This document shows positions 1 to 64,000 of a stretch of DNA of 64,000 nt, one piece after another. A program made the translations under genes and the position numbers. The DNA lies in contig CAJWLU010000009.1 in the NCBI GenBank assembly GCA_913043225.1, positions 64,001 through 128,000 on the forward strand. The letters are read 5' to 3'. Within the stretch, counting starts at the first letter, position 1, and each line of letters opens with the position of its first letter. Origin of the DNA: an uncultured Acidobacteriota bacterium. Lineage in GTDB: Bacteria; Acidobacteriota; Vicinamibacteria; Vicinamibacterales; UBA8438. A model generated the notes under the pieces. The model searched no databases. It was not told where the DNA came from and was given only the letters and a program-made list of their open reading frames with translations.

Positions 1-575
1 TCGGTCGGGTCCCAGAGGTCGTAGTCGACCCAGGGAAAATCCGGCTCGGCAGCGTAGGCAGCCCGGAGGGCGTCCACCACGAGATCGGTGGCGCGTACGT
101 CGTTGCGCCAGGAGCCGTCGGACACCTGCTGCGGACGTCCGTAATGGCTCAGCGGCTGGGCCAGCTCGACCACTGGAAAGATGTCTCCGGTGACGTTGTA
201 CCGGCCACGCGATTGGTGACGGTAGTAGTGAGACAGGGTGCCTGGTTCGAGGGCGGCGGGGCTACCTGCGAAGAGCAGGTCCTGGAAGTAGGCGCGGTTT
301 TTCTCGTCCTGATCCGCGTCGCCGGCGAACCGGTCGTAGCCGATGTCTGAGAACCGGACCGGCAGGATCAGCAGCCGATGCGGCCGGTTGACGGGAGCCA
401 GCGCCGGTTGGATCGAGTCACTCTGAATCTGGGGGTGGCCGAGCTGGTCGAACTGGAAGTCGGCCAGCGCTTCAACCATCGACTCGGCGGTGGCCGACGG
501 TTGGGCGCCTATTTTGTGTGTGGGCAAGAGTACGGCTAAGAGTACGACCGCCGGCGTCCAGCGTGTCGTCAGCAT
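1..575 (-). CDS. Secreted M6 family (immune inhibitor A-like) metalloprotease, N-terminal part; runs off the window start
   Basis: Not in the ORF track; translated manually. ATG at 575 with GGAGG at 583-587 (minus strand). Reads MLTTRWTPAVVLLAVLL...RLLILPVRFSD...GTLSHYYRHQSRGRYNVTGDI...FPWVDYDLWDP, resembling M6 N-terminal motifs. HExxH is not within the window. Confidence 0.7.
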   Translation of the reverse strand, partial: MLTTRWTPAVVLLAVLLPTHKIGAQPSATAESMVEALADFQFDQLGHPQIQSDSIQPALAPVNRPHRLLILPVRFSDIGYDRFAGDADQDEKNRAYFQDLLFAGSPAALEPGTLSHYYRHQSRGRYNVTGDIFPVVELAQPLSHYGRPQQVSDGSWRNDVRATDLVVDALRAAYAAEPDFPWVDYDLWDPT

Positions 576-589
576 CGGGATACCTCCGC

Positions 590-3100
590 TCAGGCCCGGA
601 CCACGCGGCAGGCGAAACACTTGTACGCCTGCTGGCCGGACAGATTGTCGAAGTAACGGTCGTCTACCAGGGTGTTGGCTGGATCCGAATAGGTGGGCGC
701 TCCGGCCAGGTCGACAGTTTGAGCGAAGCCGAAACCGTTGGGCACGAACACGGTGTCGGAACGCATCGCTTCCCACACCACGGCGGTGCCGAGTACCCGC
801 CCGCGCGGACTTTCCACGGCGATCTCGTCGCCATTGGCAATGCCGGCCGCCGTGGCCGCCTCGGGATGCAGCTGGATCAGCCGCACGCCATCGAGCTGCT
901 TTCCACCATGGGTCCAGTGCGTCACTCCTGCGAAATGCACCACGCTCGAACGGCCGATCATGCCCATGAGCGGGTAGTCAACGTGCACGTCGCCAGGAGC
1001 CGGCTCGCCGAGTCGCACCACTGGAGTCGCTGCGTGCGGGTTGATCGGGTTGCTGACCAACCGGTTCTCGTACTCGATCGACGGATGCCCGCCCGTCACT
1101 TCCGGATGTGTGTAGAAGGTGGGTAGCGCGGTGTGCCCGGCCTCCTGCAGTTGCGCGTCCAGCTCGGGCGTGTAGATCTCGATCTGGCCGCTCGGTGTCA
1201 GGAACCGCTGGTCGGCTTCGCCACCCAGGCTGGCCGCAGCCTCGTACCAAGACGGATGGTCCAGATACAGCGTGCTCACCCCGGGATGGTCGGTGGTCGG
1301 GCAGGGCCAGCGCATTGGTTCAGCGCTGCCTTCGAGACGCTCTCGCGTCAGGCCCTCGACCCCGGGCGTGCGCGCGACAAATTCTGACCATAGTGTGTTG
1401 TAGTCGCGCCACGCGAGCGGGAACGCGTCGGTCCACTCGCTTGCTGGACGGGTTCCATCTAGCCGGGCTAGCGTGTGGGCCAGGTCGATCCAGATTTCGA
1501 TGTCGGTGCGGCTTTCACCGACTCGGGGCACTGCGGCCTGTTGCCACCGGATGGCGCGGTCATCGCGCCGCATGTAGATCCCGTCAGTCTCGAGTCCGCT
1601 ACAGACCGGGAGGATGACGTCCGCGTAGTAGGCGGCTTCCTCCATAAAGAGCCCCGTGTAGACGTAAAACTCGAGCGCCGCGAACGCCTCGCGGACACGC
1701 GTGGTGTTGGCCGAGGCCAACAGCGGGTTGCCTTCGGTCACAACCGCGCGCAGCCGATATGGTTGTTCTCTCAGGATCGACTCGGCGAACGAGTCGGGGC
1801 CCACTGGTAGCGCTTGATCCTTCTCGGCGACCTTTGCTTCGAGTGGGGGTAGGTTCAGGCCACCGGGCCAGGTGTTATGCATAAAGTTGCATCCGCCACC
1901 AGATACCCCAATGTTGCCGGTGATAGCCGCGAGGAACACGAGGGTTCGATAGGTGTCGAACGCTCCAAGCTGATGGGAGATGCCGGCGTTGCAGAAAATG
2001 GCGGCGGTCGGCGCCGACGCGTAGTCCCGGGCTAGCTGTCGAATGTCGGCGGCAGGGAGATCGCAGATTTCGGCCGCCCACTCTGGGGTGTAGGCGTTGT
2101 CGCGGAGGTGCCTAGAGAGTTCGTCGAAGCCTAGCACCCAGCGGTCGACGGTCTCGTGGTCGTAGAGGTCTTGTTCGACGATCTCGTGCAGCAGCGCTAG
2201 TACCAGAGCCAGGTCTGTGTGTGGTTTGGGCGCCAGCCATCGGTTGGCATAGGCCGCAGTGGGGGTCTGCCGGGGGTCGACCACGACCAGTGGGGCCCCG
2301 GAGCGCTCTCGACCGCGAAGCAGATACTCGAAGGTAACCGGATGCGTCTCGGCCTGGTTAGTTCCCAAGAACAAGTAGAACGCCGAGGAGCCGAGATCGT
2401 CCTTCCCGGTGGCGGGATCGACGCCATAGCCGTTGGTGAAATTGCCGAGGCCTAGCGTCCACGCCAGGGCGTTTCCGCCGGCGTCGTTACACACCGGTCC
2501 TACGTCGGTCGCGTTCGGGCTGCCCAATAGGTCGAACACGCGGCCGATGACCGAGCCGGCGCCCCGGAGCATCCGGCCCGTCGTCCGGTTGGCGATGGTG
2601 CGTGCCTTTCCAGAATCGCGTAGCTCGAGGAACTTCGCAGCGATCGTTTCAAGCACCTCGTTCCAGCTGGCCTCGCGAAACTGCGAACCTTCGAGGTCGC
2701 CCTTAGCTCCGCCCGTGCGGATGAGCGGCGTCGTCAGTCGGTACTGGTTGTGCACCAGCTGACCCATTAGGTCGGCCTTCACACACAGCTGGCCAGCCTG
2801 CACCGGGTCGTCAGTTAATCCCTCGATTGACACCACGCGACCCCCGCGAGTGTGTACGTCGAGGGCACAGTTTGCGTTGCAGAACTGACAGGCGCTCCGG
2901 GTTGTGGTGTCGGCGCCAAGTACCGGCGACGAGCCGCTGAAATCGAAAGAGCCCGGCCGCGTGGTTCCGTCAGAGGTGGGCGGTACGTCTGGTGTTGGCG
3001 TGCAGCCGGAGAGTAGTCCCGCCCCGGCGCCGACCAGGGTGCCCTTCAGGAAGCGACGCCGAGTCGGATCTGTACTTCGGGACGAAAACGGCTTAGTCAT
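590..3100 (-). CDS. Molybdopterin (bis-MGD, DMSO reductase superfamily) oxidoreductase catalytic subunit, Tat-exported, probable lipoprotein
   Basis: TRRRFLK Tat motif, LLSGC lipobox, CQFCNANC...GQLCVK [4Fe-4S] motif, GTNQAETHP, VVVDPR, PKPHTDLAL, YADVILP, C-terminal HPEAA...GIANGD...SPRG domain. Confidence 0.9.
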   Translation of the reverse strand: MTKPFSSRSTDPTRRRFLKGTLVGAGAGLLSGCTPTPDVPPTSDGTTRPGSFDFSGSSPVLGADTTTRSACQFCNANCALDVHTRGGRVVSIEGLTDDPVQAGQLCVKADLMGQLVHNQYRLTTPLIRTGGAKGDLEGSQFREASWNEVLETIAAKFLELRDSGKARTIANRTTGRMLRGAGSVIGRVFDLLGSPNATDVGPVCNDAGGNALAWTLGLGNFTNGYGVDPATGKDDLGSSAFYLFLGTNQAETHPVTFEYLLRGRERSGAPLVVVDPRQTPTAAYANRWLAPKPHTDLALVLALLHEIVEQDLYDHETVDRWVLGFDELSRHLRDNAYTPEWAAEICDLPAADIRQLARDYASAPTAAIFCNAGISHQLGAFDTYRTLVFLAAITGNIGVSGGGCNFMHNTWPGGLNLPPLEAKVAEKDQALPVGPDSFAESILREQPYRLRAVVTEGNPLLASANTTRVREAFAALEFYVYTGLFMEEAAYYADVILPVCSGLETDGIYMRRDDRAIRWQQAAVPRVGESRTDIEIWIDLAHTLARLDGTRPASEWTDAFPLAWRDYNTLWSEFVARTPGVEGLTRERLEGSAEPMRWPCPTTDHPGVSTLYLDHPSWYEAAASLGGEADQRFLTPSGQIEIYTPELDAQLQEAGHTALPTFYTHPEVTGGHPSIEYENRLVSNPINPHAATPVVRLGEPAPGDVHVDYPLMGMIGRSSVVHFAGVTHWTHGGKQLDGVRLIQLHPEAATAAGIANGDEIAVESPRGRVLGTAVVWEAMRSDTVFVPNGFGFAQTVDLAGAPTYSDPANTLVDDRYFDNLSGQQAYKCFACRVVRA

Positions 3101-4710
3101 GGTGACTCACACGCGAACGTCCAGCCGTGTTCACAGGCTCGGGTGTAGAGCTCGGCTTCCGACCAGTCGTTCAGGGTCGGCCGGCCCTGTCGCAGCAGGA
3201 TGCGGAGATCGTTCACCGCCGGGTCGCCCCGAGCCGGGGTGCCGGGGTTGGCTGTGTTGAGGCAGCCAGGCTCGGACCCCTGCTCGCACGCCTGGTTGAA
3301 GAGCGCCGCCGCCACCTGGAAATCGGGATCTACGATGACGCCTTCGGTGTAGTGGGCGCCTAGCTCGTTGCATGACCAGCCCGAGCCGTCGCTGCAGTCG
3401 AGGAACTGCAGCAGCGCGAGGGTGGCGCACCCCTTCCGCAGGTCGTTTTCGCAGGCCTCTTCCCAGAAGAGGATACTGTCTCCCCGGTGGCGTCCGTCGG
3501 CCGCTCCGATGGTGGACATGCCGACGAAGAAGATGGCCCACACCGCCATGTGGAACACGTTGGCGTGCCGCGGAATGGCGATGCCTTGGATCTCACCCAC
3601 GAGGAAGCGCTGTGGCAGCTTGGCTGCCACCCGGTCGATCCACTGCACGCTCAAATTCAGCAGCGGGACACAGAGGAGCTTGTCGTAGAACGTAGGCTGC
3701 TGGAATTGACCCAGTAGCTCATAGAGTCCGAACACGGTAGTGCCGTAGAGCAGCCCGAAGATCAGCTTGCCCGGTGCGGTCCGGGGCGACGTGGACGGGT
3801 CGGTCACCAGCAGGTGCAGCCCGAGGAAGACGGCGATCGGAATTTCGGAGTCGATGAAGAACGGCACCCCGACTATCTGGGTGTAGAGCGCGCTCAATCC
3901 GAAGAGCGTCGCCGCCGCGAAGGCCGACACCAGCGTGATGTTGAAGAAGTACATCGCTACCAGCCCGATGGCGAACAGGAAGAGATAGGGCTGTGGTGCC
4001 AGGTTCAGTGTGGTAGCGATCTGGTCACCCCAGGTGATGTTCGTGGTGCCGGTAAAGATCAGGCCCAGCGAGAACAGACCCAGTGAAAAGGCCGACGGGT
4101 TGAAGATATGTACTCGACGCCCGTCGCGTTCCCACCGCACGAACTCCTTGCCCAGGAAGCCGACCCCGAGCATGAGAAATTGCAAGTAGAAGAAGTCGTC
4201 GATGAACCAGAGGAATAAGTTCGTACTAAACAAAATGGGGAACGGCCCGAACCCCAGTGTGTAGCGTTCGCGTCTCGACCACGCCAGCAGCATGTCGAAC
4301 GCGTAGCAGAAGAGCAGTTGGCCCACGAGCAGCCAGAAGTGGTTGGCTACCGGCGGCCAGTAGGAGCCCCAGTAAATGAAAACCGACGTGTGAAGGATGG
4401 CCTGAATCCAGTGTTGCTTCCGGAGGGCTATGTCGAAGCCACGTCCTGTCTGTGCCGCCCGGAGGCGCTGGGAGAGCATCCAGGTCCAGACGAGGACGAC
4501 CAGCGACGACAGCCAGAAAGACCATATCAGGGTCGGGTGCTGCTGCACGCGAGGGAGGAATGACAGGCCGAGTATGCCCAACCCGAAGCCCGCCGGGAGC
4601 CACAGCACTGAGCGGGACGCCGTCGGGGCCACGGAGGTCTCCGGAATGGCCGCCATGGCGGACATGGGCTGACCTTTAGGTGAGCGGGCTCGCTTGCGCT
4701 TTGTTGCCAT
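3097..4710 (-). CDS. RnfD/NqrB-like (UnbU-like) polytopic membrane protein with C-terminal Cys-rich Sel1-like repeats
   Basis: Many TM segments; HIFNPSAF and VTDPSTSP motifs resemble RnfD/NqrB; SCNELGAHY.EG....D...AAALFNQACEQG...GC is Sel1/Hcp-like. Stop overlaps the oxidoreductase ATG (ATGA). Confidence 0.75.
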   Translation of the reverse strand: MATKRKRARSPKGQPMSAMAAIPETSVAPTASRSVLWLPAGFGLGILGLSFLPRVQQHPTLIWSFWLSSLVVLVWTWMLSQRLRAAQTGRGFDIALRKQHWIQAILHTSVFIYWGSYWPPVANHFWLLVGQLLFCYAFDMLLAWSRRERYTLGFGPFPILFSTNLFLWFIDDFFYLQFLMLGVGFLGKEFVRWERDGRRVHIFNPSAFSLGLFSLGLIFTGTTNITWGDQIATTLNLAPQPYLFLFAIGLVAMYFFNITLVSAFAAATLFGLSALYTQIVGVPFFIDSEIPIAVFLGLHLLVTDPSTSPRTAPGKLIFGLLYGTTVFGLYELLGQFQQPTFYDKLLCVPLLNLSVQWIDRVAAKLPQRFLVGEIQGIAIPRHANVFHMAVWAIFFVGMSTIGAADGRHRGDSILFWEEACENDLRKGCATLALLQFLDCSDGSGWSCNELGAHYTEGVIVDPDFQVAAALFNQACEQGSEPGCLNTANPGTPARGDPAVNDLRILLRQGRPTLNDWSEAELYTRACEHGWTFACESP

Positions 4711-4868
4711 CGTTACGCCGTCGGGTTGCTAGCGATCGTACAAGATTACGCGGAGCTGGACGAGGTGTCAGGCACCAGCGGTCTCTTGACGTTGGCTAGC
4801 GGCTGTGCGACGGTGTCATGCGTCAAGGTCCTCGCCGGGCTCCGGGGGGGAGTGAAGGAGGCTACGCA

Positions 4869-5873
4869 ATGCGTTTCCGTTCGTCATATCCGTGCGTGCT
4901 CGTCGCACTGGCTCTTGTGAGCCTGGTGTTGTTGCCGACTTTGGCTGATGCCCAATCGGCCCCAAAGACCCCATGGGGACACCCTGATCTACAGGGGATC
5001 TGGACCTCGTCCGGGGCAACCCCGTTTGAGCGACCGACTGACATGGTGGGCCGCGAGCGGCTTACTGATGAAGAAGTGTCCTCGATCCGCGCAGCGACCG
5101 AGGAGCGCGACGAGGAACTGCTCAATGCTGCAGCTCGGCGGACCAGCGCGGGTGGCAGCGTAGGCGCCTACAACAACTTTTGGATGGACCGTGGCGCTCG
5201 CACCGACCGCACGTCGATGGTGATCGATCCGCCTGATGGTCGGCTGCCTCCGCTGACCCCGGCGGGGGAGCTCCGCCGTGCGACGGGCGAGAAGGCACCG
5301 GGCGGGATGGAGAACGACGATACCTGGGAAGACCGCCACATCTGGGAGCGCTGCGTGACCCGTGGCGGCATGCCGAACGCCATGTTCCCGCGGTCGTACA
5401 ACAACAACATGCAGGTATTTCAGACCGAGGACCACGTGGTGATGCTGATCGAGCAGGTACACGAGGTTCGCGTGGTGTCGCTCGACGGTCGTGAGCACCC
5501 GTCAAGCAAGGTCTACGGTTGGAACGGCCTATCCACCGGGCACTTCGAAGGCGACACCCTTGTGGTGGTGACCTCGAATATCCATCCCAACGTGAGCGCG
5601 CTACAGCCGTGGTCGATCTTTAACTCGAAGGAAGGTTCGGGCTCGGAGATGACGCTGATTGAGCGGTTCACCCCCACCGGACCAGACTCGCTCGAGTACG
5701 AGGTCGAGGTGTTCGATCCAAAGATGTACACACGGGCTTGGACTGTGGCCTATCCGTTCAGCCGGATGGATGACCTGATGTACGAGTATGCCTGCCACGA
5801 AGGTAACGAAGGCATGATCGGTATCCTGGCTGGCGGACGCGCCGAGGAGGCGGTCGGAGCGGGCGGCCAGTAG
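4869..5873 (+). CDS. Exported conserved hypothetical protein, PDLQGxW...YEYACHEGN family (paralog 1)
   Basis: ATG 4869 after AAGGAGG; signal peptide ending ADA-Q; motifs shared with three other ORFs in this window. Confidence 0.85.
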   Translation: MRFRSSYPCVLVALALVSLVLLPTLADAQSAPKTPWGHPDLQGIWTSSGATPFERPTDMVGRERLTDEEVSSIRAATEERDEELLNAAARRTSAGGSVGAYNNFWMDRGARTDRTSMVIDPPDGRLPPLTPAGELRRATGEKAPGGMENDDTWEDRHIWERCVTRGGMPNAMFPRSYNNNMQVFQTEDHVVMLIEQVHEVRVVSLDGREHPSSKVYGWNGLSTGHFEGDTLVVVTSNIHPNVSALQPWSIFNSKEGSGSEMTLIERFTPTGPDSLEYEVEVFDPKMYTRAWTVAYPFSRMDDLMYEYACHEGNEGMIGILAGGRAEEAVGAGGQ

Positions 5874-5978
5874 CGGTGCGTGGTTGGCAAGGTTGACGCC
5901 GGGCCAACCGCGAAAGGTGTCCTTGGCCAACGCGAAACTGCGAGCTTCAGGGGTTTCGCCCTGCCCTTCAGAATCGAA

Positions 5979-6008
5979 CCGGTAGCCTGGTGAATTCCAG
6001 GCTGCCGG
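5979..6008. terminator. GC-rich hairpin, possible terminator
   Basis: CCGGTAGCCTGG-tgaatt-CCAGGCTGCCGG inverted repeat; no clear U-tract. Confidence 0.4.
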
Positions 6009-6026
6009 CTGTATCCGGTGGTGCCT

Positions 6027-6154
6027 GGCCGGCTACCGCTTCCCTCCTGGCAACGCTCCAGCAACGCCGTCATCCGTTCGACCACGTCGGGGTGCTGGTC
6101 GTAGGTATTTCTCGTCTCCCCGATGTCGGCCGACAGGTCGTAGAGTAGGTTGGT
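6027..6154 (-). pseudogene. C-terminal remnant of an arylsulfatase-like gene
   Basis: Minus frame reads TNLLYDLSADIGETRNTYDQHPDVVERMTALLERCQEGSGSRP, matching the LYDLxxDxGExxN...HPxVV sulfatase tail; the catalytic region is absent. Confidence 0.7.
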
Positions 6155-6172
6155 CTACAGTCTGTCTTATCG

Positions 6173-7600
6173 ATGGAACCTCGAAGCCCTTGCCTGAGTC
6201 GACGAGGCCTGGTGTGTGCTGCGCTGCTGGTCTGGCTGACCGGCCCGGTGTTAGCCGACGACTGGCCGATGTGGGGAGGGACCCCCGACCGGAATATGAC
6301 GTCGACCGAGGTGGGCCTGCCGACAGCCTGGGACATCGGCGCTGGCACGAGCGTGAAATGGGCCGTCGCTCTAGGTTCGTCGAGCTACGGTAACCCGGTG
6401 GTGGCGGACGGAAAGATCTTCGTGGGGACCAACAACGACGTGCCACGCGACCCGGCTGTGGATGGCGACCGTGGCATCGTGATGGCTTTCCGCGAATCGG
6501 ATGGCGCGTTCCTGTGGCAGATGGTGCACGACAAGCTGGCCACGGGCGAGGAGAACGATTGGCCCTATCAGGGTGTCTGCTCGTCACCGACGGTTGTTGG
6601 TGACCGGCTCTATTACGTGAGCAACCAGGGGGAAGTGGTGGCGCTCGACACCGAGGGCTTCCTCGATGGTGAGGACGATGGGACGGTGACAGACGAGGCG
6701 CTCGCAACCGACTCAGCCGCCGACGTGGTGTGGCGCTACGACATGATCGGCGAACTAGGTGTGTTTCCCCACAATATGACCAGCAGCGCGCCGAGCGTTC
6801 ACGGCGACCTAGTGATCGTTAACACCTCGAACGGGACCAACGAAGAGGGCTATGTGATGGCTCCGGAGGCGCCCGACCTGATTGCCCTCAACCGGGTAAC
6901 TGGAGGGTTGGTCTGGCAGGCGGCGCCGGTGGGCGAGTGGCTCCTGCACGGGCAATGGTCGTCGCCGGCGGTGGCTGAGATCGACGGAGTGACGCAGGTG
7001 GTCATCGGCCAGGGCGACGGCTGGGTGCGTGGCTACCGGGTCGAAGATGGCACCCTGCTCTGGGAGTTCGACACGAATCCCATCGAAGCCGAGTGGCCTG
7101 CCACGCGGAACAACGTCATCGCCACCCCGGTGGTCTGGAACAATCGCGTCTATGTGGCCAATGGGCAGGATCCGGAGAACGGCGAGGGCGAGGGGCGGCT
7201 CCACGCTATTGACGCCACGTTGCGGGGCGACATCAGCGAGACAGGTGGCGTGTGGCAGTTCGACGAGATCAGGCGTTCGCTGACCACCGTCGCCATCGCG
7301 GACGGACTGCTCTACGTGGCGGACTTTAGCGGCTATGTGCGGTGTCTGGATGCCGGGACCGGCGAGGAGTTGTGGGTGCACGACACCTTCGCCGCCATCT
7401 GGGGCTCACCTCTGGTAGCCGATGGCAAGGTGTATCTGGGGGATGAGGACGGCGACGTGGTGGTCTTGCGCGCCGGCCATGAACTCGAGGTGCTGGCCGA
7501 GAACAGTCTCGGGAGCCCCATGTACGGGGCTCCCATCGCCGCCAATGGCGTGCTCTACATCAACACCGTCACGGAGCTATGGGCCCTGGCGGTCGAATGA
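6173..7600 (+). CDS. Exported PQQ-binding-like (BamB-type) beta-propeller protein
   Basis: Signal peptide, DWPMWGG, repeated SSPxVxG and G..W blade motifs. Confidence 0.85.
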   Translation: MEPRSPCLSRRGLVCAALLVWLTGPVLADDWPMWGGTPDRNMTSTEVGLPTAWDIGAGTSVKWAVALGSSSYGNPVVADGKIFVGTNNDVPRDPAVDGDRGIVMAFRESDGAFLWQMVHDKLATGEENDWPYQGVCSSPTVVGDRLYYVSNQGEVVALDTEGFLDGEDDGTVTDEALATDSAADVVWRYDMIGELGVFPHNMTSSAPSVHGDLVIVNTSNGTNEEGYVMAPEAPDLIALNRVTGGLVWQAAPVGEWLLHGQWSSPAVAEIDGVTQVVIGQGDGWVRGYRVEDGTLLWEFDTNPIEAEWPATRNNVIATPVVWNNRVYVANGQDPENGEGEGRLHAIDATLRGDISETGGVWQFDEIRRSLTTVAIADGLLYVADFSGYVRCLDAGTGEELWVHDTFAAIWGSPLVADGKVYLGDEDGDVVVLRAGHELEVLAENSLGSPMYGAPIAANGVLYINTVTELWALAVE

Positions 7601-7632
7601 GCTCGATTGGTGGGGCCAAAGCCCCGCCCCAC

Positions 7633-9045
7633 CTAATTCCCTATCGCGTAGAGCGTGCCGCCGGCGCGGATGTAGAGATGACCATCCGAGATCGACGGCG
7701 TGCTCAGCGTGTACCCGGGCAGTGAGTTCTTAGCGATGATCTCGAACTTTCGCCCTGCCCGGTAGACGGTCGTCACCCCATCCTCACTCGTGGCATACAG
7801 CTTTCCGTCGGCTAGGACCGGCGACGCGCTGTAGGTGCCAGGCTCGAGCCGCTGCTCGGTGTACACCGTTTCGCCGGTTGCGATGTTGAGCGCGTGCGCC
7901 ACCCCGTTGTCCTGCACCACATAGAGCAGCTCACCGTCTGACACCGGAGTCGGCACGTCGGGGCCACTGTGGAACGACCAGAGCAGGTGTGAGGTGGTGA
8001 CGTTGCCCCGGCCGCCCGCTCTGAGCGCGAGCATGGGCCGTACGCGGGTCGGCGCGATGATGGTTTCACCCACAACCAGTGGGGAAGCCACCAGCCGGTA
8101 CGCGCCGTTGTTGGTCGGGTTCAGGCCATCGGCGCGCCACAGCTCGGCGCCTGTCGCCGGGTCGTGCCCGGTGACCACATCGCCGCCCGTGATCACGATC
8201 TCGGTTTGCCCGTCGTACTGGAGGAGTGCCGGTGTCGTGTACGAGTCAGGCGACTCCCGCTCGGCCTCGGTTGGCCGCTCCACCAGCCAGACGGTCTCGC
8301 CCGTGGCCTTGTCGAGTCGGAGCACGTAGGACGGATCGTCGGTGCGCATGCCGTGCAGCACCTGCACGTAGAGCGCGTCCTCATGAAGCAGTGGTGAGCT
8401 GGCGAAGCCCCAGTTCAGCCCAAACGACCAGTAGTCATCGGAAATATTGCGGGCCCAGATCTCGTTGCCGTCAAAGTCGAAGCCGCGGAGCCAGCCCGTG
8501 CCGGTCATCACCCACACATGTTCGCCGTCGGTCACCGGCGACGGCGTCGACATGTTCTGCTTGCGAGCCTGGCGGTCATTGTTGCTGAGGAATTGCTTCC
8601 ACTCCACGGACCCGTCCCGGCGGTCGAGCTTCCACAACTCGACGATCTGGTTGGGATCGCCCGTTGGGGTTGGTCGCGGTCCGCTCCGGCTTCGTCCACC
8701 ACTGGGCGGGCGTCCTGGCCCGCGTCGGCCTTGTCCCCGCCGGCCGAGGCCGCGCCCACCAGCGCTCCGCTCAAGATACGAGACGGTGATGAAGATGGTG
8801 TCTTCCCAGATGATCGGGGTGGCCCCGCTCCAGGAGTCCTCAGCGATATCGAGCGTCCAGGCGACGTTCTCGGTGTCGCTCCAGGTGGCGGGGAGCCCCG
8901 TTTCACCGCTGGTGCCGTTCAGGCTGGGCCCACGCCACTGTGGCCAGTTCTCGGCCGCAGTGAGCGACACGCTAGAGGTGAGCGCCAGTGCGGCCACGGC
9001 AGCGACCGCGGTCAGACGGAACTTCCGAGAGAGCACCTTCTCCAC
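7633..9045 (-). CDS. Exported PQQ-binding-like beta-propeller protein with a Gly/Arg/Pro-rich insert
   Basis: Signal peptide, ENWPQWRGP, WGFASSPLL, YSASPVLADGKLY. Confidence 0.85.
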   Translation of the reverse strand: MEKVLSRKFRLTAVAAVAALALTSSVSLTAAENWPQWRGPSLNGTSGETGLPATWSDTENVAWTLDIAEDSWSGATPIIWEDTIFITVSYLERSAGGRGLGRRGQGRRGPGRPPSGGRSRSGPRPTPTGDPNQIVELWKLDRRDGSVEWKQFLSNNDRQARKQNMSTPSPVTDGEHVWVMTGTGWLRGFDFDGNEIWARNISDDYWSFGLNWGFASSPLLHEDALYVQVLHGMRTDDPSYVLRLDKATGETVWLVERPTEAERESPDSYTTPALLQYDGQTEIVITGGDVVTGHDPATGAELWRADGLNPTNNGAYRLVASPLVVGETIIAPTRVRPMLALRAGGRGNVTTSHLLWSFHSGPDVPTPVSDGELLYVVQDNGVAHALNIATGETVYTEQRLEPGTYSASPVLADGKLYATSEDGVTTVYRAGRKFEIIAKNSLPGYTLSTPSISDGHLYIRAGGTLYAIGN

Positions 9046-9224
9046 GCCGTCCTCCTTAAATGCCCCAGAGCGACAAGCTTACCCGTTCTGGACGCATGGC
9101 GGTGCGACCGACCTGCTCGTTTACTCCCGCGCACTGCGTGAGGGGACGCGCAGGACACCACTATGCTCTGGTGTTTGACGGCCTGGTCGCGCTCTGGATG
9201 GCAGGCCGGGGTCGAAGAGGTCGT

Positions 9225-10679
9225 TCATCGCCGGTTCTCTTCGGGCGGCAAGGCCACCTCCGGGCTGTCTTCGGTGCGGGCCCGCTCGAACGCCGGTTTA
9301 GGGACGGCGCTGCGTACTTGCTCCATCCAGTACACGCCATCATAGGGGGTGCTGTTTCCCCGGGTGCCATAGAAGTCGACGTCGCCATCGCCGTCGGCAT
9401 CGCGGGCGATGAACTTGTCATACATTCCGCGCTTCCGACGCGAAACGTCGTGGCGGGTCCAGTCGCCGGTACCGTCGCTGCCCGGGTGCTGGAACCAGCC
9501 GATGCGGCCGAGCGCGTCGTGCACGTCAAGGTCGCCGTCGCCTTCGCGTGGCCCTCGGCTGTAGCTGCCAGCCATGACGTCGAGGAATCCGTCGCCGTCG
9601 ATGTCGACCACCGCTAGGCCGGTCATGCTGTCGGGGGCGAAGGTGCCGATGCGGTAGGCGTTCCAGGCGTCGTCGATGATTCTGGGTTGCGCGATCCAGC
9701 CGAGACCGTCGCTGGCGGCCCCGACGATGTCGAGCCGTCCGTCGCCGTTCAGGTCTGCGTAATCCAGGTTGAAGCCGGCCATGCGCGCACCGTTGATCCC
9801 AATGGCGTGCTCTCGGAAGCTGAGATTTCCGGGGGTGCTGGTGTTCTCGAAGAAGATCAGCCTGGCCTCGCCTCGCGTGCCGACAATGACGTCGAGGTCG
9901 CCATCGCCGTCCAGGTCGACTGGCTCGGCGTTTTGAGGCACGCTGTAGCGACCCAGCTGCATCTCGCTCCAACTCCCACCCTTCAGCGGATCGCCATCGA
10001 TGGAGTAGATGACCACGGGCGTTGACTGCGCGTACTCCTCTTGCCCGATCCGGTGAGCGCCCTTGTTGGCTGCGCTCACCTCCGGCTGCCCGTCACCGTC
10101 GAAATCGGCGATGAATACCCTGATGTAGGAGCCGTTGCCCTGGGTGATGGGCACGATCAGGCGCTCCCACTGCTCCGTGCGGGCGGCGACGCCGCCCGGG
10201 TTCTCCAAGTAGGTGAGGTGCGCTAGCTCGGCTGCCACCATTACGTCGAGATGCCCGTCGCCGTTTAGGTCGGCAACGGCGGCGTCCTCGGCGGCCGACG
10301 CATCAGTGCCCTGGGCCAGGGTAACGTTGGTCCAGGCGTTTGGGTCCGCCGAGCCGAACGCGATCCGGACGTGGCCGTCGATGCCCACGTCGAAGTCGGG
10401 GTCGACCACTGCCGAGTCGTACTCGCTGTCGGACTCGTGTACCGAAACGATGTCCTCGAACCCGTCGCCGTCGATGTCGGCCACCACCAGACCGTCGCTC
10501 CCGCTCAGATTGAACCCGGCGGTCGCTGGATCGTCGATGATGTGCTCACGCCAGCTGATGTACTGCCCGTCATCAGAACGAGCCTTGGTTGGCGTATCAC
10601 CGACGGTTGACTGGGTGTAGCCAGCCGCCGGCAGGCTCAGGGCGCCGAGTATCGCGAGCGCAACGATGTGTCTGGTCAT
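9225..10679 (-). CDS. Exported FG-GAP/VCBS repeat protein
   Basis: Seven DxDGDG/DLNGDG Ca-binding repeats. Probable true start MTRHIVALAILG at 10679; the longer ORF extension is kinase debris. Confidence 0.85.
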   Translation of the reverse strand: MTRHIVALAILGALSLPAAGYTQSTVGDTPTKARSDDGQYISWREHIIDDPATAGFNLSGSDGLVVADIDGDGFEDIVSVHESDSEYDSAVVDPDFDVGIDGHVRIAFGSADPNAWTNVTLAQGTDASAAEDAAVADLNGDGHLDVMVAAELAHLTYLENPGGVAARTEQWERLIVPITQGNGSYIRVFIADFDGDGQPEVSAANKGAHRIGQEEYAQSTPVVIYSIDGDPLKGGSWSEMQLGRYSVPQNAEPVDLDGDGDLDVIVGTRGEARLIFFENTSTPGNLSFREHAIGINGARMAGFNLDYADLNGDGRLDIVGAASDGLGWIAQPRIIDDAWNAYRIGTFAPDSMTGLAVVDIDGDGFLDVMAGSYSRGPREGDGDLDVHDALGRIGWFQHPGSDGTGDWTRHDVSRRKRGMYDKFIARDADGDGDVDFYGTRGNSTPYDGVYWMEQVRSAVPKPAFERARTEDSPEVALPPEENRR

Positions 10680-10748
10680 GGTATGGAGAGCAATCGCTCT
10701 GGTGCTTCGCCACGAGCAATTGGAGCGAAAGGGACGGGCCAATCCGTG

Positions 10749-10949
10749 CAAGAAATGCCCCGTCGCTGCGTAGCGAGGGTGATCCCCTGGGAATGATGAC
10801 ACCATCCCCCTCTGGGTGGCGGCGGTGAGCGATACGGTGGGGGAGAGCGACATATTTGGGTCGGCCGCCTCCGGTTCGAGCGCCTTGGTCAGCCGGAAGT
10901 CGAGGACCTTAACCATGCCTTCGGACGCCATCTTGGTGTTGGCGGGTCT
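10749..10949 (-). pseudogene. Internal remnant of a Hanks-type Ser/Thr protein kinase
   Basis: RPANTKMASEGMVKVLDFRLTKALEP...SLSPTVSLTAATQRGMV resembles KPANI...VKVLDFGLAK...SPT...T..G, with DFG mutated to DFR. Confidence 0.75.
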
Positions 10950-10989
10950 CGGGCGAACGCCTCGCGCCGATTATAGCTGGCTCACGTCG

Positions 10990-11075
10990 CCAGTACCACT
11001 CGACCTTCAGACCGGGCACGCGCTGGGGCAACTCTGTGTCTCTTGCGACAATTGGCAGGTCGTGCGCCAGGTCGG
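10990..11075 (-). pseudogene. C-terminal remnant of a PIN-domain (VapC-like) toxin
   Basis: LAHDLPIVARDTELPQRVPGLKVEW resembles the VapC tail ALxHxLxLVTxD..F.RVPGLxVExW. Confidence 0.6.
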
Positions 11076-11155
11076 TCAAGCGGCGTTTGGCTGACCGAGG
11101 ACGACATCGTATCGCTCGAACGCGGAGGACGCTGCGAGTTTGATAGGCTCGGGCC

Positions 11156-12811
11156 ATGATCAGGCGTGCGACCGTAGCGGTGGTCTTGTGTGGGGCGCTA
11201 CTATGGGCCGGCCGGCAGCCCCCAATGGCTCAGCAGCCACGCGTGTCGGCTGGTGAGCGCGCCGGGTGCGAAGCGCTGCTCCTGACGCGAAACCTCACGC
11301 TAACCTATGCCGGTGTCCAGACGATCGGTGATGGCACGGCCTACTGTTACGTGAAGGGCATCCTCCCGCCTGCGATCGGCTTCCATGTGCAGCTGCCGTT
11401 TCCCGGTGATTGGAACGGTCGGTTTCTGAAGTGGGGCGACGGTGGGAAAGATGGCGACCTCGACTTCGCCGACCATCGGGTGGCCGAAGGCTACGCGGTC
11501 GCCAACAGCAATATGGGGCACGACAGCGGCGCCGAGCCGGGGTCGTCGTTCGCGTGGAACAACCGGCAGGCCGAGATCGACTTCGGTTACCGGGCCGTGC
11601 ACCTGACGACGGTAGCTGGCAAGGGCCTGGTACGCGCCTACTACGACCGGGCGCCCGAGTATTCCTACTTCGAAGGCTGCTCGACTGGTGGTCGCGAAGG
11701 GCTGATGGAGGCGCAGCGCTATCCGGACGACTTCGATGGGATCGTGGCTGGTGCACCCGCCAACCACTATCAGGATATGAACGCGGTCCGTGTCTGGCTG
11801 CTGCAGCGGATGTTCCGCGACGACTTTACCGGCGCGCTGGCGTTCGACACCGACGGTGACGGGCGCTTCGACAGCGTGCGCAAGATGGACCTGTTGGCCG
11901 ACGCGGTACTCGCGCGCTGCGATGCCAACGACGGCATCACGGACGGGGTCATCGACGACCCGCTCGGTTGCGACTTTGATCCCGGGCGAGACCTGTCCAA
12001 CCAGCGGTGCCCGGGGGACGTCGACGGCGAGACCTGCTTTACTAGTGCGCAGCTCCAGACCATTCGCGACTTTCACGAGGGGCCGAGCGACAGTCTCGAG
12101 CGTTCGATCTATGCCGGGAAGCCGATTGGCTCAGAGCGGGAGTGGACGCGGTTGTTCATTCCCTACACGGGCAACCGGTTCAACCCGGGCGCTGTGGGGC
12201 TCGGCGGTGATCACCTCAACTACTTGTTCTTCGACGAAGACCCCGGGGTGGCACCCCCCAATCTGATCGATCCGTCGAGCGAGGTGGACGCTGAGGCCAT
12301 GCCGCCGCAGTGGGCGTGGTGGAACTTCGATATTCAGGACGTCCACGCAGGACGAGGCGATGTGATGCGAGCCATCACCGACGCTGTCGACCCTGATCTC
12401 ACTGGGATGCTGGTGGAGAACGATGCGAAGCTGCTCATGTATCACGGTTGGGCCGACGCTCTCGTGGTGCCACAGCCCACGCTGACCTACTACCACGACG
12501 TGGTGGACACGACGTTCGGGGGCGACATGGATGCGGCTCGTCAGAAGGTGCGCTTGTTCATGGCGCCTGGCATGGGGCACTGCCGTGGTGGGGCCGGTCC
12601 AGACACCTGGGATCGGCTGCAGCCGCTGGTCGACTGGGTCGAGCGGGGCGCGGCGCCGGATGCACTGATCGCGACGCATCAGACCGATGGCGTGGTGGAC
12701 AACGAGCGACCACTTTGTGCGGTGCCCGAGCGGGCGGTCTATACAGGGCCAGTCGGCGGCGAGAACGATCAGACAAATTGGGTAGCGGAGAACTTCACAT
12801 GTCAGAGATGA
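11156..12811 (+). CDS. Tannase/feruloyl esterase family hydrolase, exported
   Basis: GCSTGGREG nucleophile elbow, YPDDFDGIVAGAPA, YHGWAD, PGMGHC. Confidence 0.92.
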   Translation: MIRRATVAVVLCGALLWAGRQPPMAQQPRVSAGERAGCEALLLTRNLTLTYAGVQTIGDGTAYCYVKGILPPAIGFHVQLPFPGDWNGRFLKWGDGGKDGDLDFADHRVAEGYAVANSNMGHDSGAEPGSSFAWNNRQAEIDFGYRAVHLTTVAGKGLVRAYYDRAPEYSYFEGCSTGGREGLMEAQRYPDDFDGIVAGAPANHYQDMNAVRVWLLQRMFRDDFTGALAFDTDGDGRFDSVRKMDLLADAVLARCDANDGITDGVIDDPLGCDFDPGRDLSNQRCPGDVDGETCFTSAQLQTIRDFHEGPSDSLERSIYAGKPIGSEREWTRLFIPYTGNRFNPGAVGLGGDHLNYLFFDEDPGVAPPNLIDPSSEVDAEAMPPQWAWWNFDIQDVHAGRGDVMRAITDAVDPDLTGMLVENDAKLLMYHGWADALVVPQPTLTYYHDVVDTTFGGDMDAARQKVRLFMAPGMGHCRGGAGPDTWDRLQPLVDWVERGAAPDALIATHQTDGVVDNERPLCAVPERAVYTGPVGGENDQTNWVAENFTCQR

Positions 12812-14763
12812 CGCGGCTAATCACGATTGCGGCGTTGGCGCTGGTCCTCGGGGCAGAGCTCACGACCGCCCAGCATCCGCCCCCGGGTGAGTGGCACGCG
12901 TTTGGCGCCGACACGGGTAACTCGAAGTACTCGCCGCTCGACCAGATTGACGCCACCAACTTCACGGATCTTGAGATTGCCTGGCGTTGGGCGTCCATCT
13001 CGAAGGCGGTGGCAGACACCCGTTCGGAGATCAATGCCGGTCTCTTCAAGGCGACAGCGCTGATGGCCGATGGGCTGGTGTACATTGCCACGGCCCTGAG
13101 CCAAGTAGCTGCGCTTGATCCCGGCACCGGGGCGTTGGTCTGGTACTACGATCCTAAGACTTACGACCAGCTCGACCGGCCGGCCAACATCGGATGGCAG
13201 CACCGCGGTGTGTCGTTCTGGCGGGACGGCGATACCGATGACACACGCATCTTCATCGCCACTCACGACCTGCGGCTGCACGGCCTCGACGCCAGAACTG
13301 GGGAGCTTGAAGCTGGGTTTGGAGATGGTGGCATCGTCGATCTCAGCACCACCCTCGGCCGAGAGATTGACCGCTCACGGATCACGCACTCGTCGCCGGT
13401 GGCGGTGGTGCGCGACACGCTCGTCGTGGGCAGCTCGTTGACTGACCAGACCACGACCCGCGAAGCGCCACCTGGACACGTGCGCGGGTTCGATGCGCAT
13501 ACAGGCGCGATGAAGTGGATCTTTCACACTATTCCGCAGGGTGACGAGTTCGGCGTGGATAGCTGGGGCAATGAAAGTTGGCGCTACAGCGGGCACACGA
13601 ACGTGTGGGGCAACATGGCGGGCGACGACGAACTAGGCATCGTGTACCTGCCGATTAGCACGCCGACCAACGACTGGTATGGCGGGATGCGGCCGGGCGA
13701 CAACCTGTTTGCCGAGAGCGTGGTGGCGGTCGATGTCGAGACCGGCCAGCGGCTCTGGCACTTCCAGGCGGTGCATCACGGATTGTGGGACTACGACTTC
13801 CCGACCGCTGGGAACATGCTCGACATCACGGTGGACGGTCGCGACATCCGTGCCTATGCCCAGGCGAGTAAGCAGGCGTTCACCTATGTCTTCGACGCTG
13901 CTACCGGCGAGCCGGTGTGGCCGATCGAGGAGCGGCCGGTGCTGGCGGGCGATGTGCCCGGCGAGTGGTACTCGCCGACGCAACCGTTCCCCACCAAGCC
14001 GGCTCCTTTCGACCTGCAGGGCATCACCGTTGATGACCTGATTGACTTCACGCCTGAGCTACGCGCCGAGGCGATCGAGATTGCCGACCGCGCGGTTCTC
14101 GGTCCCATCTTCCTGCCACCCACGGTGCGCGGGCAGCCGAAGCCGATCATCCAGTCGCCAGGACCGGGCGGCGGCGTGAACTGGCCTGGTACCGCCGTTG
14201 ATCCAGAGACCGGCACCATGTTCATCCCGTCGCAGACACGTTTGCGCGCTCTCGAGGTCGTGGAGTACGAGCCGCCGGCCACGGTCGGCTACTTTACTGA
14301 CCCGTGGGCCGTGCCGGTGCCGGGGCCGAGAGGCTTGCCGTTGGTCAAGCCGCCTTACAAGCGGATTACTGCGATCGACATGAACTCGGGCGACCACGCT
14401 TGGATGAGCCCGCACGGCGACGGACCGCGCAATCACCCGGCGCTGCGCGATCTGAATCTGCCGGCGCTCGGCGGCCATAGTGGTATCCATGGCGGCGGCC
14501 CGTTGGCCACCAAGACGCTGCTCATCGTGAATTCTGGCGCCCGCTACGTCGAAGACATGGCCGAGTCAGCCCGGGCGCTCACCGCGTACCACAAGCGGAC
14601 CGGCGAGTATCTCGGCTCGGTGATGCTGCCGGCCGTACCGTCGGGTAACGCGATGACCTATCTGTGGGAAGGGACGCAGTATGTCGTGGTCGCTGTGGGC
14701 GGCGGCGGCGGCGCGGCGGCGCCTGAACTGATTGCGCTGGCGTTGCCGACCTCTGAATCTTGA
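12808..14763 (+). CDS. PQQ-dependent dehydrogenase, glucose/quinate/shikimate-like, soluble exported form
   Basis: ATGA overlap with the tannase stop; KYSPLDQI, PPGHVRGFD, GDNLFAES, VHHGLWDYD, SPTQPFP. Confidence 0.88.
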   Translation: MTRLITIAALALVLGAELTTAQHPPPGEWHAFGADTGNSKYSPLDQIDATNFTDLEIAWRWASISKAVADTRSEINAGLFKATALMADGLVYIATALSQVAALDPGTGALVWYYDPKTYDQLDRPANIGWQHRGVSFWRDGDTDDTRIFIATHDLRLHGLDARTGELEAGFGDGGIVDLSTTLGREIDRSRITHSSPVAVVRDTLVVGSSLTDQTTTREAPPGHVRGFDAHTGAMKWIFHTIPQGDEFGVDSWGNESWRYSGHTNVWGNMAGDDELGIVYLPISTPTNDWYGGMRPGDNLFAESVVAVDVETGQRLWHFQAVHHGLWDYDFPTAGNMLDITVDGRDIRAYAQASKQAFTYVFDAATGEPVWPIEERPVLAGDVPGEWYSPTQPFPTKPAPFDLQGITVDDLIDFTPELRAEAIEIADRAVLGPIFLPPTVRGQPKPIIQSPGPGGGVNWPGTAVDPETGTMFIPSQTRLRALEVVEYEPPATVGYFTDPWAVPVPGPRGLPLVKPPYKRITAIDMNSGDHAWMSPHGDGPRNHPALRDLNLPALGGHSGIHGGGPLATKTLLIVNSGARYVEDMAESARALTAYHKRTGEYLGSVMLPAVPSGNAMTYLWEGTQYVVVAVGGGGGAAAPELIALALPTSES

Positions 14764-14838
14764 CCCCGCTTGACCCGGCTGCCATCCTTGGCGGGTTCTG
14801 GACCGTACGAAAGGCGCGACAACATCTAAGGAGACGGA

Positions 14839-15768
14839 ATGAAATCGTGGTGGATATCCCTAGGGTTGCTGATCGTTAGCGCGACCAGCGTCGGGGCGCA
14901 GGAAGCGCGGTCGATTCTGTTCATTGGCAACAGCTTCACTTACGGGCACGGGTCGGCCGTGCGTTACTGGCGGCCGGATACGGTCACTGACCTGAACCGA
15001 GAGGGTGTCGGCGGCGTGCCGGCTCTGTTTAAGGCGTTCACCACACAGGTGGGCGTGCCCTATGACGTTTACCTCGAGACACGCGGTGGCTCGTCCATCG
15101 ACTTTCACCTGCAGGAGAAGCGGGCCGAGATCACTCGGCAGCCCTGGGACGTGGTCGTAGCCCACGGATTCAGCACACTCGATCCTCAGAATCCGGGTGA
15201 CCCGACGGCGTTGCTGCGGTCGGGCCGGAACATGGCTGAGTTGCTCGTGGCTAGAAACCCTGATGTTGACTTCTATGTCACCGCCACGTGGTCTCGTCCC
15301 GATCTGACTTACCAGGACGGCTCGCCCTGGTCCGGAAAATCGATCGATACGATGGGTATCGATGTGAATGCGGCCTACAGCCGGCTGGCGGCCGAGGTCG
15401 ACGGCGTGAAGGGGGTGAACCCGGTGGGCCTGGCGTTCAACCGGGCGATGAGCGCCGGGGTGGCCGACCCGAATCCCTACGACGGGATCGCCGTTGACCA
15501 GGTCGACCTCTATACTTTCGACCACTACCACGCGAGCTCGTTCGGCTACTACCTTGAAGCACTCGTCGTGTTTGGCAACGTGACCGGCGTCGACCCGCTG
15601 GTACTGGGAAGTAGCGAGTGTTCAGGGTTCGAGCTGGGGATGTCCGGCGCGCAGGCTGAAGCGCTGCAGCAGGTAGCCCACGACGAGCTCGTGGCGGCTG
15701 GTGTGGTGCTGAAGAAGCCTGCCGGATTGACGATGCCCGCCCGCGCGTCGAGCTGCGCTACCCCGTAA
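14839..15768 (+). CDS. Exported SGNH/GDSL-type hydrolase
   Basis: RBS AAGGAG; ILFIGNSFT block I; DHYH catalytic DxxH. Confidence 0.75.
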   Translation: MKSWWISLGLLIVSATSVGAQEARSILFIGNSFTYGHGSAVRYWRPDTVTDLNREGVGGVPALFKAFTTQVGVPYDVYLETRGGSSIDFHLQEKRAEITRQPWDVVVAHGFSTLDPQNPGDPTALLRSGRNMAELLVARNPDVDFYVTATWSRPDLTYQDGSPWSGKSIDTMGIDVNAAYSRLAAEVDGVKGVNPVGLAFNRAMSAGVADPNPYDGIAVDQVDLYTFDHYHASSFGYYLEALVVFGNVTGVDPLVLGSSECSGFELGMSGAQAEALQQVAHDELVAAGVVLKKPAGLTMPARASSCATP

Positions 15769-15774
15769 CCGATC

Positions 15775-15803
15775 GGGTGCCCGTGCCTTTGGTGCGGGCA
15801 CCC
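15775..15803. terminator. Hairpin between convergent genes
   Basis: GGGTGCCCGTGCC-ttt-GGTGCGGGCACCC. Confidence 0.55.
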
Positions 15804-15890
15804 TGTCTGCCAGCTGGCTAAGCCCGTTGTCGACGACCACCAGCCTGAGCGACGCGTGTTCCCGCGGCATGACGGACCATTGCCGGCCGG

Positions 15891-18452
15891 CTACAGCGCG
15901 CTAAGCGCTTCTCGCTGGCGGGTCAGCCGCGATTCGCGTTCACGGGCGAACTTCGCCACACCCTCGAAGATCGAGTTTTGGTCGAGGCGCGACTCGGTGA
16001 TGACTTCCGGTTCAAGACCGCCGCTGCGCCAGCGGTCGTCGAAGTCGGCATACATCGAGTATTCCTCGGTGAGTGGGCCGAGGTTGGGGATGGGGGGCAC
16101 CCGCTTGGTCATCGTGCTGATAACCATGCAGTCGTAGCGGGCGGTCTCTGGCAGGATGGACTGCCGATACGCCTCGGATTGGAAGCCGAAGAGCTCGGTG
16201 CTGATCACGGCCGCGATCCGCACATTGATGCCGGCCTCCTCGAGACGCGGAATCACGCCGACCAGATTGGACGACGAACTCGAACCCTGCACGAAGATGG
16301 TGCCCATCTGTGGAGCGTCCGGGGCGTAATCCCGGATCAGATACACCCCCTTGGCGGCGGCCTTCACATCGGTGTCAGCGAACGTCGAGCGGTCGGCGAC
16401 GTGGAAGTCGGGCCGTGCCACGTGGATGACGATGATGCCGAGCTCCTTGATTTCGAGTGCCTTCTGCACCGCCGCGAAGTAGCCTGGCGCCACGTCGTTG
16501 TAGTCCCAGAAGTACAGGTTCACCACCTGGTTGCGTGGCAGGAGCGTCCAGGTCTGCGGTGCGAAGATGCCGAAGTGGGTGCGGGCGTCGGCGGCGGTCT
16601 CCGGACCGGAATGTCCGGCGAGCACGTGGAGCACCCCCAATTCGAACGGACTGTCCTGGTTCATCTGCGAGAACACCCGGGCCGGGGTGTACATCAGCGG
16701 CGTGAAGGCGCCGTAGGTGCCGGAGATGCCCCAGACCCCGGCGAAGTTTGACGGGTCGGTCGACGCGTTCTGGCTGACCATCCCGATGATGGTCGAGGCG
16801 TTGCCCGCCTCCTGGATGGCTGCCTTTAAGCGGGTGCCGAGCGGGTTCTCCACCGGATCGTAGTGGCCCAGCAGGTTGGCCTTCTCGATGTTGATCGAGT
16901 TTGAGAGGTCGGCCGCCATCGTCAGGAACCGGCCATCGGTCACGTAGTTCAGCCAGGCGCCGATCTCGCTTACGGCCCGGCGCGGGCCCTTCTGCTGACC
17001 CGGCTCGGCAAAGAGCGATATCTGTCGTTCGACCATGGCGCCGCTCCGGGCGTTGGTGACCACCACGTCCTGCGGCGCGGTCGGCAGCTGCTCTACTTTC
17101 AGTCGATCGTCGAGGAATGGGTTGGTGGTGGCGTCAATCCGGAGCGTCGGAGTTCGAGCCACCGAGCCGGCGATGTTGACCACGCGCTCGGCTATCCAGG
17201 CGCCGAGGCCGTCGCGCGAATCGAGCACCGACATTAACCGGTCGACGTTGGTCTTGAACTGCACCAATCGGTCGGCGTAGGTTGCAGGCTCGCCGTCACG
17301 GATGCCGTCGAACTCGATGCCGTACGTGCGTTCGAACGACTCGGCTAACGTGACGAAGTACGGGTCATTTAGCTTGAAGCCGTAAGGGTGCGACGGGTAG
17401 CCGATGATCTGTTCCGTGTCGCCGATCTTTCCGTTGCGCCCGGCTGGCCACCAACCCTTGGTGGTTGAGCCCACCAGTGCCATAGGTCGACGGTCATCGG
17501 CTGGCCATTCCTCCATCACCCTGTAGGCCGCCATCACCTGGTCGAAGTCGTTACCGTCTTCGATGGTGAACACGTTCCAGCCGTAGGACACCCACTGCTG
17601 GACTAGGTCGTAGTCGCTGTAGCTCGGTTTTACCACTCCGCCGATCAGGCTGTCGTCGATGCCCGCGTTGTTGTTTGAGATGAGCACCCGGAGCCGCTTG
17701 CCGACCTGCTGCGAGAGGGCGATGCTCTTGAGTTCCTGGGCGTGGCCCTCGGTCAGCGCGAACTCGCCTTCGAGCGCCACCACCTTCATCTCGGGCGGTC
17801 CGCCGATGTAGTCCCAGAAGAGCGCCTTGCCGGCCGCGGTTGTGATGCCGATGCCGGAGGGCCCGCCATTGACGTCGTTGGTGACATCGATCGACTCGGC
17901 GTGGCCAGACAGGGCACGGATGCCGCGGCCCCGCGCCTCGGCAAACAGCGGATGGTCGCTGAGACCGTTGTCAGCGAGCAACGTTTCGAGCGCGCCCGAA
18001 CCGCGCCGGAACCCCAGCGCGTCGACCGGCAGCATGGCAACGTCTGGCGCGCAGGCGAAGCGGTCCTCTCCGGTCGCTTCGTGCTGACGGCGCAGCGCCT
18101 CGTAGAGCACCATCCAGAGCGCGTAACAGGTCGGGATGCAGTGGCCGCCGGCCAGCATGAACTTGTCGGTGCAGGGTAGCTTGGGCTGGCGGAGGTCGTA
18201 GCGCAGCCCGCCATACTCGGGTCCACCCAGATGGCACGCTACGTTGTAGGGCGTGTAGGCCAGCGGTCCGCCGAAATGACCGGTCTGGGCGTAGTTGCCC
18301 ATGAGGCAGAGCTGCATCGCGGTCAGGAACGCGACGTCGTCATAGCGTTGCCGTTCGTAGTCGGGAAGCTCGATGGCATGCGGGTGAGCTTCGCTTGCCG
18401 CCGTCACCGTGTGGAGTGTGATCGTCTGACCTGCCGGAGCGTCTGTTGTCAT
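15891..18452 (-). CDS. Transketolase-like ThDP-dependent enzyme (long, atypical)
   Basis: TGHFGG, DKFMLAGGH, SGHAE, TTKG, ADLSNS, IQEA, GHSGP...DARTH motifs. Confidence 0.85.
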   Translation of the reverse strand: MTTDAPAGQTITLHTVTAASEAHPHAIELPDYERQRYDDVAFLTAMQLCLMGNYAQTGHFGGPLAYTPYNVACHLGGPEYGGLRYDLRQPKLPCTDKFMLAGGHCIPTCYALWMVLYEALRRQHEATGEDRFACAPDVAMLPVDALGFRRGSGALETLLADNGLSDHPLFAEARGRGIRALSGHAESIDVTNDVNGGPSGIGITTAAGKALFWDYIGGPPEMKVVALEGEFALTEGHAQELKSIALSQQVGKRLRVLISNNNAGIDDSLIGGVVKPSYSDYDLVQQWVSYGWNVFTIEDGNDFDQVMAAYRVMEEWPADDRRPMALVGSTTKGWWPAGRNGKIGDTEQIIGYPSHPYGFKLNDPYFVTLAESFERTYGIEFDGIRDGEPATYADRLVQFKTNVDRLMSVLDSRDGLGAWIAERVVNIAGSVARTPTLRIDATTNPFLDDRLKVEQLPTAPQDVVVTNARSGAMVERQISLFAEPGQQKGPRRAVSEIGAWLNYVTDGRFLTMAADLSNSINIEKANLLGHYDPVENPLGTRLKAAIQEAGNASTIIGMVSQNASTDPSNFAGVWGISGTYGAFTPLMYTPARVFSQMNQDSPFELGVLHVLAGHSGPETAADARTHFGIFAPQTWTLLPRNQVVNLYFWDYNDVAPGYFAAVQKALEIKELGIIVIHVARPDFHVADRSTFADTDVKAAAKGVYLIRDYAPDAPQMGTIFVQGSSSSSNLVGVIPRLEEAGINVRIAAVISTELFGFQSEAYRQSILPETARYDCMVISTMTKRVPPIPNLGPLTEEYSMYADFDDRWRSGGLEPEVITESRLDQNSIFEGVAKFARERESRLTRQREALSAL

Positions 18453-18557
18453 CGTGAGTCTGGACCTCGCCTCAGCGGGATACTACACTTCGCCGGGAGC
18501 GGTGTCAGTCATCACGACCCACCGCAGGGAAGCCCCAGCAAACCAACTGAGGATGTC

Positions 18558-19703
18558 ATGAGGATCAAGTCACTGCTTATCGCTGCCGCCGTCCTAGCCG
18601 TTATGGCCGGCGTCGCGGCTCCTGATGCCGCGGCGCAGTTCCGTGCGGCCGAGTTCGAATACGGGGAGCGGTTCGACCTGCCGGAGGGTGAGGCGGCCGA
18701 GATCTGGAACCCTGCGATGAAGAAGCTCATCGAGGGTGGCCCGATGGTGGGCGGTACCGTTCGCGCCACCGACCCGCGCACCTACTGCGCGATGGCCGCG
18801 GCCGGTTACGACTTCATCTGGGTGGAGATGCAGCACGAAGCCATCGACTGGGAGCAGGTGGCCCGGATGTGGCGCACATGCCCCGGACCGGCGGCGCCTG
18901 GTGTCCGCGTGGCCTACGCCGATGAGCGTGAGATTCAGCACGCTACAGACATGGGCGCGGCCGTGATCGTGGTGCCGACGGTAGACTCGGTCGAAGAGGC
19001 GCAGGAAGCGGTCAACTGGACCTACTTCCCGCCGATGGGGCGCCGGAGCGCCGGCGGCGGCCAGGGGCCGAGCAGCCTCTGGAATGACGTGCCTGGTGGC
19101 TACCGCCAAACCTGGAACGACAACGTCGTGCTGATCCTGATGATCGAGACTCTGGAAGGGGTCGAGGCGGCGCGCGAGATCGCCAAGATCCCGGGTGTCG
19201 ACGGGCTGTTCGCCGCGAGCGGCGACCTGGGTAACTTCTCCGGCTACGGCGAGGGCGATGCCGAGTACGACGCCATCATCACCGAGGTGGCCGAGGCGGC
19301 GCTCGAGGCCGGGATTCACGCCTGCGCGCCGCTTCGCTGGGCGGACCGGCCGCACTACACCTGCTTCCAGGCAGGTACTGAAGGCGCCAACATCCGTCGC
19401 GGTGCCGCGGCCGAGTTAGCCCAGGCCAACGACCGGTTCGGGAACAGCGGCGCCGGCGGCACCGAGCCTACCGGTTCCGGCACGGTGGCTCTGCTGGCCA
19501 ACCTGACCGCCGACTGCGGATCGATCACCTATGAGGCGGATTGCAACGCGTCGTTCGAGGCCGCGGCCACTGCGGCAGCCGGCATGAGTGCCGATGAGCA
19601 GGAGCGGGTGGTTCGCCGGTTGCGCCAGGTGCTTGGCGCCAACCCGAACCACGCCGACCGGCTGCGCGGCATCGCCCAGCGAGCCGGTCTGTCGCTCGAC
19701 TAG
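18558..19703 (+). CDS. HpcH/HpaI class II aldolase family protein with N-terminal signal peptide and C-terminal extension
   Basis: MRIKSLLIAAAVLAVMAGVAAPDAAAQ leader; GYDFIWVEMQH, VRV, PPMGRRS, MIET, GDL. Confidence 0.85.
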   Translation: MRIKSLLIAAAVLAVMAGVAAPDAAAQFRAAEFEYGERFDLPEGEAAEIWNPAMKKLIEGGPMVGGTVRATDPRTYCAMAAAGYDFIWVEMQHEAIDWEQVARMWRTCPGPAAPGVRVAYADEREIQHATDMGAAVIVVPTVDSVEEAQEAVNWTYFPPMGRRSAGGGQGPSSLWNDVPGGYRQTWNDNVVLILMIETLEGVEAAREIAKIPGVDGLFAASGDLGNFSGYGEGDAEYDAIITEVAEAALEAGIHACAPLRWADRPHYTCFQAGTEGANIRRGAAAELAQANDRFGNSGAGGTEPTGSGTVALLANLTADCGSITYEADCNASFEAAATAAAGMSADEQERVVRRLRQVLGANPNHADRLRGIAQRAGLSLD

Positions 19704-19727
19704 CGACATCCCCCGCTGTCGTTTGCA

Positions 19728-19761
19728 CGGGAGGACGGGGCACAGACACCTCGTCCTCCCG
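19728..19761. terminator. Hairpin between convergent genes
   Basis: CGGGAGGACGGGG-cacagaca-CCTCGTCCTCCCG. Confidence 0.55.
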
Positions 19762-19884
19762 CACCACATGTCATCCGCCCGGGCCGTAGTCCGCCCTCCT
19801 GCATGATCAGGATTGGGATCATCGCACCGGCGAGAACGGATAACGTCAGCAGGCGCACAAATCTGAGTTTTAGCGGCTGGAGCG

Positions 19885-20412
19885 CTACGCCCGACTGAGG
19901 TGCCGCTCGGCGAACTGCTGTACGACCTGCCGCCGCCAGAGCTGCTTGTCAACGTGTGGGCGGACGGTTTCCAGATGCGCCTGGGCCTGTTCCGGGGTTA
20001 GGCCGCGATGGGCGACCAGCCAGCACAGGGCGACGGTGGCGCTGCGTCCGCGTCCCGCTTTGCAGTGGATATAGACGGTACGCTCCTGCCGCCGGTGCGT
20101 CTCGACGAACGTCACCGCGCGTTCGATGTCTTCGAGGCAAGGTGAGGTGAAGTCGAGGGTGGGCGTCCGCAGCTGTTCGATGCGGTGCCGCTCATAGCCG
20201 GTGACGGGACCGCCATATTCGATACAGGTGTTGACCACTGCCCGTACGCCCGCTTGTGCCATGTCGTCGACTAGCCACGGGAGCGGCAGCGCGCCGAGCA
20301 ACACATGCTCGTCGATGGCGTCCCACCAGCGCCGTTCGGTAAACAGACGCTCCATTAGCAGGTTGTACACGAGGGTCGGGACGAAGAGGGCTCGGATCAG
20401 TAACTGTTTCAC
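19885..20412 (-). CDS. Dual-specificity phosphatase, PTPMT1-like (candidate phosphatidylglycerophosphatase)
   Basis: HCKAGRGRSAT P-loop; N-terminal RALFVPTL.Y and IDEHVLLGALP resemble PTPMT1. Confidence 0.85.
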   Translation of the reverse strand: MKQLLIRALFVPTLVYNLLMERLFTERRWWDAIDEHVLLGALPLPWLVDDMAQAGVRAVVNTCIEYGGPVTGYERHRIEQLRTPTLDFTSPCLEDIERAVTFVETHRRQERTVYIHCKAGRGRSATVALCWLVAHRGLTPEQAQAHLETVRPHVDKQLWRRQVVQQFAERHLSRA

Positions 20413-20494
20413 CGAGCGGGAGCATGCCGTGCGGGCCGGCGCGGGTCAAGCAAGCACGGACGGTCCCGCTTGTGCTCTGTCGTATCCTTCATCC

Positions 20495-21175
20495 GTGCCT
20501 GCCTTCGATTGCACTGTTTGCGGTGCTAGGTTCACCGTGCCTCAGGCCGCGCTGGACAAGTACGCGGGCTGGGAGCCCAGGTACTGCCGGGAACACTCGC
20601 CGCAGCGTGCGCGCGCGCTGGACAAGCCGAATACGCCGGCCCAATCAGTCGCCAAGAGTCGAGGGAGCGTGGGACGTGGCCGGTCGCTACGTGAGGCAAA
20701 CCTCACCACCAACGAGGTCCTCGACAAGTTCACCGATGGGCCCGAGACCGGCGTGTTCACCGATGGTGGGTCGGCTCCGAACCCCGGGCCTGGGGGTTGG
20801 GGGGTGGTCTGGGTCAAAGATGGCGAGATTCAGGCCGAACGTTACGGGCATGACCCAGATACGACCAATAACCGGATGGAACTCATGGCGCTGACCGAGG
20901 CCTTCAAACTCCTGCCAGAGGATGCCGAGGTCGAGGTCTTCTCCGACAGCCGCCTCTGTGTGCAGACCATTACCGAATGGGCGCCCGGGTGGGAACGCCG
21001 GGGCTGGAAGAAGAAGTCTGGGCCGATCAAGAATCTGGAACTAGTACAGCAACTGCTCCGACTCTACCGCGCTCATCCACGGTGCACGCTGAAATGGACG
21101 GCCGCCCATTCGGGCACGCGCTGGAACGAATACGCTGACAGTCTGTCTACCGCCTGGATGCGCGACAAGAAATAG
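20495..21175 (+). CDS. rnhA: Ribonuclease HI with an N-terminal zinc-ribbon-like domain
   Basis: FTDGG..PNPGPGGWG, TTNNRMEL, SDS, GWK, KNLEL, AHSG..WNEYAD. Probable GTG start at 20495 gives CTVC-x21-CREH. Confidence 0.88.
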   Translation: MPAFDCTVCGARFTVPQAALDKYAGWEPRYCREHSPQRARALDKPNTPAQSVAKSRGSVGRGRSLREANLTTNEVLDKFTDGPETGVFTDGGSAPNPGPGGWGVVWVKDGEIQAERYGHDPDTTNNRMELMALTEAFKLLPEDAEVEVFSDSRLCVQTITEWAPGWERRGWKKKSGPIKNLELVQQLLRLYRAHPRCTLKWTAAHSGTRWNEYADSLSTAWMRDKK

Positions 21176-21240
21176 AGCGCTTATCCCGGCTGCTTGATCG
21201 TAACTAGCTGAGAACGCAGTGGGTTACAATCAATCTCCGC

Positions 21241-21300
21241 TTGACTTGTGACGGACTGGTGACTAGTCTGGCACTGATTACTAGTACACCTGTGGACTAG
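21241..21300 (+). promoter_or_regulatory. Sigma70-like promoter overlapped by repeated operator-like sites
   Basis: TTGACT (21241)-17 bp-TAGTCT (21264); ACTGGTGACTAGT (21255-67) and ACTGATTACTAGT (21273-85). Confidence 0.6.
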
Positions 21301-21320
21301 CGCAAGAGACACGGCCCCGA

Positions 21321-23678
21321 ATGGCGACGTTGACCACGCGTTTCCTCGGCATCATCGGCACCAGAGGGTTGGTCTGCGCGCTGTTCCTATTGGCGCCAGG
21401 GACCCTGGCTGCCCAGGAGGGTCTTGAGGCGAGCCGGGCCGTGCTCGACCGCTACTGCGTTACTTGCCACAGCGACCGGCTGGAGACGGCAGACCTCTCG
21501 CTGGAATCGGTCGATCTGGCCGACCCGGCCGCGCATGCTGCGGTGCTCGAGGAGGTTATCCGGAAGCTCCGGACCGGCACCATGCCGCCCCCACTGCGGC
21601 CCACGCCGTCGGACGACGAGCGGGCGCAGGTCCTGCTGTGGCTTGAGTCGTCGCTCGACGCGGCCGCCGCGGCTGCCCCAAATCCAGGGCGTACCGAGAC
21701 CCTCCGACGGCTCAATCGCACCGAGTATCAGAATGCTATCCGCGACCTGCTGGCGCTGGATATCGACGCGCAGACGCTCTTGCCCGCCGACGAAGCGGGT
21801 CATGGCTTCGATAACGTCAATGTTGGCGACCTGTCTCCGGCGCTCCTCGATCGCTATATCACCGCAGCACAGCGGATCAGCCAGCTGGCCATCGGCAGCA
21901 CGCTGTCGACGATTCAGAGCGACGTAATCCGCGTGCCAGCCGACACCACGCAGGAAGAGCATGTCGAAGGGCTCCCTCTGGGCACCCGTGGCGGGCTTGC
22001 GACGATCTACACCTTCGCGCAGGATGGCGAGTACGACATCCGGATCCGCCTGGCGCGCAATCGCACTGGAAACATCGGGGGACTGCGAGGGGACGGGCTA
22101 CACACGGTGCAACTGTTGTTAGACAAGATGCCGGTGGCGACCTACACCGTGCAGCGTCCGGAGGGTGGCGACGACACCTTTGCCGACGCCCACCTCCGGT
22201 TACGCCTTCCGGTGACGGCGGGACCGCACGAGGTGGCTGCCACGTTCCTGAAAGACAGCGCGTCACTGATAGAGACCGAGCGACAGCCGCTCCTTTCCCA
22301 TTTCAACGAGCAGCGACACCCCCGCCTCACGCCGGCTATCTACCAGGTCACCATCACCGGGCCGCATGACGCGCAAGGTGTGAGCGACACGCCCAGCCGG
22401 GCCCGCATCTTCAGCTGTCAGCCGTCGAGCACCGCAGACGAGGAGCCCTGTGCCCGTGGGATCCTTAGTACGCTCATGCGCCGTGCCTACCGGCGGCCGG
22501 TTGCGGCCGATGAGTTGGACGGCCCTCTGGAGTTCTTCCGTGAGGGGCGTGCTGTTGGAGACTTCGAGGCGGGCATCGGTCGAGCTCTCACTTCCATCTT
22601 GGTGAACCCTCAATTCCTCTTCCGGGTCGAGCGCGATGCGGAGAGTGATGGGCCGTATCGAATTGAAGACCTGGAGCTCGCGTCGCGGCTGTCGTTCTTC
22701 CTCTGGAGCAGCATTCCCGACGACGAGTTGCTTGACGCGGCGATCGCGGGGCGGTTAAGCGACCCGGCCGAGCTCGAGCGGCAGGCCCAGCGGATGCTGG
22801 CCGACCCGCGGTCAGACAATCTGGCCAGCAACTTCGGCGGTCAGTGGCTGATGCTGCGGAACCTCGAGGCCGTCAGTCCGAACCCTCGCTTGTATCCGGA
22901 CTTTGACGACAACTTGCGTCAGGCGTTCCGCCAGGAAACGGAACTGTTCTTCGACAGCATCCTTCGTGAAAACCGGAGCGTGCTCGATCTGCTGAGCGCC
23001 GACTATACCTACTTGAACCAGCGGCTGGCCAAGCACTATGGCATTGCCGGGGTCTACGGCAGCCGGTTCCGGCGGGTCGATTTGGAACCGGGCAGCCGGC
23101 GCGGCGGGCTGCTGCGCCAAGGCAGTATCCTGTCGGTGACCAGCTACGCCACGCGGACCTCCCCAGTGATTCGCGGGGTGTGGGTGCTCGACAACGTCTA
23201 CGGTGCGCCGCCGCCGCCACCGCCGGCGAACGTGCCGGTGCTCGAAGAGAATTCGGTGCAGGCCGGACTTCCGATGCGCGAGCGGCTGGCCGAGCACCGG
23301 AACAACCCGGCGTGCGCCAGCTGTCACAACACCATAGATCCGGTCGGGTTCTCGCTCGAGAACTATGACGCGGTGGGACGGTGGCGTGACCACAGTGGCG
23401 ACATCAATCAGATGGACACCTCCGGCGGGTTGCCCGGCGTTGGTGAGTTTGACGGGGTGGACGGATTGGAAGCTGGGCTGTTGAGTCGTCCCGAGCTGTT
23501 TGCCGGCCGGGTCACCGAGAAGCTGCTGACCTTCGCCCTCGGCCGCGGTGTTGAGTACTACGACGGGCCGGCGGTTCGGCGCATCGTGCGCGAAGCGGCG
23601 GCGGACGACTATCGCTTCTCCGCCCTGATTCTCGGCATCGTCAAGAGCGTACCGTTTCAGATGAGGAACTCGACATGA
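21321..23678 (+). CDS. DUF1592/1587/1588/1585/1595 planctomycete-type c-cytochrome protein (copy 1)
   Basis: CVTCH and CASCH; RRLNRTEYQN, LASRLSFFLWSSIPD, RTSPVIRG. Confidence 0.9.
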   Translation: MATLTTRFLGIIGTRGLVCALFLLAPGTLAAQEGLEASRAVLDRYCVTCHSDRLETADLSLESVDLADPAAHAAVLEEVIRKLRTGTMPPPLRPTPSDDERAQVLLWLESSLDAAAAAAPNPGRTETLRRLNRTEYQNAIRDLLALDIDAQTLLPADEAGHGFDNVNVGDLSPALLDRYITAAQRISQLAIGSTLSTIQSDVIRVPADTTQEEHVEGLPLGTRGGLATIYTFAQDGEYDIRIRLARNRTGNIGGLRGDGLHTVQLLLDKMPVATYTVQRPEGGDDTFADAHLRLRLPVTAGPHEVAATFLKDSASLIETERQPLLSHFNEQRHPRLTPAIYQVTITGPHDAQGVSDTPSRARIFSCQPSSTADEEPCARGILSTLMRRAYRRPVAADELDGPLEFFREGRAVGDFEAGIGRALTSILVNPQFLFRVERDAESDGPYRIEDLELASRLSFFLWSSIPDDELLDAAIAGRLSDPAELERQAQRMLADPRSDNLASNFGGQWLMLRNLEAVSPNPRLYPDFDDNLRQAFRQETELFFDSILRENRSVLDLLSADYTYLNQRLAKHYGIAGVYGSRFRRVDLEPGSRRGGLLRQGSILSVTSYATRTSPVIRGVWVLDNVYGAPPPPPPANVPVLEENSVQAGLPMRERLAEHRNNPACASCHNTIDPVGFSLENYDAVGRWRDHSGDINQMDTSGGLPGVGEFDGVDGLEAGLLSRPELFAGRVTEKLLTFALGRGVEYYDGPAVRRIVREAAADDYRFSALILGIVKSVPFQMRNST

Positions 23679-25018
23679 TCATCACCAAGAAGGCGTTAGC
23701 CCGACGGACCTTCCTGCGGGGCGCCGGTGCCACGGTAGCGCTGCCGTTGCTCGATGCGATGGTGCCGGCCATGACCGCCTTGGCCCAGATCCCGGCCACG
23801 AGTGTCCGACGCCTCGGGTTCGTGTTTGTGCCGATGGGCTGCGACCATGCCCGGTGGACGCCCAAAGGACGTGGCGCGCTCGGTCAGCTGACACCGTGCC
23901 TGAGCCCGCTCGAGCCGGTAAGAAACCAGCTAACGGTGGTGACCAATATGGAGTTGCAGAACTCCTATCCCGGGACTCACGATACCTCGAACTCTGGGTA
24001 CCTGAGCGCCGCATTTGCCAAGCATACCGAGAGCTCGGACTACTTCCTCGGGACCACGGCCGACCAGATCGCGGCGCAGAAGATTGGCGAGGACACGCAA
24101 CTGCGTTCGCTTGAGCTGTCGATGGACCTGAACCCGCTGGCCGGCGTTTGCAACAACGGCTATGCCTGCGTGTATCAGAACAGCTTGTCGTGGTCGTCGC
24201 CGACGACGCCGCTACCCTCGGAGGCGCATCCACGCGTCGTGTTCGAACGGCTTTTCGGGGAGGGTGGATCGCCCGAGAAGCGGCAGACCGCACTGGCGCG
24301 TCGCGCAAGTCTGCTCGACGCGTTCAACGACGACGTTGCCCGGTTGAAGGGTAAGGTCGGCGTGGCGGACAGGGCGCGGGTCGACAGCTACCTCGACAGC
24401 ATCCGCGAGGTGGAGCGGCAAATCGAGCTGGCCGAGGTGGGCGCCGCCAAGAACCCGATGCCGGACCTCGACCGGCCGGTCGGCGTGCCGGAGCTGTTTG
24501 CCGACCATGCCCGGTTGCTCTACGACCTGCAGATCCTGGCGTTCCAGGGGGACATCACGAGGGTGGTCAGCTTCCAGTTCACGCGCGAGCTGACCAACCG
24601 GACCTACCCCGAGATCGGGGTGCCGGATCCCCACCATCCGACGAGCCATCACGGAAATGACCCGGAGAAGGTGCTCAAGATCGCGAAGATCAATACCTTC
24701 CATGTGTCGCTCTTCTCCGAGTTCTTACAGAAGCTGCAGTCGACGCCGGAAGGGAACGGGACGCTGCTGGACAACACGGTGTATCTGTATGGCAGCGGCA
24801 TGGGGAACCCGAGCCTGCACGACCATGTGAACCTGCCGACTCTGGTTACTGGTGGCAATGCCACAGGCATCCGTGGTGGGCGTCACATCCGCTACGACGA
24901 TGGGACGCCGCTCGCCAACCTTCACCTGACCTTGCTCGACCGGGTGGGGGTCAACCTCGACCAGTTCGGCGATAGCACCGGCCGGGTCGCTGATCTGTTT
25001 GATCCGGTCGCGCTCTAG
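23675..25018 (+). CDS. DUF1552 protein, Tat-like leader (copy 1)
   Basis: ARRTFLRGAG.TVALPLLDAM; GYACVY; HHPTSHH; TLLDNT. Confidence 0.9.
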   Translation: MIITKKALARRTFLRGAGATVALPLLDAMVPAMTALAQIPATSVRRLGFVFVPMGCDHARWTPKGRGALGQLTPCLSPLEPVRNQLTVVTNMELQNSYPGTHDTSNSGYLSAAFAKHTESSDYFLGTTADQIAAQKIGEDTQLRSLELSMDLNPLAGVCNNGYACVYQNSLSWSSPTTPLPSEAHPRVVFERLFGEGGSPEKRQTALARRASLLDAFNDDVARLKGKVGVADRARVDSYLDSIREVERQIELAEVGAAKNPMPDLDRPVGVPELFADHARLLYDLQILAFQGDITRVVSFQFTRELTNRTYPEIGVPDPHHPTSHHGNDPEKVLKIAKINTFHVSLFSEFLQKLQSTPEGNGTLLDNTVYLYGSGMGNPSLHDHVNLPTLVTGGNATGIRGGRHIRYDDGTPLANLHLTLLDRVGVNLDQFGDSTGRVADLFDPVAL

Positions 25019-25045
25019 GGAACGTGTCGCACGCGGAGAGATGGG

Positions 25046-26623
25046 ATGAGAGTGAAACAGCTTGCTGGTATCGGACTGCTAACGACGTTGCTAGCTGTGC
25101 CCAGTGCTGCGGCGCTGGGTGCCCGTGCCGACGACGCGTCGCTAGCCGATGCGCTGCAGCGGGGTGACGTCACTGCGGCGCGTGGTCTGCTGGCCGATGG
25201 GGCGGAGGTGAATGTCCCGCAGGTCGATGGCATGACGGCTTTGCACTGGGCGGTGTATCACGATGATACCGGCATGGTGCAGCTGTTACTCGAGGCCGGA
25301 GGCCACGTGGAGGCGGCCAATCGCTACGGTGTGCGCCCGCTGTGGGTGGCGGTAACTAACGGCAGCAGCCCGGTGGTGACGCTGCTTCTCGACGCTGGCG
25401 CGGATCCCAATGCGACGGCTCGCGGTGGCCAGACGCTCTTGATGCATGCGGCTCGCACGGGTAGCGTGCAGGTGGTGCGGGCCCTGCTGGGGCGAGGCGC
25501 CGACCCGAACGCGGTCGAGATGCGTAGCCAGACGGCACTGATGTGGGCGGCGGCCGAGGGCCACGCCGACATCGTGCATGCGCTGCTGGAAACCGGGGCG
25601 GAGATGAATCCGCGGCTCCGGTCCGGCTTCACGCCGTTCTTCTTCGCGGTGCGCGAAGGGCACCGTGACGTGGTGCAGACCTTCCTCCAGGCGGGTGCCG
25701 ACCTGAACGAGGTGCTGGTGCGGGTCAAGGACGGTCCGGACCCCACGGTCAACAACGCGACCTACCGGCCGGTGGATGACGGCATCAGCCCGCTGATTCT
25801 CGCCATCCGGAACGGGCATTTCGAGCTGGCCGTCGATTTGGTCGAGGCTGGTGGCGACCCCAACGACGTGCGCAGTGGCTTCGGCCCGCTGCACACCATG
25901 AGTTGGGTTAGGAAGCCGGACGAGAGCGACCGGGGAGATCCAGCGCCGATCGGTTCGGGCCGCCTCAGCAGCCTCGACTTCGTGCGAACGATGGTTGATT
26001 TCGGAGCGGACGTGAATCTGCGCCTGCCAAAAGGGTCGCCCAGACAGCCGAACTCGGCGTCGCGGACGAACTCGCCTGGAGCCACTCCCTTCCTGCTGGC
26101 GTCCGATCGGGCCGATGCGGCGCTCATGGAACTGCTGCTCGAACTGGGCGCCAATCCGTTCATCCCGAACCACGATGGGACGACGCCGTTGATGGCGGCG
26201 GCCGGGTTGGGCACGGCCGCGCCGGAAGAGGAAGCGGGCACCGAGCCGGAGGCTTTCGTTGCGACCCAGTTACTGCTGGATCTCGGCGCCAACGTCGACG
26301 ACGTCAACATCGATGGCGACACCGCTATGCACGGCGCCGCCTATGGTAGTTTCCCGACCGTCGTGAACCTGCTGGCCGACCATGGGGCGGACATTCGCTT
26401 CTGGAACACCAAGAACAAGCAGGGTCGGACGCCGCTGTTCATCGCCGAGGGGCATCGGGGTGGCCTGCCGCGTCCGTCGCGCTCGACTATCGCTGCGATC
26501 ACCGCGCTGATGGACGGGGCCGGCGTTTCGATCGCGGGTGAGCGTCCCGAGATCGTCGACCAGTATTCACGTCCGTCCGAGCCGCCGAAGCCGGCCGAGA
26601 TCAAGCCGCAGACACAGCGGTAA
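25046..26623 (+). CDS. Exported ankyrin-repeat protein
   Basis: Multiple G.TALHWA/TPL.AA...GADPN repeats; signal peptide. Confidence 0.9.
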   Translation: MRVKQLAGIGLLTTLLAVPSAAALGARADDASLADALQRGDVTAARGLLADGAEVNVPQVDGMTALHWAVYHDDTGMVQLLLEAGGHVEAANRYGVRPLWVAVTNGSSPVVTLLLDAGADPNATARGGQTLLMHAARTGSVQVVRALLGRGADPNAVEMRSQTALMWAAAEGHADIVHALLETGAEMNPRLRSGFTPFFFAVREGHRDVVQTFLQAGADLNEVLVRVKDGPDPTVNNATYRPVDDGISPLILAIRNGHFELAVDLVEAGGDPNDVRSGFGPLHTMSWVRKPDESDRGDPAPIGSGRLSSLDFVRTMVDFGADVNLRLPKGSPRQPNSASRTNSPGATPFLLASDRADAALMELLLELGANPFIPNHDGTTPLMAAAGLGTAAPEEEAGTEPEAFVATQLLLDLGANVDDVNIDGDTAMHGAAYGSFPTVVNLLADHGADIRFWNTKNKQGRTPLFIAEGHRGGLPRPSRSTIAAITALMDGAGVSIAGERPEIVDQYSRPSEPPKPAEIKPQTQR

Positions 26624-26672
26624 CCGAAGACCCTCGCTCCCGAGTCGGGCGCCCTTTTCCGGCTTCGACCAC

Positions 26673-27791
26673 ATGCGCCGGTATCTCATTCCGGTCGCCG
26701 TTTCTCTCATCTTCATCGCGTCGTCTCCCTACATGGGACTGATCCGGGACGGCCTCAAAGCCGCACTCGGGGAGGCCTTCACGCAGGTGGTTGGGGCTGT
26801 CGTGGGCCTGGCGGGCGCGGCCGTCCTCGTGTGGGGGGTGCGACGTGTCCGCGAGTGCGGCCGACAGGGCGCTGGCCTGATGGCGCTGGCGGTTGCGCTG
26901 GCGGCCGCTTACGGGTTCGTGATGCGCACGGGCATCCCAGACGTGGACGCGGTCGAGCGTATCCACTTCCTGCAGTACGGTTTGGTGGCGCTGCTCTTCT
27001 ATCGCGCGACGATGCCCGCACCGTTGATGGTGGTGGTGCCAATCACTCTGCTTACTGGCACTCTCGTCGGTATCGGTGAGGAGTGGTTGCAGTGGCTCGT
27101 ACCGACCCGGGTCGGTGATGTGCGGGACGTCCTGCTCAATTTCTGGGCGTTGGGGTGTGGACTGCTGTTTGCCGTCGGCCTCGTACCTCTTGACGCCGCC
27201 GTGTCTCGGCCGATGCCATGGAGACGGCTGAGCCTGCTGGGCAGCGTCGTACTGGTGGTATTTGCAGGTTTTCTCGACAGTGCCCATCTGGGTGAATTGA
27301 ACGAAGCGCCCAGCATTGGGCGCTTCCGGTCGTTCTTCACGGTCGAAGAGCTCGAGGAGGTGTCGGCCGACCGGTTCCGCCGTTGGGCCGCGGATCCGCC
27401 GATCGACCTTGGTGGTCCGTTCTCGGTGCAGGATCACTTTCTGGTCGAAGCCGGCGCCCGGGTGCAACGGCGGAACGAAGCCTATGCCGCCGGGGCTTTC
27501 GCCGACGCGTGGCGAGAGAACGCCCTCCTCGAGGCCTACTACGCCCCGATGCTCGACTTGCGGTCGTTCGGCAGCGGAGATCCACATCGCTGGCCGGCAG
27601 CGCAGCGGGATGAGGTGGAAGCGAAAGGGGCGGGTCTGGTGTCTGGTGTGTGGGTCAGCCCCGTCTACCAAGATCGCGTCCATGTCGTGCCCACCCGTGG
27701 GCAGCTGTGGTTGGGTACCGGCGCAATCGCCGTCTTGCTGCTTGGTGCGGCCGCCTTCAAGAGGCGGGCGGCTGACGCTGGGTCAGGGTAG
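26673..27791 (+). CDS. VanZ-like membrane protein
   Basis: ERIHFLQYG, EEWLQWLVPTRVGDVRDVLLN; probable start MRRYLIP at 26673. Confidence 0.75.
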   Translation: MRRYLIPVAVSLIFIASSPYMGLIRDGLKAALGEAFTQVVGAVVGLAGAAVLVWGVRRVRECGRQGAGLMALAVALAAAYGFVMRTGIPDVDAVERIHFLQYGLVALLFYRATMPAPLMVVVPITLLTGTLVGIGEEWLQWLVPTRVGDVRDVLLNFWALGCGLLFAVGLVPLDAAVSRPMPWRRLSLLGSVVLVVFAGFLDSAHLGELNEAPSIGRFRSFFTVEELEEVSADRFRRWAADPPIDLGGPFSVQDHFLVEAGARVQRRNEAYAAGAFADAWRENALLEAYYAPMLDLRSFGSGDPHRWPAAQRDEVEAKGAGLVSGVWVSPVYQDRVHVVPTRGQLWLGTGAIAVLLLGAAAFKRRAADAGSG

Positions 27792-27832
27792 AATCCCATC
27801 ATTCACCCGCGCTGTTGCTCAGGAGCCAGTCC

Positions 27833-29563
27833 ATGCCACGTCGCCTTGCTGTCCTGGTCGGTTCGGTGGTCGCCGCCAGCCTGCTCTTGTCCGATGCTCG
27901 TGCCCAGACGGCGTTCGAGCCGGTTACCGACGAGATGCTGCAGAACCCAGCGCCCGGCGATTGGCTGATGTGGCGCCGGACGCTGAACGGGTGGGGCTAC
28001 AGCCCGCTCGACCAGGTTAATAAGGAGACGGTGGCCGAACTGCAGATGGTGTGGACCCGAGGGCTTCGGCCCGGCGCCCAGGAGGGCACGCCGATCGCCT
28101 ACGGCGGCACCCTCTATATGCCCAACCCCAACGAGGTCGTGCAGGCGATCGACGCGGTCACCGGCGATCTCAAGTGGGAGTACAGGCGGAATATTCCAGA
28201 GGACGTGCCGGAGGTGATGGGCGGGCTGACCGAGAATAATCGGAACCTGGCCATCTATGGTGACAAGATCATCGACACTGCCAACGACGACTACCTGTAT
28301 GCGCTGGAGGCCGAGACCGGCGAATTGGCCTGGGAGCACCAGATCTTCGACTACCAGGTGCATCCGGCTCGACACTCGTCGGGGCCGATTATCGCCACCG
28401 GCAAGATCATTTCCGGCCGCAGCTGTCGGCCGAGGGCGGGCCCGGTGTCGTGCGTGATCATCGCGCACGATGCCGACACGGGGGAGGAGCTCTGGCGTAC
28501 GGCGTTGATACCGGCGCCGGGTGAGCCGGGGGATGAGACTTGGGGTGGCGTGCCCTACGAAGAGCGAATGCACGTGGGCTCTTGGATGGTGCCCAGCTAT
28601 GACCCGGAACTGAATCTGATCTACGTCGGGACCTCGGTGACCTCACCGGCACCGAAATTTATGCTCGGCGGCCACCAACTCAAGCACCTCTACCATAACT
28701 CGACGCTCGCCATGGACGCCGACACCGGCGATATCCGCTGGTACTACCAGCACCTGAACGACCACTGGGATCTGGACCACCCCTATGAGCGTCTGTTGGT
28801 CGACACGGCGGTGGCTCCGGATCCGAGCGCTGTGGACTGGATCAACCCGCGGCTTCAGCTGGGAGAGGAGCGGAAGGTCATTACCGGGATTCCGGGGAAG
28901 ACCGGTGTCGTCTACACGCTCGACCGCGAGACTGGCGAGTTCCTGTGGGCTACGCCGACCGTGACCCAGAACGTGGTCAGCGACATCGATGGCGCGACCG
29001 GCGCGGTGACCGAGAACTCCGAGGTGGTCTTTACGGCGCTGGGACAGGAAGTGCTGTCGTGCCCGTCGTGGGGCGGAGGTAAGAACTGGCCGGCTGGCGC
29101 CTACAGCCCGCTGACCAATCGAATGTTCTTTCCGTTGCAGCAGACCTGTGCGCGCTTGCTTTCCACCATGGAGGGCGGTCTGGCCATCTACCGGCTGGCG
29201 GCGAGGATGCAGCTGTCGCCTGGTACCGAACTGCTGGGCACGGTGCGGGGTATCGATACCGCGACGGGTGAGACCACGTGGTTGCACGAGCAGCGAGCGC
29301 AGACCTTCTCGCTGGTGGCCACGGCCGGAGGACTGGTCTTCGGAGGAGATGGGAACGGTCGGTTCCGGGCCTTCGATCAGGACTCCGGTGAGGTGCTCTG
29401 GGAGGTTAACCTTGGGTCGCCGGTGACCGGGTTCCCGATCACTTATGCGGTCGATGGTCGCCAGTATGTCGTGGCCAGCACCGGCAGTCGGCGTCAGGCA
29501 CTCACGCCGGAGGTCACTCCGAGCGCCGGCAACAATATCTTCGTGTTCGCGCTCCCAGAATGA
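27833..29563 (+). CDS. PQQ-type alcohol dehydrogenase-like quinoprotein
   Basis: AGGAG RBS; GYSPLDQVN, QEGTP, YDPELNLIY, DHWDLD, PITYAVDGRQYV. Confidence 0.88.
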   Translation: MPRRLAVLVGSVVAASLLLSDARAQTAFEPVTDEMLQNPAPGDWLMWRRTLNGWGYSPLDQVNKETVAELQMVWTRGLRPGAQEGTPIAYGGTLYMPNPNEVVQAIDAVTGDLKWEYRRNIPEDVPEVMGGLTENNRNLAIYGDKIIDTANDDYLYALEAETGELAWEHQIFDYQVHPARHSSGPIIATGKIISGRSCRPRAGPVSCVIIAHDADTGEELWRTALIPAPGEPGDETWGGVPYEERMHVGSWMVPSYDPELNLIYVGTSVTSPAPKFMLGGHQLKHLYHNSTLAMDADTGDIRWYYQHLNDHWDLDHPYERLLVDTAVAPDPSAVDWINPRLQLGEERKVITGIPGKTGVVYTLDRETGEFLWATPTVTQNVVSDIDGATGAVTENSEVVFTALGQEVLSCPSWGGGKNWPAGAYSPLTNRMFFPLQQTCARLLSTMEGGLAIYRLAARMQLSPGTELLGTVRGIDTATGETTWLHEQRAQTFSLVATAGGLVFGGDGNGRFRAFDQDSGEVLWEVNLGSPVTGFPITYAVDGRQYVVASTGSRRQALTPEVTPSAGNNIFVFALPE

Positions 29564-29613
29564 TGGACGTCATCCGGGTCTGTTTAGTCGCGCGGTCGCG
29601 CGACTGATCCGAC

Positions 29614-30510
29614 GTGATTCCGATGCTGCAGCGAGCGGTTATGGTCGGGTGCCTGCTGGCCTTCGCTGGTCCAGTGGTCGGCCAGGTGTCGGTCGGGCTG
29701 ACGTTCCGGGTTCAGGCACATTATCCCGACGGCCGACCGGTGCTCGACCTGCAGCCTTATGAGGTGGTCATCGCTCAGGACGGTGTCAGGTGTCCGGTTG
29801 TGGATATGGAGCGGGTCGGTTGGCCGCTCAAGGTCGTGCTACTGCTTGATGACTCGGTCTGGATGCAGGGCTACCTAGTGCACTTGCGGAACTCGCTGCG
29901 CGGTTTCGTGGACGCGCTGCCTAGCGGCGCTGAGGTGGCGGTGGTCACGATGTCCTACCGGCCGGACGACCTGCTGCAGTTCACGACCGATCGTGACGCG
30001 GTTGGACAGCAGCTCAGCGAGTATTTGGTGAAGCAATTTGCACGGGCCTCGTCCGCGAGTGCGCTGCGAGAGACGCTCGAGGCACTCTACCGAACCGATG
30101 CCGAAGGGCCCGTGATTGCGGTGGTGGCAGGGGATGGTCCAGATCCAGCCTTCGGTCCAGAGGAACTGAGAGAGACGGTCGAGCGTGTGCTGGAACTCGG
30201 TGCAACGGTGGATACGCTGGCACTGAGACCGCCCAGCGAGAGACCGCCCGATGGTCTGGCCCTTAGGTTCACCGAGATGACCAACGGCTGGTCGCGTCGG
30301 ATCGGGCGGCCTAGCCCGGCGGTGGGTAATCTGCTCCGTGAGATGGGGGAAACCATCGCGCGACGGGCCGGCGACGGTCCTAACCACTATCTCGTGAGTT
30401 GCGAACCTCAGAGAGATGCGCTCGCCGCCGAGTTGTTCGGGGTAGCCGTGCTCCGTGAGGGGGTCGAAGTTCGGGTTAACGGGCAGCTTTTCCGCAGCGC
30501 CGGTCCGTAG
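29614..30510 (+). CDS. Exported VWA-like domain protein
   Basis: DGRPVLDL...VVLLLDDS (degenerate MIDAS), FTTDRD; start uncertain. Confidence 0.6.
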   Translation: MIPMLQRAVMVGCLLAFAGPVVGQVSVGLTFRVQAHYPDGRPVLDLQPYEVVIAQDGVRCPVVDMERVGWPLKVVLLLDDSVWMQGYLVHLRNSLRGFVDALPSGAEVAVVTMSYRPDDLLQFTTDRDAVGQQLSEYLVKQFARASSASALRETLEALYRTDAEGPVIAVVAGDGPDPAFGPEELRETVERVLELGATVDTLALRPPSERPPDGLALRFTEMTNGWSRRIGRPSPAVGNLLREMGETIARRAGDGPNHYLVSCEPQRDALAAELFGVAVLREGVEVRVNGQLFRSAGP

Positions 30511-30515
30511 CGTCT

Positions 30516-32513
30516 TCAGGGAGTGTCTGGCAGGGCGAATGCCCAGAAACCTAGGCCTGACGCGATCGCGACATACTGGCGCCCCCCTACCATGTAGGTC
30601 ATCGGCGAGGCCTTCCAGTCCTGATTGGCCTGGAAGTGCCAGAGCGGGTCGCCCGTCTCGGCGTCCAGCGCGGCAAACGCGCCGCTGTCTTCCCCGAAGA
30701 AGACCAGGTCGCCTGCGGTTGAAAGGACGCCAGAATAGGTCTGCGCATACCCGGTCTGCGCATAGCTCCACGCTACCTCACCGGTCTGGATGTCGATGGC
30801 TCGGATAAATTTCTGGTTCGGTGAACCGTCGGCCAGACGCGCCGTACCGCTTAGCCAGCTTCGACCACGTTGCCAGGGGTCGTCGTTCTTGGTGTAGGTC
30901 ATGCACGACTCGTGCGCCAGGAGGTAGAACAGGCCGGTTCCCGGATGGTAGCTGGTGGCCCACCAGTTGGTGGCGCCTCGGATCGCGGGGCAGACATCGA
31001 CCCCTTCCTCGGTAGGGTCGGTGTTGGGCAGCACGATGGGCCGGCCTGAGTCGTTGAGTCCTTCGGCCCAGGTCTGCGGCACGAACGGCTCACCCAGTAG
31101 GAACTGGCCGTTGGTGCGGTCAAGGACGTAAAAGAAGCCGTTGCGATTGCCCTGGAGCAGCAGCTGACGTTCGCGCCCCCCGAACTCGGCGTCGACAAGC
31201 AGCAGCGGCTCCTGTGCGTCCCAGTCGTGCGTGTCGTGCGGCGTGAACTGGAAGTACCACTCGAGTGCGCCGGTCTCGGGCCGTAGGGCCACGACGGAGT
31301 TCGTATAGAGGTTGTCACCTGGTCGCCGATCTCCATTGAGATCAGGACACGGGTTGCCCGTCGCCCAGTACAGCAGGTCGAGCTCGGGGTCGTAGCTGCC
31401 GGTCAGCCACGTTGCCCCACAGCCCTTGGCGAGGACTTCGGGGTCACCCCAGGTTTCGGAACCCGGTTCACCCGGAGCCGGAATAGTCCAGAAGCGCCAC
31501 GCTCGGTCGCCGGATTCAGCGTGGTACGCGTCGAGGAAGCCACGCAGTCCCGTGTCACCGGCGCTGATGCCAGCGATGACCAGGTCTCCTACCACCAGCG
31601 GCGCCGCGACTGCGCCGTAGTGGTCGCGATAGTCCGCCATCTCGGTATCCCAGACCAGGGTTCCGCTGAAACGGTTCAGTGCGATGACGTGTGCGTGGTC
31701 GGTCACGGTGAAGACGAGGTCGTTTCGGACCGCGACCCCTCGGTTCAGTCCGATGGCGGGATCGCCGACCAGGCCTTCGGTGCGCGGCTGCGAGTATCGC
31801 CAGATCTCGCGCCCGGTAGACGCATCGAGGGCGTACACCTGATTCACGCTCGTGACATACATCACTCCAGCGATGACCACAGGGGTACCCTCGAGCATTG
31901 GCACATCGGGAATCGGGTAGAACCACTGAGCAGTGAGTTGGTCGACGTTGTTGCGGTCGATCTGGTCGACCGCGCTGTGACGGTTCGACGAGTCGTCGCC
32001 GTTGTAGGAATTCCAGTCGACGTACGGTTCGATCGCCGCTTGCTGGAACCGGTCACCCTCTTTGCGAAGGAGGTGAAGCACTCCGTCGGCGGTGCGGAGT
32101 TGGGCGTCGAACCCGCTCTCGTTAAGCATCGTGCCCGCGAGGCTCGTGCCATCGGCCAGGGTGAACGATCCGGAACGTGGGCGTGGCGCTCGCGGATCCC
32201 GAGCCGCGGGGCCGGCTGCGGCGACCAGGCCTTTTAGATAGCTGACAAGCGGACCCATCTCGTCGGCCGGGACCAGAATCGCCGGCATGCCCCGCGCAGG
32301 CACGCCTTCGGTGATGATGGCGGCGAGCCGGTCGGTCGAGAGTGTCGCTGCCCGCGCCAGGATCGACCCGGCCCGGTCGCTACCCGTCCCATCCGCGCCA
32401 TGACAGAGCACACACCGAGACTCGTAGAAGGCCTGACCTTGGGCACCAGCCGGGTGTGGCAGGAGGACCGTTGCGCACAGGGCGACCAGCGTGCTGGAGA
32501 CAAGTTTGTGCAT
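30516..32513 (-). CDS. Quinohemoprotein: N-terminal cytochrome c plus PQQ-type alcohol dehydrogenase propeller
   Basis: CVLCH; EGTP, NRGVA, GNPCPD, GDNLYTNS, TPHDTHDWD, PMTYMVGGRQYVA. Confidence 0.9.
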   Translation of the reverse strand: MHKLVSSTLVALCATVLLPHPAGAQGQAFYESRCVLCHGADGTGSDRAGSILARAATLSTDRLAAIITEGVPARGMPAILVPADEMGPLVSYLKGLVAAAGPAARDPRAPRPRSGSFTLADGTSLAGTMLNESGFDAQLRTADGVLHLLRKEGDRFQQAAIEPYVDWNSYNGDDSSNRHSAVDQIDRNNVDQLTAQWFYPIPDVPMLEGTPVVIAGVMYVTSVNQVYALDASTGREIWRYSQPRTEGLVGDPAIGLNRGVAVRNDLVFTVTDHAHVIALNRFSGTLVWDTEMADYRDHYGAVAAPLVVGDLVIAGISAGDTGLRGFLDAYHAESGDRAWRFWTIPAPGEPGSETWGDPEVLAKGCGATWLTGSYDPELDLLYWATGNPCPDLNGDRRPGDNLYTNSVVALRPETGALEWYFQFTPHDTHDWDAQEPLLLVDAEFGGRERQLLLQGNRNGFFYVLDRTNGQFLLGEPFVPQTWAEGLNDSGRPIVLPNTDPTEEGVDVCPAIRGATNWWATSYHPGTGLFYLLAHESCMTYTKNDDPWQRGRSWLSGTARLADGSPNQKFIRAIDIQTGEVAWSYAQTGYAQTYSGVLSTAGDLVFFGEDSGAFAALDAETGDPLWHFQANQDWKASPMTYMVGGRQYVAIASGLGFWAFALPDTP

Positions 32514-32636
32514 CGAGCGGGCTCCGGTCTGAAGATGGACGGGTTTCAGGTAAATGGATTGTATCGCTCAGTCTTCCATTACAATTGATCGGGATCTGTT
32601 CGTCGCGTGGCAGAGCGCGGCGGGAGGAAGGACCAG

Positions 32637-33983
32637 ATGACACGGATTAGCACATCGTTCGGCGGATGCGCGTTTGCCGGTCTCGGGCTGGTGCTGGCTA
32701 TTCCGGCTGCTTCGTACGCGCAGGCAGAGGCAACGCCTACCTATAGCAAGGATGTGGCGCCGATTTTCCGCGAGAAGTGCGAGAACTGCCACCGGCCTGG
32801 CTACATCGCGCCGATGTCGCTACAGACCTACGCCGAGTCGCGGCCGTGGGCCCGCTCGATCAAGAACCGAGTCGAAACGCGGCAGATGCCGCCGTGGCAT
32901 CTCGACCCCACGGTCGGCATTCAGGAGTTCGATAACGACCGGTCGTTGACCCGCGAGGAGATCGACACCATCGTGCGCTGGGTCGACGGTGGCGCCCAGC
33001 AGGGGAATCCGGCCGACATGCCGCCGGCGGCGGTGTTCGCCGACGACGATGTCTGGAACTTCGCCGACCGATTTGGAGGCCCCCCCGATCTGATCGTCAA
33101 GTCGACGCCCTACACTATGCCGGCGCTGTCGCAGGACCACTGGTGGAAGCCGCTGGTGCCGACCGGTCTGACCGAGGACCGCTGGGTGCGGGCCATCGAG
33201 ATCCGCCCCTCGACCGTCCAGGGCCGGAAGATTACCCACCATGCGCTGGCCCGCCTTGTGCAGGAGGAGGACGAAGCCGACAAGGAAAACCTTCTTCAGG
33301 GTGCTGGGCTGCTTATGGAGTGGGCGGTCGGTAAGCAGGGCGAGATCATGCGGGAGAACAGCGGCAAGCTGGTGAAGGCTGGCTCGCAGATCCACTGGGA
33401 TATCCACTACTCGTCGGCCGGTGAGGAGATCACTGATCAGGCTGAACTGGGCCTGTATTTCTATCCGAAGGACGAGCCCCCCAAGCACCGTCAGGTGCTG
33501 TCGATCTGGATGGGCATTGAGGGCGGACCGAGAAACCTGCTGATTCCACCTAACACCGTGCTGTCGACTGAGTCGAACATCGTGCTCCGCGAGAACGGCC
33601 GGATCGAAAATTTCCAGCCGCATATGCACTTGCGTGGAGACGGAATGCAGATGACTGCCATCACACCGAATGGGCGCACGCAGGTGCTGAGCCGGGTGAG
33701 CGATTTCAACTTCAACTGGCACAACAACTACGTCTACGCCGACCACGCCGCCCCGCTGTTGCCCAAGGGCACGGTAATCGAGGTTAAGGCATGGTGGGAC
33801 AACACGTCGACCAACCGAGCCAATCCGGACCCTAATCAGTGGGTGGGCTGGGGAGATCGGACCGTGGATGAGATGGCGCACGCCTGGGTGAATGTCACCT
33901 ACATGGACGACGAAGACTTCGAGGCTGCGCAGGCCGAGCGCGAAGAGGTGCTGGCCGAGCTCGAGGACGGCGACGGCGAGTAG
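32637..33983 (+). CDS. Cytochrome c fused to a copper type II (PHM/DBH-like) monooxygenase domain
   Basis: CENCH and MPPW; THHA, HY, PHMHLRG and DEM copper-ligand motifs. Confidence 0.82.
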   Translation: MTRISTSFGGCAFAGLGLVLAIPAASYAQAEATPTYSKDVAPIFREKCENCHRPGYIAPMSLQTYAESRPWARSIKNRVETRQMPPWHLDPTVGIQEFDNDRSLTREEIDTIVRWVDGGAQQGNPADMPPAAVFADDDVWNFADRFGGPPDLIVKSTPYTMPALSQDHWWKPLVPTGLTEDRWVRAIEIRPSTVQGRKITHHALARLVQEEDEADKENLLQGAGLLMEWAVGKQGEIMRENSGKLVKAGSQIHWDIHYSSAGEEITDQAELGLYFYPKDEPPKHRQVLSIWMGIEGGPRNLLIPPNTVLSTESNIVLRENGRIENFQPHMHLRGDGMQMTAITPNGRTQVLSRVSDFNFNWHNNYVYADHAAPLLPKGTVIEVKAWWDNTSTNRANPDPNQWVGWGDRTVDEMAHAWVNVTYMDDEDFEAAQAEREEVLAELEDGDGE

Positions 33984-34013
33984 TCTGGTCACACCGACGG
34001 CCACGGGGAATAT

Positions 34014-34047
34014 CGGAGCCGGCCCGGGACGATTCGGGGCGGCTCCG
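34014..34047 (+). other. Intercistronic stem-loop
   Basis: CGGAGCCGGCCCG...CGGGGCGGCTCCG with one mismatch. Confidence 0.45.
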
Positions 34048-34068
34048 TCACGTACGAGGAGAACGGAA

Positions 34069-34902
34069 ATGCGGTTCGATCTGGCTTGCTTGGTCGGAGG
34101 GGTCGTCGTGCTGCTGGGCGCCGCTGGGGCGTCGGCGCAGATACCGGGCTCGCTGGAGAACTTCGGTGGGCCGGTAGCCCCGATGTTCGAAGGCTGGTAC
34201 GACAACGGCGACGGCACGGTGACCGTGTTGGTGGGCTTCTTCAACCCTAACCAAGAAGAGGTGATCGACATCCCGGTTGGCGAGCTGAACCGGTGGGAGC
34301 CTGGCGACGACGACCGGGGCCAGCCGACGCACTTTCCGCCCGGGCGTGGCTGGGGGGTCATGACACTCCAGGTGCCGCGCGACTTCAGCGGCGAGCTGCG
34401 CTGGGCGTTGTCGGCCAACGACCAGCCGACGTCGATACCGGTAAACCTCGACGCGCCGTACTTCATCGAGCCGCTTCGTGACGCGGCTGACGGCAATGAA
34501 CCGCCCACGATCCGTTTCGCCGAAAACGGTGGGGGCTTCACTGGCCCGCCGATCGGTATCGCGTGGGAGATGACCGCCACGGTAGGTGTCCCGCTTGAGC
34601 TGAGTGTGTGGACCTCCGACGTTAAGCCGGAGCATGAGGAGCCGGGCGGAGGTGGCGGTCGTCGCCGGGCGACCCTGACGTTGAACTGGTACTTGCACCG
34701 CGGTCCGGCCGACGTGGAGATCGGAGAAACGTCGCAGCGGTTTACCGACTCTGCGGATCAGAATCCCCGGACCACGGTGACCTTCAGCTCCCCTGGTGAG
34801 TACGTCCTCAGGGCCGAGGCGCTCGACGAGACCGGGGCCGGCGGCGGCGGCTTCCAGTGCTGCTGGACGTCGGCGCTGGTGAAGGTGACGGTCGCTCCGT
34901 AG
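34069..34902 (+). CDS. Exported hypothetical protein with a PKD/Ig-like C-terminus and vicinal Cys-Cys
   Basis: GAGGAG RBS; P.FEGWY, GQPTHF.PGR, FSSPGEYVLR, FQCCWT. Confidence 0.8.
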   Translation: MRFDLACLVGGVVVLLGAAGASAQIPGSLENFGGPVAPMFEGWYDNGDGTVTVLVGFFNPNQEEVIDIPVGELNRWEPGDDDRGQPTHFPPGRGWGVMTLQVPRDFSGELRWALSANDQPTSIPVNLDAPYFIEPLRDAADGNEPPTIRFAENGGGFTGPPIGIAWEMTATVGVPLELSVWTSDVKPEHEEPGGGGGRRRATLTLNWYLHRGPADVEIGETSQRFTDSADQNPRTTVTFSSPGEYVLRAEALDETGAGGGGFQCCWTSALVKVTVAP

Positions 34903-35340
34903 TGCCCGGACGGTCCGCCCGTTGGCTGTTGGGACCGGGCGACGACGTGACGTTCGCTAGGGGCTAGCCCTATTCGATCCCATTCGCCGTTTAACCGACA
35001 TCAGTTATTTGAGCCGCTCCATCTGGCTCTCCCGTCCCGCGTTGCGCCGAATTTGTTCGAGTCGCACGGAGTTGTCCCGAAGTGCCTCTCGTGCCTGAGC
35101 GGTGCAGTCCACCAGCGTGACGTCCTTCGAGCGATCTTCGGCAAGGATTCGATGGGGGCCATGTCGCTTGTTTCGCCTGGAAAATCTTCATTGGATGTCG
35201 AACCTTGGTCGACACGCAAAGGGTCACCGTAAGCCGCTTCTGCAATGGCCGTCGTCGGCGAACGGGTGTATAAGGGGCAAGAACGGAGGAATATGAGACC
35301 AGGCACCCCTCGCTGGGGTCCGGTCGGGGGAGAATCTGCA

Positions 35341-36357
35341 ATGAGCTGCCGAGCTGTCGTGTCAGGTCTCGTCTGGAGCGTGGTGGTCGGAAGTTTTGGA
35401 GTTGGCGGTCTCGCCGAGGCGCAAGAGGTTCCGCGCACCGGGTGGGGAGCGCCTGACCTCCAGGGGGTCTGGGATTTTCGCACCATTACTCCGATGCAGC
35501 GCCCTGAACACTACGGGGACAAAGAGTTCCTCACCCCAGAGGAGGCGGCTGAGCTTGACGCTGCCGAAGAGGAACGTCAGCGGTTACTCTGGCAGGCGCC
35601 CGCCGAGCGGACTACCGCCGGTGAGAACGTCGACCGACGAACCGGGGTCGGTGAGGTGCGCGGGGCACCAGGGTCCTACAACCAGTTCTGGATCGACGTT
35701 GGCACCAACACGATCGAGACCCGCCGAACGTCGCTCGTTATAGACCCGCCGAACGGTCGTTACCCGGAGCAGACCGAGGCCGCTCGTGAGCGAGCCTCGG
35801 CGCGCCGCGCCTATGCTGCCGAGCACCCTGCCGACAGCTGGGAGGACTTCAGCGCCGGGGTTCGTTGCATCCTTGGTTTCAATGCAGGTCCTCCGTTCAC
35901 CCCGAGCGCCTACAACAACAACATCCAGCTGTTCCAGACCCCAGACCACGTCGTGATCATGACCGAAATGGTTCACACTTCCCGGGTGATCCCGCTTGAT
36001 GGGCGCCCGCATCTTCCGGCAGGCGTTCTGCAGTGGTCGGGCGATTCACGCGGCCAGTGGGAGGGTGACACGCTGCTGATCGAAACCCGGAATTTCGATC
36101 CCAAGCGCCGCTGGCGGAACACGACGGGCCGCGCGAGACTGATCGAGCGGTTGACCCGCATCGACGAGGACACGCTCGAGTACGAGTTCACTGTTGAGGA
36201 TTCAGAGACCTGGATGCGGCCGTGGACGGCCAGCGTGCCGCTCCGTCTGAATCCTGATCCCGTCTTCGAGTTCGCTTGCCACGAGGGCAACTATTCGATG
36301 CCCGTGATGCTCGGTGGGGCCCGCGTCGAGGAACTCGAGGCGGCTGGGGCGCGGTGA
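35341..36357 (+). CDS. PDLQGxW...ACHEGN family exported protein (paralog 2)
   Basis: PDLQGVW, YNQFW, RTSLVIDPP, AYNNN, FEFACHEGN; start approximate. Confidence 0.85.
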   Translation: MSCRAVVSGLVWSVVVGSFGVGGLAEAQEVPRTGWGAPDLQGVWDFRTITPMQRPEHYGDKEFLTPEEAAELDAAEEERQRLLWQAPAERTTAGENVDRRTGVGEVRGAPGSYNQFWIDVGTNTIETRRTSLVIDPPNGRYPEQTEAARERASARRAYAAEHPADSWEDFSAGVRCILGFNAGPPFTPSAYNNNIQLFQTPDHVVIMTEMVHTSRVIPLDGRPHLPAGVLQWSGDSRGQWEGDTLLIETRNFDPKRRWRNTTGRARLIERLTRIDEDTLEYEFTVEDSETWMRPWTASVPLRLNPDPVFEFACHEGNYSMPVMLGGARVEELEAAGAR

Positions 36358-37217
36358 ATCGACGATGGACCGTGCTGTCAGTCTTGGCGCTGTTCTCAGC
36401 GCTGGCGCATCCTGCGCGCGCGCAACTCGCCGAGCCCAACGCCTCTGGGGTGGCGATGGGACACCTTCACTACTACGTGCGCGACCTGGATGCCAACCAG
36501 CAATTTTGGGAGGCACTAGGTGGAGTGGCGTCAGAGTTTGGGTCGTCGAGGGTGCTGTCGTTTCCCGGGGTCCTAGTCTTCCTGACCGAGGGAGAGCCTG
36601 AGGGTGGGACCGAGGGTTCGGTGCTCAACCACATGGCCTTTAGGGTGTGGTCGCTCGATCAGGTGGCGGCGGCAGGGCTGACCTTTGATGTGTCCGAGCG
36701 ATTCCCCGGAGTGACCAACGTGTTCACGCCGGAGGCCGAACGGATCGAGCTCTTCGACGAAAGCGCGACCAATCTTGAGTTCACTCTGGCCGACGGTGGC
36801 CGGGATCCTGTTGCAGATCGTCACAATCGACCGCTTCTTGGACCGATTGCCGCCCACCATTTCCATCTCTATCTGACGGCGGACGAGGTGGCTATGGCGC
36901 AGGTGTGGTACGCCGAGACGTTTGGCGGGATACCTGGGACCCGGTGGCGTTACGACGCAGTCGATCTCCCCGGCATCAATATCAACTTTTCGCACAATCC
37001 GGACGCTGGAGGAGTGGGCACTAGGGGGCGGATGCTGGACCACGTCGGTTTCGAGGTGGACGGGCTCGAAGCGTTCTGTGCTGAGCTCGAGGCACGAGGA
37101 ATCCAGTTCGACGTGTCCTACACGGTCCATGCGTCAGGCATCGGGTACGCTTTTCTCACCGATCCATGGGGCGTCTACATTGAGTTGACCGAGGGCCTGC
37201 GATCGCTCGGGTTCTGA
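36354..37217 (+). CDS. Exported VOC/glyoxalase family protein (two domains)
   Basis: GTGA overlap; MGHLH, NHMAF, HHFH, DHVGFEV, TDPWGVYIELTE. Confidence 0.85.
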   Translation: MNRRWTVLSVLALFSALAHPARAQLAEPNASGVAMGHLHYYVRDLDANQQFWEALGGVASEFGSSRVLSFPGVLVFLTEGEPEGGTEGSVLNHMAFRVWSLDQVAAAGLTFDVSERFPGVTNVFTPEAERIELFDESATNLEFTLADGGRDPVADRHNRPLLGPIAAHHFHLYLTADEVAMAQVWYAETFGGIPGTRWRYDAVDLPGININFSHNPDAGGVGTRGRMLDHVGFEVDGLEAFCAELEARGIQFDVSYTVHASGIGYAFLTDPWGVYIELTEGLRSLGF

Positions 37218-37432
37218 CGGTTGGGCCGTGGGGCATCAGGTTCAAGGACGCGGTACACGAAGCAGAGTGATCTCACGACCGACGATGCTCCGGACCCAGA
37301 CGCGCCTGTGGAACGGAAGTCGGCTGTGGCGCTGTTGGAGGTCTTGTCCGACATGCTTATCGCAAACGGGGTAAGACGAAGCGACGGCGGAGCCAGACGC
37401 CGAAGATCTATGCACCAGAGAACGTGAACGCC

Positions 37433-38341
37433 CTACACTTCTTCGCCTTGTCGGAGTGAGGGGCCGTTAGGGAGCTCGACGGACGTCGGCGCCTTGCGAA
37501 AACGCTTAGCGAGATAGCGCACCGGCGCGAGCACCGTATTGCGCAGCGGGACCGTCTCACCGTGTGGGCGCAATAGCAGAATCGAGACATCGTCCTCGGA
37601 GAGATTTTGAGGCGACAGAGCTTTGACTCGCTTGACGAGCGCAGAGATCAGTTGCTGGGGTTCGGTCGGTCCGATTTGGTCGAGGAGGCGGCGGAGACCG
37701 TCGCTTCCGAGCATCTCTCCGTCAGCGCCGACCGCTTCATATAGCCCGTCGGTGAAGCACAGCACCAGATCGCCGGTCCGAAGTGAGAGTCGATTCTGGC
37801 TAAACCCGGAGGAGTCGAAAACTCCAAGGGGGATGTTCGAGGGCGTTGCCTCAACCTGGGGAGTCTCGATGTTTCGCCACATACCCTCTTGGATGTCATA
37901 GCGAAGGGGAGGAGGGTGACCGGCGTTGGTCAGTGTGAGCGCGCTGGTGGGAATGAAGAAGGTCGCGATGATGCCCGTGGCGAACGTGCGGGCGTCGCCC
38001 AGAGACACGAACTCCCGGTTGACAGATCTGACGAGACGATCCTGGTCGATGTGGTCGATATGCCGTTGCATTAGCTTGCGCAGGCGAGTCGCCAACTCCG
38101 CGACCGGCCGACCGTGACCGCAAACGTCTGCCAGCGCGAACCGTGTGATCCGTCCCGACGAGCACGATGACAGGTAGTAGACGTCGCCGCCGCTTGGATC
38201 GTCGCCGAACGGTTTGCTGTAGAGCCAGACGTCGAGGCCTGCGGTAGACACCGTGGTGTTGGCGGCGCCGTTACCTCCCCAGACCTGCAGACACTCGAGA
38301 CGTGAGTCCGTACGTTCTGATGGGTTCGACTGGTTGTTCAT
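37433..38341 (-). CDS. PP2C/SpoIIE (RsbU-like) phosphatase
   Basis: GGDVY, ADVCGHG, NAGHPPP, FTDGL.E, EDDVS. Confidence 0.9.
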   Translation of the reverse strand: MNNQSNPSERTDSRLECLQVWGGNGAANTTVSTAGLDVWLYSKPFGDDPSGGDVYYLSSCSSGRITRFALADVCGHGRPVAELATRLRKLMQRHIDHIDQDRLVRSVNREFVSLGDARTFATGIIATFFIPTSALTLTNAGHPPPLRYDIQEGMWRNIETPQVEATPSNIPLGVFDSSGFSQNRLSLRTGDLVLCFTDGLYEAVGADGEMLGSDGLRRLLDQIGPTEPQQLISALVKRVKALSPQNLSEDDVSILLLRPHGETVPLRNTVLAPVRYLAKRFRKAPTSVELPNGPSLRQGEEV

Positions 38342-39723
38342 CTGATACGCCCAAGTAGATGTCGTAGCGCCGGTGTGACCTCCGGATATCGAAACGTGAA
38401 GCCCGAATCCAGAAGACGTGATGGTCGCACCCGCGTTCCGCCAAGCAGCAACGCGTCAGCCATTACGCCGAAGAGCCCGCGGAGGGCCACCGCGGGAACG
38501 GGGACCATGGTCGGACGACGGAGCACCGACCCAAGGGCATGGGTGAACGTGCGATTGTCGACCGCGTGAGGGGCCACTACATTTACAGGCCCGTCCAGGG
38601 ATGGCTCGGACATCACGTGTAGAACCGCCGCGAGCACATCATCGATCGAGATCCAACTCATCATCTGACGACCTGATCCCAGCACTCCGCCTATCCCCAA
38701 GCGGAACGGAGAGAGCATCCGAGCGAGTGCGCCGCCAGCCGGAGTCAGCACGACACCAAGACGAAGGTGCAGCACGCGGATGCCCGCGTTCCTAGCCGGC
38801 TGGGCAGCGGCCTCCCACTCCTGGCACACGTTGGCCAGAAAGTCCTCACCCTGAGGGGACGACTCGTCGACCGGAGTTAGGTTGCGGTGGCCGTAGATAC
38901 CGATGGCCGATGCGCAGATCAGGGTGCGTGGAGGGTGTTCGAGTCGCGCCAGCTGCTCGGTAAGTTGTCGTGTTCCAGCGACCCGGCTTTCTCGGATTCG
39001 CTGTTTGCGCGCGTTTGTCCAGCGGCCGCCGGCGATGTTTTCGCCGGCGAGGTGAATCACGGTGTCGGATGTACCCAGGACCTCGTCTGGCCACCGACCT
39101 GCCACGCTGGAGACGGCGTCTTGGTCTGAAGAGGCCGGCCGTGTCAATCGAGTGACCCGATGCCCGCCACTCCCCAAGAACGCGGTGAGCGCGGTGCCGA
39201 TGAGGCCGCTCGAACCGGTCACGGCGACCCGTTGCGGTGCGAGTCCGTAGTTTTGATGGCAGGAGAGGTCGGCGGTGGTGACTCGGTGCCGATAGGCAAA
39301 CATGCGATCGATCGCTTGTTGCGCCAGAGTGTTTCCGACCCGGCCGAGTGGACCAAAGGGCAGGGTGTAGGTAACCACGTCCTCCAGGCGAGTCTGTTTG
39401 TCACCGACATCCTCGAATCGATGTAAGTGGTGCCAGGCTCCGAATGGTCCCAGGTGCTGACGGTCAGTGAAGAAGGCACCAGGCTCCCATTCTTCATGAC
39501 GAGCGGTCCAGGGGCGCCATAGCGGGCCTAGGCCCACGGCAAGTCTCACTTCAGTGCCCGGCTCGGGAGGAGTTCCGGTTGTGCCCAGGACCCTAGTCTT
39601 CGCCCAAGGCGGTGCGAGTCGGTCAAACGCGCCGGGGCGGGTATGCCACTCGAAGACACTTTCACGCGGCGCATCGATCACTGACGATCGTCGGTATTCG
39701 GGCATTGGAAGGGAGTCGCTCAT
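38338..39723 (-). CDS. SRPBCC domain fused to a TIGR01777-type NAD-dependent epimerase
   Basis: FEWH...GPF..W.H.HRF; VTGSSGLIG, HLAGENI..GRW, ASAIG.YG, SWI.IDD. Start may be 39723 or 39705. Confidence 0.9.
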   Translation of the reverse strand: MSDSLPMPEYRRSSVIDAPRESVFEWHTRPGAFDRLAPPWAKTRVLGTTGTPPEPGTEVRLAVGLGPLWRPWTARHEEWEPGAFFTDRQHLGPFGAWHHLHRFEDVGDKQTRLEDVVTYTLPFGPLGRVGNTLAQQAIDRMFAYRHRVTTADLSCHQNYGLAPQRVAVTGSSGLIGTALTAFLGSGGHRVTRLTRPASSDQDAVSSVAGRWPDEVLGTSDTVIHLAGENIAGGRWTNARKQRIRESRVAGTRQLTEQLARLEHPPRTLICASAIGIYGHRNLTPVDESSPQGEDFLANVCQEWEAAAQPARNAGIRVLHLRLGVVLTPAGGALARMLSPFRLGIGGVLGSGRQMMSWISIDDVLAAVLHVMSEPSLDGPVNVVAPHAVDNRTFTHALGSVLRRPTMVPVPAVALRGLFGVMADALLLGGTRVRPSRLLDSGFTFRYPEVTPALRHLLGRIR

Positions 39724-39744
39724 GTGATGTCTGATGGCGTTTCC

Positions 39745-39786
39745 ATATTGAATTATACTCAAAATAATTTTCTTTTAAAGAAGATC
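39745..39786 (-). promoter_or_regulatory. AT-rich promoter with a perfect TATAAT
   Basis: Minus strand TTTAAA-16 bp-TATAAT (39757-39752) in an AT island upstream of the TIGR01777 gene. Confidence 0.55.
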
Positions 39787-39859
39787 AAGGGGCTGCTCCA
39801 GTCCCAGTGGGACGAGGTGAGCCTCGTTGAGGGTGGGTGCGTAGCTGGCGTGGTCGGGG

Positions 39860-40190
39860 GATTCTTAGATTACGGAACGTGACGGGTCCGCTCTGGCCGC
39901 GGATGGCGGTGTCGCCTGAGGTTTCCCGGCCGTAGCGCGGGAGCTCAGAGAGCTTGCTGGCCTGCATCTGGGTCATCCGGTTGTCGCTGTCTATGTCGCA
40001 CTCGAGAAGCTTCACCCCGTTCATTCAGTGCTTGCCGTGGTCGCCACGAACCACGAGGCGCGAGGCATGCCGTTCTCCGACAGGCCGGGGGCATGTCGCG
40101 GATCGGCTGGTAAATCGAATAGTGGCTACCGGCGGACGTGATGGGGGCGCGGTAGAGCCTGCGGCGCCAACTCGAGGCCAGTGACGGATA
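39860..40190 (-). pseudogene. Degraded DUF1080 (3-keto-disaccharide hydrolase-like) gene
   Basis: TSAGSHYSIYQP / frameshift / PVGERHASRLVVRGDHGKH*MNGVKLLE...SK...YGR.TSG...GPVTFRNLRI; TGA sits where the family usually has W. Confidence 0.75.
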
Positions 40191-40211
40191 CTCGTCGTTT
40201 ACCCCTTGCTC

Positions 40212-40230
40212 CTGGTGTATAAAACACCAG
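40212..40230. promoter_or_regulatory. Palindromic operator candidate
   Basis: CTGGTGT-ATAAA-ACACCAG, 36 bp upstream of the 40267 ATG. Confidence 0.5.
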
Positions 40231-40266
40231 ATATAACCCTGTGTTCTCCGACGGAGCGTAAAGCCT

Positions 40267-43200
40267 ATGCATCTCCGCCGTCTTGCTCCGGTCTCGTCGT
40301 TGCTGTGCTGCGTGGCAGTCCTGCTGGGAGACGCCGAACAGGCCGTGGCCCAGGCCACGGCACCGGTCGACTTTCAGCGTGATGTCAGGCCGATCCTGGC
40401 AGACAACTGCTTCCAGTGCCACGGGCCGGACGAAGGTTCCCGTATGGCCGGTCTCCGCCTCGACACAGAGGATGGGGCCACGGCTGCGCGTCCTGGCGGT
40501 GCAGCTGTGGTCCGATCCGATCCCGCCGCCAGCCGGCTGATCGCCAGGACTACGGAAGAGGATCCGGCCCGTCGGATGCCGCCGGCCTCCGCCAACAAGG
40601 CATTGGATATTTCCGAGGTCGAGACACTACGGCGCTGGATCGACGAAGGGGCCTCATGGGATCAGCACTGGGCCTTCAAGGCGATCGAGAGCCCCGCGTT
40701 GCCAGCAATCTCGGACGACGCCTGGGTGCGCCAGCCGCTGGACCGCTTCGTGCTGTCCCGACTCAAGACCGAGGGGCTCGGGCCGGCCGACGAGGCTGAG
40801 CGCCGCACGTTGGCTAGACGGGTGGCGCTCGACCTCACCGGCCTGCCGATCGATCCCGGCAGGCTAGCGAGCTTTCTCGAAGACACCGAATCGGGGGCGT
40901 ACGAACGTCTTGTGGATCGCCTGCTCGCGTCGAGCCATTGGGGTGAGCACCGCGCTCGCTATTGGCTGGACGCGGCCCGCTATGGGGATACTCATGGCAT
41001 CCACATCGACAACTATCGCGAGATGTATGCCTACCGCGACTGGGTGATTCGGGCGTTCAACGCCAACAAGCCGTTCGACGAGTTCACGGTCGAGCAGGTC
41101 GCGGGCGACTTGCTGACGGAGCCGACGCTTGACCAACTCGTTGCCACGGGCTTCCAGCGTAACAACATCACCACTAACGAGGGTGGAGTGGTGCCGGAGG
41201 AGTACGAGGCGATCTACGCGAAAGACCGGACGGAGACCATTGGGAACGTCTTTCTCGGGTTGACGGTCGGATGTGCCACCTGCCACGACCATAAGTTCGA
41301 CCCGATCGCCCAGCGTGAGTTCTATGCGATGACCGCATTCTTCCGGAACACTACCCAGTACGTGATGGATGGCAACGTGTCAGACCCGCCTCCCATCCTG
41401 GTGGTACCGGGGGAGGGTGACAGGGAACGGTGGCACCAATTGCGGGCCGAAGCGCGCGAGCTAGACGGCGCGATCCGCGCCCGGGACGCGGCCATTGACC
41501 CGGTGTTTGTCGAGTGGTTGACTCGTGGCGATCATCGCGAGGTGGAGACGCCGCTCGAGCCAGGCGCCGACTGGCTCAGACTGATGCTCGAGGAGCCCGA
41601 GCCGGCCGTCTGGGTAGATGGGGAGCGTCAAACCATTACCGTCGAGGGAGCCACTATCGGCGAGGGACCGAACGGACTTCGGGCGTTGATGTTCGACGAC
41701 GGAGCCTGGGCCGAGCTGCCGTCGCTGGGGCTCGACAGCGATATCCCGTTCTCCTTGGCGATGTGGATCTACCAACCCGAAGACGAAGGCAACTTCGTTG
41801 TCGCGGGGCAATACGACCAGCAGGACGGTGGCCGGGGGTGGGCGGTGACCATTGGCTCCCGCCAGCTCAGCTTCCGGGTCAGCGGAGATCGACTGGGTCC
41901 GGGACTCGGCGCCACTAGCGCCAGGGTCGGGCCGATTAACACGAAGCGGATGCCCACTGGGCTCTGGACCCACATCGTGCTGACTCACGACGGAACGGCC
42001 GAGCGAGGCGGCCTGCACGTCTACCAGAACGGTGAGCGGATCGAAGAGCAGGGGAGCGAGTTCTTTGCTAAGGCCGAGGGCCGGATTCTGAGTGACGCGC
42101 CCTTCTACTTAGGTCGGGGCGATGCGACTGATCGACAGGGCAACCCCGTGGTGCGGCACTTTGGTGGCGGTGGGATCGCCGATTTCCGAGTATTCCGCCG
42201 GGTCCTGTCTCCGGAAGAGGCCAAAGTGGTCTCCGAGTGGCAGGCGGTGCGGCGAGGTAGCGGGAAGTCGCCGGAAGGACTGGACTCCGACGAGCGGGAG
42301 GCGCTACGCCTTCGGTATCTGTCCATCGATGATGCCGAGTACCGAGCGTTACTCCTTCGCCGCCAGGAGATCGACCGCGAGTGGCGAGAGGTGCGCCGCC
42401 GCGGCAGCGTGACCCATGTCATGCAAGAGAATACCGAGGGTGAGGCGTTCGCGCACGTGCTCAACCGCGGCATGTACGACCAGCCGCTCGAGCGCGTGGT
42501 GGCAGGTACTCCCGCCGCGTTGCCTCCGATGGCTGACTCGCTGCCGCGGAACAGGATGGGCCTCGCACGGTGGCTCACGGCCAAGGACAATCCGCTGACA
42601 GCGCGCGTCACGGTCAATCGGTTCTGGCAGCAGGTCTTCGGTGTAGGGTTGGTCGAGTCGGCAGAAGACTTCGGCGCTCAGGGGACCACGCCGACGCATC
42701 CAGAGCTGCTCGATTATCTAGCCACAAACTTTCGCGAGTCCGGGTGGGACGTGAAGCAGTTCTTCCGCACGCTGGTGACCTCGTCCACCTACCGCCAGGC
42801 GGCGGTGACGACACCCGAGAAGGTGGAGCGTGACCCTGCCAACCGGCTATTGTCGCGGGGACCCCGCTTCCGAATGGACGCGGAGATGATTCGGGACTAC
42901 GCGCTGGCCGCCAGCGGCCTCTTGGTGCGGACCATCGGTGGCCCGAGCGTCAAGCCGTATCAGCCGGACGGCGTATGGGCGACCGTGGCGATGCCCCAGA
43001 GCAACACCCGGACCTATGAAGTGGATAACGGAGACAAGCTCTACCGGCGGAGTCTGTACACATTCTGGAAGCGGTCGGCGCCGCCCGCCTCCATGGACAT
43101 CTTTAACGCTCCCACCCGCGAGCACTCGACGGTTCGCCGGGAGCGTACGAACACTCCGCTTCAGGCCTTAGTGACGATGAACGACACGCAGTTCGTCGAA

Positions 43201-43497
43201 GCGGCGCGTCACCTGGCGCAGCGGGCGATGCGCGAGGCAGGCGATGACTTCGACCGCCGACTTGACTATCTGACCATTCGGCTCGTGTCCCGTCCGTTCT
43301 CCGCGCCCGAGCGCCGGGTGGCGCGTTCGACGTTTGACCGGTTCGCCGAACTGTATGCTGGGGACGAGCAGGAGGCGCGACGGTTGCTCGATGTCGGCGA
43401 ATCAGCCTTCGATGCCGCTTTACCGCTGGTCGACTCGGCGTCGTGGACGATGCTGGTTAGCCAGGTGATGAATCTGGACGAGGTGCTGAACAAGTAG
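40267..43497 (+). CDS. PSCyt1/DUF1549/LamG/DUF1553 planctomycete-type cytochrome c protein
   Basis: CFQCHGPD, WLDAARYGDT.G, CATCHDHKFDP, NPLTARV.VNRFWQ, RTNTPLQAL. Confidence 0.92.
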   Translation: MHLRRLAPVSSLLCCVAVLLGDAEQAVAQATAPVDFQRDVRPILADNCFQCHGPDEGSRMAGLRLDTEDGATAARPGGAAVVRSDPAASRLIARTTEEDPARRMPPASANKALDISEVETLRRWIDEGASWDQHWAFKAIESPALPAISDDAWVRQPLDRFVLSRLKTEGLGPADEAERRTLARRVALDLTGLPIDPGRLASFLEDTESGAYERLVDRLLASSHWGEHRARYWLDAARYGDTHGIHIDNYREMYAYRDWVIRAFNANKPFDEFTVEQVAGDLLTEPTLDQLVATGFQRNNITTNEGGVVPEEYEAIYAKDRTETIGNVFLGLTVGCATCHDHKFDPIAQREFYAMTAFFRNTTQYVMDGNVSDPPPILVVPGEGDRERWHQLRAEARELDGAIRARDAAIDPVFVEWLTRGDHREVETPLEPGADWLRLMLEEPEPAVWVDGERQTITVEGATIGEGPNGLRALMFDDGAWAELPSLGLDSDIPFSLAMWIYQPEDEGNFVVAGQYDQQDGGRGWAVTIGSRQLSFRVSGDRLGPGLGATSARVGPINTKRMPTGLWTHIVLTHDGTAERGGLHVYQNGERIEEQGSEFFAKAEGRILSDAPFYLGRGDATDRQGNPVVRHFGGGGIADFRVFRRVLSPEEAKVVSEWQAVRRGSGKSPEGLDSDEREALRLRYLSIDDAEYRALLLRRQEIDREWREVRRRGSVTHVMQENTEGEAFAHVLNRGMYDQPLERVVAGTPAALPPMADSLPRNRMGLARWLTAKDNPLTARVTVNRFWQQVFGVGLVESAEDFGAQGTTPTHPELLDYLATNFRESGWDVKQFFRTLVTSSTYRQAAVTTPEKVERDPANRLLSRGPRFRMDAEMIRDYALAASGLLVRTIGGPSVKPYQPDGVWATVAMPQSNTRTYEVDNGDKLYRRSLYTFWKRSAPPASMDIFNAPTREHSTVRRERTNTPLQALVTMNDTQFVEAARHLAQRAMREAGDDFDRRLDYLTIRLVSRPFSAPERRVARSTFDRFAELYAGDEQEARRLLDVGESAFDAALPLVDSASWTMLVSQVMNLDEVLNK

Positions 43498-43547
43498 CAC
43501 GCCGCCGACGAGTGGGTCGGCCGGTGGACGACGACCGCGGGGACAGC

Positions 43548-45017
43548 ATGCATCCACTTAAGGAAGCGATTCACTCCGAGACTAGGCGTCAGTTCTTCGG
43601 AACCGCAGCCAAGGGGCTGGGCGGGCTGGCTTTGGCTAACCTCTTGGCCGAGGACGCCTTCGCCCTGCCGCGCCAGAGCGCGGACGGCATAGGTGGACTG
43701 CCCAGTCTTCCGCATTTTGCCCCAACGGCTAAGCGTTGCATCTACCTACACATGATGGGCGCTCCGCCCCAGATGGACCTGCTCGACTACAAGCCCAAGA
43801 TGAAGGACATGTACGACCAGGATCTGCCCGAGTCGATTCGACAAGGCCAGCGACTGACGACCATGACCTCCGGGCAATCTCGATTTCCGATCGCGCCGTC
43901 GATCTTCGAGTTCTCGCAGCATGGCCAGAGCGGCGCCTGGTTCTCTGAGCTCCTGCCGCACACTGCTAGCATGGCCGACGACCTCGCCGTCATTCGGTCC
44001 ATGCACACCGACGCGATCAATCACGAGCCAGGGATCACCTTCATTCAGACCGGTCAGCAGATCCCAGGACGTCCGTGTATCGGAGCTTGGTTCGCGTATG
44101 GGCTCGGCAGCATGAACGAGGATCTGCCGACCTTCGTCGTGATGAATGCTGAGCGGAGTCATCCCCGGGCCGGGGTGCAGGCGATCTCCGCGAAGCTGTG
44201 GAGCGCCGGATTCTTGTCTCCCGAGTATGCGGGAGTGGGAATGCGCACCGGATCGGACCCGGTACTGTATTTGCGCGACCCCGACGGGGTGTCATCGGAC
44301 GTGCGACGCCAGATGCTCGACGGGCTGGGCGAGTTGAATCGGCTCCGGCACGCTGAGGTGGGCGATCCGGAAACACTGGCTCGGATCGAGCAGTATGAGA
44401 TGGCCTTCCGGATGCAGTCGTCGGTGCCGGAGATGGCGGACCTCTCGAGTGAACCGGAAAGCACTTGGGCTCGCTGGGGCGAGGAAGCTCGTCAGGCCGG
44501 TAAGTTTCAGAATGCTGCCTTGATGGCGCGGCGGTTGGTTGAGCGCGGCGTGCGCTTTGTGCAGATCTACCATCGCGGCTGGGACGTCCACGCGTTCGCG
44601 CCGCAGGTGCTGCCGGCCCAGGCACGAGATGTCGACCGGGCGGCTTGGGCCTTGATTCAGGATCTCAAGGAGCGTGGTCTGTTTGACGAAACGCTCGTTA
44701 TCTGGGGTGGCGAGTTTGGACGGACCATCTACTCACAGGGTCGTTTGACCCCCACCGAGTACGGGCGCGACCATCACCCGCGGTGCTACAGCTTGTGGAT
44801 GGCGGGCGGCGGAGTGAAGGGCGGAACCGTGTATGGGGAGACGGATGACTTCTCGTACAACATCGTGAAGGACCCGGTCCACATTCGGGATTTCCAGGCC
44901 ACGATCCTGCACCTGTTCGGGATCGACCACGAGCGGTTCACCTACAAGCACCGAGGGCTGGATGCTCGACTCACCGGGGTGGAGCCGGCCAGGGTGGTGC
45001 GCGAGGTGTTGGCCTAG
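43548..45017 (+). CDS. DUF1501 protein, Tat leader
   Basis: TRRQFFG; AKRCIYLHM.G.P.Q.D, ARRLVERGVRFVQ, GWDVH, GEFGRT, GRDHH. Confidence 0.92.
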   Translation: MHPLKEAIHSETRRQFFGTAAKGLGGLALANLLAEDAFALPRQSADGIGGLPSLPHFAPTAKRCIYLHMMGAPPQMDLLDYKPKMKDMYDQDLPESIRQGQRLTTMTSGQSRFPIAPSIFEFSQHGQSGAWFSELLPHTASMADDLAVIRSMHTDAINHEPGITFIQTGQQIPGRPCIGAWFAYGLGSMNEDLPTFVVMNAERSHPRAGVQAISAKLWSAGFLSPEYAGVGMRTGSDPVLYLRDPDGVSSDVRRQMLDGLGELNRLRHAEVGDPETLARIEQYEMAFRMQSSVPEMADLSSEPESTWARWGEEARQAGKFQNAALMARRLVERGVRFVQIYHRGWDVHAFAPQVLPAQARDVDRAAWALIQDLKERGLFDETLVIWGGEFGRTIYSQGRLTPTEYGRDHHPRCYSLWMAGGGVKGGTVYGETDDFSYNIVKDPVHIRDFQATILHLFGIDHERFTYKHRGLDARLTGVEPARVVREVLA

Positions 45018-45045
45018 CGCGCCACATGCGGCGTATCCTTAAGCG

Positions 45046-47883
45046 TTGCGACCTTACGAAGAGCTCCGAGAGCCCGTCCGTTACCTGAATCTCCTGTCGT
45101 TTCTTGATGTCTTCCGGCGCCTGACCGGTGGTTGCGCGTTCGCCTGCGCGGCCGTGCTCCTCGCGACTCCAGTGGTCGCACAGGCACCGCCGTCCCTAGT
45201 TATTACGCCGTTCGAGAATTTGAGCGGGAATGAGGACGACGCCTGGATCGGCGCTGGCATCGCAGAGTCTCTGGCCGCTGGTCTATCCGAGCGGTTCCTC
45301 GTCTCAGCGGAGCCAGAGGCCGAGGGTGCAGCCACGCGGTTTCTGGTCGAGGGGGCGTATCAGCGGCAAGGCGACGAGATTCGCATCACGGCGCAGCTGA
45401 TCGAGCGCGTTGATGGCTCCGTCGTTGCCTCGGCGAAGGTTGACGGCTTACGGAGCGACCTTTTCGAGCTGCAGGATGCGGTGGTGGTGGCACTGTTGGT
45501 CCGACCTTCGATGCCGAAGTCGGTCATGCCGGAGCAACTGACTACGGCTCTCGGGAGCGTGGCCGAGTCGGAGCGTGTGTCCGGCAACGATCCCGAGTTT
45601 GGCGAGGTCGAAATGGCAGCCTTCCGGATGGGGGACGACGTTCTCCGATTGATCGATGGTCCTCCGCCTCCGGCCGCACCTGCTACGGTCACACGTGATG
45701 CACAGGGACGGGCGACGGTGCGAGCGGTGCGCGTCGATGCACCCCTGGAACTCGATGGTCGCCTGGACGAGGCGGTCTACAGCCGCGTCGAAGCCATCAC
45801 GGACTTTATTCAGCAGACCCCGATCGAAGGTGCGCCGGCGACCGAGAAAACCGAGGCCTGGGTCTTGTATGACGACACGAACGTCTATGTCTCCGCCCGA
45901 GCGTGGGACCGGGCCCCTGAGAGTGAGTGGGTGGCCAATGAGATGCGTCGCGACGGTCGGCAGATCCGGCAGAATGACCTGTTCATGGTGTTGTTCGACA
46001 CCTTCTACGACCGCCGCAACGGCGTTGCGTTCCAGGTTACCCCGATCGGTGCTCGTTCTGATTTCCAGGTGACGAACGAGGGTAATCCGAACCTTGACTG
46101 GAACCCCGTCTGGGATGTCCGGACAGGGCGTTTCGATGGCGGTTGGGTCGCCGAGATGGCGATTCCATTCAAGTCGCTTCGTTATCGGCCCGGGGACGAG
46201 CAGATCTGGGGGGTCCAGTTGCGGCGCGGTATCCGACGGCGAGCGGAGATGGCCTATCTCACGCGGTTGCCGATCTCGGCGGCCGGCGCCGGCGCCGGGG
46301 CGGGTACCGCTGGCGTGTTCCGAGTGTCGCAGGCTGGTACTCTCGTGGGAATCCAGCCACCTCCAGCGGGGCGGAACCTCGAGATTAAGCCGTACGCGAT
46401 TGGGGGGGTGACGCGCGATCGGGTCGGGAACCCCAGCAGCGGAAACGTGAGCGACGGTGACTTTGGTCTCGACGTGAAGTACGGGATAACCGATGCGTTG
46501 ACCGCCGACATCACCTACAACACCGACTTCGCGCAGGTCGAGGTGGACGAGCAGCAGGTTAACCTCACCAGGTTCAGCCTTTTCTTTCCTGAGAAGCGAG
46601 AGTTCTTCCTGGAGGGGCGAGGCATCTTCGACTTTGCCAGAGGTGGATTTCGCGCTGGGGGAGGGGGCGGCTTCTTCGGAGGCGGCAACGCGCCCACGCT
46701 CTTCTACAGCCGTCGCATTGGCCTTCAGGCAGGTGAAGTGGTACCCATTCTGGGCGGAGGGCGGGTCACCGGTAAGGTCGGCATGTTCGACATCGGTGCC
46801 CTGAGCATTTCGACTGATGACCAGTTGCTGGGCGCGGCGGAGTCCACGAACTTTACGGTGGTGCGGCTGAAGCGGGACATCCTGCGGCGGAGCGCGATCG
46901 GCGGCATTTTCACTAATCGGTCGGTGGCTGTCGACGGTGCCGGGTCCAGTCAGGCCTACGGATTAGACGCGACGCTGGCGTTCTTCGAGAACATCGAAGC
47001 GGTGGGCTATTACGCGCGCACCGAGACTCCAGGTGTATCGGGCCGCGATACGAGTTACCAGGGCCGCCTGCTCTATGCTGGCGATCGCTACGGCATGCAA
47101 GTCGAGCACCTCTTGGTGGAGGACGATTTCAATCCGGAGGTTGGCTTCCTGCGGCGTGACAATTTCCGCCGGACGTTTGCGGAAGGGCGTTTCAGTCCCC
47201 GGCCGGCGTCGATCGACTGGGTGCGGCAGTTCCGGCTCGTTGGCAGCATCGACTATATCCAGACCGCCGATACCGAAGTGCTCGAGACCAGGACCAATAC
47301 GCTGCAGCTCCAGACCGAATTCCAGAACAGCGACACGTTCGGAGTCAGCCTCACCGACAACTACGAGCTGCTGCTCAACCCGTTCAGTCCGGGCGGCGCC
47401 GATTTCTCGATTCCGCTAGGTGGCTACGCGTTTGCAGATGCACAGGCTGTGTATCGCCTTGGAGAGCAACGACCCTTCAGCGGCGGGGTGAGCGTCCAGC
47501 GTGGTGGGTTCTTTGGAGGAGATATCACGGCGGTCGGGTTGCAGGGCGGGCGGCTCGCCGTCCTGCCGCAGTTGTCCATTGAGCCGAGCGTGTCGATCAA
47601 CTGGATCGAAACGCCCTACGGCTCGCTCCGGACAGACCTGGTGGTGACCCGGATGAACTACGCCGTCAGCCCGTGGATGTTCTTCAGCGGCTTGGTGCAA
47701 TACAACTCGGCCAATGACACCGTCAGCAGCAATCTTCGGTTCCGTTGGGAGTACAGTCCTGGTAGCGAAATTTTCGTGGTCTATACCGAGGATCGTGACA
47801 GCGCCACGCTTCGCCCCAACCGCTTCACTGAGCTCCGTAACCGCGGTTTTGTGATCAAGCTGAACAGGTTGTTTCGGTTCTAG
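45046..47883 (+). CDS. TolB-N/FlgO-like + CBM9-like + DUF5916 outer-membrane-type protein
   Basis: PFENLSG...W.G.GIAE; LDGRLDE; NTDFAQVEVD.QQVNLTRFSLFFPEKREFFLE; terminal Phe. Start uncertain. Confidence 0.82.
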   Translation: MRPYEELREPVRYLNLLSFLDVFRRLTGGCAFACAAVLLATPVVAQAPPSLVITPFENLSGNEDDAWIGAGIAESLAAGLSERFLVSAEPEAEGAATRFLVEGAYQRQGDEIRITAQLIERVDGSVVASAKVDGLRSDLFELQDAVVVALLVRPSMPKSVMPEQLTTALGSVAESERVSGNDPEFGEVEMAAFRMGDDVLRLIDGPPPPAAPATVTRDAQGRATVRAVRVDAPLELDGRLDEAVYSRVEAITDFIQQTPIEGAPATEKTEAWVLYDDTNVYVSARAWDRAPESEWVANEMRRDGRQIRQNDLFMVLFDTFYDRRNGVAFQVTPIGARSDFQVTNEGNPNLDWNPVWDVRTGRFDGGWVAEMAIPFKSLRYRPGDEQIWGVQLRRGIRRRAEMAYLTRLPISAAGAGAGAGTAGVFRVSQAGTLVGIQPPPAGRNLEIKPYAIGGVTRDRVGNPSSGNVSDGDFGLDVKYGITDALTADITYNTDFAQVEVDEQQVNLTRFSLFFPEKREFFLEGRGIFDFARGGFRAGGGGGFFGGGNAPTLFYSRRIGLQAGEVVPILGGGRVTGKVGMFDIGALSISTDDQLLGAAESTNFTVVRLKRDILRRSAIGGIFTNRSVAVDGAGSSQAYGLDATLAFFENIEAVGYYARTETPGVSGRDTSYQGRLLYAGDRYGMQVEHLLVEDDFNPEVGFLRRDNFRRTFAEGRFSPRPASIDWVRQFRLVGSIDYIQTADTEVLETRTNTLQLQTEFQNSDTFGVSLTDNYELLLNPFSPGGADFSIPLGGYAFADAQAVYRLGEQRPFSGGVSVQRGGFFGGDITAVGLQGGRLAVLPQLSIEPSVSINWIETPYGSLRTDLVVTRMNYAVSPWMFFSGLVQYNSANDTVSSNLRFRWEYSPGSEIFVVYTEDRDSATLRPNRFTELRNRGFVIKLNRLFRF

Positions 47884-47907
47884 AGTTAGATGGAGCTTCG
47901 CTCACAA

Positions 47908-48001
47908 GCCCTACGCGGCGCTAGAGGTGTCCCATCGCCTCACGTCGTAGGGCGTGACGCCCAGAGGCCCACCGCCTAGGCGGAGCGCGCCCCGCCTAGG
48001 C
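47908..48001. repeat. Cluster of nested palindromes, REP-like, between convergent genes
   Basis: GCCCTACG...CGTAGGGC long stem; GTAGGGCGTGACGCCC; GCCTAGGCGG-8 nt-CCGCCTAGGC. Confidence 0.45.
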
Positions 48002-48031
48002 CAACGGTTGGACTGATTGTCAGTAGAGGGT

Positions 48032-49066
48032 CTAAAACATTGCGACCGGGTTAGCAGGCGATCCCGTGCCGCGAGCGACGTTCAGAGGAAGCAGCATGAA
48101 CATGAACTCGTGTCGCCCCTCTTCCGCGCAGGCGTCGGCGATCGGTTCGAGTCGAGCGTTGTCTAGTAGCGCGACGCCGAAGTTGAAAAGCACCCCGTGC
48201 ACCGGCCAGGGTAGACCCGTTCCGCCCATACCGGCGTCCATCAGGTCCCACCCGAGCAGCGCTACGTCGTGATCGCGGATGAACTCCGCACAGCTGACAT
48301 GGAGGCCGGCGCCGGCGTTGGCTCCCGCGTTTGTTGCCGCTTCCCAGCCGCTGTGGACGAGCAGCGCGTCTCCGGCATCGACTGAAACCCCCTGCGTTTC
48401 GGCGATGGTGGCGAGTTCGTCGCCGGTGACCGGGTCCTCGCGGGTGACGTGGGGTACTCCGCGGTGCCGCGGCACGTCGATCAGCACACCCTTGGTGATG
48501 ATGCCGCGATTCCAGTGCGTGATGTCGGCGAAGTGGGCGCCTTGGGTCGTGACCTCTTCGGTGTGGTTTCGCCCCTGCCACATGCCGTCCTCGTCCCAGA
48601 TGTGGCACATGGCGTCGATGTGGGTCACCGTCGCCCCGTGGTAGATGAACCCAAGATAGTCCATCACATAGCCCCCGCCGGCTCCGAGGGAACTTTTAGT
48701 GATGAAGTGCTGTGGCGGCTCAAAGGTACGACTGAGTGACACCGTCCTACCCGTGCGGACCAGCGCCGCGGCGGCCGCTCGTTTCTCCGCCGTGATGAGG
48801 TTAATGGCACCTACCTGGTCGTCGTCACCCCACCGTCCCCAGTTCCGACGGTTCCGGTACATTGCGGCATAGGTCTCGACTTCGCCCGGCTGCAGCACGC
48901 TCTCGGTAGTCGACTCGTGCCGTCTCGTCGCCTGGCGTGTCAAGAGCTCTGGTGGTGAGAACGTTCGTGCGCGTGAGGTGGCGGCGTGGGCGCTGGCACC
49001 GCCGGCCACGGTGGCACTGCCGAGGGCGGCAGCGTGTCTAAGGAACTGTCGTCGTGATGCTGGCAT
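48032..49066 (-). CDS. Cyclase (kynurenine formamidase-like) metal hydrolase with a Tat leader
   Basis: SRRQFLR; NWGRWGDDDQ.G.IN; HGATVTHIDA.CH; GSPANP.A.F. Confidence 0.88.
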   Translation of the reverse strand: MPASRRQFLRHAAALGSATVAGGASAHAATSRARTFSPPELLTRQATRRHESTTESVLQPGEVETYAAMYRNRRNWGRWGDDDQVGAINLITAEKRAAAAALVRTGRTVSLSRTFEPPQHFITKSSLGAGGGYVMDYLGFIYHGATVTHIDAMCHIWDEDGMWQGRNHTEEVTTQGAHFADITHWNRGIITKGVLIDVPRHRGVPHVTREDPVTGDELATIAETQGVSVDAGDALLVHSGWEAATNAGANAGAGLHVSCAEFIRDHDVALLGWDLMDAGMGGTGLPWPVHGVLFNFGVALLDNARLEPIADACAEEGRHEFMFMLLPLNVARGTGSPANPVAMF

Positions 49067-49217
49067 CAGTATCGTCCCTGGCCCCGTTGGTCCTGGTCGG
49101 GAGGCGAGTGCTTCGCTGGTGAGATGTTCGTAGAGTTCCTGCTTATATCCGCTGCCCTCCATGGGCACATGTGAGACTGACGAAGCAACGCTACCAGACA
49201 GGCACCTCGCCAGGAAG

Positions 49218-49712
49218 CTAGATTATGTGACCGACCCACCTTCCGGCGAAGATCACGATGATCCAGAGGGCGAGCGAGGCGAGCCCGGCACGTCGGCCGG
49301 CGGTTGGGATGACGGCGTCGGCATCCCAGTTTGGGACCTGGCGGAACGTCTTGAACTGGAAGAGCGTCATGTTGACGCCAGCGGCCACCAGACCGATCAG
49401 CTTTATCTGGAACGCGGGATTTTCGATGTAGGTCGCCGCGCGGGTCATGAAGAGCCCGAACCCAGTGATCACGGTGAGGATGAAGGCGCCCCAGGTCCAC
49501 GGGATGAGCTCCTTCGTCATCCGACTGACCGGATAGGTCAAGGCAGTCAGCCCGAGTAACCGGAGGTCGACCATCAGGATGGAGCCGACCACCAGCCCCA
49601 CTCCAACTACATGGAGCGACTCGAGGAACGGGAACCACCAGGTGAAGCCGATGTGCTCGGCGAGCGGCTGCGTTTCTAGCCAGGACCAGAGTTCGGGAAA
49701 GGGTATGGGCAT
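49218..49712 (-). CDS. DUF6644-like membrane protein
   Basis: ESLHVVG...VDLRLLG, NPAFQIK, AGRW; probable start MPIPFP. Confidence 0.75.
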   Translation of the reverse strand: MPIPFPELWSWLETQPLAEHIGFTWWFPFLESLHVVGVGLVVGSILMVDLRLLGLTALTYPVSRMTKELIPWTWGAFILTVITGFGLFMTRAATYIENPAFQIKLIGLVAAGVNMTLFQFKTFRQVPNWDADAVIPTAGRRAGLASLALWIIVIFAGRWVGHII

Positions 49713-49717
49713 TGCGG

Positions 49718-50239
49718 TTACTCGTACAGGAAGTACAGGTAGTCGGTATAGGCGATCCAGCGACCAGCCAGCACGATGCCCAGCCACAGCAGGAGCGACG
49801 TTGCGGCGATCACCCGCGCGCCATTCCGTCGTGTGTGGGACGCCTCCCAATAGCCGGGTTCACGCGCGTTCATCCAGTAGAGCACTACCGCCAGGAGTAC
49901 GACAGGCACAAGCATCTGGAACTTCCACTCCGCCACCGGGTTGTAGAAGTACCGATTCGGTCGGGCCACTACGAACAGGCCGCCGGTAATCAGATTCACC
50001 GGTAGTGCCCAGAAGGTCCAGGGCAGCAGTCGCTGGATCATCTCGCTGGGACTCTGGCTAGGGACAGCCAGACCGATAAGTCGCAGGTTGACCATCACCG
50101 CGGAGGCCATGATGACGGCGATAGCGAGGATGTGGAGCGACTGAGCGATCGGGGGGAGTCCGGGTACGTTGCCCAGCAGATAGACCGCGAACTCGCGCGC
50201 CGGGCTCTCGGCGAGGGCGTTCGCGATATTGTCCTTCAT
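49718..50239 (-). CDS. DUF6644-like membrane protein (tandem paralog)
   Basis: QSLHIL...NLRLIG, YNP, AGRWIAY; probable start MKDNIA. Confidence 0.75.
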   Translation of the reverse strand: MKDNIANALAESPAREFAVYLLGNVPGLPPIAQSLHILAIAVIMASAVMVNLRLIGLAVPSQSPSEMIQRLLPWTFWALPVNLITGGLFVVARPNRYFYNPVAEWKFQMLVPVVLLAVVLYWMNAREPGYWEASHTRRNGARVIAATSLLLWLGIVLAGRWIAYTDYLYFLYE

Positions 50240-50299
50240 GGCCGGTAATGATACGTCGCACAGCGTGGCGGTCAACGCACGCCAGTCAGGTCGATGCTA

Positions 50300-50469
50300 A
50301 AGATGGCTCAGTCCGCGGGGCCTCGGCGACTTCCTCGTGAATCAACTGGCTGGTGAATTGGAGGCCGATCACCGGGTTGGTGGCTAGATAAGGGGCCCAT
50401 GCCGCACTGTCCGAGCGTGCGCTCGATCTCGTAGCGTCCGATCTGTTGCGGGAGGGGCGTGTCCGTCAC
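50300..50469 (-). pseudogene. N-terminal remnant of a Ser/Thr kinase
   Basis: IGRYEIERTLGQCGMG, then a frameshift to YLATNPVIG (subdomain I, GxGGMG.VYLA.DP.IG). Confidence 0.65.
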
Positions 50470-50557
50470 GTGAGCACCGTGGCCGGCGGCCATGCTATCG
50501 CCGGGGTCTGTCAATTGACACCTGCCCGACCATCGGCGAAACTAGCACAGTTTTCAG

Positions 50558-53029
50558 ATGGTTAGAGGCATCCTTCGAAGACAGGGGGTACTGGTTGGGC
50601 TGGGTGCAGTCGCAGTATGTCTGGCTCTCCTCATCCCGTCCGCTTTGTCCCCACCACTCGAAGCCCGTGCCGCGCTCGAGGGCGAAGCGCTGTTGCTGGA
50701 TGAAACGCTCAAGCAGTATTGCGTTACCTGTCACAATCCGCGACTCCAGACCGCCGAGTTGAGCCTGCAGGGGCTGGATCTCGAAGAGATCGGTGCCCAC
50801 GCTGAAATCTGGGAAGGCGTGGTCCGCAAGCTGCGGACCCGGTCCATGCCGCCGGTCGGCCGGCCGCGGCCCGAGAACGACACCTACGATCGCCTCGCGG
50901 TGTGGCTGGAAGACGAGATCGATCGGGCGGCGTTTCCGGCCGTGGATCCGGGGCGTACCGAGGCATTCCATCGCTTGAATCGGGCCGAGTACGCCAACGC
51001 AGTCAGAGACCTACTCGGCCTCGAGGTAGACGTGGCGGAGCTCCTGCCCGCCGACAACTTCGATGAGCACGGCTTCGACAACATGGCCAGCGTGCTCACC
51101 GTTTCGTCGTCGTTGCTGGAGCGCTATCTGTCGGCGGCACGCAAGATCGCCCGGCTCGCGGTGGGCGAGACGCCGTCGGGTCCGGCAACCTCCACCTACC
51201 GGGTGCCCATTCTCTACGTGCAGGACGACCGCGTCAGCGAGCTGCTGCCGTTCGGTTCACGGGGCGGTATCGGGATCGAGCACTACTTCCCGGTGGACGG
51301 TGAGTACGACCTGGAGGTCACACTGCACCGGAACTACGTAAACTACGTCCGTGGTATGGGATCGCGCCACGAGCTGCAGGTGCGGCTCGATGGTCGCCTC
51401 GTGCGGACCTTTACGTTTGGCGGCACGGAGCCGGACGTGCTGCAGGCGCCCGCTAGCTATGGCGGAAACCAGTTTGGTGACCCCGAGTGGGAAGAGTACA
51501 TGCTTTTCGCCGACGCCAATCTCCGGGTGCGGTTCGAGGCGGAGGCTGGTCCGCGTGTCGTCAGCGTGTCGTTCGTGCGACGCCACACCGAGCCGGAGGG
51601 GGTTCAGCAGCCGCGGCAGAGCATCTTCGCCGTGTCAGTGAATGAGATGCGCGACGGGAACGCCGCGGTCGATCAGGTGGTCATCGGCGGTCCGTACGAG
51701 AGTCGTGGTCCTGGGGACACGCTGAGCCGCCGCGCCGTCTTCAGCTGCACGCCCGAAAGCGTCGGTGAGGAGGAGCCCTGCGCTCGCGAAATCCTCCGGC
51801 GTCTGGCCAGACGCGCCTATCGGCGTCCGGTGGGCGAGGCGGATCTGGTGCCGTTACTGCAGTTCTACCGGGCTGGACGCGAAGGCGGGTCGTTCGATGG
51901 AGGTCTCCAGCTGGCACTAGAGCGGCTGCTCATCTCGCCCGACTTCCTGTTCCGGATCGAGCGCGATCCTACCGGCGTCACGCCGGGTGAGCGCTACAAG
52001 CTGACGGACCTGGAACTGGCGTCGCGGCTGTCGTTCTTCCTGTGGTCGAGTGGCCCGGACGATGAGCTGCTCAATCTGGCCGAGGCAGGCCGGCTGCAGG
52101 ACCTCGCCGTTCTCGAAACGCAGGCCAGGCGCATGCTGGCCGATTCCCGCGCGTCGGCGCTAGTCGCCAACTTTGCGGGGCAGTGGCTGCGGCTGCGTGA
52201 CCTCGGCAGCGTGGTTCCAGACGCCATCGTGTTTCCCGACTTCGACGAGAACCTGCGCGAGGCGTTCCAGCAAGAGACGGAGCTCTTCATCGAAAGCCTG
52301 CTCCGAGAGGACCGGAGTGTGCTGGACCTGGTGGGCGCCGACTACACGTTCGCCAACGAGCGGCTGGCCAGGCACTATGGCATCCCGAACGTCTACGGTA
52401 GCCACTTTCGCCGGATTGAGCTCGACGGTGAGACGGCCGAGCGGCGCGGCGGGATCATCGGTCACGGCAGCGTGCTGACTGTCACCTCCTACCCGAACCG
52501 CACCTCACCAGTGCTCCGCGGCAAGTGGATTCTAAACAACATTTTGGGTACCCCGCCGCCACCCCCGCCTGACGACGTGCCCGACCTGCCGGATCGCGGC
52601 GAGGATGGAAATCCGGCGACAGTACGCGAACGTCTTCAGAGGCATCGCGAAAGCCCAGTCTGTTCGACTTGTCACGCGCCGATGGACCCGCTGGGGCTAG
52701 CCATGGAGAACTACGACGCGGTGGGCCAGTGGCGGACCACGGGCGAGGCGACGTTGCCGATCGATTCGTCAGGGACGTTACCGGACGGGACCGCGTTCGA
52801 CGGCCCTGACGGGCTACGTTCGTTACTACTCGAGCGGGGCGACCAGTTCGTGGCGACAGTGACCGAGAAGCTGCTGGCTTATGCGATCGGTCGCGGACCG
52901 GAGTACTACGATCGGCCCACGGTGCGGGAGATTGTGCGGCAGACGGCGGTGGATGACCACCGGTGGTCATCTGTCATTGTGAACATCGTGAAGAGTGGAC
53001 CGTTCCGGATGCGGAGGACGGAGTCATGA
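50558..53029 (+). CDS. DUF1592-type c-cytochrome protein (copy 2)
   Basis: CVTCH, CSTCH, HRLNRAEYAN, LASRLSFFLWSS.PD. Confidence 0.9.
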   Translation: MVRGILRRQGVLVGLGAVAVCLALLIPSALSPPLEARAALEGEALLLDETLKQYCVTCHNPRLQTAELSLQGLDLEEIGAHAEIWEGVVRKLRTRSMPPVGRPRPENDTYDRLAVWLEDEIDRAAFPAVDPGRTEAFHRLNRAEYANAVRDLLGLEVDVAELLPADNFDEHGFDNMASVLTVSSSLLERYLSAARKIARLAVGETPSGPATSTYRVPILYVQDDRVSELLPFGSRGGIGIEHYFPVDGEYDLEVTLHRNYVNYVRGMGSRHELQVRLDGRLVRTFTFGGTEPDVLQAPASYGGNQFGDPEWEEYMLFADANLRVRFEAEAGPRVVSVSFVRRHTEPEGVQQPRQSIFAVSVNEMRDGNAAVDQVVIGGPYESRGPGDTLSRRAVFSCTPESVGEEEPCAREILRRLARRAYRRPVGEADLVPLLQFYRAGREGGSFDGGLQLALERLLISPDFLFRIERDPTGVTPGERYKLTDLELASRLSFFLWSSGPDDELLNLAEAGRLQDLAVLETQARRMLADSRASALVANFAGQWLRLRDLGSVVPDAIVFPDFDENLREAFQQETELFIESLLREDRSVLDLVGADYTFANERLARHYGIPNVYGSHFRRIELDGETAERRGGIIGHGSVLTVTSYPNRTSPVLRGKWILNNILGTPPPPPPDDVPDLPDRGEDGNPATVRERLQRHRESPVCSTCHAPMDPLGLAMENYDAVGQWRTTGEATLPIDSSGTLPDGTAFDGPDGLRSLLLERGDQFVATVTEKLLAYAIGRGPEYYDRPTVREIVRQTAVDDHRWSSVIVNIVKSGPFRMRRTES

Positions 53030-54351
53030 TCATCACTGGTAAAGCGATTCCTCGTCGGATGGTGTTGCGCGGGCTGGGCGCGTCGCTGGCACTGCCGTTG
53101 CTCGACGGCATGGTTCCGGCTTTTGCGTCGACCCGGGGTGCGGCCCCGATCAAGCGCCTGGGCGTGGTCTACGTCCCCAACGGCATGATGATGCCGGACT
53201 GGACGCCCGAGGTCGCGGGGAAGGACTTCGCCTATACCCGTATTCTCAAGGCGCTCGAGCCGTATCGCGATCAGATTCAGCTGCTCTCGGGCATGCACGG
53301 AGTTGAGGGCGCTGGTCCGCACGCCCGGGCATCCACCCGGTTTCTAACTGGCGTCCCCTCCAAGCCTGATGACGGCTCGGATCTATTTGCTGGTGTATCG
53401 ATGGACCAGATCGCGGGGCGGACGCTTGGAGCGGAAACGCAGCTGGCGACGCTCGAGCTTGCGCTCGACGGCCGCGACTTCGCCGGGTCGTGCGACGACG
53501 GCTTCAGCTGCGCCTACACGAATACCATTTCCTGGGCGAACGAGACCACGCCGCTGCCGATGGAAAACAACCCGCGTGTGGTGTTCGAGCGATTGTTCGG
53601 CGATACCGGTAGCACCGACCCTGCGGTGCGGAAGGCGCGGCTCGCCAAGGACGCGAGCCTACTCGACTCGGTAGCCGAGCGTGCGGGTGACCTTTCGCGC
53701 GAGCTCGGACAGCGAGATCAGGCGAAGCTAAGCCAGTATCTGGACGCGGTACGCGATATCGAACGCCGGATCCAGATGGCTGAGGCGCAGTCGGACCGGG
53801 AACTCCCCGTGGTGGAACAGCCGGCCGGCGTGCCGGACACGGTGGGCGAGCATGCCGCGCTAATGTTTGACCTGATGGCGCTGGCGTATGAGACGGACCT
53901 GACCCGGGTGGCGACCTTCATGATGGGCCGCGAGATCACCGGGCGGACCTATGCCGAGATCGGCGTGGCCGATGCTCATCACCCGATTTCTCACCACCAG
54001 CGGGACCCGGTGAAGCTCGAGAAGCTCACCAAGATCAACGAGTACCACGTGCAGCTGTTCTCGGCCTTTGTTGATCGGTTGAAGAACACCGAGGACGGCG
54101 ACGGCACGCTGTTCGACAACTCGATGATCATCTATGGCGCCGGGATGGCTGATAGCAACGCCCACGGGTCTGAGGACCTTCCAATCTTGTTGGCTGGTGG
54201 CGGTGCCGGAACCGGCGGGCGGCACGTCCGCTATGACAAGGGGACGCCGCTGGCCAATCTGCACCTCAGTCTGCTGGATCGTCTCGGCGTGCCGCTCGAC
54301 AAGCTCGGACACAGCACAGGGCGGCTGCCGCTCGATCCGTTGCTGGCGTAG
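53026..54351 (+). CDS. DUF1552 protein (copy 2)
   Basis: ATGA overlap; PRRMVLRGLG.SLALPLLD; GFSCAY; HHPISHH. Confidence 0.9.
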   Translation: MIITGKAIPRRMVLRGLGASLALPLLDGMVPAFASTRGAAPIKRLGVVYVPNGMMMPDWTPEVAGKDFAYTRILKALEPYRDQIQLLSGMHGVEGAGPHARASTRFLTGVPSKPDDGSDLFAGVSMDQIAGRTLGAETQLATLELALDGRDFAGSCDDGFSCAYTNTISWANETTPLPMENNPRVVFERLFGDTGSTDPAVRKARLAKDASLLDSVAERAGDLSRELGQRDQAKLSQYLDAVRDIERRIQMAEAQSDRELPVVEQPAGVPDTVGEHAALMFDLMALAYETDLTRVATFMMGREITGRTYAEIGVADAHHPISHHQRDPVKLEKLTKINEYHVQLFSAFVDRLKNTEDGDGTLFDNSMIIYGAGMADSNAHGSEDLPILLAGGGAGTGGRHVRYDKGTPLANLHLSLLDRLGVPLDKLGHSTGRLPLDPLLA

Positions 54352-54387
54352 CTGCTGGGTCTCACCGGTCCAGCCGGGAGGAGCATC

Positions 54388-55341
54388 GTGAAACGCTTCG
54401 TGATTTGCGTGGCGCCGCTGGTGCTTCTGCCCGCCGCGGCCGGGGCCAATGAGACCATAAGTGACTGGATGGGTCGCTCGGCGACATTTGTCGAGGGCAA
54501 GGCCGATTCAGGCGGTGTCGCCATCTCCTATCACGTAGCGGGCGAGGGCCCGCTCGTCATCTTCGTTCATAGCATCTTTGGGCCCTGGTTCGATTTCCGT
54601 CACCAGATGGTGGCGCTATCCGAGACCCACCGGGTGGTTTCTATGTCGACGCGGGGGACCGACCGCAGTGACAAGCCCGAAGGCGTGGAGCACTACGCCA
54701 GTGCCCGGATCGCAGATGACATTAATGCACTGATCGATCACTTCGGTGAAGAGATGGCCACGATCGTCGGACAGGACAGCGGCGGCCTGCATGCCTGGCA
54801 CTTCGCGATGACCCATCCGGAGCGCACGGCGGGGCTGATCTCGCTAGGATCGGTGCATCCGGCTGGGCTGATTCGCGAGCTGATCGACAACGAAGCACAG
54901 CAGCAGTCGACGCAGTTCCAGAACAACATGCTCCAGGACCCACAGGCGGGCGAGCAGTTGTCTGGATTTATCGGTGGTGGACAGATGAACCCGGACGATC
55001 CTGCCGATGTCGCCGAGCTGCGGCGCGACGCCTACTCGCGGCTCGAGGTGGAGTCGATTGTTAATTTCTACAAGGCTAACTGGCCGCGTCCGCCGGTGAC
55101 CGCCGACACGGTCGGGTTCGGGTTTAAGTTGGGCGAGTTCCCGCCCGTGCAGGCACCAACGCTCTTCATCTACGGCGAGAACAGCGGGCCGTTCAAGCCC
55201 GAGACCCTAAACAACATGTGGCAATGGGTCGATGGACCGCTGACGATACAAGTCCTGCCTGGCGTGGGACATGGACCACACACCGAGGCGCCTGAGTTCG
55301 TGACGCCCCGCATCGTGGAATGGCTCACGACCGGGCGCTAA
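54388..55341 (+). CDS. Exported alpha/beta hydrolase, epoxide hydrolase/dehalogenase-like
   Basis: GQDSGG (Asp nucleophile), PTLFIYGE, GVGH. Confidence 0.82.
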   Translation: MKRFVICVAPLVLLPAAAGANETISDWMGRSATFVEGKADSGGVAISYHVAGEGPLVIFVHSIFGPWFDFRHQMVALSETHRVVSMSTRGTDRSDKPEGVEHYASARIADDINALIDHFGEEMATIVGQDSGGLHAWHFAMTHPERTAGLISLGSVHPAGLIRELIDNEAQQQSTQFQNNMLQDPQAGEQLSGFIGGGQMNPDDPADVAELRRDAYSRLEVESIVNFYKANWPRPPVTADTVGFGFKLGEFPPVQAPTLFIYGENSGPFKPETLNNMWQWVDGPLTIQVLPGVGHGPHTEAPEFVTPRIVEWLTTGR

Positions 55342-55394
55342 GAGCGAGCCCGGGTCGTCAGCCTACCAGCGGTGCTTTGGCAAGGAGGAGTGCC

Positions 55395-56393
55395 GTGATT
55401 TATCCTCGACATCCGTTCGCAGCATTTGCGGTTGCCCTGGCTGTGTCGTTCCCGATGACGGCGGTCGCCCAGGACTGGACCGTACCCAGGACACCCGACG
55501 ACCAGCCGGATCTGCAGGGGGTCTGGGCCAACAATAACGTAACGCCGTTGCAACGTCCCGAGGTGCTCGGGGAGCGGACCACGCTGACTGACGAAGAAGT
55601 CGCGGCGCTCCAGTCACGAGCCGGCGAGCTGTTTAGCGACGAATCAGGTGACGCCGCGTTCGGCGACAGCGTGTTCGCAGCGGCCCTGGCTGAAGCCGAG
55701 TCCTTCAGCTCGCGCGATGCAGCCACTGGCAACTACAACCAGTTTTGGATGGTGGAGCGCGAGTGGGACAACCGCACGTCGCTCATTATCGATCCGTCGA
55801 GCGGCCGGCTGCCGGCCCAGACGGATCGCGCGCGGTCGCGCGCGGCCGATCGGGCCGAGGCTCGGCGCCGACACGCGTGGGGACCAGAGGACCGCAGTCT
55901 CGGCGAGCGTTGTATCACCTGGGGCGCGCCCCGCCTCGGTGCCGGCTACAACAGCTACATACAGATCTTTCAGACGTCGACCCATGTCGTGCTCTACCAG
56001 GAGATGGGTGGACCACGAGTTATCCCGATCACGACCGCCAAACACGTAAACGATCGCGTTCGCTTGTGGCACGGTGACTCGAGGGCCCGGTGGGAAGGCG
56101 ACACGCTGGTGGTCGAGACTCAGAACTACTCGCCGAAAGTCTCGATCATGGGTGCCGCCGAAGGTCTGTATATTGAGGAACGGTTGACCCGGGTCAGTGA
56201 CGGCGTCATCGAGTACGAAGTAACCATGAGCGACCCAGACACCTGGGCTGCGCCATGGACAGCGATGATTCCGCTGAGAAGCTCACGCGATCCGGTGTTC
56301 GAGTACGCGTGCCACGAAGGGAACATTGGCATGGACGGCATCATGACCGGCGCGCGCGCGCTTGAGCGCGCCGAGGCCGAGGGCGGGCAGTAG
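55395..56393 (+). CDS. PDLQGxW...ACHEGN family exported protein (paralog 3)
   Basis: AAGGAGG RBS, GTG 55395; family motifs present. Confidence 0.85.
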   Translation: MIYPRHPFAAFAVALAVSFPMTAVAQDWTVPRTPDDQPDLQGVWANNNVTPLQRPEVLGERTTLTDEEVAALQSRAGELFSDESGDAAFGDSVFAAALAEAESFSSRDAATGNYNQFWMVEREWDNRTSLIIDPSSGRLPAQTDRARSRAADRAEARRRHAWGPEDRSLGERCITWGAPRLGAGYNSYIQIFQTSTHVVLYQEMGGPRVIPITTAKHVNDRVRLWHGDSRARWEGDTLVVETQNYSPKVSIMGAAEGLYIEERLTRVSDGVIEYEVTMSDPDTWAAPWTAMIPLRSSRDPVFEYACHEGNIGMDGIMTGARALERAEAEGGQ

Positions 56394-56429
56394 TTGCTCT
56401 TGAGGACCGAGTCAAGGAGCGAGAGATAG

Positions 56430-58028
56430 ATGACGCAGGCTAGCAGGCTGATCGTGGGATGGGGTGTTGCCGTGGCGCTGGCGGGCGTGGCCGCCTGCGG
56501 CACCGGTCCGGCTCCGGAGGAGAGCGAGGTGTCGGGCGCGGGTTCTCCCCCGTTGTGCGAGGCGCTAGCGTCGCTGTCGCTCTCGAACGTCCAAATCACG
56601 ATGGCCGAGGTGGTGCCGGCCGGCGGCTTCGAGCCGCCGCTGCCACCGGGGCGGTCGCTGTCGGGAGGGCAGGTGCGACAATACGGTGCGTTGCCGGAAT
56701 TTTGCCGGGTGGCCGCCACGCTGACGCCGTCCGACGACTCGGACATCAAGATGGAGGTCTGGCTCCCGACCGACGGCTGGAACGGGAAGCTCCAAGCGGT
56801 CGGCAATGGAGCCTTCACTGGCAGCCTTCGCTACGGCGGCGGGCGTTCGATGTCTACCGGGCTCGAGCGCGGCTATGCCACGACGTCAACTGACACGGGT
56901 CATGTGGGAGGGAGCGCCGAGTTCGGCTACCAGCACCCGGAGAAAGTGATCGACTTCGGGTATCGCTCGGTCCATGAGATGACGGTCACCGCCAAGGACG
57001 TTATCGCCGCCTACTACGGAGACGCTCCCGATTACTCGTACTTCTTCGGCTGCTCGGCCGGCGGCCGGCAGGCGATTGCCGAGGCGCAGAAGTATCCGGA
57101 GGATTACGACGGTATCGTCGCCTGGGCTCCTGGGAACGACTGGATGGGGCGGGCGGCCGGCGCCCTCCGCGTAGCCAAGCACGTGCATGACAACCCGGCC
57201 GCGGCGCTGCCCGAAGCCAAGCGTGCTCTTCTGGTCGAGGGGGCGCTCGAGGCGTGCGATGCGGCCGACGGGGTGGAAGACCGGGTCATCAACGACCCCG
57301 AACGTTGTGACTTCGATCCGGGGGTGCTCGAGTGTGACGGCGCCGACGGTGCAGATTGCTTGACGGCGGCTCAGGTGGGTACGGCGCGGATGATGTACGA
57401 ATCGCCGGCGAACCCGGCGAGCGGGCGCCTGATCACGGGCGCGTATCCGGGCAGCGAGGCGAACTGGACCGATGAGGGATGGACGCGCTCGGCCCGGAAC
57501 ACCGGGCTTGAACAATACCGCTATCTCACCTACCAGGACCTCGATTGGACGATCGATCGGTTCGATTTCGAGACCGATATCGCGAAGGCCGAGGAAGTAG
57601 ACGGCGAGACACTGAATACTCTGGATCCGGACCTGCGTCCGTTCCTCGAGCGGGGCGGGAAGTTGCTGACGTCGCACGGTTGGAGCGATGCCCAAATCTC
57701 GCCGGTAAACGCCATTCAGTACTACCGGCGCGTGGTCGAATTGGTCGGTGACGAGGACGTGGTCCAGGAGGGCTACCGCCTGTTCATGGCGCCCGGCATG
57801 GGGCACTGCGCCGGAGGCGAAGGTCCCAACTGGTTCGACGCGCTGACTGTCATGGAACAGTGGGTCGAAGAAGGGCAGGCGCCGGACCAGATCGTGGCTC
57901 AGCGGGAGCGTGACGGTCAGGTGGATCGCACGCGGCCCCTGTGTCCCTACCCGCAGGTGGCCGTCTACAACGGCAGCGGCAGTACCGACGCGGCCGAGAA
58001 TTTCTCCTGTCAGCTCCCCACCGATTAG
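56430..58028 (+). CDS. Tannase/feruloyl esterase family lipoprotein
   Basis: VAAC lipobox; GCSAGGRQ; HGWSD; PGMGHC; RPLCPYP. Confidence 0.92.
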   Translation: MTQASRLIVGWGVAVALAGVAACGTGPAPEESEVSGAGSPPLCEALASLSLSNVQITMAEVVPAGGFEPPLPPGRSLSGGQVRQYGALPEFCRVAATLTPSDDSDIKMEVWLPTDGWNGKLQAVGNGAFTGSLRYGGGRSMSTGLERGYATTSTDTGHVGGSAEFGYQHPEKVIDFGYRSVHEMTVTAKDVIAAYYGDAPDYSYFFGCSAGGRQAIAEAQKYPEDYDGIVAWAPGNDWMGRAAGALRVAKHVHDNPAAALPEAKRALLVEGALEACDAADGVEDRVINDPERCDFDPGVLECDGADGADCLTAAQVGTARMMYESPANPASGRLITGAYPGSEANWTDEGWTRSARNTGLEQYRYLTYQDLDWTIDRFDFETDIAKAEEVDGETLNTLDPDLRPFLERGGKLLTSHGWSDAQISPVNAIQYYRRVVELVGDEDVVQEGYRLFMAPGMGHCAGGEGPNWFDALTVMEQWVEEGQAPDQIVAQRERDGQVDRTRPLCPYPQVAVYNGSGSTDAAENFSCQLPTD

Positions 58029-58029
58029 G

Positions 58030-58893
58030 TTGAGTCGCCACTCTCGCCCTTGCCTCGTGGTCGTGGTTGGGCTGGCCGTTCTGCTGCTGGTGGTCTGGCC
58101 AGCTCGAGCCGAGGAGTCCTCCTTGGTCGAGGTCCTCCAGCGGGCCACCGAGTACGTCGAGACGCTTCACGCACAGCTTTCGGGGATGGTGGCCGAGGAG
58201 CGGTATGAACAGGAGGCGCGCGGTGGCGGCCGCTCGGGGCGCCGGCGCTTGGTGTCCGACTTCTTGCTTGTGCAGCCGGAGGGGGCCGAACGGTATTACG
58301 GGTTCCGTGACGTGTTCGAGGCCGATGGCCGTCAGGTGCGCGACCGGGAAGAGCGGCTGGCTCGGCTCTTTCTCGATCCCACCGCCTCTGCCGAACGCCA
58401 GATCGAGCGGATCCTTACCGAGAGCGCTCTCTACAACATCGGCGGGGTGCAGCGGAACTTCAACGTGCCGACTTTCGCGCTGCTGTTTCTCCGCGAATCT
58501 CACAAGAGCCGGTTCAGCTTCGAGCGGGTGGATGACGACGATCCGCCGTTGGGGCTCGACGCCCCGGATGGAGACGAACTCTGGGTGGTGAGTTACCGGG
58601 AGACCTGGCCGACCACGGTCATTCGGGGGGCTGACCGACGGAACATGCCTGCCCAGGGACGGTTCTGGGTCGCGCCGGCAACCGGACGGGTGCTGGCGAC
58701 CGAGCTTGCGGTGGACGACCAGGCGCTGCGGGCCACCATCACGGTACGGTTCGAGCCGCACGACATCGGGCACGCCGTGCCGGTCGAAATGCGTGAGCGG
58801 TATGACAATCGGCGGACGGTGACTCGTGTCGATGGGACGGCCACCTACAGCCGATTCAGACGGTTCCAGATCGACGTCAGCGAAGCCAGATAG
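58030..58893 (+). CDS. Exported conserved hypothetical protein
   Basis: Signal peptide ARA-E; VAEERYEQ, FRDVFEADG, ESA.YNIG, ATYSRFRRF. TTG start approximate. Confidence 0.7.
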   Translation: MSRHSRPCLVVVVGLAVLLLVVWPARAEESSLVEVLQRATEYVETLHAQLSGMVAEERYEQEARGGGRSGRRRLVSDFLLVQPEGAERYYGFRDVFEADGRQVRDREERLARLFLDPTASAERQIERILTESALYNIGGVQRNFNVPTFALLFLRESHKSRFSFERVDDDDPPLGLDAPDGDELWVVSYRETWPTTVIRGADRRNMPAQGRFWVAPATGRVLATELAVDDQALRATITVRFEPHDIGHAVPVEMRERYDNRRTVTRVDGTATYSRFRRFQIDVSEAR

Positions 58894-58931
58894 GGACCGG
58901 TCTACAATGGCCCCCACGGGAGCTAGAAGAG

Positions 58932-60593
58932 ATGAGAATCCAGCAGTGGTGCGTGATCGGTAGTCTGGTGGCCGGAGTCGGGTGCGGCGGGGGCGAGATG
59001 ACCCAAGAGCCGGCTGAGTCGGGTCACAGCCCCGTGGCCAAGACCCGGCACGGTGAGCTCGAAGGCGTGTGGGCGGACGAAGCCGCCGGGATCGCTGTCT
59101 ATCGCGGCGTGCGGTTTGCGCAGCCCCCTGTCGGTGAGTTGCGCTGGCGTCCGCCGATGCCGGTTGAGGCGTGGGACGGTACCGAGATAGCCGACGCGTT
59201 CGGGCCCGCCTGCTGGCAGGCCCGCAATGCCGACGACTCGGTCTACTCCCGAGGCAACCTCGAGCGCAGCGAGGACTGCCTGACGCTGAACGTTTGGAGC
59301 CCGGCCACGGTTGGTCAGTCGCTGCCGGTTATGGTGTGGTTCCATGGCGGTGGGCATACCGGCGGCGTGGGAAGCGCTAAGGTGTTCGACGGCACCGCCA
59401 TGGCTCGGAAGGGCGTGCTAATGGTGACCGCGAACTACCGGCTGGGTCCGCTCGGGTTTCTGGCGCACCCGGCGCTTTCGGCCGAGTCGGAGCATGGCGT
59501 CTCAGGCAACTACGGGCTACTCGACCATGTGGCCACCCTGCAGTGGGTGCAGGACAACATCACCGCCTTCGGTGGCGATCCGGGTAACGTCACGATCTTC
59601 GGTCAGTCGGCCGGATCCTGGTCGGTGTGTGCGATGCACGCCTCGCCTTTGGCGCGCGGGCTGTTCCAGAAGGCTATCGGTCATTCCGGCGGCTGCCTGG
59701 GAGCTCCACGAGCCCATCTAGACGGTGCTGGTGGTAATGCGACGGGACGATCCGGCCATGAGGCTGGGCTGGCAGTGGCGGCCGTGCTCGGCGCTGAGGG
59801 CGAAGATGCCGCGGCGGCGGCCGCGATCCGGGCGGCGTCGCCTGAGGACGTGATGGCGGCGCAGCGCGAGGCGGGTGTCAGGACCGGCTGGCTGGTCGAT
59901 GGCTGGGTGCTTCCCAAGCTGCCGAGCTTGATCTTTGCCGACCGCGAGCAGAACGACGTTGCGGTGATGCTCGGGTCGTTGTCCGACGAGGGGACCACGC
60001 TCTACGCTGGGGTCCCCGAGCTGCCACGAGACGAGTTCGAGCAGAACATCCGCAACCAGTACGGTGGTCACGCGACGGCGCTGCTCACTGCCTACGAAGC
60101 TGACGTGGATAGTTCGACCCGGACCGCCGGTCAGGCCATCCAGGCCGACCGTAGCTTCACCTGGCAGATGAGGGAGTGGGCACGCGCGGTGGCTGGCAGC
60201 AACGACGTCTACCTCTACTTCTTCAGCCATGCGCCCCCGGTGTTCCGGTTGTATCGTCCTGAGGCTCCCGAGCTCAGTGGGTATGAAGTGGGCGACCGCT
60301 CGGCCGGCGCGTACCACTCGGGTGATCTGGCCTTCGCGTTCAACAACGTGGGGCTTGTCGGTGTGGGGTGGGACGACCGTGACCGCGAGCTGTCGGAGGA
60401 GCTGTCGAGCTACTGGGTGAACTTTGCCCGCACGGGCAACCCGAATGGTGACAGACTTCCCGAGTGGCCAGCCTACGACGAAACGGGTGAGCAGGCCATC
60501 GAGTTCGCGACGTCCGGCACCGTACCTACGAGCAAGGTGCGAGCGGACAAACTAGACCTATTCAATGATTCGTATCAGGTCGGGGGGAATTAG
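58932..60593 (+). CDS. Type B carboxylesterase, probable lipoprotein
   Basis: SEDCLTLNVW, HGGG, GQSAG, GAYHSGDL; GVGC lipobox. Confidence 0.93.
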   Translation: MRIQQWCVIGSLVAGVGCGGGEMTQEPAESGHSPVAKTRHGELEGVWADEAAGIAVYRGVRFAQPPVGELRWRPPMPVEAWDGTEIADAFGPACWQARNADDSVYSRGNLERSEDCLTLNVWSPATVGQSLPVMVWFHGGGHTGGVGSAKVFDGTAMARKGVLMVTANYRLGPLGFLAHPALSAESEHGVSGNYGLLDHVATLQWVQDNITAFGGDPGNVTIFGQSAGSWSVCAMHASPLARGLFQKAIGHSGGCLGAPRAHLDGAGGNATGRSGHEAGLAVAAVLGAEGEDAAAAAAIRAASPEDVMAAQREAGVRTGWLVDGWVLPKLPSLIFADREQNDVAVMLGSLSDEGTTLYAGVPELPRDEFEQNIRNQYGGHATALLTAYEADVDSSTRTAGQAIQADRSFTWQMREWARAVAGSNDVYLYFFSHAPPVFRLYRPEAPELSGYEVGDRSAGAYHSGDLAFAFNNVGLVGVGWDDRDRELSEELSSYWVNFARTGNPNGDRLPEWPAYDETGEQAIEFATSGTVPTSKVRADKLDLFNDSYQVGGN

Positions 60594-60610
60594 GCGGACC
60601 TCTGAAGGCT

Positions 60611-60645
60611 GTAGGTCGGCTGGAGCGTAGGCGACCGAGCCGACC
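60611..60645 (+). repeat. GTAG-type REP-like palindrome
   Basis: GTAG-GTCGGCT...AGCCGACC. Confidence 0.45.
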
Positions 60646-60751
60646 CAGCCCACCGTCCCTCCGGGGAGCGCCCAGATCTTAGTGGAGTGGTATCTGCGGC
60701 CAACAGAGGGGCTCCCGGCCAGCAGTTACACCGTCGACGCTAGAGGTGCCG

Positions 60752-61483
60752 ATGACCAGGTGGGTGGATCCGCAGGCGCGCGAAGTGGAAATCTTGATCG
60801 CCCTCGCCTCGTTTGCCGGGCGCGACATTCTGGAACTCGGGTGCGGTGATGGCCGGACTGGACGCCGATTGTCGGAGATGGCCAGATCGGTACTGGCTGT
60901 CGACTCGAACCCCGCGGTGATTGCGAAGGCCGAGGCGGCGGCGCAGGACACCGGTCGCAAGAACTGCCGGTATCTCGTTCACGACAGCGGCGACCTCGAC
61001 CTACCTCCAGAGAGTGTAGACGTCGCGCTCTTTTCCAGGTCCTTGTGATGACACGCTCGTGAGCGCGTCGGTGACGCGCTGCGCCGGGTGCACGGCTGGC
61101 TCCGTCCGGCTGGTACGCTCATCGTGTTCCAGCCGCTGGACGAGCCAATGGCGCTGGCAGTGAGGCGCACGGGCAAAGATCGACCGATGGGGGCCGCGCT
61201 TCACAGCGCGGAAGCCGGCGCGGACATCCGAGCGGCGCATCGGCAAGTGGTGGAGCTCGTGGGGGCCGGAGCGTTCCGCGTGATCAAAGAGACGTCCGCG
61301 GCGCTCGAGGTCCACTTCCGATCGCGCAACGATTGGACCGAGTTCGTCGAGCGTCCCAATACAGGCGAGATCTCGGTGGACTTCGACGACCTGGATCTGG
61401 CACTTGGTGCCGTCGAGCGTGGAGAGGCGTTGCTGGTGGGTACCGAGGAGACGTTCTTTGGCGCCTACGAAAAAGAGGAGTAG
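60752..61483 (+). CDS. Class I SAM-dependent methyltransferase, candidate selenoprotein with tandem Sec-Sec (UU) at codons 99-100
   Basis: ILELGCGDG motif I; VLAVD; SVDVALFSRSL-TGA-TGA-HARERVGDALRRVHGWLRPAGTLIV. The two track ORFs share one frame; a SECIS-like hairpin follows. Confidence 0.75.
61062..61080 (+). promoter_or_regulatory. Candidate bacterial SECIS element
   Basis: Perfect 8-bp stem AGCGCGTC/GACGCGCT with a GGT loop, beginning at the 11th nt after the second TGA. Confidence 0.65.
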
Positions 61484-61517
61484 TGACAACGAGTTCGCAC
61501 AGATCTTCGATGGTCTC

Positions 61518-61668
61518 AGGGGTGCCTCAGTCGATGGTTTCGTGTCGGCGGACATCATCTGCAAGAGATAGACCAGGCGTGGTCGCATTGCAGTGCTGAT
61601 GCCTCCCCGAGCAGATCGCCGAAGCCCAACGCCTGGCCCGAGAGTGGGACGAGGCGCACCTGCGCTAA
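61518..61668 (+). pseudogene. C-terminal remnant of a Sel1-repeat protein
   Basis: GVPQ ... RIAVLMP / frameshift / PEQIAEAQRLAREWDEAHLR*, the typical Sel1-protein tail. Confidence 0.65.
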
Positions 61669-61748
61669 GTTTCATGGGAACTCACCCGGTGCCTGACTCC
61701 AGTCTTACAGCGTTTCTCGACACCTTCGCCACCTGGTAGCCGTACATG

Positions 61749-61778
61749 AAACGGGCTCACCGCTGTGGGTGCGCCCGT
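61749..61778 (-). terminator. Probable intrinsic terminator of the 62807-61803 gene
   Basis: ACGGGCTCACC...GGTGCGCCCGT stem with a short T-run on the minus strand. Confidence 0.5.
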
Positions 61779-61802
61779 GAACGTTTCTTCCCGGCGTTGG
61801 TT

Positions 61803-62807
61803 CTACCGCTCTGGTAGCTTCGTGACCTTCTGGGTGTTCAGGTTTCGCGCGCCAGCCATGATCCCGGTCAGGCCGTAGTTTCCCTCGTGGCAGGCGTATT
61901 CGTAGATCGGCCCGTCGGTGCGTCGGAAGGGGATGGCGGCCGACCAGGGCTGGGTGTAGTTGTTCGGATCCCCGATCGTGAACTCGTACATGACCGTGTC
62001 TAGGTCTAGGCGCGTGAACCGCTCGATCAGGTGGGTATCTTGCGACGACCCTCGGAAGTTGGTGGCCTGACGGAAGTTCTTGGTCGCGATCACTAACGTC
62101 TCACCCTCCCAATGGGCGCGTGAGTCGCCGCTCCATTGCCGGATGTCGCTATGCTCGGGGTTCTCGCTGATAGGAATGATCCGGGTGTTGTGAATGTGCT
62201 CGTTGGTGATGGTGAGGTAACCCGGAACCTGGAGGATAAGCACGTTGTTGTTGTACGACCCTGGTCGCATCGGCGGACCAGCGTTCGATCCCATCATGCA
62301 GCGGTCGCCCAGGGTGCGATCCAGGTAGTGGTCGGCGAAGCCGTTCCTGACGTTCAGGCGTCGGATCTGGGCGTCTACCCGGAATTCGTCCGTGTAGGGG
62401 ATCCGGCCGCTCGGCGGATCGGTGACAAGGGACGTCCGCTTGTCACTGGTTAGCTCGATGCCGCGTTCGTACCAGAACTCGTTGTATGAGAGTACGCCGC
62501 CCTCCTCGCGTGACTGATATCCGGCGCTCGGTGCACCCGTCTCCGGGTCGAAGAGATCCCGGTTCAGCCGGGTGCGCTCCGACGCCTCGAAGGCGGCAGC
62601 CTCTTCCGTGCCAAGCCGATCTTTGCCTTCCAGCGAGCCCGGGCGCTCGAGCGGCGTCAAAGTCCGGAACGTGAAAATTCCGGAGATGTCCGGTTGGCCA
62701 TCCGGTGTTCGCATCGGCATGCCGTCACCGCCCGACTGGGCCAGCGCTGGGCTAGCAGCCACCAGAGCTAGAAGGAGTCCGCACGCCGTGGCTCGGATCG
62801 CACGCAT
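61803..62807 (-). CDS. PDxxGxx...ACHEGN family exported protein (paralog 4)
   Basis: GGAGG RBS; PDISGIF, YNEFW, RTSLVTDPP, SYNNN, YEYACHEGN. Confidence 0.85.
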   Translation of the reverse strand: MRAIRATACGLLLALVAASPALAQSGGDGMPMRTPDGQPDISGIFTFRTLTPLERPGSLEGKDRLGTEEAAAFEASERTRLNRDLFDPETGAPSAGYQSREEGGVLSYNEFWYERGIELTSDKRTSLVTDPPSGRIPYTDEFRVDAQIRRLNVRNGFADHYLDRTLGDRCMMGSNAGPPMRPGSYNNNVLILQVPGYLTITNEHIHNTRIIPISENPEHSDIRQWSGDSRAHWEGETLVIATKNFRQATNFRGSSQDTHLIERFTRLDLDTVMYEFTIGDPNNYTQPWSAAIPFRRTDGPIYEYACHEGNYGLTGIMAGARNLNTQKVTKLPER

Positions 62808-62936
62808 TAGTTCCTCCAGGTCAACAGGGGAGTTCGCTGTGATCGCGCCATCCTACCAATGGTCAGGCGCCGGTTCCAAGTGCGGGGCAGTTGCGGGCTG
62901 CGGTAGCATGGACTGGAATTCCAAGCGGGAGGAGCG

Positions 62937-63443
62937 GTGACCACACGGATTCTCTGGATCTCTGGACTGGCGGCCGTCGTGCTAGCTGGCGGACCGTCGT
63001 TCGCGGCGGCCCAGGGACCGAGCGACGCGAACATCCGAGCGGGGCGGCGAATCTACACCCAGAAGGCGGACTGTCAGGCGTGTCACGGTTGGTCTGGTGA
63101 CGGCGTGAGGATGGATCCCCAGTCGCCGGACGGCGCGAACCTCCGCGTGTCGACACTGGATCGCGACCAGCTCATCTTCGTGATCAAGTGCGGGTTGCCC
63201 GGTCGCGATATGCCGGCGTTCGACCGACTGTCTTACTCGGACGACCGGTGCCTTGGCCGGACGCAGGCAGACCTGGACCGCATGGGACTGAGGCTTCCGG
63301 ACCCGGCCGCCACGCTGCAGAACCGCGAGGTTGAGCGACTGGCTGACTTCTTGCTAGCGAAGGTCGTCGGGCAGGGAGAGATGACCCGTGAGAAGTGTGT
63401 CGACTTCTGGGGCGAAGAAGTCGACGTCTGCAACGAGTTCTAG
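62937..63443 (+). CDS. Exported monoheme cytochrome c with four extra Cys
   Basis: GGAGGAG RBS, signal peptide, CQACH, MPAF. Confidence 0.88.
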   Translation: MTTRILWISGLAAVVLAGGPSFAAAQGPSDANIRAGRRIYTQKADCQACHGWSGDGVRMDPQSPDGANLRVSTLDRDQLIFVIKCGLPGRDMPAFDRLSYSDDRCLGRTQADLDRMGLRLPDPAATLQNREVERLADFLLAKVVGQGEMTREKCVDFWGEEVDVCNEF

Positions 63444-63665
63444 TCGAGTGGCTTTAGGGACAGGCGACATCTGAGCACGGTGAGGTGCACGCAGTGGTGG
63501 CGTTGGTCGCGGGTAGCCTGCTGGTGGCGGCTCCTGCCTCGGCCCAGCGGAACAGTCTCTTGCTCGAGCTGCCGCAGCAGGTTTTCAGCCGCTGGTACGG
63601 CTTTCCTCTTAGCTTTCTCGGCTCCGAGGTCCACAGACGGTAGAGCGGGTCTTTAGGTCGGCCGA

Positions 63666-64000
63666 TTAGCGCTCATCCAGCGCGAAGACGAACAGGTAGC
63701 TCGATGTCTCCAGGTTGTCGTACTTGACCGGATGCAGGTGGCGCCCGCTCGATTGCACGGCCAGATACTGGCGCGGTCCGATCGAGTAGGTCACCGGCGC
63801 GCCTTTGAGCGGCGTGCCCACGTTGAAGCGCCAGAGCTCTTCCAGTGTCTCGTCGTTGTAGGCGACCACCCAGCCGTCCTGGAGGGCGGTGAACACCAGT
63901 TCGCCGGCGGTGGCGACCACGCCAGAGCGGATCTCGATGTCGGTCACTGCCTTGCCGATTACTTCGTGACTGACTGCGTCGACTGCAGTCAGTGCGCCGT
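63666..64000 (-). CDS. C-terminus of a PQQ-type dehydrogenase (runs off the window end)
   Basis: GALTAVD...SGVVATAGELVF...LWRFNVG...APVTYSIG.RQYLAV...LFVFAL. Confidence 0.85.
   Translation of the reverse strand, partial: GALTAVDAVSHEVIGKAVTDIEIRSGVVATAGELVFTALQDGWVVAYNDETLEELWRFNVGTPLKGAPVTYSIGPRQYLAVQSSGRHLHPVKYDNLETSSYLFVFALDER

Follow-up and report, generated by a model that had tools for sequence, protein, structure and literature searches.

The window, a stretch of 64,000 nucleotides from an uncultured acidobacterium of the Vicinamibacterales, carries on its forward strand (60752-61483) a gene of 243 codons for a class I SAM-dependent methyltransferase, in which codons 99 and 100 are predicted to encode two adjacent selenocysteines (Sec, U). 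The gene is a single frame closed by TAG, and its sole internal stops are the consecutive TGA TGA codons at 61046-61051. The two open reading frames from which the original prediction had put the gene together (60746-61048 and 61088-61483) do lie in one frame and are split by this TGA pair. A Shine-Dalgarno-like purine run (60742-60747, +) adjoins the ATG on its upstream side, and orthologs begin at the same Met. A sigma-70-type promoter was looked for at the gene and not found, and the single terminator-like site, at 61764-61779, is weak and at chance level.

The upstream neighbor found in the neighborhood survey, a carboxylesterase-family gene (58932-60593, +), is probably not part of the methyltransferase system; it adjoins only five loci, all of Vicinamibacterales type. 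The window also encodes two secreted-type proteins of similar appearance, at 55320-56393 (+) and 61803-62807 (-), the latter with no match in Pfam or NCBIfam.

Reading frame and fold across the UGA pair

The fold is continuous through the site, as had been proposed from the sequence: the Pfam profiles Methyltransf_25, 11 and 12 span residues 26-125 and exceed their cut-offs, PF13649 scoring 59.3 bits against a cut-off of 27 and PF08241 53.8 against 21.2. Two signs of a Rossmann-type domain can be read in the sequence, the glycine-rich SAM-binding motif I (E28 to R35, 60833-60856, +), placed by Pfam and by family conservation, and the acidic residue D52 after strand beta-2. G30, G32, G34 and R35 are conserved in 100% of 100 TGA-bearing family members, a figure that owes something to the design of the search, and D6, E11, D90, S97, L98, G121 and P128 are conserved family-wide beyond motif I.

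The first UGA, codon 99 (61046-61048, +), lies 21 nt ahead of the loop of a downstream hairpin, and the second, codon 100 (61049-61051, +), 18 nt ahead of it. The prediction of Sec at each rests on homologs in which one or both codons specify Cys (C): codon 99 is Cys in CU and CC homologs and the lone UGA of UC forms, codon 100 is Cys in UC and CC homologs and the lone UGA of CU forms, and the hairpin is retained in both one-UGA forms. The 143 codons past the site (61052-61480, +) complete the Rossmann fold and add a C-terminal region specific to the family. This 3' part is not under relaxed selection; dN/dS, measured over 15 close, disjoint pairs, comes to 0.192 upstream of the site and 0.188 downstream of the hairpin.

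Contigs of two further studies carry the site unchanged, so the TGA pair is not an assembly error. One (X2) shows no differences across 60600-61108, and the other (X7), from a strain 96% identical, has no listed difference across 61038-61113; the comparison across the site drew on four of the 21 listed runs. A contig from an RNA library (X17) covers the site at a depth of 2.4, which cannot show transcription. Gene callers do break the gene as anticipated, giving two open reading frames here, while all 13 proteins of the nearest cluster (93% identity) stop at residue 98.

The hairpin downstream of the UGA pair

An in-frame hairpin of the bacterial SECIS type occupies 61062-61080 (+). The perfect stem originally described is confirmed: eight Watson-Crick pairs (61062-61069 with 61073-61080) enclose a GGT loop at 61070-61072, and the structure starts at the 11th base past the second UGA. 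Its folding energy of -12.4 kcal/mol is not unusual against shuffles of this GC-rich DNA (z 0.15-0.67) and is uninformative. The geometry is rare in the host genome. Counted as a G[GU] loop closed by 7 or more pairs at a spacing of 16-37 nt, it was found at 12 of the 4985 places where a coding-like frame ends in TGA, and among the 56 TGATGA ends it was found once, at the present locus. Four others of the 12 resemble, as far as we can recognize from their motifs, known selenoprotein types, and we take them to be one peroxiredoxin-type (UxxC), two UGSC-type and one OsmC-type gene (G000 C1:184963 (+), C28:37738 (-), C28:28737 (-) and C17:68051 (+)). These four sites of the host genome, all outside the window, have an in-frame TGA, a SECIS-type hairpin and an open frame beyond it, and the known-type selenoprotein candidates of this genome thus bear hairpins similar to the one described here.

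Comparison among homologs is more telling than energy. In an alignment of 88 TGA-bearing sequences (87 distinct), 94.8% of stem cells are paired, against 86.0 +/- 0.7% after shuffling and 25-54% when the stem is slid; two-sided stem changes number 72 cells against 20 and are present in all eight pairs. The first base of the loop is an invariant G across the 88 sequences, and RNAalifold recovers the same helix unaided. Kinship among the sequences inflates such covariation counts, so the CC forms provide the stronger control. A metagenome scan for CC forms only turned up 77 loci; 70 belong to the family, and 45 of these are distinct downstream of the site. At least seven of the eight pairs are retained in 83 of 85 and 18 of 20 TGA-bearing genes and in 10 of 10 from Actinomycetota, against one of the 45 CC genes. 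That sole exception (L167), with seven of eight pairs, is probably a recent change from Sec to Cys. The coding sequence bears the mark of the element as well: synonymous choice collapses at codons 104-105, to 0.23 and 0.18 bits, compared with 1.1-1.6 on the flanks.

The published model of bacterial SECIS elements, as set out in the available part of its source, calls for a loop of 3-9 nt, a stem of 4-16 bp, a G in the first two places of the loop, a spacing of 16-37 nt and a minimum free energy at or below -7.5 kcal/mol (PMC13188914). The present hairpin falls within all four of its constraints, with a loop of 3, a stem of 8, G in first place, distances of 18 and 21 nt and the energy given above. 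The likeness to in-frame recoding as described there extends to a UGA followed by a short stem-loop, a 3-nt loop with G first, the 16-37 nt spacing, an energy below -7.5 kcal/mol and the presence of selABCD (PMC13188914). Unlike standard recoding of this kind, two consecutive UGAs here share one hairpin. The position of the hairpin is identical in UU, UC and CU genes, so that one element appears to serve a UGA at either 21 or 18 nt. On this comparative evidence the hairpin is a SECIS.

A family with predicted Sec or Cys at both codons

Among 60 relatives, six carry a homolog, five of them orthologs at 41-48% identity and one at 23%, and in each of the six TGA TGA stands at the equivalent position, with the hairpin after it. 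A wider pattern scan, which admitted TGA, TGC or TGT at both codons and to which other residues were invisible, returned at least 83 family loci among the 120 matches listed (UU 47, UC 24, CU 11, CC 1); membership was set at 90 bits or more, and 37 of the 120 were dropped as chance matches or fragments. The family loci listed come from Chloroflexota, Actinomycetota, Acidobacteriota, Dormiibacterota and Gemmatimonadota, the CC copy being that of an archaeon.

Profile searches blind to the codons at the site, and thereby free of the bias of that pattern, were made in two phyla and centered on known carrier genomes (G070 and G073; G071 also). All 34 full-length matches have an internal TGA, and the 32 that were inspected divide into UU 18, UC 11 and CU 3. 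Chloroflexota contributed 24 full-length matches in 22 of 301 genomes, 16 with two TGA codons, eight with one and none without (UU 14 and UC 8 in the 22 inspected; three short matches were set aside). Actinomycetota contributed 10 matches in nine of 401 genomes (UU 4, UC 3, CU 3), along with two weaker matches that have His-His and lack the hairpin. Two unpublished genomes (G078 and G082) are among those counted, and several others enter the background tallies; the conclusions do not rest on any of them.

Protein libraries present a different face of the family. Among the best 150 library matches, 39 are N-terminal pieces broken off at the site, and the 36 long ones have Cys-Cys (23), Tyr-, Ala- or Val-Cys (3), Trp-Trp (1), a gap (1) or His-His, His-Glu or His-Leu (8). 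The expectation that homologs would have Sec or Cys in every combination at these codons therefore stands for the family, which shows UU, UC, CU and CC, and appears to fail for the one Trp-Trp and the three Tyr/Ala/Val-Cys full-length database homologs. Homologs with His-His and no hairpin, the kind of observation that would have counted against recoding, do occur, but they belong to a sister group at greater distance. In the library profile search the proteins with His score 114-134 bits, against at least 168 for CC proteins, a gap inflated by a profile built from CC proteins. Word-seeded searches with the read-through protein returned no true relative because the relatives are stored as fragments, and three CC proteins came from a search of that kind run with a profile. 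With a natural CC homolog as query, a protein atlas returned clusters of generic class I methyltransferases.

With the two sites left out of its construction, a tree of 155 proteins requires at least 22 changes among UU, UC, CU and CC. One group of 18 CC members nests with CU genes (support 99), amid UU and UC genes. In a thinned tree the UC label clusters no more than in shuffles (179/500), so the second position switches often between Sec and Cys. The root on the His-His group is weak (support 66, with one CC row within the outgroup), and accordingly no order or direction is claimed for these changes.

Several members deserve separate mention. Two family copies per genome occur in G262 (including L227), G332 and G678, those of G262 being two UC copies 5 kb apart. 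Two frameshifted copies, L241 (G167) and L044, keep TGA TGA and the full hairpin, and their frameshifts reflect either assembly error or recent decay. Some CC members (L171, L209 and L211) are adjoined by a second, unrelated methyltransferase with Cys-Cys at the same site after strand beta-4.

The host genome, 96% complete, has tRNA-Sec and selA, selB and selD, all scoring over cut-off, so the machinery sought in the original prediction is in place. Its selD is of the Cys type (L003, G000 C10:21255-22178) and lies inside an open frame of 788 codons, which suggests a fusion. The survey of Sec machinery took in 56 of about 90 carrier genomes; among 55 TGA-bearing genomes, selB was found in 47 and selA in four more, and neither was found in four drafts. 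Neither selA nor selB was found in the archaeon with the CC copy. Such co-occurrence is consistent with recoding but weak evidence, given a high background (65-87%): selB is present in 53 of 61 Vicinamibacterales-type relatives and in 228 of all 301 Chloroflexota genomes (20 of 22 carriers against 208 of 279 non-carriers, p 0.06), and selA in 262 of all 401 Actinomycetota genomes (9 of 9 carriers against 253 of 392, p 0.02, with kin that are not independent).

Taken together, Sec-Sec recoding at codons 99-100 is the predicted reading of this gene, with a probability of roughly 90%. The 243-residue protein with U99-U100 foreseen in the original prediction is supported by the Sec and Cys homologs, the conserved hairpin, the Sec machinery and the equal dN/dS. 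The TGA pair, the hairpin and selA, selB, selD and tRNA-Sec are all present; SelB bound at the one hairpin would then, very probably indeed, deliver Sec-tRNA twice, first at a spacing of 21 nt from the loop and next at 18 nt. The natural UC and CU variants, in which the hairpin has not moved, indicate that each spacing works alone. Engineered tandem UGAs in E. coli fdhF were reportedly decoded at a reduced level by Chen, Fang and Inouye in 1993.

The closest competing account would have one UGA read as Sec and the other passed by a near-cognate Trp or Cys tRNA. The action of bacterial SECIS elements is position-dependent, which would suit such partial read-through, and one database homolog (P0058) has Trp-Trp. 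This protein has downstream residues typical of hairpin-bearing genes, however, and may be a gene call made under another code. Since the UC and CU variants keep the same hairpin with one UGA each, and the alternative residue is Cys and not Trp, this account is improbable. A reassigned code with UGA read as Trp or Gly, for which the two UGAs and the Trp-Trp entry are the whole case, is very nearly negligible: the only tRNA found with a UCA anticodon is tRNA-Sec, many family genes terminate in TGA, selA, selB and selD have no internal stops under table 11, and the residue aligned to UGA is Cys.

It could also be supposed that TGA-TGA is a plain double stop, the 3' part being a separate gene or decaying DNA. 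Callers give two open reading frames, library proteins end at the site, TGATGA ends are common in the host genome, as the count of 56 attests, and a few family copies (L044, L241) are frameshifted. Against this, CC homologs are continuous through the site, conservation extends over the codons that separate the stop from the following start, dN/dS is equal on both sides, a covarying hairpin is present just where UGA is present, and the state persists over several phyla. A split gene is thus more improbable still than partial read-through, and a double nonsense mutation, judged unlikely from the outset, can be rejected along with the pseudogene reading on the strength of the dN/dS, the hairpin, the CC homologs and the spread over phyla. 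The finding extends beyond the one locus, to what is very probably a widespread and apparently uncatalogued family of bacterial selenoproteins, mostly with adjacent Sec-Sec and one shared SECIS.

The predicted Sec pair and its possible role

Alignment to solved class I enzymes places residues 99-100 just after strand beta-4. In class I enzymes the position after this strand usually faces the methyl acceptor. We presume that TMT1, a small class I enzyme, has a Cys near the equivalent site. The Sec-Sec pair would accordingly sit on a short helix beside the methyl-acceptor site, a placement we infer from the alignment.

What the pair does there can be argued in two ways. The selenolates might bind or activate a thiophilic acceptor (As, Sb, Se or Te species, sulfide or a thiol) for methylation, whether by chelation or through a transient bond, a proposal to which we give somewhat less than even odds; the pair may, like the ArsM cysteines though at a different site, alternate with a vicinal diselenide form. 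The proposal draws on analogy with ArsM and on the link of CU and CC motifs to heavy-metal chemistry, noted in the portion available of the report by Haft and Gwadz (bioRxiv 10.1101/2022.07.06.499078). Metal or metalloid binding by the pair, raised in the original prediction, is likewise a proposal, to which the neighboring genes lend no support. On the other reading the enzyme is an ordinary N-, O- or C-methyltransferase, and Sec-Sec serves it as a metal site or as a switch that responds to redox state or selenium supply. This reading is about as likely; its weight is a share of the question of function, the recoding claim being common to both readings.

Several observations point toward a switch or metal site. 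His-His in the sister group points to a generic pair of ligands or of acid-base residues, and Sec and Cys exchange freely at the second position. Solved structures match over the core fold only, and the best relatives are N- and O-methyltransferases. The neighbors are lineage-specific and of a housekeeping kind: alcohol dehydrogenase (15 loci), uracil phosphoribosyltransferase (12), DUF1801 (11), a ParB-domain protein (11) and a lipoyl ligase-like protein (10). On the other side, Sec or Cys occupies both places in all 32 of the full-length codon-blind matches inspected, which suits direct chemistry and the thiophilic-acceptor role.

The survey of neighbors covered 152 loci, with 61 of 90 cluster representatives compared with Pfam. 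It disclosed no conserved operon for the family and no conserved neighbor related to metals, arsenic or selenium; an ArsM-like neighbor occurs in two of the 152 loci and an ICMT-like methyltransferase lies upstream in three. In three related Chloroflexota loci (L039, L063 and L094) the gene adjoins YqeB, a selenium-dependent molybdenum cofactor protein, and in L063 and L094 XdhC and a molybdopterin enzyme are also nearby.

Known families offer partial likenesses. MduS, a methyltransferase family with two Sec residues, had been tentatively suggested as the home of this gene and shares the class I domain. Membership did not hold up: the protein scores 24.7 bits on NCBIfam NF045649 against a cut-off of 380, the model has 338 positions against 243 residues, and the listed CxxU motif is absent, the corresponding residues being Arg96 and Ser97. 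The best E-value of this model among 25 family members is 1.2e-13, and no MduS member over cut-off was found in the five genomes searched. ArsM and its selenoprotein forms (NF008823, NF041536, NF041537 and NF047649) have the same fold, with Cys or Sec that hold the metalloid; the family scores far below their cut-offs, and membership in ArsM is rejected at 15.8 bits against 263, with Arg, in a by-eye alignment, where ArsM has its Cys after beta-4. In the ArsM of the deep-Sep supplement, so far as its available files go, that Cys aligns by eye to residue 96 and not 99-100, and the Sec lies far downstream.

Consecutive Sec-Sec has been predicted from sequence in the algal PDI_e, with its GUGUU motif, which differs in being a eukaryotic thioredoxin-fold protein with a 3'-UTR SECIS; its authors, in the part of the article available, found no bacterial homolog (PMC7539508). 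Vicinal Cys/Sec pairs, likewise met as truncated proteins and linked to heavy-metal chemistry, are described for SaoL, SaoB, SaoC and HgcA in the accessible text of bioRxiv 10.1101/2022.07.06.499078, and these differ in having one Sec per pair, other folds and conserved operons. Small stand-alone enzymes of UbiE/UbiG-like class I type are known in MddH, MddM1/2 and TMT1A/B, which methylate H2S and thiols, with MddM reported in Actinomycetota, Chloroflexota and Acidobacteriota, according to the portions available of PMC11445057 and PMC12904073; these are not selenoproteins, and the comparison with them here is by description only.

No model in NCBIfam release 20 covers the protein, every match shown being far under cut-off (best E-value among 25 members 7e-22, for UbiE). 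The UU motif is absent from the 119 prokaryotic selenoprotein families in Table 1 of PMC13188914, some rows of which list no motif. A term search of the deep-Sep supplements, within the files available, looked for a UU dipeptide following each of the 20 residues and found none, and its positive control worked (PMC12013277). The text and supplement of BSepDB, to the extent they were open to search, make no mention of a methyltransferase (PMC13326102). In the literature searched, some of it available in part, the sole precedent found for adjacent Sec is the predicted algal PDI_e (PMC7539508).

Standard gene calling hides the family as 98-residue fragments, and databases store truncated "UbiE" pieces. 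Recovering it adds a selenoprotein family, present in 22 of 301 Chloroflexota and nine of 401 Actinomycetota genomes sampled. Since insertion of Sec in bacteria is sensitive to how far the hairpin lies from the UGA, two adjacent UGAs with one hairpin test the rule directly, and the natural series of UU, UC, CU and CC forms, with the hairpin fixed or lost, is a ready-made experiment on double decoding that bears also on Sec-versus-Cys chemistry and on the making of multi-Sec proteins in bacteria. In its fullest form the proposal is of a first natural bacterial Sec-Sec family, in which one SECIS would direct two SelB deliveries and a vicinal diselenol active site would methylate metalloids or sulfur or selenium species in soil, sediment and marine bacteria; taken whole, this is tentative and stands at distinctly less than even odds, the substrate claim being much less sure than the recoding claim. 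If the switch reading is true, low double read-through would tie the level of the enzyme to selenium. A vicinal diselenol adjoining SAM would itself be a novel chemistry for an enzyme.
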